Part shown: positions 1 through 64,000 of the stretch, one piece after another | Numbering within the stretch: the stretch's first letter is position 1 | How the letters are laid out: every line of letters begins with the position of its first letter | Source of the DNA: Setoptus koraiensis | Taxonomy: Eukaryota; Animalia; Arthropoda | Length of the DNA stretch: 64,000 nt | Direction: 5' to 3' | NCBI GenBank assembly: GCA_048013815.1 | Contig: CM106585.1 | Span: 21,576,001-21,640,000 of the forward strand | Made by a program: the position numbers and the translations under genes | Notes under the pieces: model-generated | What the model was told of the DNA's origin: nothing | What the model saw: the letters and a program-made list of their open reading frames with translations, nothing else | Databases searched by the model: none

Positions 1-3000
1 CCCGACATACTGACCGTATGCTTTTGCTTGCCTCTCATCATTGATCTGCTGACATGTTGACCGGACAAACTTGTGTGAATCGAATTGGCCTTGCCAAATA
101 GTCTATCTCTGGCGCTTGTTTGTTTACCATGATTTTGCTGGCTTGTCGAGGCCGGGGATTTACTTGTTGCTGGCTGGTGATGTTGTTGTTGTTGTTGTTG
201 TTGTTGAGCAATACCAACATGATCGGTCATTTGTTGAGTTGATGGTGCCACATTGTGGCCGTTATTTTCCATGCTATTGTTTCGTGTTACAGAGGGCGCT
301 CTTGTAAACCTATGCACAACATTGTCACCATCAATATTATCAACTTTTATCTCGGCAATATGATACAGAGAATTGTCGCCATCTTCGTCATCTGTCAAAT
401 GATGATGATGATGGTGGTGTTGCTGGTGCTGTTGGTGCTGTTGGTGCTGTTGGTGCTGCTGGTGCTGCTGGTGATGGTGTGAATGAGGATGTGAATGGGA
501 ATGAGCATGATTATCGTTCTTGTTGACTGCATCCTCGTCACTGAAACTGATCATTTCATCATTTAGATGTTTAGTAACGGTAGCGGCCACTTTAGGACTC
601 GCTTCCGCTTCTAATTGCGGACTAGTGGGCATGTGGTGACCATCGGGTGCAATGTCGTGCATGCTTACATCACTATAAGTATCACCGTAATGATGTTGTT
701 TGTTGATCGCTAATTGCGCCCCATGATCGCTACGTATATCATCATCGTTGGCCTCATAACTGGCCATTGAACTCAGCAAACTTACGTCGTCAGGTTTGTT
801 TTTTTTGCTATGTCTGTTTGTCTGCTGGCCATGCTGTGTTGTTGTCTCGCCAGCGGCAGCCCTAAGCTTACTCGAGCTGGTTAGATCACTTTCGTCGTCT
901 TCATATTCGTCATCTTCGTAGCCTTCGGCACCTGACGAGGATGCAATTAGATCGTCCTCTAAATTGGCCACTTCCAACATTTTTGGAACAGTTTGATGAT
1001 TGTTGTTATTGTGGTTTTTTGTTGTATCATGTGACAGTTGTCTTCTTGTCGACTCATTTGTGGTGGCTTTGTGTTGTTCGTGTCCTTGCTTGTCGTCGTC
1101 AACATCCACGGATCTCTTCTGTTGTTGTTGCTGTTGTATTCTGTGATGATGCCTAGAGGTGCTACGATTCGACGTCGATGTGGCCAAACTCAAATGCTGC
1201 GATCCGCTGTCTAAAGTATCTCGGCGACTAAAATCACTGTGGAGGCCACCATTGGTGCCGGGCGTTGTATTGTTTGTCTTCGTGTTTGTATTTGTATTTG
1301 TATTAGTAATTGTGTTTGTGTTGGTGTTTGTAATAGTATTGGTGCCGTCAACTGAATAAGATTCAAAAGATTGAGACAATGGCGGCGACGAATATTCAGT
1401 GGCATCGCCATACTGACGAACATCGTCAGAAATGCTAAAAAAGTTTTTGTCGTCCGTTTGATCGTCCTCGTGTGTGTAATAAGTGTTTCCCTTTTTCCTA
1501 TACAATATAATAACTATTATAATGACCACCACCAATGCACAAATAATTACGACAGCTAAAGTGAGGCCAATTTTGGGCTCTGTTGGCACTCTAGCCTCAG
1601 TGCAGAACTTGAATTCGCTCGATTCTAAGCTCAACAATTGATAGTCTCTCAATTCGCCAGGATATTCGCATATGATGCACAAGTTAGACTTGATTGTCAT
1701 CTCGGGCCACCATTGGACAATGCCGTTGTATTGCATTATTTTTTTCATATCCAAACTGTCATCGATGTCTTGTTTAGCTAACGATGTTGTTTGCTGTTGT
1801 GATGCCTCCAATGAATTGCTCGACACAGACAGATAATCATTATTGTCGTTGTTGTTGTCATTGTTGTTGTTGTTGTTGTTGTTAATGTTGTCAGGATTGT
1901 AACATGAAGACTTGACAAGATCGTATCTGCTCGGGGTGGACAGCCAATTTTGTAATGGCATTACTTTGCAACGAAAACAGGACCATTGATTCTCCTCCAT
2001 GCGCAAAATCCTCAACGAATTGGCCATGTGACTATCGAGCGCTGTCAATAGATCCTCCTGTAATTCATTCAGATTGTTTCGAGATATGTCAAACACTTTC
2101 AAATTGGGCAGTTGTTGCAAAAACGATGGTGTCAATTCATTGATTCTATTCTGTGACACATTTAAATAAGTCAGTTTATTGATAACATTGTCTTGCGAGT
2201 GCAACGCCATTGTCCACTCTTGACCATCCAGCGTAGTCAGACTAGTGTTTGCCAAATTTAAATGACGCAAATGACTCATAATGGGGTACACTAGTCGACT
2301 AGTCAAATCACCGAGCTGATTGTTGGAAATATCCAGATATTTGAGAGACCAGCTGAGTGACGAGAATAATTGTGAGCCGTCTCTGGCCAATTGTTGTTGC
2401 TGTTGTTGTTGCTTGAATAGATTTATTGCAGCCATCGGTGCTGGTCCAGTTGTGCCGATAGTGTTAGCGGTCGTCATCAATAATGATTCAGATGTTAATA
2501 AATTATTGGCCAAATTCAATTTAACAATACTGCTATTACAAAAGGCGCAATAGTCTATCTGACGGATAGAATTCATTGACAAGTCCAATAAATCCAGCAC
2601 AAGCCCATTGGAGAAATTACTCCTCAATCTGCTGATTGAATTGTTGCTTAAATATATTATTTTGACATTTGAAAATACACTTGACGTGCTCTGGCCAATT
2701 GCATGAGCGAAATGTGTTATTTTGTTGTCTCTCAGATCTAGCTCTATGAATTGGTCAAATCTGTGAATCATGGGCAGATTTGGCTTTTTAGGCAGAGGCG
2801 CTATTCTCTTTAGGTTACTGTCTCTTATTGATAGACGCTGTAAATTGATCAATGGTGACAATATAGCCACTTCTATAAACTCGAATTTGTTTCCATCAAG
2901 ATTGAGCGTTTTTAATTGGGTTAAATTCAAGAATTGAGCAGCGGTTAGATTTTCCAGGCCGTTATAGGCCAAACTTAAATGTTGCAAATTGATCAATTTA

Positions 3001-3533
3001 CTAAATATGGCCGATTCTAATATGTGCAGCCTATTGTAATTTAAATTTAATTCAACTAAATTCTTCAGGCTGTTCAAGCAATATCTGCTCATCACTTTCA
3101 TTTGATTGTTGTTCATGTGGAGCACTCTAATTATTTTAGTTAATTTAAATATATCTTGTGAGCATGATTCAAATATTCTATTCTTTATGTATATCTCTTG
3201 TAATTGTTGGAATTGGGTGAATTCTGGCACGCGAAATTCTGAATTGCTTAAATCATTCAATTGATCTGGCTCAATGATTAACACCTCAATACTCAATGGT
3301 AAACTGTATGGATTAGAGAATCTATCATCGCTACAATTGATCACTCTGCCATGAAAGACACTATTATCAATTGGCCTAACAAACTTGTCGGAGCACGTGC
3401 AAAATTGAGCACATTTGAAATCTTCCGATGATAGCTCGTGCGCCTCAATTAGATAACTAACTCTGTTCTTGGCGTCAACTTTATCCAATGGCCAGGGTGA
3501 ACACGATGAATACAAAATGATCATCCTGCTCAT
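1..3533 (-). CDS. Leucine-rich-repeat single-pass transmembrane protein (Toll/tartan-like ectodomain); 3' end lies beyond the window edge
   Basis: Hand translation of the minus strand gives an open frame from about 3633 to position 1 with no stop, so it is absent from the ORF track. It has an LRR-NT (CAQFCTC), many LxxLxLxxN repeats (LVELNLNYN, LQHLSLAYN, LKTLNLDGN, LKYLDISNN, LKVFDISRN), an LRR-CT (ENQWSCFRC...LCIICEYPGELR...FC) and a TM helix IGLTLAVVIICALVVVIIIVIILY at about 1497-1572. RKKGNTYYTHED and a low-complexity tail follow. The first in-frame ATG is 3533, but hydrophobic in-frame residues upstream suggest an additional 5' exon. Confidence 0.88.
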   Translation of the reverse strand, partial: MSRMIILYSSCSPWPLDKVDAKNRVSYLIEAHELSSEDFKCAQFCTCSDKFVRPIDNSVFHGRVINCSDDRFSNPYSLPLSIEVLIIEPDQLNDLSNSEFRVPEFTQFQQLQEIYIKNRIFESCSQDIFKLTKIIRVLHMNNNQMKVMSRYCLNSLKNLVELNLNYNRLHILESAIFSKLINLQHLSLAYNGLENLTAAQFLNLTQLKTLNLDGNKFEFIEVAILSPLINLQRLSIRDSNLKRIAPLPKKPNLPMIHRFDQFIELDLRDNKITHFAHAIGQSTSSVFSNVKIIYLSNNSISRLRSNFSNGLVLDLLDLSMNSIRQIDYCAFCNSSIVKLNLANNLLTSESLLMTTANTIGTTGPAPMAAINLFKQQQQQQQLARDGSQLFSSLSWSLKYLDISNNQLGDLTSRLVYPIMSHLRHLNLANTSLTTLDGQEWTMALHSQDNVINKLTYLNVSQNRINELTPSFLQQLPNLKVFDISRNNLNELQEDLLTALDSHMANSLRILRMEENQWSCFRCKVMPLQNWLSTPSRYDLVKSSCYNPDNINNNNNNNNDNNNDNNDYLSVSSNSLEASQQQTTSLAKQDIDDSLDMKKIMQYNGIVQWWPEMTIKSNLCIICEYPGELRDYQLLSLESSEFKFCTEARVPTEPKIGLTLAVVIICALVVVIIIVIILYRKKGNTYYTHEDDQTDDKNFFSISDDVRQYGDATEYSSPPLSQSFESYSVDGTNTITNTNTNTITNTNTNTNTKTNNTTPGTNGGLHSDFSRRDTLDSGSQHLSLATSTSNRSTSRHHHRIQQQQQQKRSVDVDDDKQGHEQHKATTNESTRRQLSHDTTKNHNNNNHQTVPKMLEVANLEDDLIASSSGAEGYEDDEYEDDESDLTSSSKLRAAAGETTTQHGQQTNRHSKKNKPDDVSLLSSMASYEANDDDIRSDHGAQLAINKQHHYGDTYSDVSMHDIAPDGHHMPTSPQLEAEASPKVAATVTKHLNDEMISFSDEDAVNKNDNHAHSHSHPHSHHHQQHQQHQQHQQHQQHQQHHHHHHHLTDDEDGDNSLYHIAEIKVDNIDGDNVVHRFTRAPSVTRNNSMENNGHNVAPSTQQMTDHVGIAQQQQQQQQHHQPATSKSPASTSQQNHGKQTSARDRLFGKANSIHTSLSGQHVSRSMMRGKQKHTVSMS

Positions 3534-5417
3534 AAATATGGTCGCTACACATAATATCACATTTATTAATTTAATTAGGCCACTAATGGAACGTTTTAAT
3601 AGAAACATATCGCCACACTAATATGCAACTATTCTACACTATTCTATTCTATTCTATTGTTTGCAATAACGCGGTTGATTTTGTTTGATTGTGATGCAGA
3701 TTGAATGTTAAAATGAGTGAACTTGTCGCTAAACTTTTGTCGCTATGTCTTGAGTCGTTTGCTGACTGAGGACGACACTTACACTTGATGTTGATTCCTC
3801 GGCTCGATCGACACTCAACAACAGATGCTTTTCATAGTTCACAAGTGTAATTAGAGGATGTACATGTGTCCAAATCAACACTGACATACGATACATACGC
3901 CAGACATGGACATAATAATAAACATTTTATTATTATTGTAAATACATTAACTGTTTATAACATCAACACTCTAACAACTATAACTCTCTCTCTAACTCTA
4001 TTTCTTTCGATCCTCTGTAGCTAATGTACGCTATTTCTTGAGGCGGCATCGCTCTCACGCACTAAAGCGCGTCATCGCTTTTACCAACATGATAATTAGT
4101 AGTTGTTGTAATTAGTCAGCAGACAACCGGAAGAATGGCAGTGAAGCGCCGCCTGGCGTTTTGAATGTTGTTTGAAGGTTGTACGTGTGCACGATATTGG
4201 CCCAAATTGATACAGTCCAAAAATTAATCAGACATGCTCCAGATATTGATTGCGATCTCTCTCTCTCGGCGCAGCTGCGCATTCGGTGTTGTTGCAGCTC
4301 GGTTGTGAGTTCGGACACAGAGATAAAGAATCCGCTCTCATACATAATCTCTTCCTGATTTTGTTGCCGTTGTTGTTGTAGCCGTTGTTTTTGCCGCTGT
4401 TGTTGCCGCTGTCGTTGTTGCTGTCGTTGTTGCTGTTGTCGCTGTTGTGGCCCGGTAACATTGACGCGTGTGATCCAGTGACGAGCATTCACGACCAGTG
4501 CCACTACATCCATCCATGAGAGGGCACCTTGTTTGCTTGACCATTCGCCATCGCTGATTTATCCAGTCGAGAGTCAGAATTAAAACAGCGAGAAAGCAGC
4601 AAAAGAGTGCACATTTCGGACACACCCATGAGTAAGGTACGTGCCAGTTATGTACCAGATAATTTCTCTGGGGCGTAAAATGGCCACAACAACAACAGCA
4701 ACGGCAACCAATCACCAATAGCCACCCCAGTGAATGAATAAACGCCCACGATGATATAAACAAGTCAATGTTAATGTGAAGTGGAAAGCCGGCTTACATC
4801 ATAGCGTTACGTTATAGCGATGGACACATAGTAAACTTTAATCTGCTTCATGGCTTCTTATCATGATGCAGCAATGTATGCATTTTATTCCTACAAGCAT
4901 CTAGTGATCAGCCTATATTCATTTTCGGCCGGCATCCTTGTCGTAGGGCTCTCTCAAGCAATATGACAAACAACAATGGCCGATGGTACAAATTGGTTGA
5001 TGGTGTGAGATCGCCACACTAACATCACCACATTGCACGTAATACATATCATGATGATAATAATGTCTGTCTGCCCGCCAGCTTGCGTTGTGTATGCCAA
5101 CCCTCTGCTAGGAAATTGCGTGACTCTACATATGGGCCCCAAATATTATCACCTCACCTTAGCCTATGTTATGTAATCATTAGTCATCTCTATTTAACTT
5201 GTAACTCTCAACATTATCATCGTAATGCGGCGGTTGTTGTATGATTACGAACTGGTAAACTTGATCCAAATGACAGCAATGCTTAACTGGGATATAATAG
5301 AATGTTGAGTTTGCACCACTATTTGTTAGTAGTGATGCCGATGTAACAAACTAGCTTGCTAACAGTAACCTTGCACCAGTACTATATTCTCTATATAGTA
5401 CCAGATTATTATTATTA

Positions 5418-6456
5418 TTATTCTTCTGATTGGTCAAATTCACTATAATAACATGGATCACATAGGTAAATTTTAAGGGAGTCTGGGAGCGGTAACAAAC
5501 TAATATGATCCCTCCGCACGTATCTCAAAATAATGAACCTGGCCGGTGTTGGAGTATTGGTGAGATAGTTGAAGAGTTTTTGAGTATGAGCGTTAGTAAA
5601 CAGATTGAAGGTGTAACGAGTCTACGGTAGGATCCCCTGCATTGCGAATCTCAGATATGCAAAAATCTCTCCTCTCTTTTGGAAACCAAAAAATTTTTGG
5701 ACCAAAATGCTTCGGAAACGGACTGGCTGGAACCACTCTTAAATAGTAGGCAACAGAGCCCGAGACGCTATCGCTTTCAAATTCAGAGCAGGATGGCGGA
5801 GATCTGCCTTCCTACTGCGATACGGTGCTCATACATCCTTCAGTCATCGATACGGATTAGAACCGAAGATCTGCTACACCTCGTTTGCCACTCGGACAGA
5901 TTAGCTATCCTGGCCGGAGTTACAAATGGGGCCTGCCGAGGGGGCATGTCCGGCAGATTTATTAAGTGATTCCAATTTCAAAATATGCGCCGCTTTCGTT
6001 GGAACTAAATATTTCGCACAATACAGGGGGGACCTCGCGGCATATGTCTTGATTTTATGCTTACCTGGTCATATGCTTCAATGATCTGATTTCCTTGAAT
6101 CTAGAGACGGGATTAGTTAATTGTAATCTAACTGGGCCTTGTCTGTCGGGATCTCGATGCCTGAAAAACAAATATCTACCAGATTGTGAGTGTTCTATGA
6201 AATTTTCAATGAAATCTACAATAGTATTGCTACTGAACTTTTGCTTTGTTCCACCAAAACTGAAGTTGCCCTGACTGTGCTCTATTCTGGTGTGATTAAT
6301 TTCGTCATTCTTCTTGTAAGTCAAACTAAATATATAATTTTCATCTGAGCTGTCTCTAACTAAAAACGAACCATTAGGCTCTGATTCCAATAATTTTGCG
6401 GCGCCTTCTTTGCTCAATGGTCCCCAATACCAGCCACAATCTCTGAGACGATCCAT
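5418..6456 (-). CDS. SOCS7: Suppressor of cytokine signalling, SOCS7/Socs16D-like (SH2 + SOCS box), 2 exons
   Basis: Exon 1 (6456-6065) encodes an SH2 domain: CGWYWGP...GSFLVRDSSD...GRYLFF...QLTNPVSRF. Donor AG|GTAAGC at 6064; acceptor CCAG|G at 5539. Exon 2 (5538-5418) completes the SOCS box: SLKHMTR/FIILRYVRRDHISLLPLPDSLKIYLCDPCYYSEFDQSEE*. Splice phases match; 170 aa. Confidence 0.9.
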
Positions 6457-6949
6457 GTCTGATTGGTTGATGATACTGGTTGACTATCACTGCTAGTACC
6501 GGTGTTGGTACTAATAGCTTATAACATAACAACTATTTTTAATTCACCTTTGTCAAGATTTGTTTATTTCTTACAAACTGCAGTGGCAGTGAATTTGGCA
6601 GTATAACAGCGGGAATATTCGTAAACTGCAGTTTGAATTGTATTAACATATACTGCATGAGGCAGTTACGCAGGGCAGTTATGAGGAAGTTTAGTGCCAC
6701 CAACGAACAAACTGCCAACTGCTACGAGCCGTATGTGCATTTCCTAAAGAGAGCGATCATATGTAGCCATTTCATCAACAAACAATTTTCACTTTGTTGT
6801 CTATTTTTCTCACGAACAACATGTTTCAGTACATATCACGATGCTTAATCTCTCTAATTTAATAATTTATATGGAGATAACTCATTGGCTATAATATACT
6901 ATTTCATATATCAATCGCCACTTTTTGGACGACATCAACGACTATCACA

Positions 6950-7717
6950 ATGACCTCATCAACTAGTTCAGACTCATCAAAATACATTGCTAGATACATT
7001 GAGAATTTCATAGATCTAGTAGAGAATACACCCAATGATTTGTCACGTAAAATAAGTAATATTCATGAGATGCAACTCGATTATGAGACAGCACTCAACA
7101 AACTGGAGCATAATATGACACGATTTAGTTGTAGGAATGGTCAAAATAATCAACTGAAACAATTAAAACTGCTATTCTCTACTCAGCACTGCTTGTTACA
7201 AATGCAAGAGATTAGCGACAACAAATTGGCAGTTATACAGGATGCTTTGGACCAGCTTGAGACAAAATCTAGAGAATTAGATCATGATTATAGACTTATA
7301 AGTGCTTCCTCCACATCAAACGATAACCAGACAGTCAACAACAATAATAGTACCGGTGGCGCTAACAGCAGCAACAACAATAATAATAATAGTAACAACA
7401 ATAGTAGTAGTACTAATAATAACAACAATGGTACAGGTGGCACTAGCAAGAACAGCAAAAACGGTTGCTCAAACAATAAAAATCAATCCTCTACATCTCA
7501 GACGACATCCCAGACTCAGCCGAAACGTGAATCAACTCCCGAGCCTACTTATTGTATATGCCACCAAGTTAGCTATGGCGATATGATTTGTTGTGACAAT
7601 GATGCATGCGATATCGAATGGTTCCACTTTAATTGTGTTTCATTGACATCAAAACCCAAAGGTAAATGGTATTGCCCGAACTGTCGCGGAGATAGGAGCA
7701 ATCAACCGAAGAAATGA
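6950..7717 (+). CDS. ING: Inhibitor of growth protein, ING1/2-like (PHD finger)
   Basis: N-terminal ING helical domain ([21 protein letters not shown]) and C-terminal PHD finger [33 protein letters not shown]...[10 protein letters not shown]. Intronless, with a polyN/S linker. Confidence 0.95.
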
Positions 7718-7888
7718 CTTCAAATTCAAATGACAACAACCACGACCATAGTAATATTGTCGTTGTACCTACACCGGCTCGTCTTTTGTGACTGGCATCA
7801 TCATATCAGCGGAAAAGATCAATTCTGATGTATCCAACAATAATGATGTATGTTGTGTTGTTTCTAGTACATAAATTTAATGTAATAA

Positions 7889-8833
7889 TCAACATTCATT
7901 CTTTACTAATTTCTTTAGCAAATATTCTCCGGCTTTGTACGATGATCTAACTAGAGGACCAGAGGCGGCGTAAAGAAAGCCCAGGCTCTCAGAAAATTCT
8001 TTCCAATAATCGAACTTCTCTGGACTAATATATTCTTTGACTCTTAAATGTCGTTTGGTCGGTTGCATGTATTGTCCCAATGTGACACAGTCAACGTTGG
8101 CTAGACGCAGGTCTTTCAACGCCTGACGTACCTCATCATCTGTTTCGCCAAATCCAAGCATTATTGAGCTTTTGGTTAGGAAATTGCTAAACTGACTAGA
8201 ATGTTCACCACTCTTCTTGAACTCACTTCCATATTGTTTGGCTGCTTCAAGCACCGCCAAGGATTGCCTGTAGCCCGCCCTGAGGTCCCTAACAAAGGGT
8301 GTGAATTTCTCTGTAGTTTCTAGATTGTGTGCATATACATCCAGACCCGATCGAGCCACCAGTTTGACAAGTTTCAGGTCTCCTTTGAAATCACCCGTGA
8401 GGCATTCAACCATCATGTCTGGCTTAGATAATTTGACCTGACGCACGGTTGCTGCAAAATGTTCTGCACCACCATCTGGTAGGTCGTCTCTATCCACTGA
8501 GGTCAATACAACATAATCGAGGCCCCACTGACTAAGAGCTTTGGCAACATTTTCTGGTTCCTTTGGATTGAGTGGTGCTGGATTTCGTGCGGTTTTGACG
8601 GAACAAAATTTGCAACCTCTAGTACATGTGTCACCCATTAACATTATAGTTGCTGTGGCGGTTCGGTTCTCTCCGCCGCCCCAACATTCCTCGATATTTG
8701 GACATCTAGCCTCTTCACAAACAGTGCTCAAATTTAAATCTCTCAAATCGTTTTTCAATCTATGATAATTATCACCTTTTGGTATAGGCCGCTTGAGCCA
8801 CTCAGGTAATCTGAGTCTTGCAATTTTGGACAT
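7889..8833 (-). CDS. LIAS: Lipoyl synthase (radical SAM)
   Basis: [13 protein letters not shown] (CX4CX5C), CTRGCKFC (CX3CX2C) and a C-terminal RSSY motif. A short upstream exon carrying a transit peptide is possible (ATG near 8930) but not established. Confidence 0.96.
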
Positions 8834-9063
8834 ATTTTTGGCTTTTGTGACCTTATATTTAAATTATTATCCACATTGATCTAATGAAAATCGTCCATAC
8901 ACTAATAGCCTGTCTGTGAGGTTGTATCAACATGGATATTTTATAGTTACAGGAAATTAAAGAGTAAATGCATCCTGAAAATTGATAAGAAATATTATTT
9001 CATTTCACATCGTGTGCGAATACAATACCAAACAAGATAGAAAAACAACGAATCAAAATTGTT

Positions 9064-9086
9064 CGCCAGGGGCGCTCAGAGCGCAT
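9064..9086. promoter_or_regulatory. GC-rich promoter-proximal motif CGCCAGGGGCGC-NN-AGAGCGCAT (copy 1, upstream of LIAS)
   Basis: 21/23 identical to 50098-50120; lies 231 bp upstream of the LIAS ATG at 8833. Function is inferred only. Confidence 0.55.
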
Positions 9087-9361
9087 CGAAATGTAGCAAG
9101 ATGCAGTGTCTCGGCAAATCGCGTTGACTTCGTTGTAACCCAAGGTTACTTCTAGACTACACTACACAGTGTCATATATGGGTATGTTTTGAAGAGGAAT
9201 AAATTGGTCTTTGAAAATCATTTGTTTTATTCATTTATTTCAATAAATAACTGATGGTGATACAATAAAGTGTCCAACTGAATCATGCCGCTGAAAACAA
9301 ACCAACAACTTGATTGACGCCATCGGTCACTCTGTGGATCGAAAGGAAGGACTTTACTTAC

Positions 9362-10271
9362 CTTGAACTTTGATCTCTATAACTTTTCTGAGATCTGGTT
9401 CCAGTTTGTTCGAAGCTCTACATTCATACAAACCTGAATCACCCAGTGTTGTCGACTCGAATACCAACACCGAACCCAGATTTGTCTGGTTGTGCTGTTG
9501 GCGCTGATTCTTGTTGTTTGGTCCGCTCAATTTTGTCCAGGTTATTGCTGGTTCCGGTTGACCACGAGCCGAACAATTCACCATCAAACGTTGACCAAGG
9601 CCGATATGGGCATCTATTGGCTCTTCTAACCAGCTCATTTCAACTGAAATAACAAAAATATATCTGTCAAACGAGCTCTCATATACCTGTCAACTTAGAT
9701 TCAAATGAATAGCTGTCGCAAACATCCCCAATCGAATGTACTACCTACCAGAAATAACTAGATTGGCGTGTACACTGTCAGTACCGTGAATATTTTCAGC
9801 GATGCACGCATAGTCACCTCCATCTTGAATAGATAATCCGAACAATTTTAAAATCGATCGACTACTAGCACTATCAGTACTGTGCCTTTTCGATGTTTCT
9901 GATAGCCTCTTCCCATTTTTCAACCAATGAAATTGCATTCGATCAGACTGACTGCCTGACGCCAGAGCGCAAAACAACTCCAAATCCGATCCTTCATTGT
10001 AACTTTCGGCTAGATTGAGGGGCAATAATTTTGGTGCACCTACACGGATTGATTGATTTTACAATTGTGAGTTGCGAAAGTAGAAACGAAGTGTGAACTT
10101 ACAGTAAAGAATATCCACAGTAACATTCAATTGAGATAAACTAACAGTAGATTAATCATTAATTTTCAATAAAGTAGACTTACTAGACTTTGTTTTTGCA
10201 GCGCTTATTTCCGCCGCAAAACACAACAATGCCAGTTGGCATATAATCGCAGGCCAGTGTTTACTGTTCAT
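9362..10271 (-). CDS. Ig cassette B: signal-peptide exon plus two I-set Ig exons, Dscam Ig7/Ig8-like (sDscam-beta-type cassette or secreted 2-Ig protein)
   Basis: Leader exon 10271-10184 MNSKHWPAIICQLALLCFAAEISAAKTKS (not in the ORF track). Ig exon 10039-9749 (APKLLPLNLAESYNEGSDLELFC...WLKNG...DGGDYACIAEN). Ig exon 9643-9362 (VEMSWLEEP...CSARGQPEPAITW...DSGLYECRASN...LRKVIEIKVQ). All introns are GT-AG and phase 1. Confidence 0.82.
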
Positions 10272-10634
10272 CTTGAAAAATAATTAATCTTGTTTATAAC
10301 ACAATAAGTAGTAATAATTAATAAGAAGAATCGACTAAAATACAAAGAACTACATTAAATCAATATGACAAACTAGAGCAAGTCACGATTTTACGAAGCA
10401 TCGCAAGGGCCGATAGAGACCGTTAGAAGCTACCAGCTGATCCACTCACTACGAGGGGTGAATCGAAGAAAATAATCAAAGAGGCGCTAGACAACAACAA
10501 ATAAAAATGTAATTTTGATTTTCATTGCTACTTTTTATTGCTGGCTTCTGTGACTCTACGCTGATTCGATTACCACATTGATTACCACTAGATTCTTTGA
10601 AGACTTTTGATTTGTTTCGTTTTTGATAGCTTAC

Positions 10635-11538
10635 CTTGGATATCCACCCTGATTACCTTCCTGAGTACTTGGCCGTCCAGACCGTTCGAAGCTTTGCACT
10701 CATACCAACCAGAATGGTGGATGGCGGTTATCGGTATGTTTAAATGATCGCCGTTTGTTGTTAAAGGAATATATTTATCAATTGTCTCATTGTAATTATT
10801 GGACTGACCACCGCTTACTTTAGACCAAGTTATAGTTGGCTTGGGTTGGCCACGAGCCGAACATCCAATGGACAACTTGTGACCTACAGATAATTTTACG
10901 TCTGTTGGCTCGGAAATCCAACTGAGCTCAACTAGATAGTTTGATTGTAAAATTGTTGTTGATTAGGGATCCGATAAGTGTAAATGATAGAAAGTGACAA
11001 AAGATTAAGATAGTCTTACCAGACACAACCACCTTGGCTGAGGTACTGTCAGTTCCGAATGGATTCTCTACCATACAAGTGTAACTTCCTGCATCCTTTT
11101 CTTTTAATTTTGTCAATCTCAAGATTGACTGACGCTGATCTACAGTCTCTGTTCTAATATTACTATTTTCGTCATACTTCAATAGATCATCTAGCCTGAC
11201 ACCATCCTTTGTCCAAGAAAAACTTGCATCATCAATTTTGTGAGCGACAATACAATACAAATCGAGATCCGTTCCCTCGGCATAGCTTTCCAACAGACTT
11301 ATAGGCAGTAACTTGGGTTTTCCGGCTGACATTTATAGTACATGCGATACAAGGATTAAAACAAGGGATAATATGTCAAGATGATTGCCTTATTACACGG
11401 ACTGACAAATATAAAGTTGTTAACTTGATGAACTTGTTTCATACCTGATTTTTGTTTCGCATCAATCTCTAATCCACACAAGGTCACTGTTAGTATCAGC
11501 AACGATACAACAATTGTTCGTATCTGCTTTCGCTTCAT
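10635..11538 (-). CDS. Ig cassette A: signal-peptide exon plus two I-set Ig exons, Dscam Ig7/Ig8-like (sDscam-beta-type cassette or secreted 2-Ig protein)
   Basis: Leader exon 11538-11445 MKRKQIRTIVVSLLILTVTLCGLEIDAKQKS. Ig exon 11325-11020 (GKPKLLPISLLESYAEGTDLDLYC...WTKDG...DAGSYTCMVEN). Ig exon 10931-10635 (VELSWISEPTDV...CSARGQPKPTITW...SGWYECKASN...LRKVIRVDIQ). All introns are GT-AG and phase 1. Confidence 0.82.
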
Positions 11539-12921
11539 CCTGGTTCGAATTAATAACTTGATTGTACAATGTGAATATTTTTGTTTTTTTACGAATTTAT
11601 ATCTAGGTCACAAACAGTGAATGTGACTGATGTTTTTTATTTTTTTACTGTCAGCTGACTGGCCAGAGACATTGGGCCCCATGTCAATGTGTCGCGCGCC
11701 GTACGTCATTAGTAGTAACTCAAATATCTATGCTGAATGCTGTTAAAATGTTTGTCAGTGTGATGACAAACCCCCATTAATATTCATGTCTTGACAACTG
11801 ATGCGGGTATAAAAACGAGATAAATCTAATCTAGTAATAATAATCATTTCTCTCCTCCGACCAACCAATCATTGAGCGCTTGTTTGGGCGATTGCTGGCA
11901 TTTAATTGAGCCAATAACCAACCCAAAATAGCATATTAAGCGAATCTAAATAGCAGTGTGTTGCTATTTCGACAATTTGTTAATCAATAGGTGGCGTAAA
12001 AACAGAGCAACTCGCTAAAAGAGAAGAAAAAAAAGCTATCAAAATCATTTTTTAATAGTTGGAAAAACACGAAGAAAAAAGTAGACTTGTTGAGAGAAAT
12101 ATTTATCCTCCTTGATTAGATCCTCATACAAGGCTGCTGGTGTTGTTGCCGTTGAAAATCGTTTGCTCATGTGTCATTCCTCTATCCCATACACACACAA
12201 TTTACATGTGTAGCCTGTTTACATCACAAATTGGATACAAAAATAAAAATAACGTTGTGACCTTCATTCGAAGACTAAGGGAGATTAATGAGATATTTTT
12301 GTATATTTGTTTCTTAGTACTCAGAGAGAGAGAGGGAGGGAGAGAGAGAGAGCTAAGTAGACACATCGGGGAGAGAGCGACGAGTTTGCATTGAGAGCAA
12401 GACGGATTTACATCAATTGGACAAGGATGACTAATTTAGATTAGATTGCTTTTGTTATTTGTCTACACCAATCAACATTGTTTGTTTGTATGCTTTCATG
12501 GTCAGTTTGTTGGAGAGAATAAGAATAATAAATATAATCATAATAATAATCACAATAAAGACAGCTAGACAGACAGGCAGACGGACGGCAACTTTCACTA
12601 TGATATCAACTTGTACTGTCTATGTTTGAAACTAACTGGCCCAATCACCACTACAACCACTACCACCAACAACCTGTTGTTTTGCCAGCATCACTAGTAC
12701 TGTATTCTATACAAATTTGTTGGTCTCACCCAGTTTATTGGCTGGCCATTTGAATACTCTATGAGTGGAGTTAGTCGATTAGCTAGACTCATCAGCATCA
12801 TAAATGTTAGGCATGCAATTAAAAGATTACATAGATTGAATGAGTGACTGGCCAGAGAGATTGAGATTTTAATTGAGATCAAAAGAGCGAGTTGCGTAAA
12901 TTGTTGTTGTTTCCCGCGAGT

Positions 12922-12957
<36 letters not shown>

Positions 12958-13092
12958 CTTTTATTGTTGCTCGGTGCTATGATTAAGGATTATAATCATA
13001 ATTATTATTATTACTATTATTATTGGTGATTCTGTCAGCTGCTTTGGCAACGGTACTGGCGTTTAGTTGTTCGGTGCTGTAGTATTCGAGGG

Positions 13093-13128
<36 letters not shown>

Positions 13129-16100
13129 CAAAAAATGAAAATTAAATTGTTACGGTTCAGGATATCGCTAATTGCAATAGATTTAGAATCAGAGACAAAA
13201 CCGTTTCTAAATCAGTAAGGCAATTGGATCGATCAGTGGTGAGCGCCAAAAGGAATGCGAAGGGCGAACAAAATGCGTGCCCGCTAGAGAGAAAGTTGTC
13301 ACTGCCAATCAGAAAATCACAATTAGAGAGAATTACAATTATATGGTCGCAAAATTGTGATTGTATTAGCTATTGGTAGTCGGTGGTCGAGACACACAGC
13401 GCGAAATGGAGAATTGGCTATAAATTATAAATTAATCAGAATGAGAAAAGAATTGATTGGAGATGAGAAAGAGATGACTAGCCGCTGGCTAGTCGGACAC
13501 GGGCCACAAATGAAGGTTGGTCTGTCTTCATCTGGCAAGACGCGCTTCACTTGAGCGTTTTGCCTGGAACATCTGTCAATGTTGGCCACAAATTCCAGAC
13601 GAATCATCATCGTTGCAAGGTGAAAAAATGTTGCCCAACATTTCAATTTATCTTCTCTAATCAATAATGAGCCCGCTTGTTTCTTTTAAATCTCTGCCGC
13701 GATCAACAAGATGATCAGCAGGCTGAAACAAGTGATACAAACAAAAACCCATGAACAACAACAACAATAGACAGCGCGAGATTGCTTTCGAGAGATGATG
13801 TCCGCGATCAGCGGTCAATGGTCATGGTCTTCAGGTTGATTGCATTGGACAATTTTACTTATTAGCCTGTAGCATGGTCAAGGGGGGACAAACAGACGAC
13901 AGTGTGCTGGTAATCAATCAAAAGTGCCTTTAAATCAACCAATAAACTGAATTTTACCAACGCCAATTAATCGTTTATAGTCTGTAAAATGTTGTGTCGA
14001 TGTTTTTGTGAAATGATTTTTTGTTGTATGTGCCCTGTAATTTGCTGGCTTCTTTGTTTGTTGGGTGCTGGCCAGAGCAATGAACGAGTCTGTTGGCAAC
14101 CAATGGACAACCAATAGACAACCGATAGACAATGAGCAAGCAGCAAGGTGATAAAGAGATCATCTCGTCCACTACAATGGCCACCTCATAAGTTGCGAGT
14201 CACAGCAGATCAAACACTGCAGACATGATGATCGTGTAAAAATGAGGGCTATATATATGTATCAGTTGACATGAGACTATGTAAGCTCGGCTAAATAAGA
14301 GTGAGATTAAGTTATATAAGATTGTGTGTGTGTAATGAATTAAAAAATAAGGAAAGTAAGCAAGTCGTGATTGTTGATTGCTTGTTTACTTTCTGTCTGC
14401 AAACTGTAGTTGTGCCCAGTGGGCCAAAATGTGTATTGTTCACTATCACGATGACAACGACAGAGCGAAAGAGCGAAAAATAAAAACTAAACTAAAATAA
14501 ATTGAAACGAAATGAAATGAAATTCAAATAGGTGGCGGTCGTGAAAATCATCAAGTTCAATTCATCTTATCTGTGTGGCCGGCCGTCGTTCATTGATTCT
14601 TTGTCGGCCGGATAAGCCAGAGGAAGCCGGCCGACTCGATTGTTGATTCAATTGTTTTTCTTGTCTTGTTTACAAGCCTGATCACTCGAATGACCGCTGT
14701 ACAAGTTGTCATGTTGTTGTTGTTGTTGTTGCTGCTGTTGCTGTTGCCGTTGTCGGTGTTGTTGTTGTTGCGGTGGTGGTGCTGTTGTCAGATTTAGACA
14801 ACTAGTTAGCCGGTCGAGACAAGTGGTCAGACGGGAAAGCCGACGACTAATGACACTCACATGAGCGAACTTGGCCTCTCTTCGTCGGTGTCGTTGGCGT
14901 CGTTGGCGTCGTTGGCGTCGTCGTTGTCGACAAAACCGACACAGTTGACAGTTAAACAGAGTCGAGCCAGATAGCGTAGAGAAATAATAGAGATATAAAG
15001 AATCCCGATAAAGCAGCCAAACACACACAACAGGTGAAGTGATTTCGGCAAAGTCGAGAGGATTTTTTTGTTTATCCTCCGTCGACGTGCGTTCGGCGTC
15101 GTCTATTGTTTGATGATCTTGTCGTCATCGTTTGCTGTCGCTGTTGCTGTTAATGTCAGCGTCTTCTCTGTGTGTCGCTGTCTTATTGCTCTTGTTGTTA
15201 TTTAGTGCGAGATTAAACTTAATGAGATTTCGCCTCTGTGTTGCTGTTGTTGTTGCCGTGATTTTGCCAGACACACAGGTGAGCAACAAACAACAAAGAG
15301 ACGATTGAATCATTCAGTGAAAACCAACACTGAACAGCGACGGTAGTGGATATATTTATATTTGTTTTGTCTAGTAGCTTGTGTCCAGTTCGGTTTTGGG
15401 TCTGGCTCTGGTGGCCCGATGTCAGTCGCCTGATATTAGTCGCCTATCCTGTTCTTGTCCTGTCCAGTCCACGCTAATAATATGTAGTTCATGTTATTTT
15501 TTCCTTCTCTCTCTCTCTCTCTCTCAGTGTCCCTTGTTTGTGTTGTTAACTAGACACAATTTCAATTTCGTTTTCTATTACACTCTTCCAACAAACTAAT
15601 ACACACTTCTATAATGACTTTCCACTATTGATTTAGCTGACTTTTGATTCCAATTTAACCCTCTCTCTCTATCTGTGTGTGCCAATAAGCAAAAAAGAGA
15701 CACAGATCTGCGAAAGATTTAACCTTGATCTATATAAACACACAACAATTGATATACATGTTTTATTGTGGCTTGTCTTTGCTCTCCATTACTCTATTGC
15801 TCTATTACTCTAATACGCTCACTCATCGACGACTCTCGGACCCATTCTCTTTTTATACCATTAATAGACTAGTGCAAGTTGCAATTGTTGTTGCTGGCGA
15901 GTTCAAATGCAAAGATAGCCCCAAGTGTGCAAGAAAGTGATTGCAATTTTGATCCAAATAGGCCCACTATAACTGACTACAGCCAACACAGCTGACCATT
16001 CACCTGAGTATAAACACAAACAAATCAACAGCAACACTTGTAACAATCAATAACACCAAACACAACACAAACAGCTAATTATTCTCTTCGGCCTCCTAGA

Positions 16101-19100
16101 GCTTGCCAATGTTGGCTAACTTGAAGCTCAAGTTAGCCAAGATCGTGATGCTGCCCATTGCAATGCCGATGATACCCAATTAAAGCTCTTTGGGCAGTGT
16201 CCATGCCGCTGGCTAGCGACCATTGACTTTGTTTATTATTGTGCATTTGTGTTGTTGATTAATGGTTGCTAATTTGTGCCTCAATTAGTGTCTCAACAGC
16301 CGTGATAAAACAGCAACACCATGGCTGGCTGGCTGGCTGGCTGTTGCTGGATTGGGATTGGGATTGATTCTAAACAAGCAACCAGAGCAACATTGGTTAT
16401 TTTCATCAACTCACTAACGGTGGTCGTGAAAGGAAAACAGCAGAAAAACAAAACAAATTAGAGCGTCACTCAGTTTGGTATTACATTATTTATATTTATT
16501 TTTGTGCAACCACTATACTTAACGTTTGCTAAGTATATTGCGTATATATATATGTAAAAACTTGGATATATATATTGCGGCTACAAACAAATAAACATAT
16601 TTTACCAGCAACAGGTGAGGCCGTCGTTTATAAACCTTGACAACAACAAACAAACTGACCAGCGAGCGAGGGATCGACATGCTAATAGAATAGTATAATG
16701 AGCCAGTTAGTGAGAAGAATTTATATATAATTCTGGATATAATGCAGCTTTATCTCCCAGGCAGAACAATATAAAACTGTTGCGGTAATAAACATATCAA
16801 AATAGTAATAATAATAATGCTCAGTTATACTTCATGCTGGCTGCTGCTCATACTGTTAGTGTATTCTCGATGTAATTGAGACTATTCTCGATTGAGATTA
16901 TTTCTGGCTGCAATTCTCAATACGAGCGGTTTCAATATAACAAATTCACATGAATTCAAGGTTGCAATTGGTAGGGCTTTGGCTTGACAAAATTGCAGCG
17001 TTCAACATCCATTAACACATCACCGCTACGGCCAGTTTGGCCAGTCCACAGTTTGGCTTGTCATGACAAAGGCAACAATCTTATGTAACCGCAACACCGT
17101 CAACAGACACTTGTTGTCGCTTGTTTGTTGTTGTTGTTGGTGTTGTCGTCGTTTGTCGGATAACATAATAATTGTCAGATAACAAGCTAGAAACATTGCC
17201 ATCTATCAGCTACTGTACACGTTATGTGACATGACATAACGTGTGATTATGTTGAACTGGTTGCAGCAAATGATGATAGTATCAAGGGCAATAAATCGCT
17301 TGCCATTTCGCTGGCACAACTCGCACCACAGATTCGTACTCAAGGGTCTGGACAGATTATCAACAATAAACAGTCTATCTATATCTGGCAACACTGTTAC
17401 AACACCGACACACCGACGTTGTGAGATAACTAAAACGAGGAAACTCGTCATGTGATGCCAATTATCTGTTTGTGGTTCCTTTGGCTGCTTCGCTTGTCAC
17501 CACGGCGTTGTTTTCATTGGTTTTTTCTCGCTGCACCAAACAACAAATACATTATAACGGCACCAGAAATGCAGCTTTTATCGGCACAATGACAATAACA
17601 ATAACGACACAAACAAGCAATAACAATTTGTCACACCAATATCTAAATTAAATTAGATAAGGTCGACAATATCTGTATATAAAATTGTTATATATATACA
17701 TGTACAGATATACAGATGTGTGTCGTGGCGCAAAGATAATAAAGCAGATCAGCCAGATATTTGACGGTCAGCGCAAGCTGTTTGTTCATGGTCATTATGG
17801 CCATAATGACAACGAATACACAAATGATATATCATGATTTACATCTGACTTATCATGTGTGACGCAATGGTGGATAAATTGTAATTCGTTCGTTTATATT
17901 CATTTGCATATATGCGCTCACAATCGCTTGCAATCATTGAACTGGCATGTCCAGTATTATGTGAATTGCGATACCAGCCGAGAAAGCAGTCGATATAATA
18001 TATAATTGTGATCTTGATAACTCTCTTGATAATATAATAATTATAATAATCTGATTAGCTCTTTGATAGCACATCATCGATTATTGGATTCCATTTGACT
18101 GGGTCATTGGACTCTCTTCACTCACAAACAATTTCATCGTATTTAGCAAGCATTCAATACACACTGCTTATACCGACACGATCAAATAAACAAACTTACT
18201 TCTTTTTGGCCAGCTCTCTCTCTCTCTCTATCGCAGTGGAGCTATCAGTTGATATTTAATTTGTTTCATTACCGCCACTGACAGTAGTCACCGGTCGGTA
18301 GTGGCCACCACAGTTAGGCAACTCACTGACTTAATGACTAACTTATCAAGTCAGTGAGCTAATAATGACCGCTTACTCAACCGACACACACACATTGTCC
18401 AAAAACTAATAGATGACCATTGGTCAATCTATTAGTTGTTGGTTCATTCAGCGTGCACAGCAATAAACAAATAAGTGGCCTGACAAACCAATACACACTA
18501 TTGATTGCTATTTGTAAGCCAATATTGTTTTTATATTATATCAATTGTGCACATAGTTGCAACAGACACTCTATTATATATTATGTTTTATGTAAGAGGC
18601 TTACGCAACAGCTCGCTACAATTAATCCAATCAATTATTTGATATATCTGTGTGGCTCATCTCGATCTTTTATTTAGCAAATTATTTTGCAAAAGCAATG
18701 GTAGGATCCTCAACTAATCTAATGGATCTTTGCATCTTATCAATTCATATCAATCACTGTCCACGTCGGAAAGCTCTCCCTGGCTGAATCACTTATGGCC
18801 ATGGGTCGATATCGAAACGATTATTACCACTTATCAGCGTAGTGATGCAAAAAGTGCTATCCTCTATCTACTGATATCGGTTTATAATATATCGACTTGC
18901 CCTCGAGATACAAACTGCCCACCAAACTGGCCAACAGCGAGGCCATACTGCGACTGAGCGCCTTATATTGTGAAAACAGCCTCTGGTCTTAGTGTGTTAT
19001 TGTTGATACGCGAGCGAATCGTTCAAATCAAGCAACACAGCACAGGCTAAAAATCTACAAATTTATCCGCTCATTATTGTTTCGTTTGTATTATCATTAG

Positions 19101-19696
19101 CATGATGTAACATGCGGGCAAATATTGAAAGTTTCAGCTGGTGTCAATTATAAGCGACAGCGAGTGAGAGCAAAATCTCACACATTATTGAGTGTCATTC
19201 AGCACTGACAATTGATCAATTGTCAATTGTTGTGCGAGTTGTGGTGCGATGTGTCATGGCATCTCATGAGTAATTTCATTTGTTTTACCCGACTGCAACT
19301 AACTGTATGAATGGTCGCCAGTTGCAATAATTGCGATGGCTGCAACAGGTGATTCGATTGGCTGTGTCATACTGTACGATTCATACTGCATGATACAACA
19401 GGTACAAACAACAACAACGACAACAACAGTCGGTGTTGCTGACGCCGAGATTCGCTTCGACGTTTGCGTCCAATGGACAGGTGATACTTTTTGAGCAACT
19501 GGCGATTGTGTGACAATTATCGTTCAAGTGCGCTCGACGCCTTTCATCACCTTTGAACTTTGCACAAATTTGCAAACAAAGCAGCGTCCGTCTATTAATT
19601 TCCAATATCTCACCCTGTGTCTCTGTGATTCTATCCAGAGAGAGCCACTACACAGATTACAGAGTCCGTCCGCTTGCATGTCACACAGCAAGACGT

Positions 19697-19796
19697 TACG
19701 TCACTCCACTCCACGCCACTTTACTCCACGTCACTTTACTCCACGTCACGTCATGTCACGTTGCGTTGCGTTGCGTCACGTCACAGTGTGTCACGA
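19697..19796. repeat. Degenerate tandem repeat rich in CACGTCA / CACTTTACTCCACGT
   Basis: A 15-bp unit CACTTTACTCCACGT/C occurs twice, followed by short CACGT/GCGTT iterations. Confidence 0.75.
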
Positions 19797-20048
19797 CATG
19801 CGCACAAGTTTTTCCTTTAACTTATACACTTGCACAACTTTGCCGAAGCCGAGCCTTGCCCACAAACAGTGAGTGTGAGTCGATCAAGGTGAGATAGTTG
19901 TGAGATAAGTTGCGGCCAATTGTTCACACACTTCAAATGATGATGTCAATTATCTCATGTGTCAAATTAATTGCTGCTGGCCGCCATGATGCCCGGCGCG
20001 ATTGTTGCAGCAGTTTCTAATGGTCGATGGTTGGGTATTATGACACAC

Positions 20049-20102
20049 GGCATTCGTATTGGCATTCACATAGGCATTCGCATAGGCATTCATTTGGCAT
20101 TC
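20049..20102. repeat. Five GGCATTC cores at about 12-bp period
   Basis: GGCATTC starts at 20049, 20061, 20073, 20085 and 20096. Confidence 0.8.
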
Positions 20103-20911
20103 AATCAACATTGGCGTTATTATCGCGAATGAAATAAACAAATTTGTCCACTCGTTCGCCCATCAAATCAGCTCACCTTTGGCTGCATGGTCAGTGGCTT
20201 GTTGCGTCATGGACATCGAGCACCGAACCATTGAGTTGGCCCGTGCGATTGTTGCAGCAGTTAGTTAGATGTGTGCATGGGCAATTTTGCAAACTTTTTC
20301 GCCAGTCATTGGCTCATCATTGATCAATAACAAACCGTTATTTGCCCGTCAAACAAACAGCTGACCTGTTGCTTGCCGAATTGGAATCAAATTTCAGCCG
20401 ATTCATTTCATGTGATCGTGTGTTGTTCAGCCAACTAACTAGCATATCAACACCTTTCGAAATTCGAATTGATTGGTGGTCACTTTAGCCGCTCTCTGGG
20501 CTCGCTTCTCGGGCCATCGCCATCTCTCTGTCGGCCAGGTATATGCATAGTTGGCCGGCTATCACTTTCGCTTCTTTTTCACGCTTTCACGCTTTTGCTG
20601 CTCTCTTCCTCCCATTATAATCATTAAGCTATTATCCCATTCATTGTGCCATTCATCTTCTTCGCCGATTCGATAATCATTCGCCCCCACTCGGCACACA
20701 CACACTGTACGAACACACACACACAATGGCGATATAATTCAAAAATTCAGAAACGAAATAAAGATGATCGTATCATATAATCGTGATCAAACACTTGACA
20801 ACAACAACAATCACGCCGGGCGCATATAACATCGTCGGTTGTTGTCGTCGGTGGTTGGCGCGCCAACAACCAATTACAACAAGTGCACACAACAAACTGC
20901 GCGAGTTGCAG

Positions 20912-20946
<35 letters not shown>

Positions 20947-22563
20947 GCCGTTGTTGTTGCCGCTGTCGCTGTGTTGGAGAGGCGATAATAATGGCAAACA
21001 ATGAATGATGGTGGCGCGACATTGCGAGAGGTCAGCAGCCAACTGACCATGAGTTAAGTGGGAGGCTGCGACAAGAGGCGTCGGGCGCACAAGCGTCGAC
21101 AACTTGTTGATTGTTATCTCTCGCTCGCTTTTATCTATCATATCATCTCATTTAATTTTAAGCCCTCGCGCTGCGCAACGACCACTCACTTACAGCCTCC
21201 AAGTTACAGGTTGCTGCCACCAGCAACAGCAGCAACAACATCAACAGCAACAACAGCAACACCAGCAACAACGGCAACAACAACACCAGCAACAACAGCA
21301 GTAACAACAGCAACAACGGCAACAACCACGACAACAAATCAATCCGATCGAACCGAATCGATGCGATAGTTGGGCCGGACGAGAGTTCATTACCGTGTCG
21401 GCCATTGATAGGCATTGAGAGTTCATTAACTTTGTGTGTGCGGTCCGATCACCTGTGATCTGTTATCAAATCACAGCCAAACAAATACAATTTGTATGCT
21501 GCTCATTGAACACTCACCGATTTAGTCGATCAATTTACAATTTCGATCCACTTTGCCCCCTGCGCGTAACAACATTAATAGACGGCCGTTAATAGATGGC
21601 TGTTAATAGATGGGGCCGGCCGGCAATGTGTCTCGTGCGTGCCAATTCCATAAATAATGCCAATATTCAAATTGGTTGCATCACATGGTCGGTTAATTAA
21701 TCAATGATCGCTGTTGGATTGTATGCTGTCTCGATGGTGTCGTGATCATTTAAAATAGAGACACTTTATAGTGCATTGTTGCAACAATAGGTGGCCAGAG
21801 TGGTCAGCTATTCAGCTGTCAGTGTGGCAAAGGCACTTGTCCAGTTATGGACATATATGGTCGCACGCAGTCGCGTATTGACATGTCGCAACGGCAACAA
21901 CTAGTTTACACTATTCATCTAACAGGTTGTTGTTGTCGTTGTTGTTGTTGGTGCTGTTGCTGTTGTGTGCACAAATATTATAATGTGAATTGGGAATTAC
22001 AGCCATTGCTTACAAGTGATGCATTACATAATACGCGTTATACAGGGTATGTAAATCATGATTTGCTTTATTAACAATGTTTGTGCACTCGCTAAATGAC
22101 AGCATCCATTAAATGCGCGCATAACTAACTATAAGTACAAAGTGGCCCAGTTAATCAACAGAAATCACCGCTCATTTTAATGGCGAACGAGCTGCTTCTG
22201 TGCATTGAAAGTTGCCAATGAAAGTTGCCAATGAAAGTTGCAGTTTGATAATAAATCATTGATTAGTTAATTGAGTGTTTGTGCCTTTAGTCAACTGGCC
22301 GCGTATGTTGTTGCTGATTACTAAATACTGTCATTAAATGCGATAAATTTGTGCGCTGCCGCGCAACTCGCAAAGTGTCCAATGGCCATCAATGGCTGAC
22401 CACTTTACCAGCTGACACAGCATTACGCAACCGGCGTAATAGTTTGGCCAAGCGAAAAGAATTATCCGATTCGCATCACCCAATTGTCTGTTTACTCACA
22501 ATGCTCGCACAAGCACACACCAACGCACGCACTGACACAAAATTGTCAGTAGTTGCACACAAC

Positions 22564-22641
22564 AATATTTCGAATATTTCAAATATTTGAATATTTCAAA
22601 TATTTCAAATATTTCAAATATTTCAAATATTTGAATATTTG
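22564..22641. repeat. 8-9-bp AT-rich minisatellite (AATATTTCA / AATATTTG), 9 units
   Basis: Nine consecutive AATATTT cores; includes the 14-bp palindrome TTCAAATATTTGAA twice. Confidence 0.9.
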
Positions 22642-23907
22642 GCAAGCCAATTACTGTTGACAATAGGCGAGCGATGGTCGCATAATGATCGCGCATTTTC
22701 TCATAGTTTCCGCGATAGTTTTTCCGCAATGGTCTAGCTGTTTTGCCCTCCAATGACAAGATGCAAAACAAGATAGCGCACGGTATAGATATTAAATAGT
22801 GTTCACTCGGACTTGCGTTTGCCCATCCAACCAACAATCCAATTCACTCCAATTGTCGCAGCGAAGTGCGCCCATGCTCCGGTAGGTGGCCTTATAAGTG
22901 TTACCTGTACTAAGTATGATGCAAGGCACGCTGATAATGATGGTCAGCCTGCACAAGCGCAGTTGTGAATAGATTGAATAGATGTCGCTCGCTTTGTTTG
23001 AGCAACAACAAACTTTGGTTTGTGAAATCGGGGCAAAAGTTGAGTTGCCCTGATTCGCATGCTGTTGTCAGATATTGAAATTTTTTGATATTCAAATATT
23101 ATGCAATCACTGTTTCACTGCATTGTCCGGCACAAATAAATCAGATCCGGCCACCGCCGAGCCGGACTTTGCACGTTCTGGCCAATTCTGTTCCAGATGC
23201 AGTACGCACACGCACAGCGAGCCGCCCACTTTGATGAAAAGTTGGATCGCGCGCAATGGATGCAAGTTTTCGAGTTAGAGCAGCAGCCCGTTTTAATCAA
23301 TATAGCCGTCGTTTGTTAATTGTTGCCACTTGAGCCATTTGGGTTTGTTGTGTCGGTCAGTTAGTTTGACTGACAATTGAGTTAGTTTGCACTTGAGCCG
23401 GCGCTCACTGGACTTAATTGTCTTAATTGTGCGCGCGCACAGTGATTGAGACAGTTGTGAGTGATGGCGAGCGAGAGTGATAGTGATTTAAGTCGCTTGT
23501 GTCGCGCCTGTGCGCATTAGAGCGCGCACAGGCTCGCCAACTGTGTTGCCAACAACAACAACAACTCTAGCGGACAGGTGACGCAACACATAACAAGTTT
23601 TGAGCGTATAGGGGCAAGCGTATTGGAGCATGAGAGCAGTTGAGTTGCAGCGAGCGAGCCAAGATTTCTCTTTCTCTCTGGCTTGATTAGTGTCGGTGGG
23701 ACCATTGAGTGAGTCAATTTGACTGGCCAGTGCACTGACTGGCAATGTTGGCCGTACGCACTCGATGGGCTTGACACATCAACTAATGCCAGCGCTGGAC
23801 TATGTGACTTTAGGCGATGGGCGACAAACGGCGGGGCGGCACCGCCTTCGGTGTCTTTTCAGAAAAGAAAAACACCCTGAAAGCGGCCGATTTTTCCCCG
23901 TTTTGCC

Positions 23908-24010
23908 GGGCTGCTCGGCGGGCTGTTCGGCGAGCTATTTGGCAAGCTATTCGGCGAGACGGGGCAAGCTTTTGGCAAGACAGGGCAAGACGAGGCAAGA
24001 CAGGGCAAGC
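23908..24010. repeat. GC-rich degenerate 10-12-bp tandem array upstream of the chitin-binding gene
   Basis: Units GGGCTGCTCGGC, GGGCTGTTCGGC, GAGCTATTTGGC, AAGCTATTCGGC, GAGACGGGGC, AAGCTTTTGGC, AAGACAGGGC, AAGACGAGGC, AAGACAGGGC. Confidence 0.75.
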
Positions 24011-24697
24011 GAGTCGATGCGATCAATGCGCAGAGCGATCGCACGCCGAGATATTATATTAATATTAATCGCTAATGACAACAACGCGCCTACCCTGATG
24101 TACGGACATGCCCATAACGGAGACAAACGCCAAACAAAAACAACGGCCGCATACGTAACACTTGCGACGGACACTGCAACAGCGACAGCAGCGACAACAA
24201 CGCCAAACACGTTGGCCGGCCGAACAGGTGAGCCACGAGAGTGTTGCAACACACACACACACACACACACGCACACAGGCACAGGTGAATTCGGTAGCGG
24301 CAAAAGTGAATGAATGATGAACAGTTCATCATTATCAATTTTGAGCTAGCCAGCGCTGTCGTAATGGTCGGTTGTGGCAACTGTGCCAATTGTTGTTCAA
24401 TAGCTGTAATTCCGTCAAAAGTTGTCAGTTTGCAACACACACACAACAGGTGAATGTCGATGTGTGTCATATGCAATAATTAGTCAATTTAAATTTGATG
24501 CAACACACACACGCACACGCACAACATGAACTAACATCGCAGCATCATCATTTCATTAATAAAAATCGCCCGTCTGCAACTCCGTCTGAATATCGTCTGA
24601 TTCAAATATTCACAAATCAACAATCAGCATACAACAATAATAATAATAATTTAGTTTTGTAGCAATTAGTAAATTAACGCCAATCAACTAATCAATT

Positions 24698-26397
24698 ATG
24701 CCGGCCATATCAACAACAGGCACCTGTTGTAAATGGCGCAAATGGGCCCCGCATGTGAGCCAATCCGGCACAAAACTACTACTGTTGGCCCTTGTAATGT
24801 GCCTAAGTGTGCAACTAGTTCAAAGTCAATTCTTGTTTACATACGAAATAAACAACGAAGACGACAATCGTGCACCTAAATCATCATTGTTTGATCCGAC
24901 ACAATTCAAAATAGTGACACCATCTCAATTGCAAGCATCTCTACCGAAGCCGCCCGTTTCTAGCCACCAGCAGGCCAGTTTGGCCAATTCGGGTTCTTCG
25001 TCGCCCTCAGTGTCGTTCGCTGAACTGTTTGGGCCCGCTCCGCAGCCCCAGGCGCCGGCGTCCGTACAGCCACAGCATCATCATCACCATTCGACGCCCT
25101 CGTCAACTCTGTTGGAGCCCATTACGGGCGACGATGACGACGATTCCGGTTCTAGTCAATCAGGCAATTCATTAGTTGACAAATGGTCAGCTGCCATATC
25201 GTCGACAAGGCCCAGCGTATTGAGCTCGTTGCACGACCAGTGGTCATCCAACCAGCAACAACAACAACAGTTGGCTGCTAACTCGCTAACGACAACAGGC
25301 AACCCATCTCAATTGCAACAGCACCAGCAACACCAATATCAGCCAACAGCGGCCACAACAACAACAACAACAAACTCGCTGACCAACAATCAATTGGACA
25401 ATTTGTACCCTGTACTCAATCAACAGCAACAACAACACCATCATCACCACCATCAGCAGTCGCTGTCGCAGCAACAACCACAGCCACAACCCGTCTCACA
25501 GGCGCCCTCTTGGTTGGCCAACAGTGCTTTCGCAAACAATCAACACAATTTTCTAATTCAAATACCCAAACAACAACAACAGAGTCCTCTGAGTGTGCCA
25601 CAAACAAACAGTTTGACACCTTCCGTCCAAAATGACGCCTCACCTTACGCCACCCAAACAATTGGACCCGGTTCTAGTGGCGCGCCACTGGTCACTCCAA
25701 TCAGCTCTTACTATAGCTCGTCATCGACAGCTGATCCAAATGGCCAACGTGCATCGCAAACATTGTTAAGTTTAGCACCACAAACAACATCGTCGCCAGC
25801 AGTTACGCAATCATCACAACAACAGCACCAACTTCCGTTGGAGCCAATCAATCAAGCAGTGCCAACAGCAACAGCAGTAGCGCCACCTCCAGTAGAGCCC
25901 GTTGTAACGGCCGAGCTATTGAACGGCGCTAATGGCCAATCACCTCAACAACAACAATCAGCCGAGGAGGCGCTGCTCGCTTTCAGGCATCACCAACAAC
26001 AGCAACCATTGGCGAGACAACGCGAACAACCGTTGGCCTCATTGCATCACGCACAACATCAATCGTTGCATCACCAATTACAGGTTACGCCGGCCACAAT
26101 AAATCAAGGCCACCTGACGGAATCACCATATGGGCAAGCTCAGCAGACGAGCGGACAACAGCAGAAACAGATGATTGGTGTAGATTCGAGCTACTCACTG
26201 GGTCAGCACCACCAGAGGGCCCTTCAGCAGCAACAGCAGCAGCACCAACAACAACAGCAACAGCAGCACCAACAGCAGCACCAACAACAGCAACAACAAC
26301 AACAACAATTTCTCAAGCAGCAACAAATACAGGCGCAACGTCAAGAACAGCAGCAGCAGTTCTTGCGAAATCAGCACCAACATCAACATTTGCAACA

Positions 26398-26465
<68 letters not shown>

Positions 26466-29193
26466 TACAACAACAGCAGCAACAACAAGCACCAACGAAC
26501 GCCAATCAGCCGAGCTCGTCGTACCACGTTCTGACGCCAATCAAGAACGACAACGTGTCGCCGTCGTCGAACCACGTCATTCCGAAAGTGTCGCCGCAGA
26601 TATTGCAATCGTTTCTGTTGCAGCAACAGGATCAGCACGAGCGACACATGGAACTGTTGAAACAGCAGCAAGAGTTGAACAAGTTGCTGGAGAAGAGACG
26701 CCAACAAGAGCTGACAGATAAGAAGAGGCGCGAAATACGCGATCGCGAACAAAAAGAACGCTCGCAACGCGAACAGAAAGAACAAAAAGAACAGAAAGAA
26801 TTAAAAGAACGCGAATTGTTGAAAGAGAAAGAATTGCGCCAATTGGAGAAGCAACGCCAACAAGAGCAACTGGCCAGAGCTGAGCAAGCTAGACAGCGCG
26901 AATTGGCGGCACGTAAACAACAAGAGCTGGCCAATGCTCAAGAATTGCAGCGAAAGCGCGAAGAGCAACGCAAATATTTGGAATATATGGCACGCTTAGA
27001 GCAACAAGAACAACAAGAACGCGAGGCAAAATTAAAGAGAGAACGTGAGCTAGAGTTACAAATGGAACAGGAAATGCGAGCAAGAAAAGAAAAAGAAGAA
27101 TTAGAATATGAGGAGGCTCTGAAAAAGAAGCGCGCCCAAGACAAAGAAGAAGAAGAGCGCCAGCGACACAATCAAGAGCAATATATGAAACAGCAACAAG
27201 AATTAAGGCGACTAATTGAATTGAAGAAGCAACAAGAACAGCAAGACGTTCAACAACAACAACAGCATCGCAGACAACAGGTGAGTCAGCGCATTAAGCA
27301 ACAAGTAGAGGCTGAACAATTGGCCGCAGAGCATAGAAACAAACGACGAAAGTTGCAACAGCAACAACAACAGGATGACATAAACAAACGACAACAGCAT
27401 CAACAACAATTAGACGCAGCCAACAACAACAACAACAACAACAACATGAACAGGTTTCAGCGAACAAACAGCTATGATGGCGCAACGGCATCTTCGTTGT
27501 CATTGTTGGCTTACGAGGACGATCAATTGCGACGATCAACAACACCCGTAACACCGGCACAACAACAGCAACAGCAACAACAACAGCAAGAGGCCCATCA
27601 ATCAGCGACAGCGGCAACAACAGCCATTAACAGCAACAGCAACAACAACAACAACAACAACAATCAACAAAAGTCGCAACAGGCAACAGGTGAGCCGAGC
27701 ACACCGACACACACACAGACGCAGAGCGCTCCCTTCCGGTCGACCAGAAAGAGAATATCGCGAGTTTCTGGACAACAACAAACAGTGAGACAACAACAAC
27801 AATCGGCCAGTGACAAACAAAGTGATAACATAATCAGACAAAAGATACCCCTTTACTCGGGTCCCGGTCAGTACGGCCTGTATCGGGGCACTAATGAAAC
27901 GGCCGAACTGGCCGCCCTGTTGGACAGCATCACAAATGTGCTGCCCACTAGCGCCACATCACCGCCAACACCAGCTAACAATGTTACGCAATCGTATAGC
28001 AGCAGCAGCAGCAACAACAACAATAACAACAACAACGTCTATAGCAATAGAGACGGATCTAGCACTAGCAGTTCGGGCGGCTCTCACACGACTTCCGCTG
28101 CGCCCCTATCGGCCGCATCAACGCCAGCCTCGACAACGGCAACGGCCACAAGCACTACAACTCAGGACACATTAAGTAGCTTAAGTTTGAGCTCTGGCGA
28201 GGGTTCACTGTCGCCCCCATTGAATGATCTCAATGATAATTACATCATACCAAATTTGCAACAATTGTCTGGCCAGTCGGTGTCTGGTTACACGTCTACC
28301 CAGTCGCCGTCTGTGTCGTCGGCGGCCTCGTTGGCGCTACAAGATCAAGAGCCCTATTTTGACGATGACGTGCCCCGCAGACCCGCGCGTGCCCTGTCAA
28401 ACAAGAACAATCCAAATATTCAGCGAGCCGCATTGATGACGGCACGTACGGGCGTTATGACACAATTGCAGCGAACAACAACAGCTAACGGGCAACAGCA
28501 ACAACCAGACAACAACAACAGCGTCACAACGGCACTTGCCAGGCCGCTGACGAGCGCCCTCACTCAATCGAGCTCTCAAACGTCAACAGCCACTAGCAAC
28601 AACAACAACAACAACAACAGTAATCAAGCCTCTAGAACTGCACACATTGGACTGGCCTCACTTCCGCCCGATTCGGACAACGACGGAATACCCGGCCGGG
28701 CGGGTGTTGAGTACCCCGTGTTGAGCACGGTGCCCGTTACTAGCTTCTCTTGTTCGAAGCAACCATTGAATGGTTATTATGCCGACACAGAGACCGCCTG
28801 TCAGGTGGTTCACCTTTGCCAAGGAGGATCTCAGAGTTCTATATTGTGCCCAAATGGTGAGTTCTTATGGGCCCAATGGGGCGATCAGTGATTTGCTGTT
28901 CACCCTGAGAGCGTTCTCGAGAGCAATTGCAACGATTAAATTAATCCAATATTGCTATTCTTTTCTTGCCCCGAAAATAATGCCCCGAAAATAATGCCCC
29001 GAAACTAGGTACCATCTTCAATCAGGAAAAGTTCTCGTGTCAGTGGTGGTACGAAGTGAACTGTTCGAGGGCGCCCAATTTCTATCAACTCAACGACAAC
29101 CTATATAAATCACCACCCACAGACAAACAGCAGACGAGTTCGTCTTCGAAAGCGTTCAATTCAAACCGTCACAGCTCGCCCAATTCCTTGTGA
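24698..29193 (+). CDS. Large secreted Q-rich protein with a C-terminal chitin-binding type-2 (peritrophin-A) domain, CPAP1-like; 2 exons, 1447 aa
   Basis: Exon 1 24698-28856, donor G|GTGAGT, 152-bp intron, acceptor CTAG|GT, exon 2 29009-29193. Joined domain: SFSCSKQPLNGYYADTETACQVVHLC...ILCPNG/TIFNQEKFSCQWWYEVNC (six Cys), preceded by DGIPGRAGVEYPVLSTVP. Signal-like segment KLLLLALVMCLSVQLVQS. PolyQ tracts and an E/K/R/Q coiled-coil region lie in the middle. Confidence 0.9.
28968..29008. repeat. 14-bp tandem repeat GCCCCGAAAATAAT (about 3 copies) ending at the intron acceptor
   Basis: GCCCCGAAAATAAT GCCCCGAAAATAAT GCCCCGAAACTAG; the last unit supplies the 3' splice AG at 29007-29008. Confidence 0.85.
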
Positions 29194-32100
29194 GCAAACC
29201 TTGTTAACAAACAGCCACACTGTCTAACATTTGAGAAATGCTCCTCAATTCATCCTCGAATCATCCTCGAATCATCATGGCATCAGCTGATGAATTGCAA
29301 CCACTCATAGCCACTATCATCGCGTTACGATACGCTCCAGGTATTGTAGCGAACGATAATACTCACACAAATATCCAATAAATGTCTACCGTGTTGCCTA
29401 ATCATCACGATATACCCGTTAGATATAGATAGATCATCATAATTGATAGTTAATAATGGTAGTAATTTGTGTGTGTGCAACAGTCACAACTGAAGCCAAC
29501 AAGTGAAGGTGTTTTTCAGGGGGTTTTTTCTACGTTATGAACAACAACAAACTCGCATAGTGAAGTAGCGATTGCATTGAATTGATTTGCATAAAAGCTT
29601 GCCCATTGTCGGTTGGTGTCATTGGCGCGAATCGATTCATGTCCGACAAGCCATAGCCGACGTTGTTGTTGTTGCTGTTGCTGTTGTTAAACAAGCTACA
29701 ATGTACAAAGTGAATAAAAGTGAAACTACCTGTCCTATCGCGTTGCAAGTCCCGCTAAAAGTATTATTTTCACGAATGAATGCAATGTAAAATTACGTTA
29801 TGTTATGTGTAACTAATTATCATATTCATGATCATGTGTATCGTATATGATCGCATGATGTATAAATTTGTCTGCTTTCTTTTTATTACGTATGCCAAAT
29901 AAATACACAAACCAACAAACAACAAATAAATAAACATGTCTGCATTACTATTATTATTATTATTAATATATATATATATACATAATTAATATTATTATTA
30001 TTATAATTGTTAGCACTATTATTATTGTGATTATGTGTAACTCAAAAAGAAAAGACGCATCATCCAGATAGATATCTGAGATGGATATGAGCTGATATTT
30101 GATTTGAGATAATAATAAACAGCCATCTCATCAGCCAATCAATCATAATCAACTCTCTCATTAATTGCTGGGCCACTCCTAAGAGCGCGATTGATCTCGA
30201 TCTCGTCTTACTTTCGCTTGTTTTCTCGTGATCAAATATCCCAACTGAACTCACAGTAAACTCACGGCAAATCTTGCCACAGTCTGATTGCAAGCGCTCG
30301 AAAAATTATAGCGATTATTATATTATAGTTAGCTGTGTCGAAAATAGGTGCACACAACTTAAACGATATCTTCCGTTAATCGATACCCTTCGTTGGAAGT
30401 AGCGGTAAAAATACTGGCCCTTTTTCTTAAAATTTTCGTCACTTTCCTTTCGGAAACACCCATGCCACCCTGTCGCTTTTTTGTTGCCATTACTCCCATC
30501 GGCATTCTAGTCAGTTATTTGCACAGTTATTCCGTATCGGTTGGTCACTGCGACTGTTGGGCGACAACAGTTCAGTGTGCGGGGGCGACTATCGCCTCGT
30601 GCTTTTCTTTTGTTTTACCTGTGTCCATCTATCAATATCGTTTCATTTATCATTTATCAATTTGAAACAATTTACATACTTCATTAGCTATTGTTTCGGC
30701 TGTGTGTGTGTGCGAGCTCACGAGTCATGAGGTCGACAACGATAAATAGACGAGACAAGCGAGCATAAATTGAGTTAGAGGGCAGCGAGAGACTGTTTGC
30801 AAAAAGTGACTGCCCTGTTTAAATTAATACGCAATGCAATAATTAAGTGAGCATGTCGGTGATGTTGTTGTTGTTGTTGTTGTTGTTGCTGCTGCTGCCG
30901 TTGACTTCGCCGATACATGCCGATACATTAGCGAGTCATTAGTGCAAACTTGGTTGAAAATTGTAACACAAGACACACAAACTTTTCCTCTTTGCAACAT
31001 TCACTCTTTTCACTCGCTCATTGCATCATTTCCTTTTCATTGGGCTACAAACTTGACCGGCATCTCATCTAAGGTGTGTCCCCCTATCGGCCGTACAGTT
31101 TGACATGTCGTCATAGGTGTTGTTGTTGTTGATGATGTTGATTCAGTTGGCTGGTAGGAGCTGCCCGATAATAGCCAGCCAGCCAGCCAGCGCACAACAC
31201 AACAGGTGGGTGAACATCATCAGCATAATGTAGCATTACGTAATAACAGCAATAAGAGACGGCCTTACAATTTATAACGGGCCCGCTTCATTGAGTGTTA
31301 ATGAGTAACATGTGGAGGCTAATCTCTCTCTCTCTCTCTCTCTCTGGCTCGAATCTAACCAATCAATAGATTGAATTGGAGCGAGCCAGGGAGAGAGTTT
31401 AAGTGAGTTAGCAACAATTTTCACTCAACTTGTTTTGCAAAGTCCGACACTGGATATGCGCATATGTGCATAAGTGCACTGGCCAAATTTGACTTATTTG
31501 CAAGTGAATCGCTTGTCCACCGGGCCAGATTAAGCGACTATTCACAGGCAAAAGTAACGGCAACAGATTAGATTGAGATTATTCTCGAGGCTGTCGTCAA
31601 GTTTATTTATATATCGTATTTATAACTGCGGGCCTGTGACTGTGCCACTGTGCCGCTAGACGCTCTGCACCGGAAGTAATCTAGACACTAGCTGCCAGTG
31701 CGCTGATTGGTGTGTGTGTGTGTGTGTGTGTGCTGCAGTGCAACTAGATTGGGTGTTCATTGGAATCATTAGCTAGTGGGTAATAATTGGCCACTAGCTA
31801 ACTAATCACTGATCAGCGGATTGGTAAGCGATTGCATCTTCACACCGAATCCAATATCGACGATATCGATTGTGCGCTGTGCAAAATTGTGTTACTTTTG
31901 CGTGATGATGCGAATATTAGCACCATTTTGATTTGATTAATTAACGGTTATGTGAGTGTTTTGGCGTCATCATCAACAATGTTGGCCAGGCGATAATCCG
32001 ACAATTAGCGCCACACAGCCATGATGGCTGCACAATAATAACAGTAATAGTAATAATAATAATAGTAGCAGCCAGATGATGGCCTCAGGTGAGTTGCGCA

Positions 32101-32891
32101 ACAATCGACACACGACTACGCACACAATGTTTACTTTGCATGCATTACACGGCACTGTTGTCGGTGTGTCGGTTTGCATCGATTGCTCAACAACGGGGCG
32201 ACAACAACAGCAACAACAACAGCAACAACAACAGCAACAACAACAGCAACAACAACAGCGACAGCGACAACAACAGCCACAACGACAACACACTCAACGG
32301 GCACAGGTAGCTGTTACGCAATCTGTTTGGGCAATCTGTTTCTCGGCAGCTCAAATCACCGTTATGTTTATGTTAGGTGTTGTGTTATGCAATGTTGTGT
32401 GCACCTTGCAAGAGATTGACAAATTGCTCATACGAATGAGCAAATGATTAATGGGGCGCCTTGGTAAGCCATAGGCTATTAGTGCGGCAAGGCAGACGAG
32501 ATGCTGACGATGATTAATTAGTTGGCAGTTAGTCGGTGGCAGTGGCGCCAAATCGCGTGCTGTGTCCAGTTATACACAGGGTATTTGTTATAACTGGCAG
32601 TTGCGGCGTTTGCGTTACATAACAACAACAGCAGCAGCAGCCGCGACCGTTACGTAACACACAACTGTTTACCGTTACTTTCATTTTCACACTTAGCTTG
32701 CCAATGATTGTTACCCACACACACACACACACACACTCAGGCCGTTATTGTTGTTGCAGTGACTGTCAGTTTGGTCAGTTCGTCCACTCATGCTCAATTT
32801 TTAGTAAACTCGTTAACGCAGTTCACTCATTCATTCAGTGTTTGTGTTAGTTGGTCAGTTGGTCACTGGTTGGCCGGTCGGGCCAATTCGG

Positions 32892-32984
32892 ACAGTCGGG
32901 CAGTCGGGCAGTCGGGCAGTCGGGCAGTCGGACAGTCGGGCAGTCGGACAGTCGGACAGTCGGGCAGCGGGGCGGTCGGACAGT
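32892..32984. repeat. 8-bp GC-rich minisatellite RCAGTCGG, about 11 units
   Basis: Consecutive ACAGTCGG/GCAGTCGG units, degenerating at the right end. Confidence 0.9.
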
Positions 32985-33272
32985 TTGGCCGAGCGAGAGA
33001 AAGTGATAGGCAACTAACAACAAAGGATGCAGCCACAAACAAGCGCGGCCACTTGTTGTGCAAACATGCTCGTAAACGCTAACATTGCCACTTTGTTGTT
33101 TGTGCTAATGCCCGCTAAGCTAGCGCGCTGGGCAATGAAATTGATTCATCTTATTGTTGTCTCACGGCAACGGCAGCGACAACGGCGACGGCCAACAACA
33201 AAACTCTGGTTGCAACTGGTTTATAATTATCAACTTGAGCCCACCGACGGCAGCAACAGCGACAACAGCAGC

Positions 33273-33306
<34 letters not shown>

Positions 33307-33641
33307 GTGTTGGCAAGCTAGTGTTGCGCAACACTGCCAATGCTCAATGGTTTTATCGAGCTCTGGCGACTGTTTGAATGGGGAGCGCGCTATATATGAA
33401 ATAATCGATTTTGCTCTCGTCTTGGTCTTCTTCTTGGTTCGTTTTGTGCCTTAATAATATTAATAATAATTTCTCTGCTCGGCCAATTTTACGATTGCCA
33501 CGATTGAGCGGCGCCACAAGCACGTTAAACGTAACAAGCAATATTGTGTTGCAACATCCCGCGCGCTTGTTATCGTTTGTATGATCTAATCCAATCGCAT
33601 GCCTGACCAAGCCGGCACCATAAACAGCCACCTGTTGCTTC

Positions 33642-33707
33642 GCTAGCTCGCCATTGGCTAGCTCACCGGTGGCTAGCTCGCCATTGGCTAGCTCACCGGT
33701 GGCTAGC
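33642..33707. repeat. Higher-order repeat: 30-bp dimer of two 15-bp variants (GCTAGCTCGCCATTG / GCTAGCTCACCGGTG), about 2.2 copies
   Basis: Alternating A-B-A-B units read directly from the sequence. Confidence 0.9.
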
Positions 33708-35927
33708 AGCGGCAGCGGCAACGGCCCAACACAACAACAATGGCAACAACGTTCGCGCAACAATAGACGCAACACAACAATTTGTCGGACGGCGTTCTGC
33801 CGGCTGATCATTAATTTAATTAACGATTACAGCATTATGTAACTGTCCGTTAACTGTCCGTTGCGTTAACTGTATGATAATGCAGCAGCAGCAACAGCAA
33901 CGCATAATGTCAAGGCTAACAGACAGGCATCCGGAAGTGGGCAAGACGCTCAACGTGTACGCGCGCAACAGGGTATTGACAGGGTAACAGGGTAACATAT
34001 CGGGCACGCATAATGGGCACGCTGCCAATTAGTAATAGTATCTGGCTGGGGATGCAGCCAACAATATACTGCGCGCACCAAGGCTATACCAGCCAACAAA
34101 CAGACAGTTGGATATTTTTGGATAATTTCAGGTCACAAGCGTCGAGCTATAAACGGCCGACTCGGCTGAGCCGAGCGGCCGCTTTGCAGACTGCGCCGGA
34201 CAGACTGCGCCGGACAGACTCGGCCGGGCAGAGTGTACAGGTGACCGACAAACTGACTGATTTCATTATCTGGCAACAGCATTCTCTCTTGTTCTGTTTC
34301 GCCCTGGATGAATTTAAAATTTTCAATATTCAATTTTCCACCCTCGAATCTCAATTCGGGAAGCTTGTTACGAGTGAAATTCGAGCAGCAACTTGCCTAA
34401 TGTTGTGAACAGACTCTGGTGGCGAACAACAGCAACAGCAAAGATGCACAAAGCAACAAGTTGCTGGCATCGGTCGAAGAGTTTGTTCCGGTGTGTTGCA
34501 ATTAATCATTGGCACTGGCATTGGTTGCACAATTGGCAATTGTTTGCCAGCTCGGCTTCACTGACAATTGTTGCTGGCAACTAAATCTCAGCTAACCATT
34601 CAATTTTGTTCATTCTTGAAAGCTCGAGCGCAAGCCTCAAATGCAAGCTACGTTAATACAATTACAAACATTGAGTCACTCGAATTGAGTGGGCATCGCG
34701 CGCCAATTAAGCAGCGGCAAACAACATGTTATGAGATACTCCTATAACAGATGACTTGTGACGCGCGAGTTGCCAAGATTCACTTTATTAAGAAATTATG
34801 TTGCGTCACTGGTGTGCTCGTGTGGCCGTCACGAAGTGAAGCATCTCAATTGTCAATATAAACTGACATTGAGAAATTGTCAAACTGAAACTGACTGAAA
34901 TTGCCTTCGTGTTGGCCAGTTTGTGCAGTTGTTGCTGTTCGTTGTGCACACTGCAGACAACAACTGCAGACAACAACTGCAGCAACAATTGAATTGATGC
35001 TGACGTAGCGAGTTCAAAGGCGATTGTGGTTCCATCGGCTGTTGCGTTGTGTCGGAAGTGAGCGCGTCGGATAAAAACAACAACTAAATGGATAAATGGA
35101 TAGCAATTGAATGCCAGCCACCTTATAACGTTATAATCTGCGCTTGCAGGCAAGCGCACTGACAGTGCCAGCGAGCTGGCCAGCGCCAATTTGAGCCACT
35201 AACGAGCCGGCTAACGACATGACAGGTAAATGGCTAATTGTAAATAAATTTGTCAGATTGCAACTGATAAAATGACTTTCAGTGTGTGCAATGAGCAAGT
35301 GGCAATGGGATAAAGACAAAACAAAACAAAACAAAACAACACGACACACATTGATGTGTTAATGTCGCCCAACACACACACACACACACACACTTGAACA
35401 AAAACAACACTGACACTTGGCACTGACACTTGCAAGTCGCAACACTCAACAGCTGACAGTTTCACAATCTTACAATCTGTTGTTGTTGTTGTTGTTGTTA
35501 GATCTGGCAAATATTTGGCGAAGCCAATTTGTTTGTATTACAACGTTTGCATAGCAAACAACGTGTAGTGCACGGTAGCCAAGCGGCTATAATAACGGTA
35601 GCACAAACAAACGCTACCCAGGTAACGGTTACGTAATGCGTTGCGCGACAGACGCAACAAACAAAGATGCTCTAGGCGCTTATCGTTGTTGCCTGTTATC
35701 GAGTTTGCTCCATCAGCTGGCTCTCAAGTTGTGAGTCACAACATGAGAGTCGCCAGCATGCCAACAGTTAGCCGGTCGGCCAAGATGAAGACGCAGATGC
35801 TGACGATGATGCAAATTGATGATTATTATAATAACAAACTTAATTAGTTGCTCTGTTGCAATTTGTTGTGCAGCTTGCTTAAACTGTGCGCTCGCACTCA
35901 CTAGGACAGGTGAGCCAGTTGCTCGCT

Positions 35928-36060
35928 TGTTGCTGGCTGTTGCTGGCTGTTGCTGGCTGTTGTTGGCTGTTGCTGGCTGTTGTTGGATGTTGTTGGCTGT
36001 TGTTGCTTGGCGAGCGGGGGCGCGACAGGCGACAGCCAGCAGCCAGCAGCCAACAACCGG
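35928..36060. repeat. 10-bp TGTTGCTGGC array followed by a partly complementary CAGCCAG/CAGCCAACAAC tract (fold-back)
   Basis: About 7 units of TGTTG(C/T)TGG(C/A) at 35928-36000, then CAGCCAGCAGCCAGCAGCCAACAAC at about 36033-36057. Confidence 0.75.
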
Positions 36061-39000
36061 CAACCGGCAAGCGGCAACGAGCGGCGGTCAGCAGCACCAA
36101 CTAAACAAACACAATGCACAAACAATGCAACCTGACTCAATATCAGCTCGCTTGACCATTATGTAACAGCAGCAATCAGGCGAGCGCCCAAAGGATGTTG
36201 GCATCTTATTTTGCCGCCAACATGTTATTTGGTTGATTGGCATCAACAAAGTGGCATCATTGACACTGTTGTTTTTGCACTCTTCTTCTCCACTCTCAAG
36301 CTCGCCGTTTGCCAGTGATGGCTGGCAACATCAGCAGCAACAGGTAACAGACATATCAACAGTGAGGGTGCAACGCGACAAGTGTTAATCGAATCCTGTT
36401 ATCAAACCAACAAAACTTGGTTTTTGTTGTCTTTTTCTTATTAGTTTTGTTATTATTATTATTATTGCAAACTTTTTCTTTTTCAATGTAGGTGTCGGAC
36501 ACCAAACAACTAAAACTCGCCATCTATTTGCTATCTATTCAAAAATCTTTATTATTGCGCATGCAACAGGGATGCTCTTAATTTTAAATTTTAACTTTTT
36601 ACAGGTTGCATTTCACTTGTTTTGCTCATTTTATTTCTGCAATCGCTGTGTGTGTGTGTGTGTGTTCCCCATTTATTTCACCTTGTTTTATACTGATGCC
36701 TCCATTTGTTCTCAATACCATGCTCTCAATTGCTCAATTGCCGATCTGCCTCTCATTTCATCTGGTCGTTGGTTCGATTGCTCGACGAGACAACAAACAC
36801 AAATTCAAATTTAGATACCAATCAAATCAACTCTCGCTCTCTCAGCTGCACAAGTCACGTTGTAACTCATTAACGTTCGCCCTCTCTAATTACTTATACT
36901 TTTGGTGCTTCCATTCATAATACTCATATAATTATCGCGATTGTCCACCAGTCAAATGAATCGATAAACGTCTGCGCCAGGCATGCGCCAGATGAGGCAT
37001 CGGATATTATCATTCTGTTTGACTGAGATGAAACGAGGGTTATCTCGGCTGCAGTCACTATAGTCACCGAGATGATGATGCATTGAGAGTGCAGCCACCA
37101 CAAATTGAACTTATTCTGACAGCGCATGTGTTATCTACAGCGATGTAATCGCATACTCAAAACAGTTACACTCACAGATGAATTGTCAGATGAATAGCGC
37201 CACTGGTCTGGCCCCAAAAAGCTCTCGTCATTAGCGAGCTGCTATAGAGTGGACAACCGTTAAAATTGGTTAAAATTCAATTGGTTTAAATGAGCCTATT
37301 ATCGCGCTTCTAACGCTCAAATCAAGACAGATCAATTCCGACATAAAGTTACAAGTTTTGTTTGGCTGCATGAGTTATGCAAGTGGTTGCAAGTTGCAAC
37401 TTTATCTGTCATTGCGTCATAAGAAGCGACTGTGAGCATTTGATTAGTAGATTATTTGATTACTGTCCCGGCAGCTAGTTTGTGTGTGTGTGTGTGCTGA
37501 TCAAGTCCATTAATCAACCATTTGGCGTTTTCCTCTTGGTCGTTTAATTTCATTTTATTTTATTTTATTTTGTTTCGTTGCAATTTATTTTAATATCTCA
37601 AGCAGCAGTCGGCCGACAAGCTGCAAGCGTCATGACAGTGTGCCACTTCAAGTATCCGGTGGCTGTGTTATTATGAGTGAAATGTTTGTTGTTGTCGAGT
37701 CTTTGTTGGGCTGCTGTCTCCAATAATGAGATCACAGTTATTATTACAGTTGTTTGTTGATAATTATCATGAGCCAACGAGTTGCCCAAAATGTTGCTTG
37801 GCCACTTGTCTCGTACACTGTGTTGCCATTGATCAAGCGCACCGTTACAGTTACATCACCGGGCGTGTTACATAATCAACGTTATTCATTAATGAATACA
37901 TGATGATGCATGTAATACCGCAATGTTGTTGTTGTCGTCATATAATCTCGAGCGGCCCACAATCTGTCGTCCATCTTTTGTTATTTCTCTCTCTCTCTTT
38001 AGATTCGTTTTATTAACGTTATATTGTAATATGTGATATGTAATATGCGATATGCAGTATGTAACATGTAATATGTAGCACAATAAAGAATTGATTCTTA
38101 TCATCATTTGCATCACTTACTTATCGTCATCGACGTCATGATGTCTGACGCAACACACGCCGTAGCTGGCTGGCTGGCTGGCTCACCTGGCCACTCACTC
38201 ACTCGCTGGCGGTTTGATTAAGACGACGACGACGAGTCAGTGAGATAATCAAACGGCTCGGCAGCTTCCATTGTGCCCAGAGCTGCCAAGACGGTCGCTG
38301 CCAAATAGTTGTTTGTGTTCTGGCGAGCGCCGTTCATCATTTATTGTCCCTGTCTGTCCGTTTGTCTCTTTATCTGCCCACCTGTCTGCTGCCGGCTCGA
38401 CTACCTGTTGTCGTTGTTGTTGTCGTCGTTTAATTGATATTGCGAAAAATTAATCAATTTTTATTGCTCTTCACTCCTCTGGCAGGCGCCACAGTTTGCC
38501 TCACAAACGCCAGACTGTGGCTCACACGAACACACTGCAAATATCAGCTGCAACATTGCAGTTGTGTTGCCATTCTTCTTCGATTGACCGTTACATTTAT
38601 TTATATTATATTTATATTTATAAACCAAGTCAAAGTTAACGGTGAAGCTAAAGTTAAAGTTGCCGTCATCTAGTTCATGTTGTTGCGCAATCATAACGAT
38701 AATTCTGCATATAAAAAGCAACAAAAAGAGAGAGAGAAAAAGTAATCTCTTTATTTGTTTGTCGCAACAATTTATTATTGTTGGTCTAGGTTACTATCTG
38801 AGTTTCTGTGCAACATCAACTTGTGATCATCATTATTACATAAGTACTTTGAATGTATAAAAGTTGCTGATTGTTATCGCACAATCGTCATAAACATTTA
38901 TTGATCATCAACAGGTTGCCTGCTTGCTTCCTTCTCGGCGCTCGCATTCGTTTCTTCCTCTCTCTTCCTTCATTTCATGCATTATCTTTTCGCCGCCGCA

Positions 39001-42000
39001 AACCGCCAACACTCTTGACAATCCAACCGACGACCGACAAACATCAACAAACAAACAAGATGCTCGCAAACAGATTGTCAGACTGCTGCTGTTGTTGCTG
39101 TTGCCGGCTGCACACTGGCCAGAAGAGACGAGGTGACAAGACCACTTGACAACCAATTGATTGTCAGCAATTCAAGGCACCCACATTCAATTCAACATAA
39201 TACAATTCTTATTTTAATAGAGTTGCATAATCAAAATATTGAAGCAAGTTTGTGTTCGATGATTTACAAGTTGCTTGTCGTGTGCTGCCGTGAATTATTA
39301 TTTTCCATTTTCTTTTTCCATTTTCATTTTCATCATCGTTATTATTCTGTTGGCTCGTGTGTCTTTTATGCACAGTGTATTCACAGTAGTGCACACAGGT
39401 AATAGTTACGTCGAGCACGATGCTGAAATGACCACTTTTGTTGTTAGCGGCTTCCGTTGTTGTTACGTCAATAATAACGGTAAAAAACGTACAGTAAATA
39501 ACAAGTCAGCTCATGCAGCACATCACATCGCATCAAATCACAACAGCGCAGCGTAACCATTATTGAGACAATTACAATTTAAACGCAAACATATCGTACA
39601 ATGCACGTAACGTTACAGCAAAGAGAAACTGTCAGTCCATCATGTTGCGCAATCAGCTAGTAAATTAACAAGCATTGCACAATTGGTCACTTTATTGGCA
39701 ACAGCAACATACAATTGGCACGCTCTACAATTATGCAAATGAGCTTGCTACCTGTTCAAAGTCAAACTTATTGTGTTTGTGTGTGTGAACTGAAATTGTG
39801 CAACGGTCAACTACAAACTGATTGCTCGGTTCAAGTTGGCTCACTGGTCAAGCTAGACAAGCTTGCTCTTAAAAGTTGTGTAAAAGCTCTCTTAGGTGGC
39901 AATCAACACACACACACACACACAAAATACAGGTGAGCTTTTGGATGAACGCTACAACGCTACTTATTGTTGTTGTTATTGTTGCATGAGCTATCATGTA
40001 ACGTATCTAAGTTAGGTAATAATAATAATTAATAGTCGCTTGATCTTTGTTTGATAATAGTGACCAGGTGAGTTGATGCTGCCGCCCTATTAGTACTACT
40101 AGTATCCATCTATTATAATCTAATCCAATCTATTCTCATGTGTTGTTGTTCTAATTCACTGCTTCTTCTTCTGGCGACCTCCAACTATCGAATGCTCGAA
40201 CTGTTGCTACTAAGTTCAACTAACTGTTTACATGTTGAATAATAGTTACACAATAGCCATGGCTTATTTCATCAACGGCCAACTATCGCTATAAGAGTGT
40301 CTAAGAGTATCTACGAGCAGAGATGTGAAAGTGAACTAGAAAAGAATTGATTGCTTTATTCATTCGTTATGTGTGTGTATGTTCATGTTGATGTAATGTG
40401 GTTTAATATGATGTAATATGATGGTGAAAGCGGGCAACGTGCTGACGTCAAGATCAGATATGATCAGATCAGATCAGATCGGGATCAAAATCAAACCAGA
40501 ATCAACAGCGTCACCACATTAAATTTGTAACACCAAACAATAACTTGTTTTTCTTATGAAAAACATATTTCTCGTGCTGGTGATAATCCCACACTGGAAC
40601 AAACATGAAAAGGTTAGTCAATTTCTATGCCATTCACTTTTGGCAATTCTTTGCTTTCAAATCTTTGCTTCGACGATTTGACCAAGTGATGCTAATTCGA
40701 TCAAACTGACCAGCATCATGTTATTATGTAATGTTGTTGTTTGTGTGTTATGCGCGTTGAGACGCCAACAAATTGATCAAGTTCAAATGTTGTTGTTGTT
40801 GTTGTTGTTGCATTCTAGCCAGTTGTTGAGAGGTTACAACTCAACAGCCAACCAACACAACAGAGTCCATATAGAGAGATATAGATCGTTGCTGTCATTG
40901 GTCAACTCTTTACTTACAACTCTTACACAACAAATGTTACGTGACCAAAAAGAACCAAAACAGGTGGTGAACATTAGATGGATCATAAAACATTGGCACA
41001 AAACAACTGATTGAGACATTAATGATGCCCAATGTCGATTTGATTCATTAGGGCAGCGTGTGGAATATCTTGGCATTCGATCTCTTCATTATTGGCCAAC
41101 CCTAATCCCACTACTATAGCCAGCTAATGATCAGATATCAAGATTGATGCACTCTCCTAAAGGATAAATTATTATCGCGCAGTGACCAGAAGTGTTCAAA
41201 AGCTCCACAATATCAGTCAGTTATGCATTCATGTCTATTGTATTTAACCGCTGAACACATCCAAATGTTGATTATGTTACAAAACAGGTGTTATGAGCTG
41301 TTACGATATAATAACATTTATTACATCACAAATACAGACAGACAATTGAAAAGTGATGCGCATTGTAGAAATTCAAACTTTGTTGTTGCTCATTGGTTTG
41401 TGTACAATTGTATAATTATTGTCAGGATATTATCAGGCTCTATCCTTGTGCGTCTTAGGCTCGTCAAACAAATGCCCAACGAACAAAGCGAGCGCTGAAC
41501 ACAATTTGAAAACTAGACTTATAACAAACTTGGCATCCGGTGCTAACAAGGGATAATCCCTAGATCACCTGTTGCTCGTCAATATTGACCTCACTTGTGA
41601 AATTGTATATTATTATTATATTTTGTTTTTATTGTTGACATTTGCATGCACTTTGATCTATCCTTTCGAGTGAGCTTTCAAGATCAAGAGCAAATCGCGA
41701 GTGAGTCGTGATAAATGCTTCAATGAAGCAGGGATGCAATGAAATTGTGAAAAATGAAATTTTTCTTGTTATATCTGCTTATATTCAATATTTTTAATTC
41801 AATATCTAGCTAGACGGAGACGCAAGCGATAATTCATATTGCGTAATGCGTAATATGTTGTCCACTTGTTTGCTTGCGACATTGCCGAACATAATAGATC
41901 AACTGCTCTGAATCGAGAGCCAATGAATAATCACAATCATCGTCATCGGGAATACTGACCGATAAGATTTCAACAATAATAATTGCTTGTTTGACCACAA

Positions 42001-44104
42001 ACAACAAACAACAAATGGACAAATGAGTCACACGAAGAGGATTAGAGAATTTCATTTATTTCAAGTCTTTTGTCAATATTTTATCACCGTGATCAGTAAT
42101 CGATTTGTATTTCGCTTTCAAAAGTAGATTCTTGTTGAGCAACAACAATGTGCCTCTTAATCAACAAATATCGCATTATTATACCTGATACATACTCAAT
42201 AAACTAACTTGAAAGGATTACCAATAGATTAGGCGATATTTCAATGGTCGCGAGGATAGGAAGCAGTTTCACACCAGCTGTTCCGGTGTTGGTGGCAGTG
42301 GTGTCGATTTAGCAGCCCACCTAACGGTATTAATTGATTACAAGTAATGGTATCCACATGGAAAGCAACAACTCGGTAACTGGTACACACAATCTAAATT
42401 CTCAGATCAATCTAAATTAGCTGGCCGAAGAGCCGAAAGGAATCGGATAAAATGACCATAATCAACTGGCTTACTTTCTCTACTTTCTGTCAATTTATTT
42501 GTACCATCATACTCTTATCGTGTATCATATTATCATTGCCACACTTTCAAATCGCTATCAAATTGCCATCCGAATCTATTGCTTAATATTGAGTTGCAAT
42601 TACTGTGGCACTAGTAGTAGTGGTGGCAATTAACTGAATTACTTGAGAGCGGCTACTTGTTTCTTGCAACCGAAAAATCAAATCAATTTCTGTCTCTCCA
42701 TCTATCTTGTCTCACTATAAGCCAATTACAGTGACAACTGTAGCTATCAGTAATGGTTGAGATAAATTTGCATATTACCTGGCATAATTTTTTGTCTACC
42801 GAAAATAAACTACTCCTATTGCCAATGATAATCAAAGGCATTCTTATTGAAATTGACGAGCAATGACTGATATCCATTGGGTAATCATGATACAATTTGA
42901 TGCATAGCATCAATAAATAACAAACGCGATGGCAAGACGAATTAGAGATGATCATTCTATACACTATGCATATTGTATGACTACTATGAATGCGACTAAA
43001 CCTGTGACAAACATTGAAAATTGATTTCACTTTCTCTCTTTCTCCAGTATAATGTTCATATTCCGGATGGGCAATGGTCAAGCTTTCCTCCACTAGTTTG
43101 CCACGCTACACACAATGGTCAGTGCAAATCGGTTCAATTGAATCAATGAACAAGTGTGTCGATCCTTGTTGTGCTATTTGCAGTTGCTCACAATCAATTT
43201 TCAATGAATACGACCGGTTTCATTGGCACTCAAAGTATCTCTGTTGTTGTTGTCTTTTTAGTTGTTTGCCAGTGGTAAGCTTATCCTTATCGACACATGT
43301 TGATCTTGTTGTTAGTGGGCCAACAAAAGGATAGATCAATAGAAATTAATGCAAACCAATTGATTGGGACGCCCAGATTCCAAACCCAGTTCAGCTTGGT
43401 TCAACTTGTTGGGCTCAAGTATCGGTCTAGTTGAACGACTTTCGGTCTGCGACCAATTGACGACCATCACCATAACTGTATGATCGCTAATCACATCAGT
43501 TGGCTCTCTGATCAGCCTATAATTTATCTCATCTTATTGTTGTTGTTGTTATTAGAGCAAACATGCCTACATTATTAGTCAATTATCTCTTCCACTCGCC
43601 TTGCCACCGAATACAAGCAGCAACAATCAAATGCGCCCAAGGCACCGCCGCCATCCCATTGATCCGATCTTCATCACTAATCCCGTTCGAAATTCATTTC
43701 CAATTGATACTCTCACTCTCCGTCTCTGTACATATAAATATATATATATATTTCACACAGTCGCACACCAACTCACTATCCAGCATCTCTCTAGTTTATT
43801 TACCTTTTCAGTCAAACAAATGCTCCTGAGCTTAACAACAGTCATAATAGCCAAGTAGACAGACAGTGTATTACGAACGATGGTATATTGTTAGTAGAAG
43901 GAAACGACAAACTTGAATAGCGCCGTGTTAAGTTGACCTTTTTTAATTTACACAAAACTCATAATGATAAGAGTTTGATAGCGCTCACTGGTTGAGGCTG
44001 GATGAATGAACTATATAGAGACAAAGCAATGCGAGATTAGTTATGTAATGCTTGTTCAATTCATTTATTTAATAGATAAAAAAACAATAACTAAACCAAG
44101 TGGG

Positions 44105-45562
44105 TCATCGCGGATCGGATCTCTCAAAGTTAGTGGAGGGTTCTTGGCTATAGTGTGAAGCTATACCGACTAGCCCCTCTTCGATTTCAGTTGATTCTTT
44201 CAATTCGTCTGAATTGTCGTCTCTATGTGACAAGTTCGGTCTGTAGTTCAGACCAAACCATCTATTTGAATTGATCTTCTCCAATTGGCAACATTTTTCC
44301 AAAAGTTCATTGCATGTGTGCATCAGAGACAGGGATATGTCGCTTACTCTTCTTTTCATCTGTCTATCATGTTGTTCTTCGGAAGAGAGAAGATGGTCGT
44401 CATCTTGATCGGAATTACATGCTTGCCACATTATACCACCATATTCGAGTCCTAAGCCGCATGCTAATCTAAACTCCCATTCGTTAAGTAGGGGTCGATT
44501 GAAATTCAATGCCTCTAGAATAGTAGAGCAAAAACAAGAATTAACCACAACAAACGCATCACACAAATCAAAGTTACCAATTTTACATTCATCAATTGTT
44601 TGTATCATGGTTATGAAATACAATATGTGTTTCCTTCGTTTGGCTATATTCTTGAAGGTGGCTAACGTGTTACCAATGTCAGGAATAGGATTGGTGATGA
44701 TAACTCCTATTCTGAGTTCCTCGTCGTTCTTCACTCGTTCCACAAGAGCTATCCGTTTTGATAATAGTCGCGAGGGATCTACGACATTGTTGGTCTTAGT
44801 TTCTAAAGTTATCTCAATAAATTGATTTGGACTGGATATTTTCAACAGCAGTGATCTACAATGACCTATATGAACTACCCTTCTGAACATTTTGATGGAT
44901 TTGTTCGTCATAAAATGGCCAAATCTATGGATGTACACGTCGTCCTTATTTTGGTGACTCAAATCTACAATCCAGTTTTGTGACATTTTAGAGAAGTGCC
45001 AACTGTCGCAGTCTTTTAATAATTTGGCAAATGACAACTTCTTGAAATTCTCCAGTTTAGAAATGCTATTGACGAGACTCAACGAAGATGTTTCGTAGAG
45101 AATCAATGTATCTGAATCGAACTCTCCTTGCAATGCCTCATCCAATTTCGATTTGATATCGTCTAAAATTGATGTGTCCAATTTGTTACCAAATATGTAC
45201 AATATTGGTAGATTCATCTGAGACTTTACTATTGGTTGAGTGAGACACACAGTGCCAAAGTGAATAACTGCGTCTAAACCTGTAACATGTTGCGTGATGA
45301 TGAGATCGGCACAACAAGTAGTTGGCTGAGTAATATACAGTCTGGGTAGAACATCCCTGTCACTATCTTCTTCTGTACGCCTGGCATTTGTAAGTCCTAA
45401 CTGATATTTAACCGCTATCAAATCCTCGAGGATAGCAACAACACGAGCTGAGTTGGCGAGGTCGACCAAATTGAATTGCAATGCGACATTCTTAAATCTA
45501 TTGTTTACTATCCACTCTGAACATTCCTCTAATTGATACTGGTCGTCAATGTCCATGCTCAT
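44105..45562 (-). CDS. DPH2: Diphthamide biosynthesis protein 2
   Basis: 485 aa. N-terminal ECSEWI...VALQF, HFGTVCL, central KIGNFDLCDAFVVVNSC, and C-terminal GLVGIASHY typical of DPH2. Intronless. Confidence 0.82.
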   Translation of the reverse strand: MSMDIDDQYQLEECSEWIVNNRFKNVALQFNLVDLANSARVVAILEDLIAVKYQLGLTNARRTEEDSDRDVLPRLYITQPTTCCADLIITQHVTGLDAVIHFGTVCLTQPIVKSQMNLPILYIFGNKLDTSILDDIKSKLDEALQGEFDSDTLILYETSSLSLVNSISKLENFKKLSFAKLLKDCDSWHFSKMSQNWIVDLSHQNKDDVYIHRFGHFMTNKSIKMFRRVVHIGHCRSLLLKISSPNQFIEITLETKTNNVVDPSRLLSKRIALVERVKNDEELRIGVIITNPIPDIGNTLATFKNIAKRRKHILYFITMIQTIDECKIGNFDLCDAFVVVNSCFCSTILEALNFNRPLLNEWEFRLACGLGLEYGGIMWQACNSDQDDDHLLSSEEQHDRQMKRRVSDISLSLMHTCNELLEKCCQLEKINSNRWFGLNYRPNLSHRDDNSDELKESTEIEEGLVGIASHYSQEPSTNFERSDPR

Positions 45563-46257
45563 GCGTTAATTAAATAGCTGCAATATCGCACTAGTATGTG
45601 TATCCGTATATCGACAACTACTTTGTGGATTAAATGGTGATGATTTCTGTGGTTTTCATTGATAATAGTAATATGTCGACATAAATGATGAAGATCCCTT
45701 CCGATAAACAAATAATAATAACAAACAATTTTGAAAGGACCACGTGGGAATGTTAACTCGGCCAAGGAATGGGAGTGGAACACGTAATTTTTGACAGGCA
45801 ATGTTCGTTGTGTCTCCTGCCTCCCATCTCCCAAGAAAATATTCGCTCCCATTTATTGAGACCACAATCCCGAGCTTTCTTATTGGCTCACTTTGCCAAA
45901 CAACGGATCGCCTCTCGTAACAAATGATTCTATATGCATACATGATATAATAATTTCGTTATTTAGTTATAAAACTATGACCTGGTTCTTGATATTTTAT
46001 CATTCGGTCGGCAGGAGTGAACGTTCAGAATTTTCCTTATCAAAAAAAGGTTTTCCATTATGGGAGACCACCTCTGGATTGGCCTCTCCCTTATGGCTCA
46101 GGGACTTTTAAATTACGCGCACCTTTAATTACCAGGATCGCATGTTGTTTTCACTTTTGCCATGACGTGTTTATTTACGTCCCAAACCATTAACCTTTCG
46201 AACAGTCTGATGACGATAATTTAAATTTGACACGATAGAATCTATTCATTCGAATCC

Positions 46258-47298
46258 ATGACACTGATGAGTTGGATAATAACATTGATATTCACAATAG
46301 AAGAGTCACTCCTAATGGACCTTATCGAGGCTTTTGTTTCAGGCTCTATCAAGAAGCGAAAACAGGCCATTCGTGACAATTGTGGAAAGGCTTCAAAGCC
46401 CGGAGAGAAAACGGACACCATCGATGATGAAGATATATGGTTCGATGGAGTAGACAAACGATTGATAGATATACATTGCAAGAAGAAAAATCTAACAGCT
46501 GGAAATGATAAATCTTTGACAACCAAAGTTAATCAGATAAGCCCATCGCCGAACAATAATTTCAAACGGGGACATTTAAAACGCGGCGGACTGGATCTTC
46601 GTATTCCTTCTTCTGTACGTGATAACAAATCAGTCAATTATACAGCTATAACTAAAGAGGTTGCTTTAGATTGTGAAATGGTTGAATGCTATTTCTCTAG
46701 GTCTGTGCTAGCTCGCGTGTCGATTGTAAATCTTTATGGACATCCGTTGATGGATAAATATGTTGCACCTCCTTCAAGAGTAACTGATTACCGAACAAAA
46801 TACAGTGGTATCAGAAAGGCGGATCTCATGGGTGCTCCAAGTTTCGAAGTGGTTCAAAAAGAGGTTCATGAAATGCTTCAAAATAAAATAATTGTCGGAC
46901 ACGCATTGCACAATGACTTTAGAGTTCTCAAACTTCAGTTCCCATCAGAAAAGATACGAGATACAAGCAAATACTTCAAACCGTTTTTCCAGGGACAAAC
47001 TCCATCCCTCAAAAAATTATCGGAGTGCATATTGGGTGTCACAGTTCAAGAGGGCGAGCATGACTCAATTCAAGATGCTCAAGCAGCAATGAAATTATAT
47101 GTAAAATACCGAGATCAGTGGAACCAGGGAGCCAGGTCTCAGAAAGAAGCATCAATTAAATCAAAAAAGGGTAGAAAGCAAAAGAGTAAGAAGAAGGTCA
47201 AGACTTTCATTGTGACCAACGGCACAGACAAAGATGTTCCCAAACATAATGAACTTGATGCAATACCATTGTATAGGAAGACTCATGGTATACCATAA
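46258..47298 (+). CDS. REXO4: RNA exonuclease 4-like (DEDDh 3'-5' exonuclease)
   Basis: VALDCEMV, ARVSIVN, DYRTKYSGIR, IVGHALHNDF, PSLKKLS, HDSIQDAQAAM; basic low-complexity flanks. The start could be the Met at 46315. Confidence 0.9.
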   Translation: MTLMSWIITLIFTIEESLLMDLIEAFVSGSIKKRKQAIRDNCGKASKPGEKTDTIDDEDIWFDGVDKRLIDIHCKKKNLTAGNDKSLTTKVNQISPSPNNNFKRGHLKRGGLDLRIPSSVRDNKSVNYTAITKEVALDCEMVECYFSRSVLARVSIVNLYGHPLMDKYVAPPSRVTDYRTKYSGIRKADLMGAPSFEVVQKEVHEMLQNKIIVGHALHNDFRVLKLQFPSEKIRDTSKYFKPFFQGQTPSLKKLSECILGVTVQEGEHDSIQDAQAAMKLYVKYRDQWNQGARSQKEASIKSKKGRKQKSKKKVKTFIVTNGTDKDVPKHNELDAIPLYRKTHGIP

Positions 47299-47837
47299 AC
47301 AAATTTACTGTCACGCAATTTGGAACATACTTATCGGATGTTCATTATAATTTTTATATTAGAAAAACTAGTATCTCTATTATATAAAAAGTCTATATAG
47401 CGAAGGAGAGTAATTCATTTATGTCTTGTCTTGATTCATTGAATCATATTTGGAGGGATGTTTTGATGTGGTGTTTGTTCAATGAATGTATCATCTACGG
47501 TGTTCGGGTAAAGCCTGGTCCTCCCAACTGAGATAATACAGAACAATACTTTCCAACGGAGAGATAAGGAGGATTTAACCATGAACAACGTTTTACTACT
47601 GCTTTGAATCAAGCCGTTCAAGACCTGCTCTATAATTACAAGTGTACCTAGCTCATGTAACTCTATTTAAACCTCGCGCCTGATACAGTGTTGATTGCAT
47701 GAAGGCAGCTTGACATACCAAACTTATTCGTAATTGATGACAATTCTTTTTTATTGACCTATGACTGACGTCAATCAACTCAATCAACCTGTAATTACTG
47801 CGCACAGCCTTAAATCACAAACCTGTGGCTATACAAC

Positions 47838-49364
47838 ATGGCAGCGATCATATCGAGCCGATCGGCTATTAGATTTTTAGATCACAATTTTAGAATTCTC
47901 TCCTTTAGGTATCGCACCATGTCTTCATTCAGGATAGAGAAGGACACCATGGGCGAAGTAGAGGTCCCCTTGGCGAGGCTCTATGGTGCCCAGACTGAAA
48001 GATCTAAAAACAACTTTAAGATAGGTATTAAGGATGAGTCCGATCGATCTTGGGGTGGCGAAATCATGCCTAAAGCGGTTATCAAATCTATGGCGATGGT
48101 AAAGAAAGCATGCGCTATCGTCAACAAGGACCTAGGTTTTCTACCCGAAAACATCTCTAATGCCATTATAACTGCTGCTGATGAAATCATCAATGAATCG
48201 ATACCAGAGACAAGTTTGTCTGAAGAATTCCCTCTTGTCATTTGGCAGACAGGTAGTGGTACCCAAACGAATATGAACGTAAATGAAGTTATAGCCAATC
48301 GTGCATCCGAGCTTCTTGGCGGAAAAAGAGGAGAAAAATCCATCATTCATCCAAACGATCACGTCAACAAATCTCAATCTAGTAATGACACGTTTCCTAC
48401 CGGTATGCACATAGCTGCTGTACTGGAGGTCAACAATAGGCTTCTACCATCACTACAAAAATTACACGAGGCCCTACGCGCTAAAGAACAAGAATTTTCT
48501 GATATTATTAAAATCGGAAGAACTCATCTTCAGGATGCAACTCCATTGACACTTGGGCAAGAATTTTCAGGCTATGCTCAGCAAATCCAAAACGGCATCA
48601 ACCGTGTCAATTCAGCTCTTGAACCAAGAATGCTTGAGTTAGCCCTGGGTGGTACTGCTGTAGGAACTGGATTGAATACTGTAAGAGGCTGGGATGTGAA
48701 AGTGGCAAATGCCGTGGCTCAAGTAACTGGCCTTCCTTTCAAAACTGCAATTAACAAATTTGAAAGTCTGGCGGCTCATGATGCCTGTTTAGAACTAAGC
48801 GGCGCTCTCAACGTTCTAGCTGCATCTTGTATGAAAATTGCGAACGATATACGCTTTCTAGCGAGTGGACCTAGATGCGGTCTCGGAGAGATATCGTTAC
48901 CTGAGAATGAGCCTGGTTCTTCAATAATGCCTGGCAAAGTTAACCCAACGCAATGTGAGGCCTTGACAATGGTAGCTGCCCAAGTAATGGGAAATCATGT
49001 GGCAGTAACCATAGGCGCAGCTCAAGGGCATTTTGAACTTAACGTTTTCAAGCCAATGATAATTTCCAATGTTCTCCGATCGACCATACTAATCGCTGAT
49101 GCCTGCTCATCTTTTAGAAAGAATTGCTTGGAAGGAATAGTTGTCAATAGGGAAAGAGTGAACCAACTTCGCGACCAGAGCCTAATGTTAGTCACAGCAC
49201 TCAACCCTACAATTGGTTACGAGAATGCCGCTAAAATAGCCAAGGCGGCGCACAAGTCAGGCGGTACTTTGAGAGAAACTGCAATAGAGTTAGGTCTGAT
49301 GACTGGTGAGGAGTTCGATAAGAATGTGAAACCAGAGAAGATGATAGGACCAAAGGATTCTTAA
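47838..49364 (+). CDS. FH: Fumarate hydratase class II, mitochondrial
   Basis: [32 protein letters not shown] and the signature [15 protein letters not shown]. Arg/Ser-rich 27-aa presequence before the second Met at 47919. Confidence 0.98.
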
Positions 49365-49625
49365 GATTTTTCAATAGTGTGTGATGAATTCATCAATGAT
49401 TATTAAATCATCTAGCTTTTAATGTTGAATAATAACAACAATTTTCTTGATTATATAAATAATAATGCTAATTTTAAGTTCGAAAGTTTATACTCGTCGA
49501 ACATAATGACTAAAACTTATAAAGACTTGGAAATGAAAAGGAAGGGGTTATAAAGTAGTAACTGTTTTTGCGTTCTTTGCTAGTGGTCTTTGATACATAA
49601 AGAATGATTAAGTCTATGGCACCAC

Positions 49626-49862
49626 CTAAGTTGTATGATATCTCTTCATTAGGGTGAGAGTGGCGTTATTTAACTGTGGTCCAAATAGTGGATTCATTTG
49701 GGATAAATAGGCGCAGAGCCATATCAGATAACAACAAATAGCGGTCATGGACAATCCTGTCTGGATGACACCCTGATTAGGTCCTTTGGGTACGAAAAAT
49801 CTCAGAACGATACCCACAACGCCCCAAAGAACTGTGAAAAATATCCATGATAAAGCTCCCAT
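49626..49862 (-). CDS. ATP6V0E: V-type proton ATPase subunit e
   Basis: 78 aa with two TM helices; [11 protein letters not shown]...[25 protein letters not shown]. Confidence 0.93.
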
Positions 49863-50097
49863 CTTTTTCTTCTATTATAATAATAATGGTGTGTTCAGGT
49901 TATATGTAATGTATAGTTGTATGATAATATTTAATTTTTAAGCAATTATATAAGAGGATAATCAGCTCCAGCTGTTACCTTTGTGGATTAAATCAAGGAG
50001 ATGTAGGACTTATAGAGTCAGCCATTAGTTGACAATGATTGAAATATATGTACCATGTTAGTTTTTTCCAATGATTTCTCGGTCACTTTTTTTCCTC

Positions 50098-50120
50098 CGC
50101 CAGGGGCGCATAGAGCGCAT
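50098..50120. promoter_or_regulatory. GC-rich promoter-proximal motif (copy 2, upstream of V-ATPase e)
   Basis: CGCCAGGGGCGCATAGAGCGCAT, 236 bp upstream of the ATG at 49862. An inverted core CCCTGGCGGA lies at 50266-50275. Confidence 0.55.
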
Positions 50121-50987
50121 TAAAGTGCGTAACAAATTCTAGGGTGCTTCGTGTAATGTTTATTTATTTTGATTTACTGAGCATACATGGGAGCGAGATG
50201 CTGCAACCGCTTTTGATAATATCAATTTGATGTTCTGGTACCCATAAGCTGAATCAAGTGCGCCGCCCTGGCGGATTTAAGAAAAAGCGACCGGAAAGCT
50301 ATTGAAAAAAACGCACACAGTACAAAACACTGATGAAGGCGCAAGCACAAATACATCCATTGTGAGAAATGCATTGAGAATGCTACATTGCGCAGCAGCA
50401 TATCTGTGCATGTACTTTGTGTTTTGCCAGAGTAATCACGTTAATTCAAAGAAAGGTCGCTTGGTGACGCTTCGCCATATCATTATAGCAGTATGTAGTT
50501 GCACAGAGGTCTCGTGCTAAAGTTGATGATACACAATATGTAAAACACAACACAATAATTGTTCAACATTTAACAAGACACTTGTTAGCTAGTCCCATAC
50601 GCCTCTGAGCTTGTAAAGCGTCCTCAAGCGGAGTTTTTTCAAGCTCGAACTGTGTTGATAATACACTCAAGGTACAATCACATAGCACAGTATGATTACT
50701 AATAGTAATAGTAGTATCGTAATGTTAGTAGTGGTAATAGTAATAGTAGAATATTTCATATATTATTAGTGTTGCAATAACTATATGCAGGGTGTAACAA
50801 TCTATTTAAAGCATCCATAAATTATTATAATATTAATATAATTAATGTTATATAATATTATCAATATAATATAATTAATTATTGCCGCACTATTATCAAA
50901 TATTATTATTTCTTAGTAGAGAAATATTCAAAGGACTAGAAAAAGAAGAAAGTAATTAACCATTTGGTGTCATTTTACCTTGAATCA

Positions 50988-51800
50988 ATGAATATGAATC
51001 CCGAGTATGACTACCTATTCAAATTATTATTGATTGGAGATTCTGGTGTAGGTAAAAGCTGCCTACTGCTCAGATTTGCCGATGATACTTACACAGAGTC
51101 TTACATTTCCACCATTGGCGTTGATTTCAAAATACGCACTATTGAATTGGATGGCAAAACTATAAAGCTACAAATTTGGGATACAGCAGGCCAGGAGAGA
51201 TTCAGGACCATCACATCGTCATATTATCGAGGCGCTCACGGTATAATTGTCGTCTATGATGTGACTGATTTAGATTCATTTAATAATGTTAAGCAATGGC
51301 TACATGAAATTGATCGTTACGCCTGCGATAATGTCAACAAATTACTAGTTGGAAACAAATGTGACATGTCAGCTAGAAAGGTTGTAGACTACAACACAGC
51401 TAAAGAGTTTGCTGAGCAACTCGGTAAGTTATCTATGTCAACTAAATATTCGCGAGAAATTTGTATATATTAATCATTATAGTGGACAATTAATAGACTC
51501 TATTTAGTCTTTGTTTATGGAAATAATTCGAGTTTAATATTGATTCGAAAATATTGATATCATCTTCTCATCTTCTGATCATATCATGTAAATCTTGTAT
51601 GTATGTATATAGGTATTCCCTTCCTTGAAACATCAGCTAGAACATCAACAAATGTGGAACAGGCATTCTTGACTATGGCCGCTGAAATAAAGAATCGAGT
51701 TGGCCCAGTTGGAGCCGCAGGCGGTCCCTCGTCGGGCCAAGCAGACCGAATAAATCCGTCATCAACTCCAATTAAGTCGCAGTCGTCGGGTTGCTGTTAA
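50988..51800 (+). CDS. RAB1: Ras-related protein Rab1, 2 exons, 207 aa
   Basis: [38 protein letters not shown]. Exon 1 50988-51423 (G|GTAAGT), intron 51424-51612, exon 2 51613-51800 (G/IPFLETSA...SSGCC*). C-terminal CC prenylation motif. Confidence 0.97.
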
Positions 51801-51831
51801 AAATCTAATCATGCACATTCAAGATGACATT

Positions 51832-52582
51832 CTAGTTGAATTTACACTTGGAGAAGTCCATCTCGGGATGCTGCTCCATGAACCTAATATTATCAATTAA
51901 TATATAAAAAAAATTTATATCATAATAAGTAACTTGAATAAATATTGGAGAATGAATTTGTAACACTTTGGTAACCAGCACAATCTTTCATTCCCAGTGC
52001 CAATCAAGTCTACGATTTAGCTCTTTTTACTCAGTTAATCAGAATACCTATAACTCTTACAGATACATGTTGATCAGTGTAGGGCGGATGTCGGTTCTAG
52101 AAAAAAAAAATGAGTACTTACTTCTTCAAGGTCTCTTGTTTCTTTTGTTCATCCGAAGTTGGTTTACCCATCTCTCTTTGACGCTGATCATACATCATTT
52201 TTTCTACCATAGCTCTGGTCTCGCCCTCTAGATCGCTTAATTTTGAAGAATCCGGGTTGATTTTTTTTGTGTCAATTTCTGGGTCAGTGGTGATAATCTT
52301 TGGCCACCATTCCATGGTATTGATCTTAAACAGAGTTATTGAGACCAGACCTTTATCAATTGTCCAGGAACTTTCGGCAGGCTTTATTTCGCCGTACAAC
52401 TCACCACTGATTACTGGTTCTTGGCCTTTTATGCCCACCGTCAGACCATTCTTCGTTATTTTAACATCCAAATCACGAGATTTTGTTGTGGGTGGAAATG
52501 GAATCTCTATCTCTAGCTCACTCAACTGTTGACTAAATTTATATTTCTCATAATCTCCTCCGTGTCCCTTGTTCGGTTCCAT
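51832..52582 (-). CDS. NUDC: Nuclear migration protein NudC (CS/p23 domain plus C-terminal domain only), 2 exons, 170 aa
   Basis: Exon 1 52582-52122 (PNKGHGG...WTID...EWWPKI...SKLSDLEGETRAMVEKMMYDQRQ), donor AA|GTAAGT, acceptor TTAG|G at 51884. Exon 2 51883-51832 encodes FMEQHPEMDFSKCKFN*, the canonical NudC C-terminus, which the ORF track misses. Confidence 0.93.
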
Positions 52583-52798
52583 ATTGTAGAGTTTTCGAAA
52601 ATGGTTATCAAGTAGACTGTATTGAAAGTTTAATCAAGAGGCGTTGAAAGTATAATCAAGAGATGTTGAGGGATTGATGTACAAACAATAATGATTTTTG
52701 TATTGTTATTCGAAACGTGCATCGTTTCACGTTGTATCCACAGCAACTGCTTCTATACCATGAAAATGCGCTATGGAGCTGTGCCTAGTTTTAAAAAT

Positions 52799-52806
52799 TT
52801 TCGCGC
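52799..52806. promoter_or_regulatory. E2F-type site TTTCGCGC upstream of NudC
   Basis: Exact TTTSSCGC match about 220 bp upstream of the NudC ATG; occupancy is not shown. Confidence 0.35.
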
Positions 52807-52959
52807 GAGTCCATTGTGGATATTCAACGATGAACAATAATCGCGATACAAAATAAGAAATAACAAGAATATGATTTACCTTTTTATATAATTTATTAAA
52901 TTATCTTTTTTAATCAATAAAATATGTCCTTTTAGGCCGCACTTCTGGTCTGGAATGTA

Positions 52960-54117
52960 TCATAGATCCTTCATTTGTGCCATCAGCTCATCAATAGATT
53001 GAGAAGGCTCTTCTACAACATTGTCATCAACGACATCATCGCCTTTATTGCACGTTTCTTGTGGTTTTATATAGGCATACTGTAAACCCTTGGTAACATT
53101 GAAAGATTTTTCATCCTCTTCATGAGATTCAACTATTTCAATACCCCATTCATTTGGCTCTATTTTATCAACTGATTTTGGCTCTTCTTTGATTTCCGCT
53201 GGCTTCAACATGGCTGAATCCTTTTGCTTCTTGGTATACTCTGCTTGACGCTCTAGGCAAAATCTGTCACTACAACCAGGATTCGGTTTCATGGCCCATG
53301 TCGGGAAAAAGTCCTCCAAAGCATTGTATCCAAGATAGGGAGTTACCTTTCCGAATTTCAAAAGATATTTGAGAGAATTTTGAACAAGTAAACCAGCCAC
53401 TATGGCCATTGTGGTTGGCAAACTAGCGGCACAAACTCCTTCTTTTTTCAGAGTTCTCTCATCAATGTTGGAGGCAACAACAAGGGGCGGAGCACAAGCA
53501 AAACAAGCGGTTTCGCCGGGTTTCAAAAGTTGAATATGTCCTGAAACAGCATTCTCGCTAACGCCTGATTCCATCCAAATCTGTCCGAGTTCGTTGCATG
53601 CTCTATTGATAGTCATTCTTGCCTCAAAATTGTCTACGCAGCTTAGAACTAAATCAACGCTTGATAATTGTTCGTCATTGCTATCACTAGTGGATAGTTT
53701 AGCACCATGCTGTATTCTGTCTAGTAGATGAACGTAATTGTCCACCTTTGTCACATCATAATTGTAAAATTCAAATTCCACATCAGGATTGATAAAAGAG
53801 AGAGTCTTCACTGCAGCTTCCACCTTAGACATGCCTTGCTGATGTGGCTGATAAAATAGACGATTCATGTTGGCCAGTTCCACCTTATCATAGTCGTAGA
53901 GAATCAATTTACCGATGCCGCAACGAGTCAGCATTTCTGCGGCGACAGATCCAACACCGCCAACGCCAACGATAATAACTGTAAATTGTCTGATGTTTTC
54001 ATAATTTTCCACGATTGCCATACGTTTTAGAGCCATCAATCTTGAGTAGGGATTGGTGTCCACCACTTCATCGCTCATATTGGCTATTCTAGATCGATTG
54101 GGTTGCTGATTATCCAT
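52960..54117 (-). CDS. UBA5: Ubiquitin-like modifier-activating enzyme 5 (UFM1 E1)
   Basis: [63 protein letters not shown] and C-terminal [12 protein letters not shown]. Intronless. Confidence 0.97.
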
Positions 54118-54340
54118 TTTATCGCCCTATTTTAGAACTATGATGGATGAGTTATAATGATAAGGATGAAATATTTAGATACTAAAGATACCTGTTGGAT
54201 CTATGGCTAGTGCAATAATAATTTAACAATATGATGACAGCTCATGCGACTAATATCGTGTCCATTGTGCAGCTGCTGTATGCACTGTATATGCTGAATT
54301 ATGCAGTACGTTAGTAGCTCTATCAGGTAGGAGTTTGGAA

Positions 54341-54353
54341 CGCCCCTGGCGGA
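54341..54353. promoter_or_regulatory. GC-rich promoter-proximal motif core (copy 3, upstream of UBA5, opposite orientation)
   Basis: Reverse complement TCCGCCAGGGGCG is identical to 50096-50108; lies 224 bp upstream of the UBA5 ATG. Confidence 0.5.
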
Positions 54354-55577
54354 TTATTTCAACATCTATGTTTACTTTCTTGAGAATGACGTAATCATTG
54401 AGAGTTCACCAATATTTCGAATTCTCGAAGATAATACGGTCTGCTAAATTTTTGATGAGCAAGAAAGCAAAATATGAAGCATGCCAGTGGTTAGAAAATT
54501 TCGGATTGGGGATGCGAGACAACTAGCAGAAAGGATCTACAACAGCATAAGGCTTTCTCGACCACTATAGATGGCATTTGAATGCGATTTATTTGTATAT
54601 TGTCTCGATGAAGCTTTTTGAAACCGTATGGACTGTTACTGTGTGATACTAATATTTATTCATCGGCACGTCGTGAACGACGCAGTTATCTGTTAGCCCG
54701 ACATGTTCTTACATGGTGCACATAAATGATAGACAAATAGAGATTCCTAGTATTATAGAGTTTCATTTCAATGTAAACCAATACACTTTAATTTAGACCG
54801 GACTCAACACAAGGGATCCCTGCGTATCCTCCTGACAGTCGGGAATTGTGGAAATTCAACTTCCGGAGACTTGCGAACATATGTAAGATTCATGAAGGTT
54901 CATTAGCATAGTAGCAACAACATGGGCGATGATTTTGTCATAAACAGGCGAACCTTCGACCAGGTGGGAGGCCCGGTTGGACGATCGAATAGGAACCACG
55001 CTCAATTTGGATATATTTGAGGAGGGTAGTGTGCACTGATGACCGAACGAGTATTCCGGAATTGCAGAAATTCTTCATTCCCGAGATACCTGAGATACCA
55101 CTCATTGAGTATTTTAGGGTGTTGGGATCAGGCTGAAATTGCCGGATATAAAAGATATAAGCTAGGTTTTTAGTCTCCGGTATGAAGATTGGCGAGACAA
55201 CCCGATCAACAGACAAGCGACCCTACTCATGAGCGACATTTCAGACGAGAGAAGGGCCGCTACTACGACGGGTTTCGCCCTCATCTCTCCACTCACATGA
55301 CTGCATTCCATACACGGGCATAGATGTAGAATCAGACTGTTTGCTGTGAACTTCCATCTCTGTCGTAAAATATCTCGACGACCGGAAGTTGAATTAGTCT
55401 CCAATCGACTGCATTGCACTCTGCGTGCTTGAGTTGAGCAGTATACTGAGTTTCAAGCGTGTATCTTTTAATCTTCTTGTAACCCGAACCGGAGTTTTCC
55501 GAAATCAGAGTGTGGTGCTGTTGGATACAATACCTAATTGTCATCAAATAGACAGATGCACACATAGGTGCTAACAA

Positions 55578-55725
55578 GGAACCCTACGTAGGTGTTGGAC
55601 TCCTTTTGGGCTATGCTTAGCCTATCTGTTCTCGGCTGGTCGAGCTGACAAGGAAACCTACTTAGGTGTTTGACTCCTTTCGGGTTGTACGTAGCCTGGC
55701 TGTTCTCGGCTGATCAAGCTGAAGA
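55578..55725. repeat. Two direct 74-bp repeats, about 81% identical
   Basis: 55578-55651 versus 55652-55725; 14 mismatches and no indels by manual alignment. Confidence 0.9.
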
Positions 55726-56035
55726 AGAATTCGCTATTCCTACGCCCTGTTTTTGTTTTGTTTTTGCAATAATCTAAGTAAAAATTAAATACTTCTGAGT
55801 GGCTCTTCCCTACAGTGAATGTCGCCAAGAGCACTGACTCGCCGAAAATTTGCGTATTCAGCAAAATTTAGGGAGGTTCCCTTGTCAGCACAAATACGCT
55901 AGTCATATACCCGTTTTTTGTCGTTTTTCTGCAATATTCACAGTAAAAATTAGTTTGTTTCTAACAATCTCTCACACCTTAGAAAGTTGTAGGTCTGAGT
56001 TTGCACCTCATCAAATAAGTCCCACCACCTCATGG

Positions 56036-56166
56036 TTTGCACGAACCAACCAAAAAATACCTGTTCGTTATTATCGAAGATATCTACGTATCTTGGAACA
56101 GCTCTGCTTGGATGACACGTGATATTCAGGATGAGATAATCACCAGAATCCGCCAAGCCAATCTAA
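56036..56166 (+). pseudogene. Possible decayed pogo/Tigger-type DDE transposase fragment
   Basis: A stop-bounded frame reads LHEPTKKYLFVIIEDIYVSWNSSAWMTRDIQDEII, resembling the N-x-x-AWMT-x-x-I motif of DDE_1 transposases. No TIRs or intact ORF seen. Confidence 0.3.
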
Positions 56167-57511
56167 GCTAGCTGGGGTATCGCCTGGTAGGGCGTCCCTC
56201 GAATCCAGGCAACCGCCAAGGGCGGTGTTTGATAATTTGGTATTTTTGATATTTCAGGTTTCGTTAATTCGTACCTTTTTCGTTGATTTGATTCTTTGTC
56301 GAACGAGTTCGCTGGCAAGAACACACGTTCGTTGAGGTGACACCAATTCATCGAAAAGCAGTGGCTTGTCAGAAACGATTTCTCGAAAATCGAAATATCA
56401 GCCTAATTCCCATGTCATCATATTCAGGATTGATAGCCTAGTCATGATGATCGCAAAAATTACGAAGATCGTGGGCTTGAGAATGGCATATTATTTAGCT
56501 CACAATCTGGAGAGTTCACGGAAGCTATAGGCGGGTGGATACGAGTGAACCACTAAAGAGGTTTACCATGTGAGTCACGTGGATAGATTATTATTCCGAC
56601 CTAATAGCAAATAAGAAGGATAATGCACTGTTGTTCTCTATTTTCGCTGCGATCTCTCTTGGCGATGAGTACTATCGCCGCAGAGTAATTACAGATACAA
56701 TTGTGAGGTGGTGTTCTGTGGCACAGAGTCTGTGCTAACAATGCGCCGCACGCGCTTTTTCCACCTGGTGGATAGAGCCATCACTAACTCGAATCTTGTA
56801 AGAAGAGGAGAACTGCGCCAAAATGAAGAATAATAAAACCATTGTGGTGTTAGATGCTTTCATAAGAAGCTGCAGAGCCATCAACTGGTTAAACACCTAT
56901 AGATTCTATTGGCTTCGAAAAGTGTAAATCTTATACACCCACGGCACAATTGATGGCACACTAGAGGCATCGTGTGCCCAATAAAAACAGATTACTGCTA
57001 TATGCTGCATGGGCTCACTAAACAACAGTTATGATCGCCAGCTACTTCTAATATATTATACCATATATACATATAAATATATGTATATATGGTATATATA
57101 AATATATATAGATATAAATTCATATATGCTGATATGTATATCTATACAATATACAATGCACCATATACAACCCTGAATAAATCAATGATAAATATCCAGA
57201 TATTTACATGAAATATTTATACAGACATACAATTTATTATATAAAGGACGAGAAAAAAAATAAGAAAAGAAAACTAGATCAGATTGTGTACACGAGAAGA
57301 CACGCACAATCTCACACAAGAGAAGATATGAGAGAGAAAGAGAGAGGGGTCACATACATACTTATCAGTTGTAAAACATGAACGATATATTCAGGATACC
57401 TCGTTATTATTCTATTATTGTCTTATCGATCTCACAACACATATTATTATTATCGTTATCATTATTATTACTATTGTTATTTTCATAATCTTCGTGAACA
57501 TACTTAGTGAC

Positions 57512-58666
57512 ATGAAAGTTCCATGGTTCATTAGAAAAGTCTTCCAAGGATCATTTGGAACGCACAGTAGAAGCAATAGCACTGACTCAACTGCCTCAAC
57601 TAATTCGCAACAACAAAACAGTACCAATACCGAGGATCACCAAAACAAGCACACCAACAACTCGCATTTGACTTACTCAACAAACCCCTCACAAGGCCAA
57701 CCCCAAAATCAGATGACTCTAGCCACTGCAACAAATCAAGAGGCTTTGCAATACTCCTGCCCTGTAACACATTTTGTTGGTAGTCTATTTCGATTGCATA
57801 GTCTGGCCGAGTTTGACATGCTTGCGGAAACTGTTTTGGCCAATCGTCGGGACAAATTAGAACAACTGGTACTCAATAGATACAATAAAACCCAGGATGA
57901 GCTCTCGATAGCGTTATCGTTTGCCAAAATTGTATCCAATTCACAGATGGATGAACTAGCTAGAGTATTTATCACATTGCTAGACTCCAAACAATTACTA
58001 ACTACATTCCTACAGAATATGTTCTACAAGGAAGTTGAAAATTCAGATTGTATGCAGACACTATTCAGAGGCAACAGCCTTGCCAGCAGAGTCATGTCTC
58101 ATTGCTTCAGGATATTTGGTGCCAATTACCTCAAAGCACTCTTAAGGCCGCACATCGAACCACTCACTTTCGAATCAGCATCGAATATGAATAACATTTC
58201 GTATGAAATAGATTCCGCGCGTTTTATCGAAACTGATGCAGACATCGAAGAGAACCGTAGAAACTTATTAACGCTAACTGAGCAAGTTCTTTATTCTATA
58301 TTGAGCTCAGCGTCAGAATTCCCACCACAACTTAAATCTATGTGCATATGCCTTCATCAAGTATTATGCAAAAAATACCCCCATGCAACTAACAATCTCA
58401 TAGCCGTTGGCACTGTGATATTTTTACGTTTCATTAACCCTGCTATAGTTTCGCCTTATGAATCTAGCATTGTTGACAAACAACCCTCACAAAAGAATCT
58501 TAGAGGACTCATGCTCGTTTCAAAGATTTTACAAAATATAGCTAACAACGTAGAGTTTGGCAAAGAAGGACACATGTTACCATTCAACGATTTTGTTAGG
58601 AATCATTTCGAACCACTAAGAGCATGGGTCTCCGAAATTATCACAGAAAGACTGGTCGAGAGTTAA
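57512..58666 (+). CDS. NF1: Neurofibromin (NF1)-type RasGAP, GAP-related domain only, 384 aa
   Basis: EFDMLAETVLA, DELARVFITLLDS, arginine-finger motif QTLFRGNSLAS, SEFPPQLKSMC, the FLR motif FLRFINPAIVSPYE, GLMLVSKILQNIAN, EGHMLPFNDFV; these match the NF1 GRD rather than other RasGAPs. First ATG at 57512 (the track starts at a GTG at 57494). Stop immediately after the domain. Confidence 0.88.
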   Translation: MKVPWFIRKVFQGSFGTHSRSNSTDSTASTNSQQQNSTNTEDHQNKHTNNSHLTYSTNPSQGQPQNQMTLATATNQEALQYSCPVTHFVGSLFRLHSLAEFDMLAETVLANRRDKLEQLVLNRYNKTQDELSIALSFAKIVSNSQMDELARVFITLLDSKQLLTTFLQNMFYKEVENSDCMQTLFRGNSLASRVMSHCFRIFGANYLKALLRPHIEPLTFESASNMNNISYEIDSARFIETDADIEENRRNLLTLTEQVLYSILSSASEFPPQLKSMCICLHQVLCKKYPHATNNLIAVGTVIFLRFINPAIVSPYESSIVDKQPSQKNLRGLMLVSKILQNIANNVEFGKEGHMLPFNDFVRNHFEPLRAWVSEIITERLVES

Positions 58667-58773
58667 ACTTATTTACTAACGTTAAATAGAAAATAAAGCC
58701 TTATGAACAGCGTTCGTCACTAATAGGAAATTTAATTAGTAAAGAATGAAGAGGGAATGTCTCTGCAAATATT

Positions 58774-60873
58774 TCAGCTGTCCTTCTCAAATGAGTGCTC
58801 TTTCAAGTCTCCACACATGGATGTTCGCGCTAGTCTTCTTGGAATGTTATAAGATTTCCTTTGAGGTGTGAGGCCAGTTTGAACTTCATCTTTGATCTCA
58901 TATGTGACAAATCTCTCGAAACTATTCCTTCTGGACCCTATCTCTCTCTTCTGTGAATTCTCCATTGTGGATGCGATATTCTGTATCTGGTCCGAATGCG
59001 AATTGATGGCATCACATATGTCGTTCATGTTACAGTTAACTCTTTCGACCAAATTTTTCATGTTAATCAATCTCATATTCTGTGCTTCTATATTGATACC
59101 CATTTCCTCAATTGCAGTGGTCACTTCCGTGATAATTTGAGTATTGAGGTTTAGTTTATCACCTATTCTTTCCATCATTGATTTCGATTCCTGCTGAAAT
59201 TCATTTGATATCATGCTAGAGAAAGATTCGAGTCTCGCCATCGCGTCTCTTACTTTTATATGAAATTTACCTATCTTCTCGCGATTCTCTCTCTCCACAC
59301 TTTTGACTCGATCTACTTTTCCATGAAGAAGATTGAGATCTTTGGTTGTTTGTTCAGCAATATTTATCAGTTCTGTAGCTTGGGTTGTGAGAATTTCTTC
59401 AGTTTTCTTGTGAGCATCGACAAGACTTTTCTGTTGTTGACAATCTTCTTTTACTTGATGAAGTAAATTCTGAGTATTTGAAAGTTGAGATTCTTTTTCA
59501 CCCAAGTCGTCCAGTGTTTGTTTGAGATTTAGTTTTGTCGCCTCTAATTGGCTTGTTGTCTCTTCGAAGAGCAAACGAACTTTTTCAACCTCATTTTGCA
59601 TAGCTGATAGCTTATCTTCTTTCTCATGGACAGCGGCATTGACCGATGAAAGTTGTGCACACATTTCCTTGTAATTTTCTTCGTCTAGATATACCCCATT
59701 TTTCTCTCTACTTGCTTGAAGATCCCTCCTAAGTCTTTCAATCTCTTGAGTGTACTCTTTTAGCATGGCTTTCTTCGTGAGTCTCTGGTTCATTTCGGGT
59801 TTGTTGGTTATCTTCTTAGCTCTGGACGCGTAGTCCAATGTGCTCAATGTATCTTCGGCGTCTGCGACGGCAGGTGAAATGGTGGCTATGATTGAAGTTT
59901 TTGTTTTTCCTCCAAGTGAATCTTGTAGAAGTCTTGTCAATTTTGATTCTCGATAAGGTACGTGAGGCCGCTTTTCTACCAAGGCAGTTATAACTCTTCC
60001 CAGAGTTAGTAATGACTGATTTATATTTCCTGCTTCTCTGGCTCTTTTGTCTTGTGCACCTGATCTGCCTATATTTTCGCTTCCAGCAAGATCCACCAAG
60101 TTCAATTTACCAATTTTTAACAGTTCTTCGCCTTCCATAGAGCCTTCTTTGATGTGAACTGTCACACTGAAAATAGTATGCGATCTAGAGGAGCAGGCGT
60201 TCATGAGGGTGGCTGCAGTTTGACGTTTAGCCGAGCCCCTTCTTAGGATGTCGTAGATCTCAGATTTAGATCTTACAATAATCTCTTCGAGCCCTCCAAT
60301 GATGACTGAACCCTTTGACTTTGAGTCATCGTAAATTTTGAGTTTAGTTGTGTCATCCAAAGCACTCAACAAGTCATAGGTGTCTTCATTATACAATTCA
60401 AGGAAGGAGACTCGCACTGTGAATTCGTTATCCTGTGCTCCTAGTGTGTCAAAAAGTTGACTAAGGGCTCTCGGTATAATACCACATGTTGGATCTTCAT
60501 CCCAACTGAGTTCAGCATTAGAGCGTTCGCCCTCCATGGTGTAGGTTTTACCTGTGCCAGTTTGTCCATAAGCAAACACTGTACAATTGAAGCCTAGTAA
60601 AACTTGGTCGATCAAAGGTTTCACGACAGCTCTGTAAACATCCACCTGTAGGCAATCAGGGCTAAAGACTCTATCAAAATAAAAGTTTTTGACTTCGTTG
60701 GCTGTACTCCTCTCGTGAACTTTAACCTCCTTCCTATCGGGGTTCACTTCGACAACAAGTTTCCTCTCGTGTGGATTTGCCGGTCGACACCTGACAAACA
60801 CTTGAATATTTTGGTTGTGTATGGGAGCTGACGATCCGTTCATCTTCCCACATGACATCATAGGGGCAGCCAT
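58774..60873 (-). CDS. KIF11: Kinesin-5 (BimC/Eg5/Klp61F) motor, 699 aa
   Basis: [11 protein letters not shown]-loop [48 protein letters not shown], a coiled-coil stalk and a BimC box TGLTPQRK at about residues 666-673. Intronless. Confidence 0.96.
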
Positions 60874-61393
60874 ATTAGTTGTGATGGTGAGATATGTTTA
60901 GGATGAGCACATGGATCTGTCGTTTAAACAAGTAATAGTGAATGTAGAAAAATGTTAAAAATGTTATGTAGAAAAATCACCTATGATCGCGAAGATTGCA
61001 TTAGTATCAACAGAAACTCTTTAAGAAACAGCACCCTCATGTCAACATGTGTCAGCCAGCGAATCGCGCGTTTAATACTGATTGAGTTTTTACCCCCGAT
61101 TTGTTGGTTTTCCTGCACACTTTCAGTGTATTGTTTGTTGTTTATTTCCACACGCACACAACGAACCTAGAGAAACCGTTGAGTGTAGTGCGCAAAGTGG
61201 AGAGGTACTCTTTTTCCCCTCCTCACATTTGTTGGCTGGAATGGTTTCACTCTGTCTGGCAAAAATACCCTCAAAAGAGCGGGATCAGGCATAAGACTCA
61301 AACAGGGAAAAAATTTTGTGTCGCCCCCCAATGCGACCTTTGCTGGTGTACTAGTACATTGTTCATGCTTTTGGGCGGTTGATTTTTTTCTTG

Positions 61394-61462
61394 TTTGAAT
61401 TGACCGCTCAAATTATTAGGCGCATGCGCATAAAGAAGTTCGCCATTTCTGAACAATTTGAA
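61394..61462. promoter_or_regulatory. Candidate promoter elements between kinesin-5 and LIN-9: NRF1/Ewg palindrome GCGCATGCGC and two CHR-like TTTGAA
   Basis: GCGCATGCGC at 61420-61429; TTTGAA at 61394-61399 and 61457-61462. Hexamers occur by chance in AT-rich DNA. Confidence 0.4.
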
Positions 61463-61602
61463 ACATTGCTCGTATTTTATACGAACGTTAATGGACAAGC
61501 GAAGAAACAACAACAAAAAGTATAAATGATAGCAAATTCAAATTATTATCACATCATCTCTCTAAAAAAACAAAAGAATATTACCCAATTTCTACATCTA
61601 AC

Positions 61603-63204
61603 ATGGAAACCAGATCTAAATCACGAAACAAAAGCGGTAGCATAGGACCTAAGACGCCCACTCAAACGAAACCCTCGAAGCCAGCAACGCCCGCTACGCC
61701 ATTAGCCGCCCCAGTAACGCCGACTATTGCAAAGAAACCGGCGACAACCAAAAGTACTATCAAGAAAGAGAAACCGGCCAAAGAGAGTCCTGTTACCACC
61801 AAAACTAAGAGAGCCTACTCTGTTACACCAGTCGTGACAGCACCATCGACCACTAGTAGCGATCCGGTAGTATTGCCAATATCCCTGAATGATAAACGCA
61901 CCGCTCAACGGGTTGGATTGAGATTGAGAACATTGCTCAAGTTACCTAAGGCTCATCGATGGGTTTGCTACGAATGGTTTTATGCAAATATAGACCGATC
62001 ACTTTTTAATGGTGAAAACGATTTCTGTGCTTGTCTCAGGGAAACTTTTCCGCAACTAAAAGCGAGAAAATTAACGAGGATAGAATGGTGTAAAGTTCGT
62101 CGATTAATGGGAAAACCAAGAAGATGTTCCCCAGCATTCTTCGCAGAAGAAAGGACTGCTCTAAATAACAAGAGACAGAAGGTCAGGCAGCTTCAACAAC
62201 AGAAAGTCGTCGATATAAGCCATTACAGAGATCTACCGGATGAAATTCCTCTGAGTTTGGTCATAGGAACGAGAGTTACAGCACTTTTACACAAACCACA
62301 CGATGGGCTATTTTCGGGTACTATAGATGCAGTCGACACAGCTAATCATGGATACAGAATTACATTTGATCGGCCAGGTATCGGAACACATACTGTTCCT
62401 GATTACGAGGTCCTCAGTAATGATCCTCCGGAGTTCTTACCATTGACATCATTCCAGACACGAGTGAGGCCGAGATTTTTGCCTATGCTCAAGTCACCAA
62501 AATTTCTTGAATTGCTTAGTGATCAGGTCTCACAAGCACTCGGTGGAAAGCATGCAAAATTGAATCAACAATTACAACAATCCGGAGATCACGAAGAAGG
62601 CTTACTCGGTCAATATCCTATTAGACTTCTTGCTCTAATGGTAAGAGTGTCAAAAATTTTATCTGTCAAAAAGAGGAGAATATTTGAAATTCGTTCGATG
62701 AATACAGAAGTTGAAAGACTCAGGAGTGTTGGTGAACCCGTGACACCTGAGCTGCAGAGAACCTATGCTGGCACTATATTGGATTTGGGTAAACTCAATA
62801 CTGATCTCGACGATCATTTGAGGGCAGTGCAAATTTACTCTTCCGAACTAGCGATTGATGGAAACAGTGTGCTACAACCAGATGTAATTAAGCAACGATG
62901 TAATATTGAAGCTAAGGAGTTGGTCGAGCGTAATCTCACAGATTACAATGTAAGCGATAAAAAGAGTATAGATTTTATCTCTCACCTGACGTCCTTGATG
63001 CTCCATCTGAAAACTTTATCTGAGAATGAAGTGAATTCAATACAGCTTAAGGCCTTAACAGAATCTTTAGACGAGTTCAGATTGGGTATCACACCCACGA
63101 ATATACCAGCCTATGAGGATAATGTAGAAATTCATATCAACCATATAAAGAGCTCGGCCAGCCATTTAGGAAATTTGGGAGCTTTTGTGAATAGCGTGCG
63201 CTGA
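61603..63204 (+). CDS. LIN9: LIN-9 / Mip130 (MuvB/DREAM core subunit, DIRP domain)
   Basis: LLKLPKAHRWVCYEWFYANIDRSLF, LTRIEWCKVRRLMGKPRRCSPAFFAEER, LVIGTRVTA, GYRITFDRPG. Intronless. Confidence 0.96.
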   Translation: METRSKSRNKSGSIGPKTPTQTKPSKPATPATPLAAPVTPTIAKKPATTKSTIKKEKPAKESPVTTKTKRAYSVTPVVTAPSTTSSDPVVLPISLNDKRTAQRVGLRLRTLLKLPKAHRWVCYEWFYANIDRSLFNGENDFCACLRETFPQLKARKLTRIEWCKVRRLMGKPRRCSPAFFAEERTALNNKRQKVRQLQQQKVVDISHYRDLPDEIPLSLVIGTRVTALLHKPHDGLFSGTIDAVDTANHGYRITFDRPGIGTHTVPDYEVLSNDPPEFLPLTSFQTRVRPRFLPMLKSPKFLELLSDQVSQALGGKHAKLNQQLQQSGDHEEGLLGQYPIRLLALMVRVSKILSVKKRRIFEIRSMNTEVERLRSVGEPVTPELQRTYAGTILDLGKLNTDLDDHLRAVQIYSSELAIDGNSVLQPDVIKQRCNIEAKELVERNLTDYNVSDKKSIDFISHLTSLMLHLKTLSENEVNSIQLKALTESLDEFRLGITPTNIPAYEDNVEIHINHIKSSASHLGNLGAFVNSVR

Positions 63205-63319
63205 ATTAAGTTTAATATACAATGTATTTAGCCTATTAAATTAATAATTCAAGCCGATGTATAATAATGGTCGTTTATGTCAATATGTATTTTTAATGTA
63301 GTAAGAATGAGAGGTTTAA

Positions 63320-63750
63320 CTAAAACAATAGATACTTTGTAGTTATAATGGGTACCATACAGGTGATCATTGTATTCCAAATAACATATATAATATCTGA
63401 TATGTTTGTTGTTGTTGTTGTTGTTGTGAATTTCCTAATACCTTGAATGGACCATGCAGAATTGCAGGCATCTTCGGGACAAGCCAAAACGCAACCTCTG
63501 AGATAGTCGCCCTCAAATTGAAATCTTCCGCAGTGGGACATACGAGCTGCAAACGTTTGATAGCCGAAATTAGTATTGGAGCATTACTAATATGGTTATT
63601 AACTTTATACAATACAGTTGTCTTTCGATAATATTGTTTAGAGAATAACGGGCTCATATGGACTCACCCAGTTCTGTATCCGGTGTAAGTGTTCCTGAAT
63701 CTAGTGCGCAATGTCGGACCACCATTGTCTCTCCGGTATTGTCTGGCACA
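63320..63750 (-). CDS. Ly6/uPAR three-finger (quiver/sleepless-like), probably GPI-anchored; 3' exons only
   Basis: Exon about 63744-63668 (NTGETMVVRHCALDSGTLTPDTEL) with donor G|GTGAGT, acceptor GCAG|CT at 63547, last exon 63546-63320 (ARMSHCGRFQFEGDYLRGCVLACPEDACNSA...hydrophobic tail). The N-terminal exons are not resolved and probably lie beyond the window. Confidence 0.8.
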
Positions 63751-64000
63751 ACGCGATTCATTACATAAGAAGATTAATCATTATTATATGTATTAGAGAG
63801 TATCTATTAAATTACTAGCACTGGTTAGCCGCTGAAACAATCTGATTCATTTCAAGCCTTTGATGATAGTGCGGAAAGTTATTATCAAAAATAATACTAG
63901 ACCAACGGGGCGACGCAAGTGACCCATGCTTTGTACAATTTATTGAAGCTACAAATATAACGTGCATGAATAGAAGAAAAAAAAAAGAGAGACAGACACA

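Follow-up and report, generated by a model that had tools for sequence, protein, structure and literature searches.

The minus strand of this part of the very small genome of the mite Setoptus koraiensis carries two short units that look like the front ends of shortened Dscam (sDscam) receptors, a type of nerve-cell recognition receptor, which raises the question of where the matching back ends are and how the two halves could come together. We analyzed the window, the whole 64,000-nt stretch of contig CM106585.1 (here C1), together with the rest of the genome, including the second chromosome (C2), and with related mites.

Anatomy and domain identity of the two units

The units are paralogous, occupy positions 11538–10635 and 10271–9362 of the minus strand (as do all window features below), and each consist of a signal-peptide exon followed by two immunoglobulin (Ig) exons. 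In unit 1, the leader exon (11445–11538), with its ATG at 11538, codes for the signal peptide MKRKQIRTIVVSLLILTVTLCGLEIDAKQKS, and its phase-1 end adjoins GTATGA. It is followed by an Ig1 exon (11020–11325; Pfam I-set, 3.7e-12), the positional homolog of sDscam Ig1 and Dscam Ig7, and by an Ig2 exon (10635–10931; Pfam Ig_3, 5.8e-13), homologous to sDscam Ig2 and Dscam Ig8, which ends in ..LRKVIRVDIQ plus a hanging G. Unit 2 repeats this plan with a leader exon (10184–10271; ATG at 10271, signal peptide MNSKHWPAIICQLALLCFAAEISAAKTKS, phase-1 end before GTAAGT), an Ig1 exon (9749–10039; I-set, 1.6e-11) and an Ig2 exon (9362–9643; Ig_3, 1.3e-14) ending in ..LRKVIEIKVQ and the hanging G. Each of the four Ig exons clears the Pfam thresholds for both I-set and Ig_3; the E-values of the best hit in each exon range from 1e-14 to 4e-12. 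The coding lengths are 697 nt (232 codons and the hanging G) and 661 nt (220 codons and the hanging G), and at the 3′ end of both units this G is followed by GTAAG. The four internal introns, whose boundaries were read from the sequence, are 88–144 nt long, and all are GT-AG introns in phase 1; the two start codons lie 1267 nt apart. These boundaries agree with an initial annotation of the sequence, which had described two three-exon units at 9362–11538 with a spacing of ~1.27 kb, each with its own ATG, signal-peptide exon and two Ig exons joined by phase-1 GT-AG introns; every motif that it quoted as shared is present in the units.

The proteins of the two units are 45–47% identical, indicating that the duplication is real and old and not a chance resemblance. 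In a second strain, ~1% divergent, we counted 10 coding differences, five synonymous and five conservative or missense, and neither a stop codon nor a frameshift among them.

All homology searches were run exon by exon rather than on the joined 220- and 232-aa products. With phmmer, the Ig1 exon of unit 1 aligned with the first Ig domain of full-length sDscams (residues ~22–145; 26–40 bits) and its Ig2 exon with the second (residues ~110–230; 34–44 bits). The Ig1 exon of unit 2 gave full-length matches to sDscam Ig1 (7y73) and to Dscam1 residues 619–703 in a PDB search, and to residues 30–113 of a Dermatophagoides sDscam by BLASTP (35% identity), while its Ig2 exon matched Dscam1 residues 716–809 (Ig8) and residues 101–193 of sDscam 7y6o in the PDB, as well as residues 126–207 of the Dermatophagoides sDscam. 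The same correspondence of Ig1 exons with the first and Ig2 exons with the second domain was found by per-domain phmmer in sDscams of ticks, spiders, horseshoe crabs and dust mites, where the top matches listed scored 26–46 bits, compared with at most 29 bits for the non-cassette Ig domains sampled from the S. koraiensis genome. Contactin and titin had higher whole-chain PDB scores only because their many Ig domains add up. Because the Ig exons match sDscam Ig1 and Ig2 in position, sequence comparison supports the identification of both units as variable cassettes of sDscam-beta type, with Ig1-Ig2 homologous to Dscam Ig7-8, as the initial annotation had proposed. It had also named two results that would count against this identity, and neither turned up: the best per-domain similarity is to sDscam Ig1 and Ig2 and not to families of hemicentin, Dpr/DIP or Beat type, and no transcript connecting the four Ig exons was seen.

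Constant exons lie on the other chromosome

An intronless lipoyl synthase ORF of the same strand (7889–8833; Pfam Radical_SAM and LIAS_N) begins ~530 nt past the end of the second cassette. This gene, which lies outside the system, bounds the array on its 3′ side, and therefore no constant exon follows the array; beyond it are an ING/PHD gene and then an SH2 gene. A domain search of the window and its surroundings turned up no exon of FN3 or constant type, and the nearest FN3 match on C1 is ~2 Mb off on the other strand. In the whole genome, constant exons of sDscam type number just two, both of them on C2, together with ~15 cassettes at nine loci across both contigs. The initial annotation had modeled the locus as a cis array, with transcripts that start at each leader and continue to shared minus-strand constant exons beyond the window. 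Its tandem beta-type cassettes stand, and the phase-1 donors and tandem layout are indeed like those of canonical sDscam-beta clusters (PMC4835542). The run-through to common constants fails on the same-strand lipoyl synthase and the genes after it, on the distance and orientation of the closest FN3 match, and on the separate AATAAA in each unit, 96–123 nt beyond the donor; with no sDscam-type constant anywhere on C1, the cis model is effectively refuted and we give it almost no credence. To the left on the minus strand, where constant exons were to be sought, there are unrelated genes, and the hallmark of canonical clustered sDscams, same-strand downstream constants within one transcription unit, is absent from this locus.

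The two constant exons, at C2:17.69 Mb and C2:7.52 Mb, each encode Ig3, three FN3 domains, a transmembrane segment and a cytoplasmic tail in a single exon. Both begin at V-P-A-[RK]-F, where the AG acceptor is in phase 1, and have neither a signal peptide nor a start codon of their own, the first ATG coming no earlier than the middle of Ig3, and this N-terminal part is conserved in ~39 ORFs of relatives. A search for leader-like exons 5′ of the constants returned one unconserved candidate in S. koraiensis and none at the loci of four relatives. Judged from sequence, with no early ATG and no conserved leader found upstream, the constants cannot stand alone. Like one constant of Tetranychus urticae, both C2 exons lack a variable region of their own, and the same is true in relatives. 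Addition of a spliced leader to a constant was considered and rejected, as Ig3 would be truncated and would lack a signal peptide; we know of no spliced-leader trans-splicing in chelicerates. Because the only matching back ends are on the other chromosome, the receptor is probably built from separate RNAs.

Eriophyoid-like relatives, including Aceria tosichella, have the same split between cassettes and constants, with the constants placed ~1.1–1.5 kb behind unrelated genes. In one relative, two cassettes again stand in tandem 1.3 kb apart, on a different contig from its constant, and a convergent gene comes after them; in relatives the pair showed no synteny with lipoyl synthase. Four A. tosichella database entries, which are probably transcript-derived, comprise a leader, Ig1 and Ig2 with the internal introns removed, and end in RGKL or RGKY, the translation expected when the last donor is left unspliced. 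Three of them carry the automatic name "Hemicentin-2", which is a naming artefact; the fourth, a sibling in the same cluster, is named Dscam2-like. The Aceria constant entry begins at an internal Met. We found no joined cassette-constant protein in databases, and among relatives nothing longer than 622 aa at >50% identity. The three sequencing runs found for the S. koraiensis genome include none of RNA; they are DNA contigs co-linear with the genome, and they contain no joints or informative loose ends.

Terminal donors, cassette tails and a candidate docking site

Both units end in a phase-1 5′ splice site, GTAAGC at 10629–10634 in unit 1, where it lacks a cis acceptor, and GTAAGT at 9356–9361 in unit 2, where the unspliced frame reads GK and then stops. 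The terminal donor G-GTA[AG]G (splice point at the hyphen) is found in 13 of 13 S. koraiensis cassettes, which are ~45% identical to each other in protein, and in all three cassettes of one relative, and the bases after it vary. Its phase fits that of the first sDscam constant exon (Ig3): acceptors at VPA[RK]F are phase 1 as well, both those of the two headless constants and those of the genome's classical Dscam genes. The coding ends fit as well, in that cassettes finish with ..LRKVIxVxVQ+G and the constant exons open with (G)TA/TG-VPA[RK]F, and the same junction has the sequence ..LRKxIxVxV-VPA[RK]F.. in full-length sDscams of Dermatophagoides, Halotydeus and spiders.

The tails beyond the donor are short. 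Unit 1 has an AATAAA at 10534–10539, 96 nt past the hanging G and 5′ of the unit 2 ATG, and unit 2 has an overlapping pair (9239–9234 and 9231–9226) 123–131 nt past its hanging G. Across the genome, 11 of 12 cassette tails have an AATAAA at +96 to +192 (0.17 expected per tail), and with three of three in the relative, 14 of 15 non-duplicate tails have one ~70–190 nt downstream. In most cassettes an in-frame stop occurs within 2–7 codons past the donor. A second GGTAAG recurs in six of 12 tails (0.015 expected per tail); the tails of units 1 and 2 contain only a GGTAAT-like or degenerate version of it.

Each tail also contains a selector-like segment, at 10548–10596 in unit 1 (+39 to +87 past the donor) and at 9274–9334 in unit 2 (+28 to +88), that is complementary to a putative docking site on C2, ~350–410 nt upstream of the acceptor of the 17.69-Mb constant exon. 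Similarity to the reverse complement of this site reached z = 3.4 for unit 1 (matched by 1 of 200 shuffles) and z = 3.7 for unit 2 (0 of 200), with window-scan z values of 2.5 and 2.4; RNAduplex gave z = −6.2 against shuffles for unit 2 and a weak z = −0.9 for unit 1. In a fast pairing-score scan the docking window ranked 5 of 7072 windows and first among the ~1000 windows upstream of both constants, and in a relative the region 5′ of its constant took ranks 1–5 of 4419 windows for complementarity to its own cassette tails. When the upstream regions of S. koraiensis and its relatives are compared, the docking core GCTGACCAACTTGA gives the strongest local match, although this 14-mer match reaches only the top end of the shuffled distribution (z ~2–3). 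The candidate docking/selector motif is quasi-palindromic, and the second strain has three SNPs inside the predicted selector of unit 2. A permissive gapped pairing score produced long spurious alignments with no specificity for the dock, a MAFFT alignment of selector segments was too poor for model building, and a whole-genome BLAST with the dock matched itself alone. For the second constant (C2:7.52 Mb), neither similarity nor ACC[AG]AC clustering revealed a dock; an 11-mer core at −2884 of that exon was rejected, because it lies inside a neighbor's ORF and its flanks pair unconvincingly. Taken over the whole cassette family, the docking evidence is supportive; with S. koraiensis ranking fifth in its scan and the two cassettes of the window at z ~2.4–2.5, the docking statistics are suggestive, not decisive.

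We propose that the two units are stand-alone sDscam-beta variable mini-genes of three exons (signal peptide, Ig1 and Ig2), each most likely with its own promoter, and each closing with a phase-1 5′ splice site of consensus sequence, after which come selector-like sequence at ~30–90 nt and a poly(A) signal at ~100–125 nt. Separately transcribed cassette and constant pre-mRNAs would then be joined by spliceosomal trans-splicing, with the cassette selector pairing with the docking site before the constant acceptor and bringing the two RNAs together, and the output could be up to ~15 × 2 membrane receptors. A cassette RNA that escaped trans-splicing would receive a poly(A) tail and serve as the message for a secreted protein of two Ig domains ending in ..QGK. 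Because each cassette has its own poly(A) signal, any joining would be obligatory and, for this window, inter-chromosomal. We favor such joining, and put its chance somewhat above even, because the donors are invariant, phase and junction fit exactly, and the complementarity of selector and docking sequences is among the highest-ranking results when two species are scanned without bias.

Other fates of the cassettes and related systems

The same tails can be read in another way, namely that the units are independent genes for small secreted two-Ig proteins (SP-Ig-Ig-GK), derived from sDscam and joined to nothing, with the terminal GTAAGT unused and the constants expressed otherwise or serving another role. 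If the last donor is ignored, the ORF of each unit has a signal peptide, a stop and an AATAAA, and probable mRNAs of exactly this form are on record in A. tosichella, not in S. koraiensis itself. The in-frame stops soon past the donor and the conserved poly(A) signals thus also fit a stand-alone secreted product, and since the Aceria ends are unspliced and no chimeric protein turned up in database searches, such a product is a live rival or a second output. As the only fate of the cassettes we consider it rather unlikely. Selection at the protein level alone would not hold GGTAAG(T) invariant in at least 16 cassettes that are ~45% identical. A strong 5′ splice site closely upstream of a poly(A) site normally harms expression. 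Two conserved constant exons would be left without a start codon or signal peptide, and the mite without a complete sDscam. Moreover, the precursors of trans-splicing would look identical to the Aceria-type transcripts.

Two further readings have very little to recommend them. The ~100 nt between the terminal donor and the poly(A) signal could contain a small 3′ exon to which the donor splices, and the unit 2 tail offers a plausible ttgttttcag acceptor at +70 that would add Ala-Ala-stop; we think this highly improbable, as other cassettes do not conserve a comparable acceptor, the Aceria entries read straight through the donor, and the implied intron of ~70 nt would be shorter than any of the four cassette introns. 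The scattering of cassettes without cis constants might also suggest decaying pseudogenes left by a broken-up sDscam cluster. This, too, we regard as very doubtful: all six exons are intact with consensus splice sites, paralogs at 45% identity keep open frames, no change between strains is disabling, and the organization is conserved in distant relatives, with probable cassette transcripts on record in Aceria.

Animals rarely join protein-coding exons of separate genes by trans-splicing. To our knowledge, the best cases (mod(mdg4), lola and the sDscam of T. urticae) are each confined to a single locus that can also be transcribed in cis. In T. urticae, trans-splicing of sDscam-beta cassettes to constants within one locus was shown experimentally, accounting for an estimated ~60% of mRNAs; all four constants share that locus with the 33 cassettes, beta4 having no variable region of its own and the other three having cassettes in cis, and selectors ~43 nt past the 5′ splice site pair with a docking site that precedes the constant exon (Hou et al. 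2022, Sci Adv, PMC9258826). S. koraiensis resembles it in its leader and two-Ig cassettes, single large constant exon, constants without a variable region and, more tentatively, selector-docking complementarity, and differs in that none of its cassettes has a cis constant, that the nine loci are spread over both chromosomes and bounded by unrelated genes, and that each cassette has its own poly(A) signal; joining there is experimental, whereas here it is deduced. Canonical sDscam-beta clusters (Yue et al. 2016, PMC4835542; Cao et al. 2018, PMC5775551) share the cassette architecture, the Ig7-8 homology, alternative 5′ units and a phase-compatible junction to Ig3-FN3-TM, but they place tens of cassettes directly 5′ of shared constants in one transcription unit, an arrangement that is absent here.

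More distant systems offer partial parallels. In Drosophila mod(mdg4) and lola, as cited in PMC9258826, pre-mRNAs from independent transcription are linked through ordinary splice sites, and in mod(mdg4) a U1-binding pseudo-5′ splice site 3′ of the donor promotes trans-splicing, to which the recurring GGTAAG of half the cassette tails may be likened, with the degenerate or GGTAAT-like versions in our two units. These genes combine a shared 5′ half with variable 3′ halves in one locus, the opposite polarity to the scattered arrangement here. Vertebrate clustered protocadherins likewise join variable 5′ units, there with their own promoters, to constant exons, and low-level trans-splicing between their clusters has been reported (as cited in PMC9258826), but they belong to an unrelated protein family, have a single large exon per variable unit and are strictly cis-clustered. 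The possible SP-Ig-Ig-GK product has an analog in crustacean soluble Dscam isoforms (e.g., PMC5915466), secreted ectodomain fragments that occur beside membrane forms; these have many more domains and come from full-length genes by alternative splicing or shedding.

In its widest form, our proposal is that the whole sDscam family has been dismantled into ~15 scattered mini-genes and two headless constants, which would depend on obligatory, often inter-chromosomal trans-splicing guided by selector-docking pairing, with the unjoined RNA serving as an mRNA for a secreted two-Ig protein, and that this would apparently hold across the eriophyoid-like relatives; we judge this as evenly balanced between true and false. 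If the cassettes instead encode only secreted two-Ig proteins, they would represent a new fate for Dscam variable domains and would leave the conserved headless constants unexplained. If the wider proposal is true, genome streamlining can dissolve a protocadherin-like cluster while its combinatorial logic is retained, the short tails and small docking element would provide a natural compact system for how two pre-mRNAs meet, and trans-splicing can become the sole route to an essential neuronal protein.

Two leader-Ig-Ig units and their identity

The window carries two paralogous units on its minus strand, each composed of a leader exon and two immunoglobulin exons (Ig1 and Ig2). By sequence reading, the leader, Ig1 and Ig2 exons of unit 1 lie at 11538-11445, 11325-11020 and 10931-10635, and those of unit 2 at 10271-10184, 10039-9749 and 9643-9362. 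The four internal introns are all of the GT-AG type and in phase 1; the overall span and the phases agree with the initial annotation, the ATGs are 1267 nt apart (it had given a spacing of about 1.27 kb), and every shared motif that it quoted is present. Unit 1 has 697 nt of coding sequence (232 codons plus a hanging G) and unit 2 has 661 nt (220 codons plus a hanging G), followed directly by GTAAGC or GTAAGT. Judged by sequence, both leaders look like signal peptides, and each of the four Ig exons passed the Pfam I-set and Ig_3 cut-offs (best per-exon E-values 1e-14 to 4e-12), with 45-47% identity between the units. A second strain, ~1% divergent and found in two public DNA runs, showed 10 coding differences from the window cassettes, five synonymous and five conservative or missense, none of them disabling. 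In that strain the segment 9153-9340, spanning the unit 2 tail and the region upstream of the neighboring lipoyl synthase gene, has 7 SNPs in 188 nt, ~3 times the local average.

The earlier proposal that these units are variable cassettes of the beta type of chelicerate shortened Dscam (sDscam), homologous to Dscam Ig7-8, was confirmed by comparisons run exon by exon rather than with the joined 220- and 232-aa spliced products. Among solved structures, Dscam1 residues 716-809 (Ig8) and the second Ig of a scorpion sDscam (7y6o residues 101-193) each aligned with the whole of the Ig2 exon, and the Ig1 exon matched an isolated sDscam Ig1 (7y73) and Dscam1 residues 619-703 (Ig7); whole-chain scores were higher for contactin and titin because many Ig domains are summed. 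In a full-length sDscam of Dermatophagoides, residues 30-113 match the Ig1 exon and residues 126-207 the Ig2 exon. Per-domain phmmer searches, using a set of ~80 chelicerate sDscams and the other Ig-bearing loci of this genome, assigned every Ig1 exon to the first sDscam Ig and every Ig2 exon to the second, with 26-46 bits for cassette exons among the top matches listed versus at most 29 bits for non-cassette Ig domains of the same genome. Given the placement of Ig1 and Ig2 in all of these comparisons, the cassette identity stands.

Dispersed cassettes and headless constant regions

Searches of the 48.8 Mb genome, which is assembled in two contigs, with the two unit 2 exons found ~15 cassettes at nine loci. 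On C1 (CM106585.1), of which the window is 21576001-21640000, they lie at 0.58, 6.12, 9.95, 14.64 (two), 21.585 (two, those of the window), and 23.16-23.17 (two) Mb, and on the other contig, C2, at 6.65, 11.17 (three), and 22.33 (two) Mb. A 3' end could be placed for 13 cassettes, and in each of them the Ig2 exon finishes with ..[LI][RK]K.[IVF].[VI].[VI][QR] and a hanging G, after which comes GTA[AG]G; the bases past this motif differ between cassettes. GGTAAG is unchanged among paralogs that are only ~45% identical in protein, a constancy at the nucleotide level that identifies it as a functional 5' splice site rather than a conserved Gly-Lys C-terminus. Of 12 non-duplicate tails, 11 carry an AATAAA between +96 and +192 (0.17 expected per tail; binomial P ~1e-8).

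The initial annotation had envisaged a cis array feeding downstream constant exons, with Ig9-FN3-TM exons further along the minus strand. An intronless lipoyl synthase gene (8833-7889, minus, the same strand as the units) starts ~530 nt downstream of unit 2, and beyond it are two ordinary neighbors, an intronless ING-family PHD-finger gene with a long Asn/Ser-rich insert (6950-7717, plus) and an SH2-domain ORF that is SOCS-like in appearance (6061-6456, minus). Past the hanging G of the window units, AATAAA occurs at +96 or +123 nt, and that of unit 1 sits upstream of the unit 2 start codon. A genome-wide FN3 scan and a constant-region protein search recovered only two sDscam-type constant exons among the inspected matches, both on the minus strand of C2 (C2:17693135-17695044 and C2:7519957-7522253). 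Because the downstream genes are unrelated, each unit has its own AATAAA, and both constants are on C2, the cis-array reading is unsupported, and the cis-cluster mechanism is wrong for the window cassettes. Matches at C1:5.95 Mb and C2:2.88 Mb were rejected as sDscam constants, since both belong to classical Dscam-like genes in which an Ig8-type exon immediately precedes the match; inspection of the protein-search matches covered the two constants and these two, the stronger ones.

Each of the two C2 constants consists of one open frame, 644 codons long in one case and 768 in the other, that encodes Ig3, three FN3 domains, a transmembrane segment, and a tail. Both begin at a phase-1 AG acceptor that falls precisely on V-P-A-[RK]-F, where the classical Dscam genes of this genome also have their intron. 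Neither has a start codon before mid-Ig3 or a signal peptide, and no Ig1/Ig2-type exon was found in the 10 kb upstream of either; a Dpr-like gene lies upstream of the 7.52 Mb constant, and the gene upstream of the 17.69 Mb constant is on the opposite strand, ~5.6 kb off. Joined in silico, cassette and constant read ..LRKVIEIKVQ-V-VPARFNEKF.., and the same junction reading occurs in full-length sDscams of Halotydeus (..LRKTIKVSVVVPAKFETKF..), Dermatophagoides, and spiders.

Further features accompany these constants. All six sDscam-type cassettes and both constants on C2 are on the minus strand, with C1 cassettes on mixed strands; the C2 uniformity may reflect one ancestral locus that was dispersed without inversions. 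At 682-601 nt upstream of the 17.69 Mb acceptor is a hydrophobic leader-like candidate exon, MPQTLMVACIGSVCPCGQLVSAASWLA, with a phase-1 GTGAGC donor; it lies upstream of a dock-like site and could serve, in cis, as the first exon of pre-mRNA from this constant, and no counterpart was found in the loci of four relatives. A palindromic TAATGA/TCATTA element is common to the regions upstream of both constants (about -587 and about -1400 nt); it looks like a homeodomain-binding site and may be a common neuronal enhancer.

The split arrangement in relatives

Logan, JGI, and ENA assemblies contain ~39 close homologs of the 17.69 Mb constant (54-63% identity, 560-622 aa), one of them named for Aceria tosichella, and all begin at or after VPA[RK]F; the present genome is thus probably from an eriophyoid-like mite. 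In three relatives, the contig bearing the constant contains no cassette, and a Brix gene and a small coiled-coil gene precede the constant at a distance of ~1.1-1.5 kb. Cassettes of the same relatives sit on other contigs, and second-type constants in relatives are also headless. One relative's tandem cassette pair has the same 1.3-kb spacing, with a convergent gene ~600 nt after it, and relatives' cassettes end in G at a GTAAGT donor, with short read-throughs (GK, GKLMT, GKSRITH) and AATAAA at +71 to +142. Headless constants and separate-contig cassettes in these relatives indicate that the split state is old and conserved, not an assembly accident. At two second-type constant loci (L083:398-462 and L084:2057-2075), 4-6 ACC[AG]AC motifs are clustered 140-200 nt upstream of the acceptor; each cluster is unique in its locus on the constant's strand, and the opposite strand of L083 has one weaker 3-motif cluster.

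Four A. tosichella UniRef entries (P0121, P0130, P0204, P0205) consist of leader, Ig1, and Ig2 with internal introns removed and combine two leaders with two cassettes, which suggests either that a leader can be cis-spliced alternatively to each cassette of a tandem pair or that the assembler enumerated paths. All four, automatically named Hemicentin-2 or Dscam2-like, end in ..RGKL or ..RGKY, and thus the last donor was read through. The Aceria constant entry begins at the first internal Met, and protein databases yielded no cassette-plus-constant protein among the relatives. From their isoform pattern and accession series we infer that the entries are transcriptome-derived, and as such they show that stand-alone cassette RNAs exist. 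These RNAs are what a gene for a secreted two-Ig protein would give, and the main rival explanation, which we regard as unlikely, is that such proteins are the sole cassette products; the same RNAs are also expected as precursors if trans-splicing is inefficient. We consider it somewhat probable that the window units belong to a dispersed set of ~15 sDscam variable mini-genes and that trans-splicing to headless constants on the other chromosome completes their products. Cassette RNAs would be joined in trans to the constant exons on C2, and unjoined cassette RNA may also give secreted two-Ig proteins.

Candidate selector-dock pairing

The sDscam-beta cassettes of Tetranychus urticae are all trans-spliced to constants of other clusters, one constant lacks its own variable region, and trans-splicing depends on a selector ~43 nt after the cassette 5' splice site pairing with a dock upstream of the constant (Hou et al. 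2022, PMC9258826). In the present genome, short complementary matches pile up at a candidate dock 350-410 nt before the C2:17.69 Mb acceptor. Several cassette tails contain, between +28 and +125, segments similar to the reverse complement of this site (z 3.4-6.8 for six cassettes, among them units 1 and 2; score reached by 0 or 1 of 200 shuffles). In an unbiased, GC-adjusted pairing scan of 7072 windows, drawn from the two upstream regions and from both strands of the entire window, the candidate ranked 5th rather than 1st, and 1st among ~1000 upstream windows, with z only ~2.4-2.5 for the window's own two cassettes. A permissive pairing score gave no specificity for the dock, and its motif is quasi-palindromic, with a pairing orientation that is not clean. 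Several high-scoring background windows came from 24001-28000, where strand asymmetry is strong (AT skew to 0.53, GC skew -0.22) and which is probably a low-complexity or repeat stretch.

When the upstream regions of this genome and its relatives are compared, the strongest local match is the dock core, GCTGACCAACTTGA; in the relatives it lies 120-190 nt before the acceptor, within the block best conserved between two of them; the 14-mer cross-species match is only at the upper edge of shuffles (z about 2-3). For three cassette tails of one relative, the best complement is the region just upstream of its own constant exon (ranks 1-5 of 4419 windows). The second strain has three SNPs within the predicted selector of unit 2. 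No dock was found upstream of the 7.52 Mb constant. An 11-mer of the dock core, GACCAACTTGA, also occurs ~2884 nt upstream of that constant's acceptor, inside the 646-aa ORF of the Dpr-like neighbor (chance expectation ~0.002 per strand of 10 kb), with flanks that pair unconvincingly with cassette tails. A GGTAAG pseudo-5' splice site recurs in 6 of 12 tails of this genome (0.015 expected per tail), recalling the U1-binding enhancer that reportedly acts in mod(mdg4) trans-splicing.

If the proposed joining in trans is correct, this mite would use the known T. urticae-type sDscam trans-splicing, from which the system described here differs in that its halves are physically separated completely; the novelty would be the extension of that mechanism to such complete separation.

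What the first reader, a model, noticed from the sequence alone, without database searches (positions are those of the whole stretch)
57512..58666. Mini-neurofibromin: NF1 reduced to a free-standing 384-aa GAP domain
Seen: an intronless ORF covers the whole NF1 GAP-related domain, including the catalytic FRGNS and FLR motifs. It stops at the domain's end, 107 bp from the convergent kinesin-5 stop. Upstream are only a short S/T/N/Q-rich leader and AT-rich DNA, and I found no convincing donor near the 3' end. Established: animal neurofibromin is about 2800 aa with large HEAT-repeat scaffolds and a Sec14-PH module that mediate dimerisation, SPRED binding and membrane targeting. Inference: over 85% of the protein has been lost, or the gene is split or retrocopied, giving a natural minimal NF1.
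Basis: partly seen in the sequence, partly recalled or inferred. Interest (0 to 1): 0.75.

Follow-up and report, generated by a model that had tools for sequence, protein, structure and literature searches.

The report
GAP-domain-only neurofibromin of gall mites
This tiny mite's only neurofibromin (NF1) gene encodes just the Ras-switch-off domain, 384 residues instead of about 2800. The same stripped-down gene is conserved in at least 35 related mite lineages, so it is a natural "mini-NF1" of the kind gene-therapy labs build by hand.

Summary
Window 57512-58666 (+) is an intact 384-codon ORF. Residues 97-379 match the GAP-related domain of human neurofibromin (residues 1189-1462, E 5e-85), and the arginine finger (FRGNS), FLRFINPA and K1423 equivalents are all present.

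Searches of the 48.8 Mb, two-contig genome found NF1 only at this locus, and only the GAP domain. The queries were a full-length fly NF1, a fly+octopus profile, mite-like N-terminal and PH exons, and Pfam PH_NF1. No Sprouty-domain protein (SPRED) was found. A canonical Ras gene is present.

The gene lies between ThiF (-) and a convergent kinesin-5 (-), followed by LIN9. That order recurs in related contigs. At least 35 short homologues (229-405 aa), one being the UniProt Aceria tosichella "Neurofibromin", form a 100/100 clade with this one. All end at the same C-terminal point.

dN/dS against an 89%-identical relative is 0.12, so this is neither a pseudogene nor a recent retrocopy.

The other lineages start with MGK(S)xSK, the N-myristoylation signal type of NCS-1, joined directly to the catalytic core (human 1248 to about 1469). 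The window's lineage is their sister. It keeps the N-terminal GAPex helices and has a different conserved N-terminus.

Verdict: real, a new architectural variant of NF1, apparently undescribed. No transcript or activity data exist for this species.

The parts
57512..58666 (+). Mini-NF1 coding sequence, 384 codons plus TAA stop, no intron
   Evidence: dN/dS is 0.117 against L020.
57512..57601 (+). Conserved N-terminal peptide (aa 1-30, MKVPWFIRKVFQGSF...). It is hydrophobic and basic, with a short predicted helix at aa 6-13. I treat it as a candidate membrane or partner-binding element (inference).
   Evidence: 1 non-synonymous versus 4 synonymous differences to L020, dN/dS 0.057. Hydrophobic moment 0.5-0.65. 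Helix 6-13 has low pLDDT.
57602..57736 (+). S/T/N/Q-rich low-complexity linker (aa 31-75), predicted disordered
   Evidence: pLDDT about 34. This is the fastest-evolving part (dN/dS 0.17, dS 0.97 for aa 31-96).
57737..57982 (+). Remnant of the segment before the GRD plus the N-terminal GAPex helices (aa 76-157, roughly human 1170-1247). It is kept in this lineage and absent from the MGK-type relatives.
   Evidence: Alignments. pLDDT is only 44-61.
57983..58663 (+). Catalytic core GAPc (aa 158-384, human D1248 to about 1469)
   Evidence: pLDDT 85-98. Foldseek 6ob2_B gives TM 0.86 normalised to the target. Invariant columns are listed.
58064..58078 (+). FRGNS finger loop; R186 corresponds to human R1276 (arginine finger)
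   Evidence: invariant in 63 sequences
58421..58444 (+). FLRFINPA motif; R306 corresponds to human R1391
58523..58525 (+). K338, corresponding to human K1423 (Ras-binding lysine)
58692..58697 (+). AATAAA, candidate poly(A) signal 26 nt after the stop. The convergent kinesin-5 has ATTAAA on the minus strand at 58736-58731.
57395..57505 (+). 109-nt AG-free pyrimidine-rich tract ending in TTAG, 6 nt before the ATG. It is a possible 3' splice site of a 5'-UTR intron or of an unrecognised upstream exon.
   Evidence: no RNA data
52960..54117 (-). ThiF-family gene, the divergent upstream neighbour and a synteny anchor
   Evidence: same neighbour in L021, L022 and L023
58774..60873 (-). Kinesin-5 (699 aa), the convergent downstream neighbour and a synteny anchor
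   Evidence: same neighbour in L020, L023 and L018
61603..63204 (+). LIN9 (DIRP + LIN9_C), a synteny anchor
   Evidence: also in L020 and L023

Best explanation
This is the mite's single NF1 orthologue, reduced in an ancestor of a large mite clade (probably Eriophyoidea) to a free-standing GAP-related domain. It most likely works as a constitutively accessible Ras-specific GTPase-activating protein. R186 is inserted into the Ras active site, with R306 and K338 supporting it, and this switches off the canonical Ras encoded on the other chromosome. The protein lacks the HEAT/ARM dimer scaffold, the Sec14-PH module and the SPRED adaptor that recruit and gate animal neurofibromin. In most lineages of the clade, recruitment to the membrane is probably supplied by an N-terminal myristoyl-plus-lysine signal (MGKSxSK) tethered to the catalytic core by a disordered linker. 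In the window's lineage, which is sister to the rest, the conserved hydrophobic-basic N-terminal peptide may play that part. Shown here: gene structure, NF1 orthology, intact catalytic motifs, no detectable remainder of NF1 in this genome, conservation, synteny and purifying selection. Inferred: GAP activity, the Ras substrate, lipid anchoring, and the role of the window-type N-terminus.
For: Orthology and catalytic residues. Sole NF1 fragment in the 48.76 Mb genome: full-length Musca NF1 hits only residues 1258-1531 here; a fly+octopus profile of 2980 positions hits only 1279-1557 here, plus the p120GAP domain; a mite-like 863-aa N-terminal exon and a PH exon give nothing credible; Pfam PH_NF1 gives no candidate; none of the nine CRAL_TRIO_2 loci resembles NF1. 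The other two RasGAP genes are p120GAP-like and a 959-aa RasGAP. Gene boundaries: ThiF(-) | NF1(+) | kinesin-5(-) | LIN9(+) in the window, L020 and L023; PLDc_2 genes are inserted downstream in L018, L021 and L022. Family: at least 35 cluster representatives of 229-405 aa all end 15-43 residues after the NDFVR motif. The mini clade has 100/100 support, and window+P0169 is sister (100/100) to 34 MGK-type rows that include Aceria tosichella A0A6G1SII6. Selection: dN/dS is 0.117 overall and 0.087 in the GRD, with dS 0.47. Myristoylation-type start: 29 of 35 begin MGxxx[ST][KR], 3 more have it after an over-called upstream ATG, and L031 has an upstream in-frame MGSTRSKLS. The motif is near-identical to the myristoylated NCS-1 N-terminus MGKSNSKLK (PMC5004852). 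Substrate: Ras with human-identical switch regions and a polybasic-CAAX tail (L034), and Rap1 (L033). SPRED not found: no Sprouty domain over cut-off, and the WH1 proteins are WASP-, Ena- and Homer-like.
Against: There is no RNA evidence for this species, so the transcript ends are inferred. An AG-free tract plus TTAG lies 6 nt upstream of the ATG, which leaves room for an upstream exon. The window-type protein has no MG start, so lipid anchoring cannot be claimed for it. Residues 98-150 fold with low confidence without their C-terminal GAPex partner. The whole-genome searches use a loose first look and could miss very divergent remnants. The assembly is represented by two contigs only, so unplaced sequence cannot be excluded. 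Absence of the rest of NF1 was tested in this one genome, not in the relatives, which are single contigs. GAP activity is untested.
Confidence: 0.78

Rival explanations
1. The gene has further unrecognised exons, and the real protein is longer than 384 aa. One possibility is a small 5' exon that supplies a different N-terminus, for instance a myristoylation signal. Another is distant 3' exons.
For: A 109-nt AG-free pyrimidine tract ending in TTAG sits 6 nt before the ATG and is conserved in L020. The 3.4-kb upstream spacer is long for this genome. Sister lineages carry an MGK start that this one lacks.
Against: The only MGxxx[STAGCN] codon string in the spacer (57009) has no phase-compatible consensus donor. 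The spacer is filled with dispersed short repeats. The stop is followed after 26 nt by AATAAA and after 107 nt by the end of kinesin-5. The same C-terminal end occurs in 36 lineages. No NF1-like coding sequence exists elsewhere in the genome to splice to.
Confidence: 0.12
2. NF1 is split: the scaffold and Sec14-PH parts survive as separate genes, so diverged that sequence searches miss them.
For: The genome searches rely on a loose first filter. Eriophyoid proteins evolve fast (the stem of the mini clade is 0.64 substitutions per site).
Against: NF1 flanks are strongly conserved: the fly and a mite-like N-terminal exon are 42% identical over 774 aa. Yet neither single proteins, a profile, nor Pfam PH_NF1 gave any candidate. 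The same searches did pick up a RasGAP domain at 24-31% identity.
Confidence: 0.05
3. This is a partial duplicate or decaying relic, and Ras regulation is done by other GAPs.
For: Two other RasGAP genes exist. Domain-stripped extra copies of other proteins are reported for this genome by earlier agents (s1-321320).
Against: No parent copy exists in the genome. dN/dS is 0.09 in the GRD. All catalytic and Ras-contact columns are invariant across 63 sequences. The synteny is conserved.
Confidence: 0.05

Closest known systems
Animal neurofibromin (NF1; human about 2818 aa, Drosophila about 2800 aa)
   Same: It is an orthologous GAP-related domain: 53-60% identity to human and fly over about 280 residues. 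The FRGNS arginine finger, FLRFINPA and K1423 are the same. It groups inside arthropod NF1 in the tree.
   Different: It lacks the N-terminal HEAT/ARM region, the C-terminal half of GAPex, Sec14-PH and the C-terminal HEAT/ARM region. More than 85% of the protein is gone, so the dimer interface, the closed/open autoinhibition and the canonical SPRED-binding surface (which needs both GAPex ends; my recollection of the KRAS-NF1-SPRED1 work, PDB 6V65) cannot exist.
Engineered membrane-targeted NF1-GRD payloads (GRD 1200-1532 fused to the KRAS4B C-terminal 24 aa; Nat Commun 2025, PMC12480499)
   Same: The design logic is the same: an isolated GRD plus a short lipid/polybasic membrane anchor, with no scaffold and no dimerisation. 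The MGK-type mite proteins look like the natural N-terminal-anchor version.
   Different: In the mites the anchor is N-terminal (predicted myristoyl plus Lys) rather than a C-terminal CAAX/polybasic tail. The mite core is shorter (about 1248-1469, without GAPex). The window's own protein has no recognisable lipidation motif.
NF1-230 minimal catalytic fragment / GAPc (human 1248-1477) defined biochemically and in the 1NF1 structure (from memory)
   Same: The MGK-type proteins begin their NF1 homology at the residue equivalent to D1248 and end near 1469, almost exactly the minimal active fragment.
   Different: The fragment is a laboratory construct. Here it is a native gene product with its own leader. 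In several lineages it also carries a 20-90-aa low-complexity insertion after helix alpha-2c.
Yeast Ira1/Ira2 and other RasGAPs (p120GAP, SynGAP)
   Same: They share the RasGAP fold and the arginine-finger mechanism.
   Different: They are much more distant in sequence (E 1e-17 to 1e-20, against 5e-85 for NF1). All of them are large multidomain proteins.

Membership tests
Neurofibromin (NF1) orthologue group | GAP-related domain closer to NF1 than to any other RasGAP subfamily | tested here: met
   E 5e-85 to human NF1 versus 9e-20 to p120GAP. It is nested within arthropod NF1 sequences.
Neurofibromin (NF1) orthologue group | Catalytic arginine finger (FRGNS), FLR motif and the K1423 equivalent | tested here: met
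   R186, R306 and K338 are present and invariant in 63 aligned sequences.
Neurofibromin (NF1) orthologue group | Sec14-PH module C-terminal to the GRD | tested here: not met
   The ORF stops at about human 1469, 107 nt from the next gene. Pfam PH_NF1 gives no hit in the genome. The CRAL_TRIO_2 loci are unrelated to NF1.
Neurofibromin (NF1) orthologue group | N- and C-terminal HEAT/ARM scaffold that forms the dimer | tested here: not met
   No match anywhere in the genome with a protein, a profile or a mite-like exon.
Neurofibromin (NF1) orthologue group | Complete GAPex (both N- and C-terminal extra helices, the SPRED1-binding surface) | tested here: not met
   Only the N-terminal half is present in the window type, and none in the MGK type. 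SPRED itself was not found.
Neurofibromin (NF1) orthologue group | Ras-GAP activity | not testable with these tools
   This needs a biochemical assay. The substrate gene is present.
N-myristoylated proteins (MGxxxS/T signal), for the MGK-type relatives | Gly2, small residue or Ser/Thr at position 6, no Pro at position 7, basic residues nearby | tested here: met
   29 of 35 representatives start MGxxx[ST][KR]. The motif matches the myristoylated NCS-1 N-terminus MGKSNSKLK. Actual lipidation was not tested.
N-myristoylated proteins (MGxxxS/T signal), for the window's own protein | Gly at position 2 | tested here: not met
   The protein starts MKVPWF in both the window and L020.

The most novel reading that the evidence does not exclude
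A whole radiation of animals (eriophyoid gall and rust mites) has dispensed with every part of neurofibromin except the catalytic GAP core. They have replaced SPRED-, Sec14-PH- and dimer-dependent recruitment by a simple N-terminal lipid or amphipathic anchor. This is a natural, long-tested equivalent of the engineered membrane-targeted GRD. It implies that the non-GAP functions of NF1 are dispensable for making a viable animal with a nervous system. The window's lineage would be an intermediate that still carries half of GAPex.
Probability: 0.45. Interest if true: 0.8.

Novelty: new variant of a known kind. Interest (0 to 1): 0.66.

Why it matters
Neurofibromin is one of the largest and best-conserved tumour suppressors. 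Which of its 2800 residues matter beyond the GAP domain is a long-standing question. The gene's size is also the main obstacle to NF1 gene replacement: AAV payloads are truncated GRDs with an added membrane anchor (PMC12480499).

Here evolution has carried out that truncation in an animal lineage and kept the result under purifying selection in dozens of species. That defines natural domain boundaries (about 1248-1469). It offers a candidate alternative anchor (N-terminal myristoyl plus Lys with a flexible linker). It also gives sequence variants of a stand-alone GRD that must fold and work without GAPex, Sec14-PH or dimerisation. Finally, it gives a clean test of whether SPRED loss and NF1 scaffold loss go together.

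Tried and rejected
- GTG 57494 as the start: rejected. It is GTG in the relative too, and the first ATG is conserved.
- The 860-aa ORF upstream of the L018 homologue as a possible NF1 N-terminus: rejected. It is an ARM/catenin-like protein with no NF1 similarity.
- The nine CRAL_TRIO_2 loci as a detached NF1 Sec14: rejected by tblastn.
- The weak Sprouty hit L025: a GC-rich stretch with no credible ORF.
- The Ras-family gene 6 kb upstream (50964-51473): it is Rab1, not a Ras substrate.
- MGSLNNS at 57009 as a hidden myristoylated first exon: it has no phase-compatible consensus donor and cannot be checked in the relative, whose contig ends 327 nt upstream.
- Short Logan contigs L031 and L032 as possible transcripts: no poly(A) tails; they look genomic.
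- Rfam scan of 54000-58900: nothing. The bacterial promoter/terminator scan is irrelevant for a eukaryote.
- Ten- and three-sequence NF1 profiles were too wide for the genome search, so a two-sequence profile was used.
- Literature: no mention of NF1 in the Aculops genome paper. Searches for neurofibromin plus mite, and for NF1 evolution, found no description.
- Species identification from the Floracarus preprint failed.
- No fetched contig was taken for human. P0221, a human NF1 protein fragment returned by the word search, served only as a row in alignment A3 and in the tree.

Full report
**1. What is in the sequence**

The frame 57494-58666 (+) is open for 390 codons from a GTG. The GTG is also GTG in an 89%-identical relative, and the ATG and the following 30 codons are nearly unchanged. 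I therefore take 57512 as the start.

Pfam finds a full RasGAP domain at 115 bits. Against PDB sequences the best matches are human neurofibromin residues 1189-1462 at E 5e-85. That is far ahead of p120GAP (9e-20), SynGAP and IQGAP.

The finger loop FRGNS lies at 58064-78 (R186 = human R1276). FLRFINPA lies at 58421-44 (R306 = R1391). K338 (= K1423) is also present. These columns are invariant in 63 aligned NF1 sequences.

An AlphaFold model built on that alignment has pLDDT 85-98 over residues about 155-380. It superposes on the KRAS-bound NF1 GRD (6ob2_B, target-normalised TM 0.86). Residues 1-97 are predicted disordered. Residues 98-150, the N-terminal GAPex helices, are of low confidence.

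The stop is followed by AATAAA after 26 nt and by the stop of a convergent kinesin-5 after 107 nt.

**2. Is the rest of NF1 anywhere?**

The window lies at C1:21,576,001-21,640,000 of a 48.76 Mb genome held as two contigs of about 24 Mb.

- A full-length Musca NF1 (P0004, 2794 aa) matches this genome only with its residues 1258-1531 at this locus. It also matches weakly to the GAP domains of the two other RasGAP genes.
- A fly+octopus profile covering all 2980 alignment positions gives the same answer: E 3.9e-107 here, p120GAP second, nothing else at E <= 10.
- An 863-aa N-terminal NF1 exon and a PH exon from an intron-poor, mite-like contig (L019) give no credible hit. That N-terminal exon is 42% identical to fly NF1 over 774 aa.
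- Pfam PH_NF1 gives no candidate.
- Nine CRAL_TRIO_2 loci exist, but none resembles the NF1 Sec14 region in a local tblastn. The 64-kb window likewise holds no other NF1 fragment.
- The other RasGAPs are an SH2-SH3-SH2-PH p120GAP-like gene and a 959-aa RasGAP.

Within the sensitivity of these searches, this ORF is the only NF1-derived sequence in the genome.

**3. Gene boundaries and conservation**

Upstream, on the opposite strand, lies a ThiF-family gene (52960-54117). Downstream lie kinesin-5 (-) and LIN9 (+).

The same order, NF1(+) | kinesin-5(-) | LIN9(+), is on the contig of the close relative (L020). L023 shows ThiF(-) | NF1(+) | kinesin-5(-) | LIN9(+) | Sec1 | Iso_dh. L018, L021 and L022 differ only by PLDc_2 genes inserted after NF1. 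There is no room for further NF1 exons on either side.

The 3.4-kb spacer between ThiF and NF1 holds no credible ORF. It is made largely of short dispersed repeats present at dozens of places in the genome.

**4. A family of mini-NF1s**

The word search returned many short NF1-like ORFs. Thirty-five cluster representatives (229-405 aa) share the same C-terminal end, 15-43 residues after NDFVR and typically ...FEPxRxWVxEISSE.

One of them is UniProt A0A6G1SII6, "Neurofibromin", Aceria tosichella, 280 aa. This places the clade in Eriophyoidea, in line with what earlier agents inferred for this genome.

In a maximum-likelihood tree the 36 short proteins form one clade (100/100) on a long stem inside arthropod NF1. 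The window plus its close relative P0169 is sister (100/100) to the other 34. The C-terminal truncation is therefore old and shared.

Against P0169's gene, dN/dS is 0.117 overall. It is 0.087 in the GRD and 0.057 in the first 30 codons, at dS 0.47. The gene is under clear purifying selection.

**5. Two architectures**

The 34 sister lineages start NF1 homology at the residue equivalent to human D1248, the N-terminal boundary of the minimal catalytic fragment. They have no GAPex at all.

Twenty-nine of 35 begin MGxxx[ST][KR], mostly MGKSSSKLS or MGKSNSKHL. Three more carry it a few residues after an over-called ATG. One further locus has an upstream in-frame MGSTRSKLS. This is the type of signal found at the myristoylated N-terminus of NCS-1, MGKSNSKLK (PMC5004852). 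A variable low-complexity linker joins it to the core.

The window's lineage is different. It keeps about 80 residues corresponding to human about 1170-1247, the N-terminal GAPex. It begins MKVPWFIRKVFQGSF, a conserved hydrophobic-basic peptide with a moderate helical hydrophobic moment. It has no Gly2.

**6. Pathway context**

A canonical Ras is encoded on C2. Its switch regions are identical to human Ras as I recall it, and its tail is polybasic-CAAX. A Rap1 is encoded on C1.

No Sprouty-domain protein was found. The three WH1 proteins are WASP-, Ena- and Homer-like, so SPRED was not found with these queries.

**7. How it most likely works**

Shown: an intact, selected, stand-alone NF1 GAP domain that is the only NF1 remnant.

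Inferred: it stimulates GTP hydrolysis on Ras by the arginine-finger mechanism. Because it lacks the scaffold, Sec14-PH and the dimer, it cannot adopt the autoinhibited closed state of animal neurofibromin, and it cannot be delivered by SPRED. Membrane proximity is instead provided by an N-terminal anchor. That anchor is probably myristate plus lysines in most lineages, and possibly an amphipathic peptide in this one.

This parallels the engineered GRD-KRAS4B-tail payload developed for NF1 gene therapy (PMC12480499).

**8. Caveats**

- There is no RNA evidence for this species.
- A 109-nt AG-free pyrimidine tract ending in TTAG lies 6 nt before the ATG. It resembles the acceptors another agent noted in this genome (s1-318736). 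It could mark a 5'-UTR intron or, less likely, an upstream coding exon.
- The genome searches use a loose first filter, and unplaced contigs may exist.
- Absence of the rest of NF1 was tested only in this genome.
- Activity and lipidation are untested.

**9. Novelty**

I found no description of a GRD-only NF1 in the eriophyoid genome paper or in searches on neurofibromin in mites or NF1 evolution. The sequences themselves are public, one under the name Neurofibromin.

Earlier agents report other domain-stripped proteins in this genome (mini-Miro, core-only CBP). Domain loss is thus a general trend here, which tempers the surprise. For NF1, however, the reduced gene is the only copy.

I class it as a new variant of a known kind.

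Noticed in passing
window 58774-60873 (-); L020:1615-3702, L023:4294-6480, L018:12662-14530: Kinesin-5 is only 622-728 aa in these mites, against roughly 1000-1100 aa elsewhere (from memory). It has a full motor domain, a short stalk, and the BimC-box-like TPQRK motif about 30 residues from the C-terminus.
   Followed up: partly
window 54200-57000: The 3.4-kb ThiF-NF1 spacer is a patchwork of short dispersed repeats: window 54984-55123, 55570-55648 plus 55887-55984, and about 56378-56578, each with many copies genome-wide. At C2:275955-276130 two of the pieces are contiguous, so the window copy carries a 238-bp insertion. They are MITE-like.
   Followed up: partly
window 57395-57505: A 109-nt AG-free pyrimidine-rich tract ends in TTAG 6 nt upstream of the NF1 start codon and is conserved in L020. 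It may be the acceptor of a 5'-UTR intron.
   Followed up: partly
L021:5263-12794 and L022:5256-12857; L018:11430-11927: Tandem clusters of five PLDc_2 (PLD-like) genes sit immediately downstream of mini-NF1 in some relatives. One carries a REPA_OB_2 hit. A single copy is present in L018 and none in the window. This is a lineage-specific expansion of unknown role.
   Followed up: no
window 24698-28891 (+): A 1397-aa intronless ORF with a signal-peptide-like start and extreme Q/S/T/P/H low-complexity content (AT skew up to 0.53). It has no Pfam family and may be a secreted mucin- or saliva-like protein.
   Followed up: partly
L034:1354-1971 (G000 C2:23.24 Mb): The canonical Ras has a strongly polybasic tail ending in CNVL (CAAX with Leu, which would predict geranylgeranylation, from memory).
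   Followed up: no
L019 (Logan SRR16940210): An unidentified intron-poor arthropod contig carries a full-length NF1 in a few very large exons: an 863-aa N-terminal exon, the GRD, Sec14 and PH_NF1. It belongs to the sister group of the mini-NF1 clade in the tree and could serve as an outgroup for dating the truncation.
   Followed up: partly
window 50964-51473 (+): A Rab1 gene lies 6 kb upstream of the RasGAP. The ORF covers Rab1A residues about 7-158 only, so a C-terminal exon is likely.
   Followed up: no
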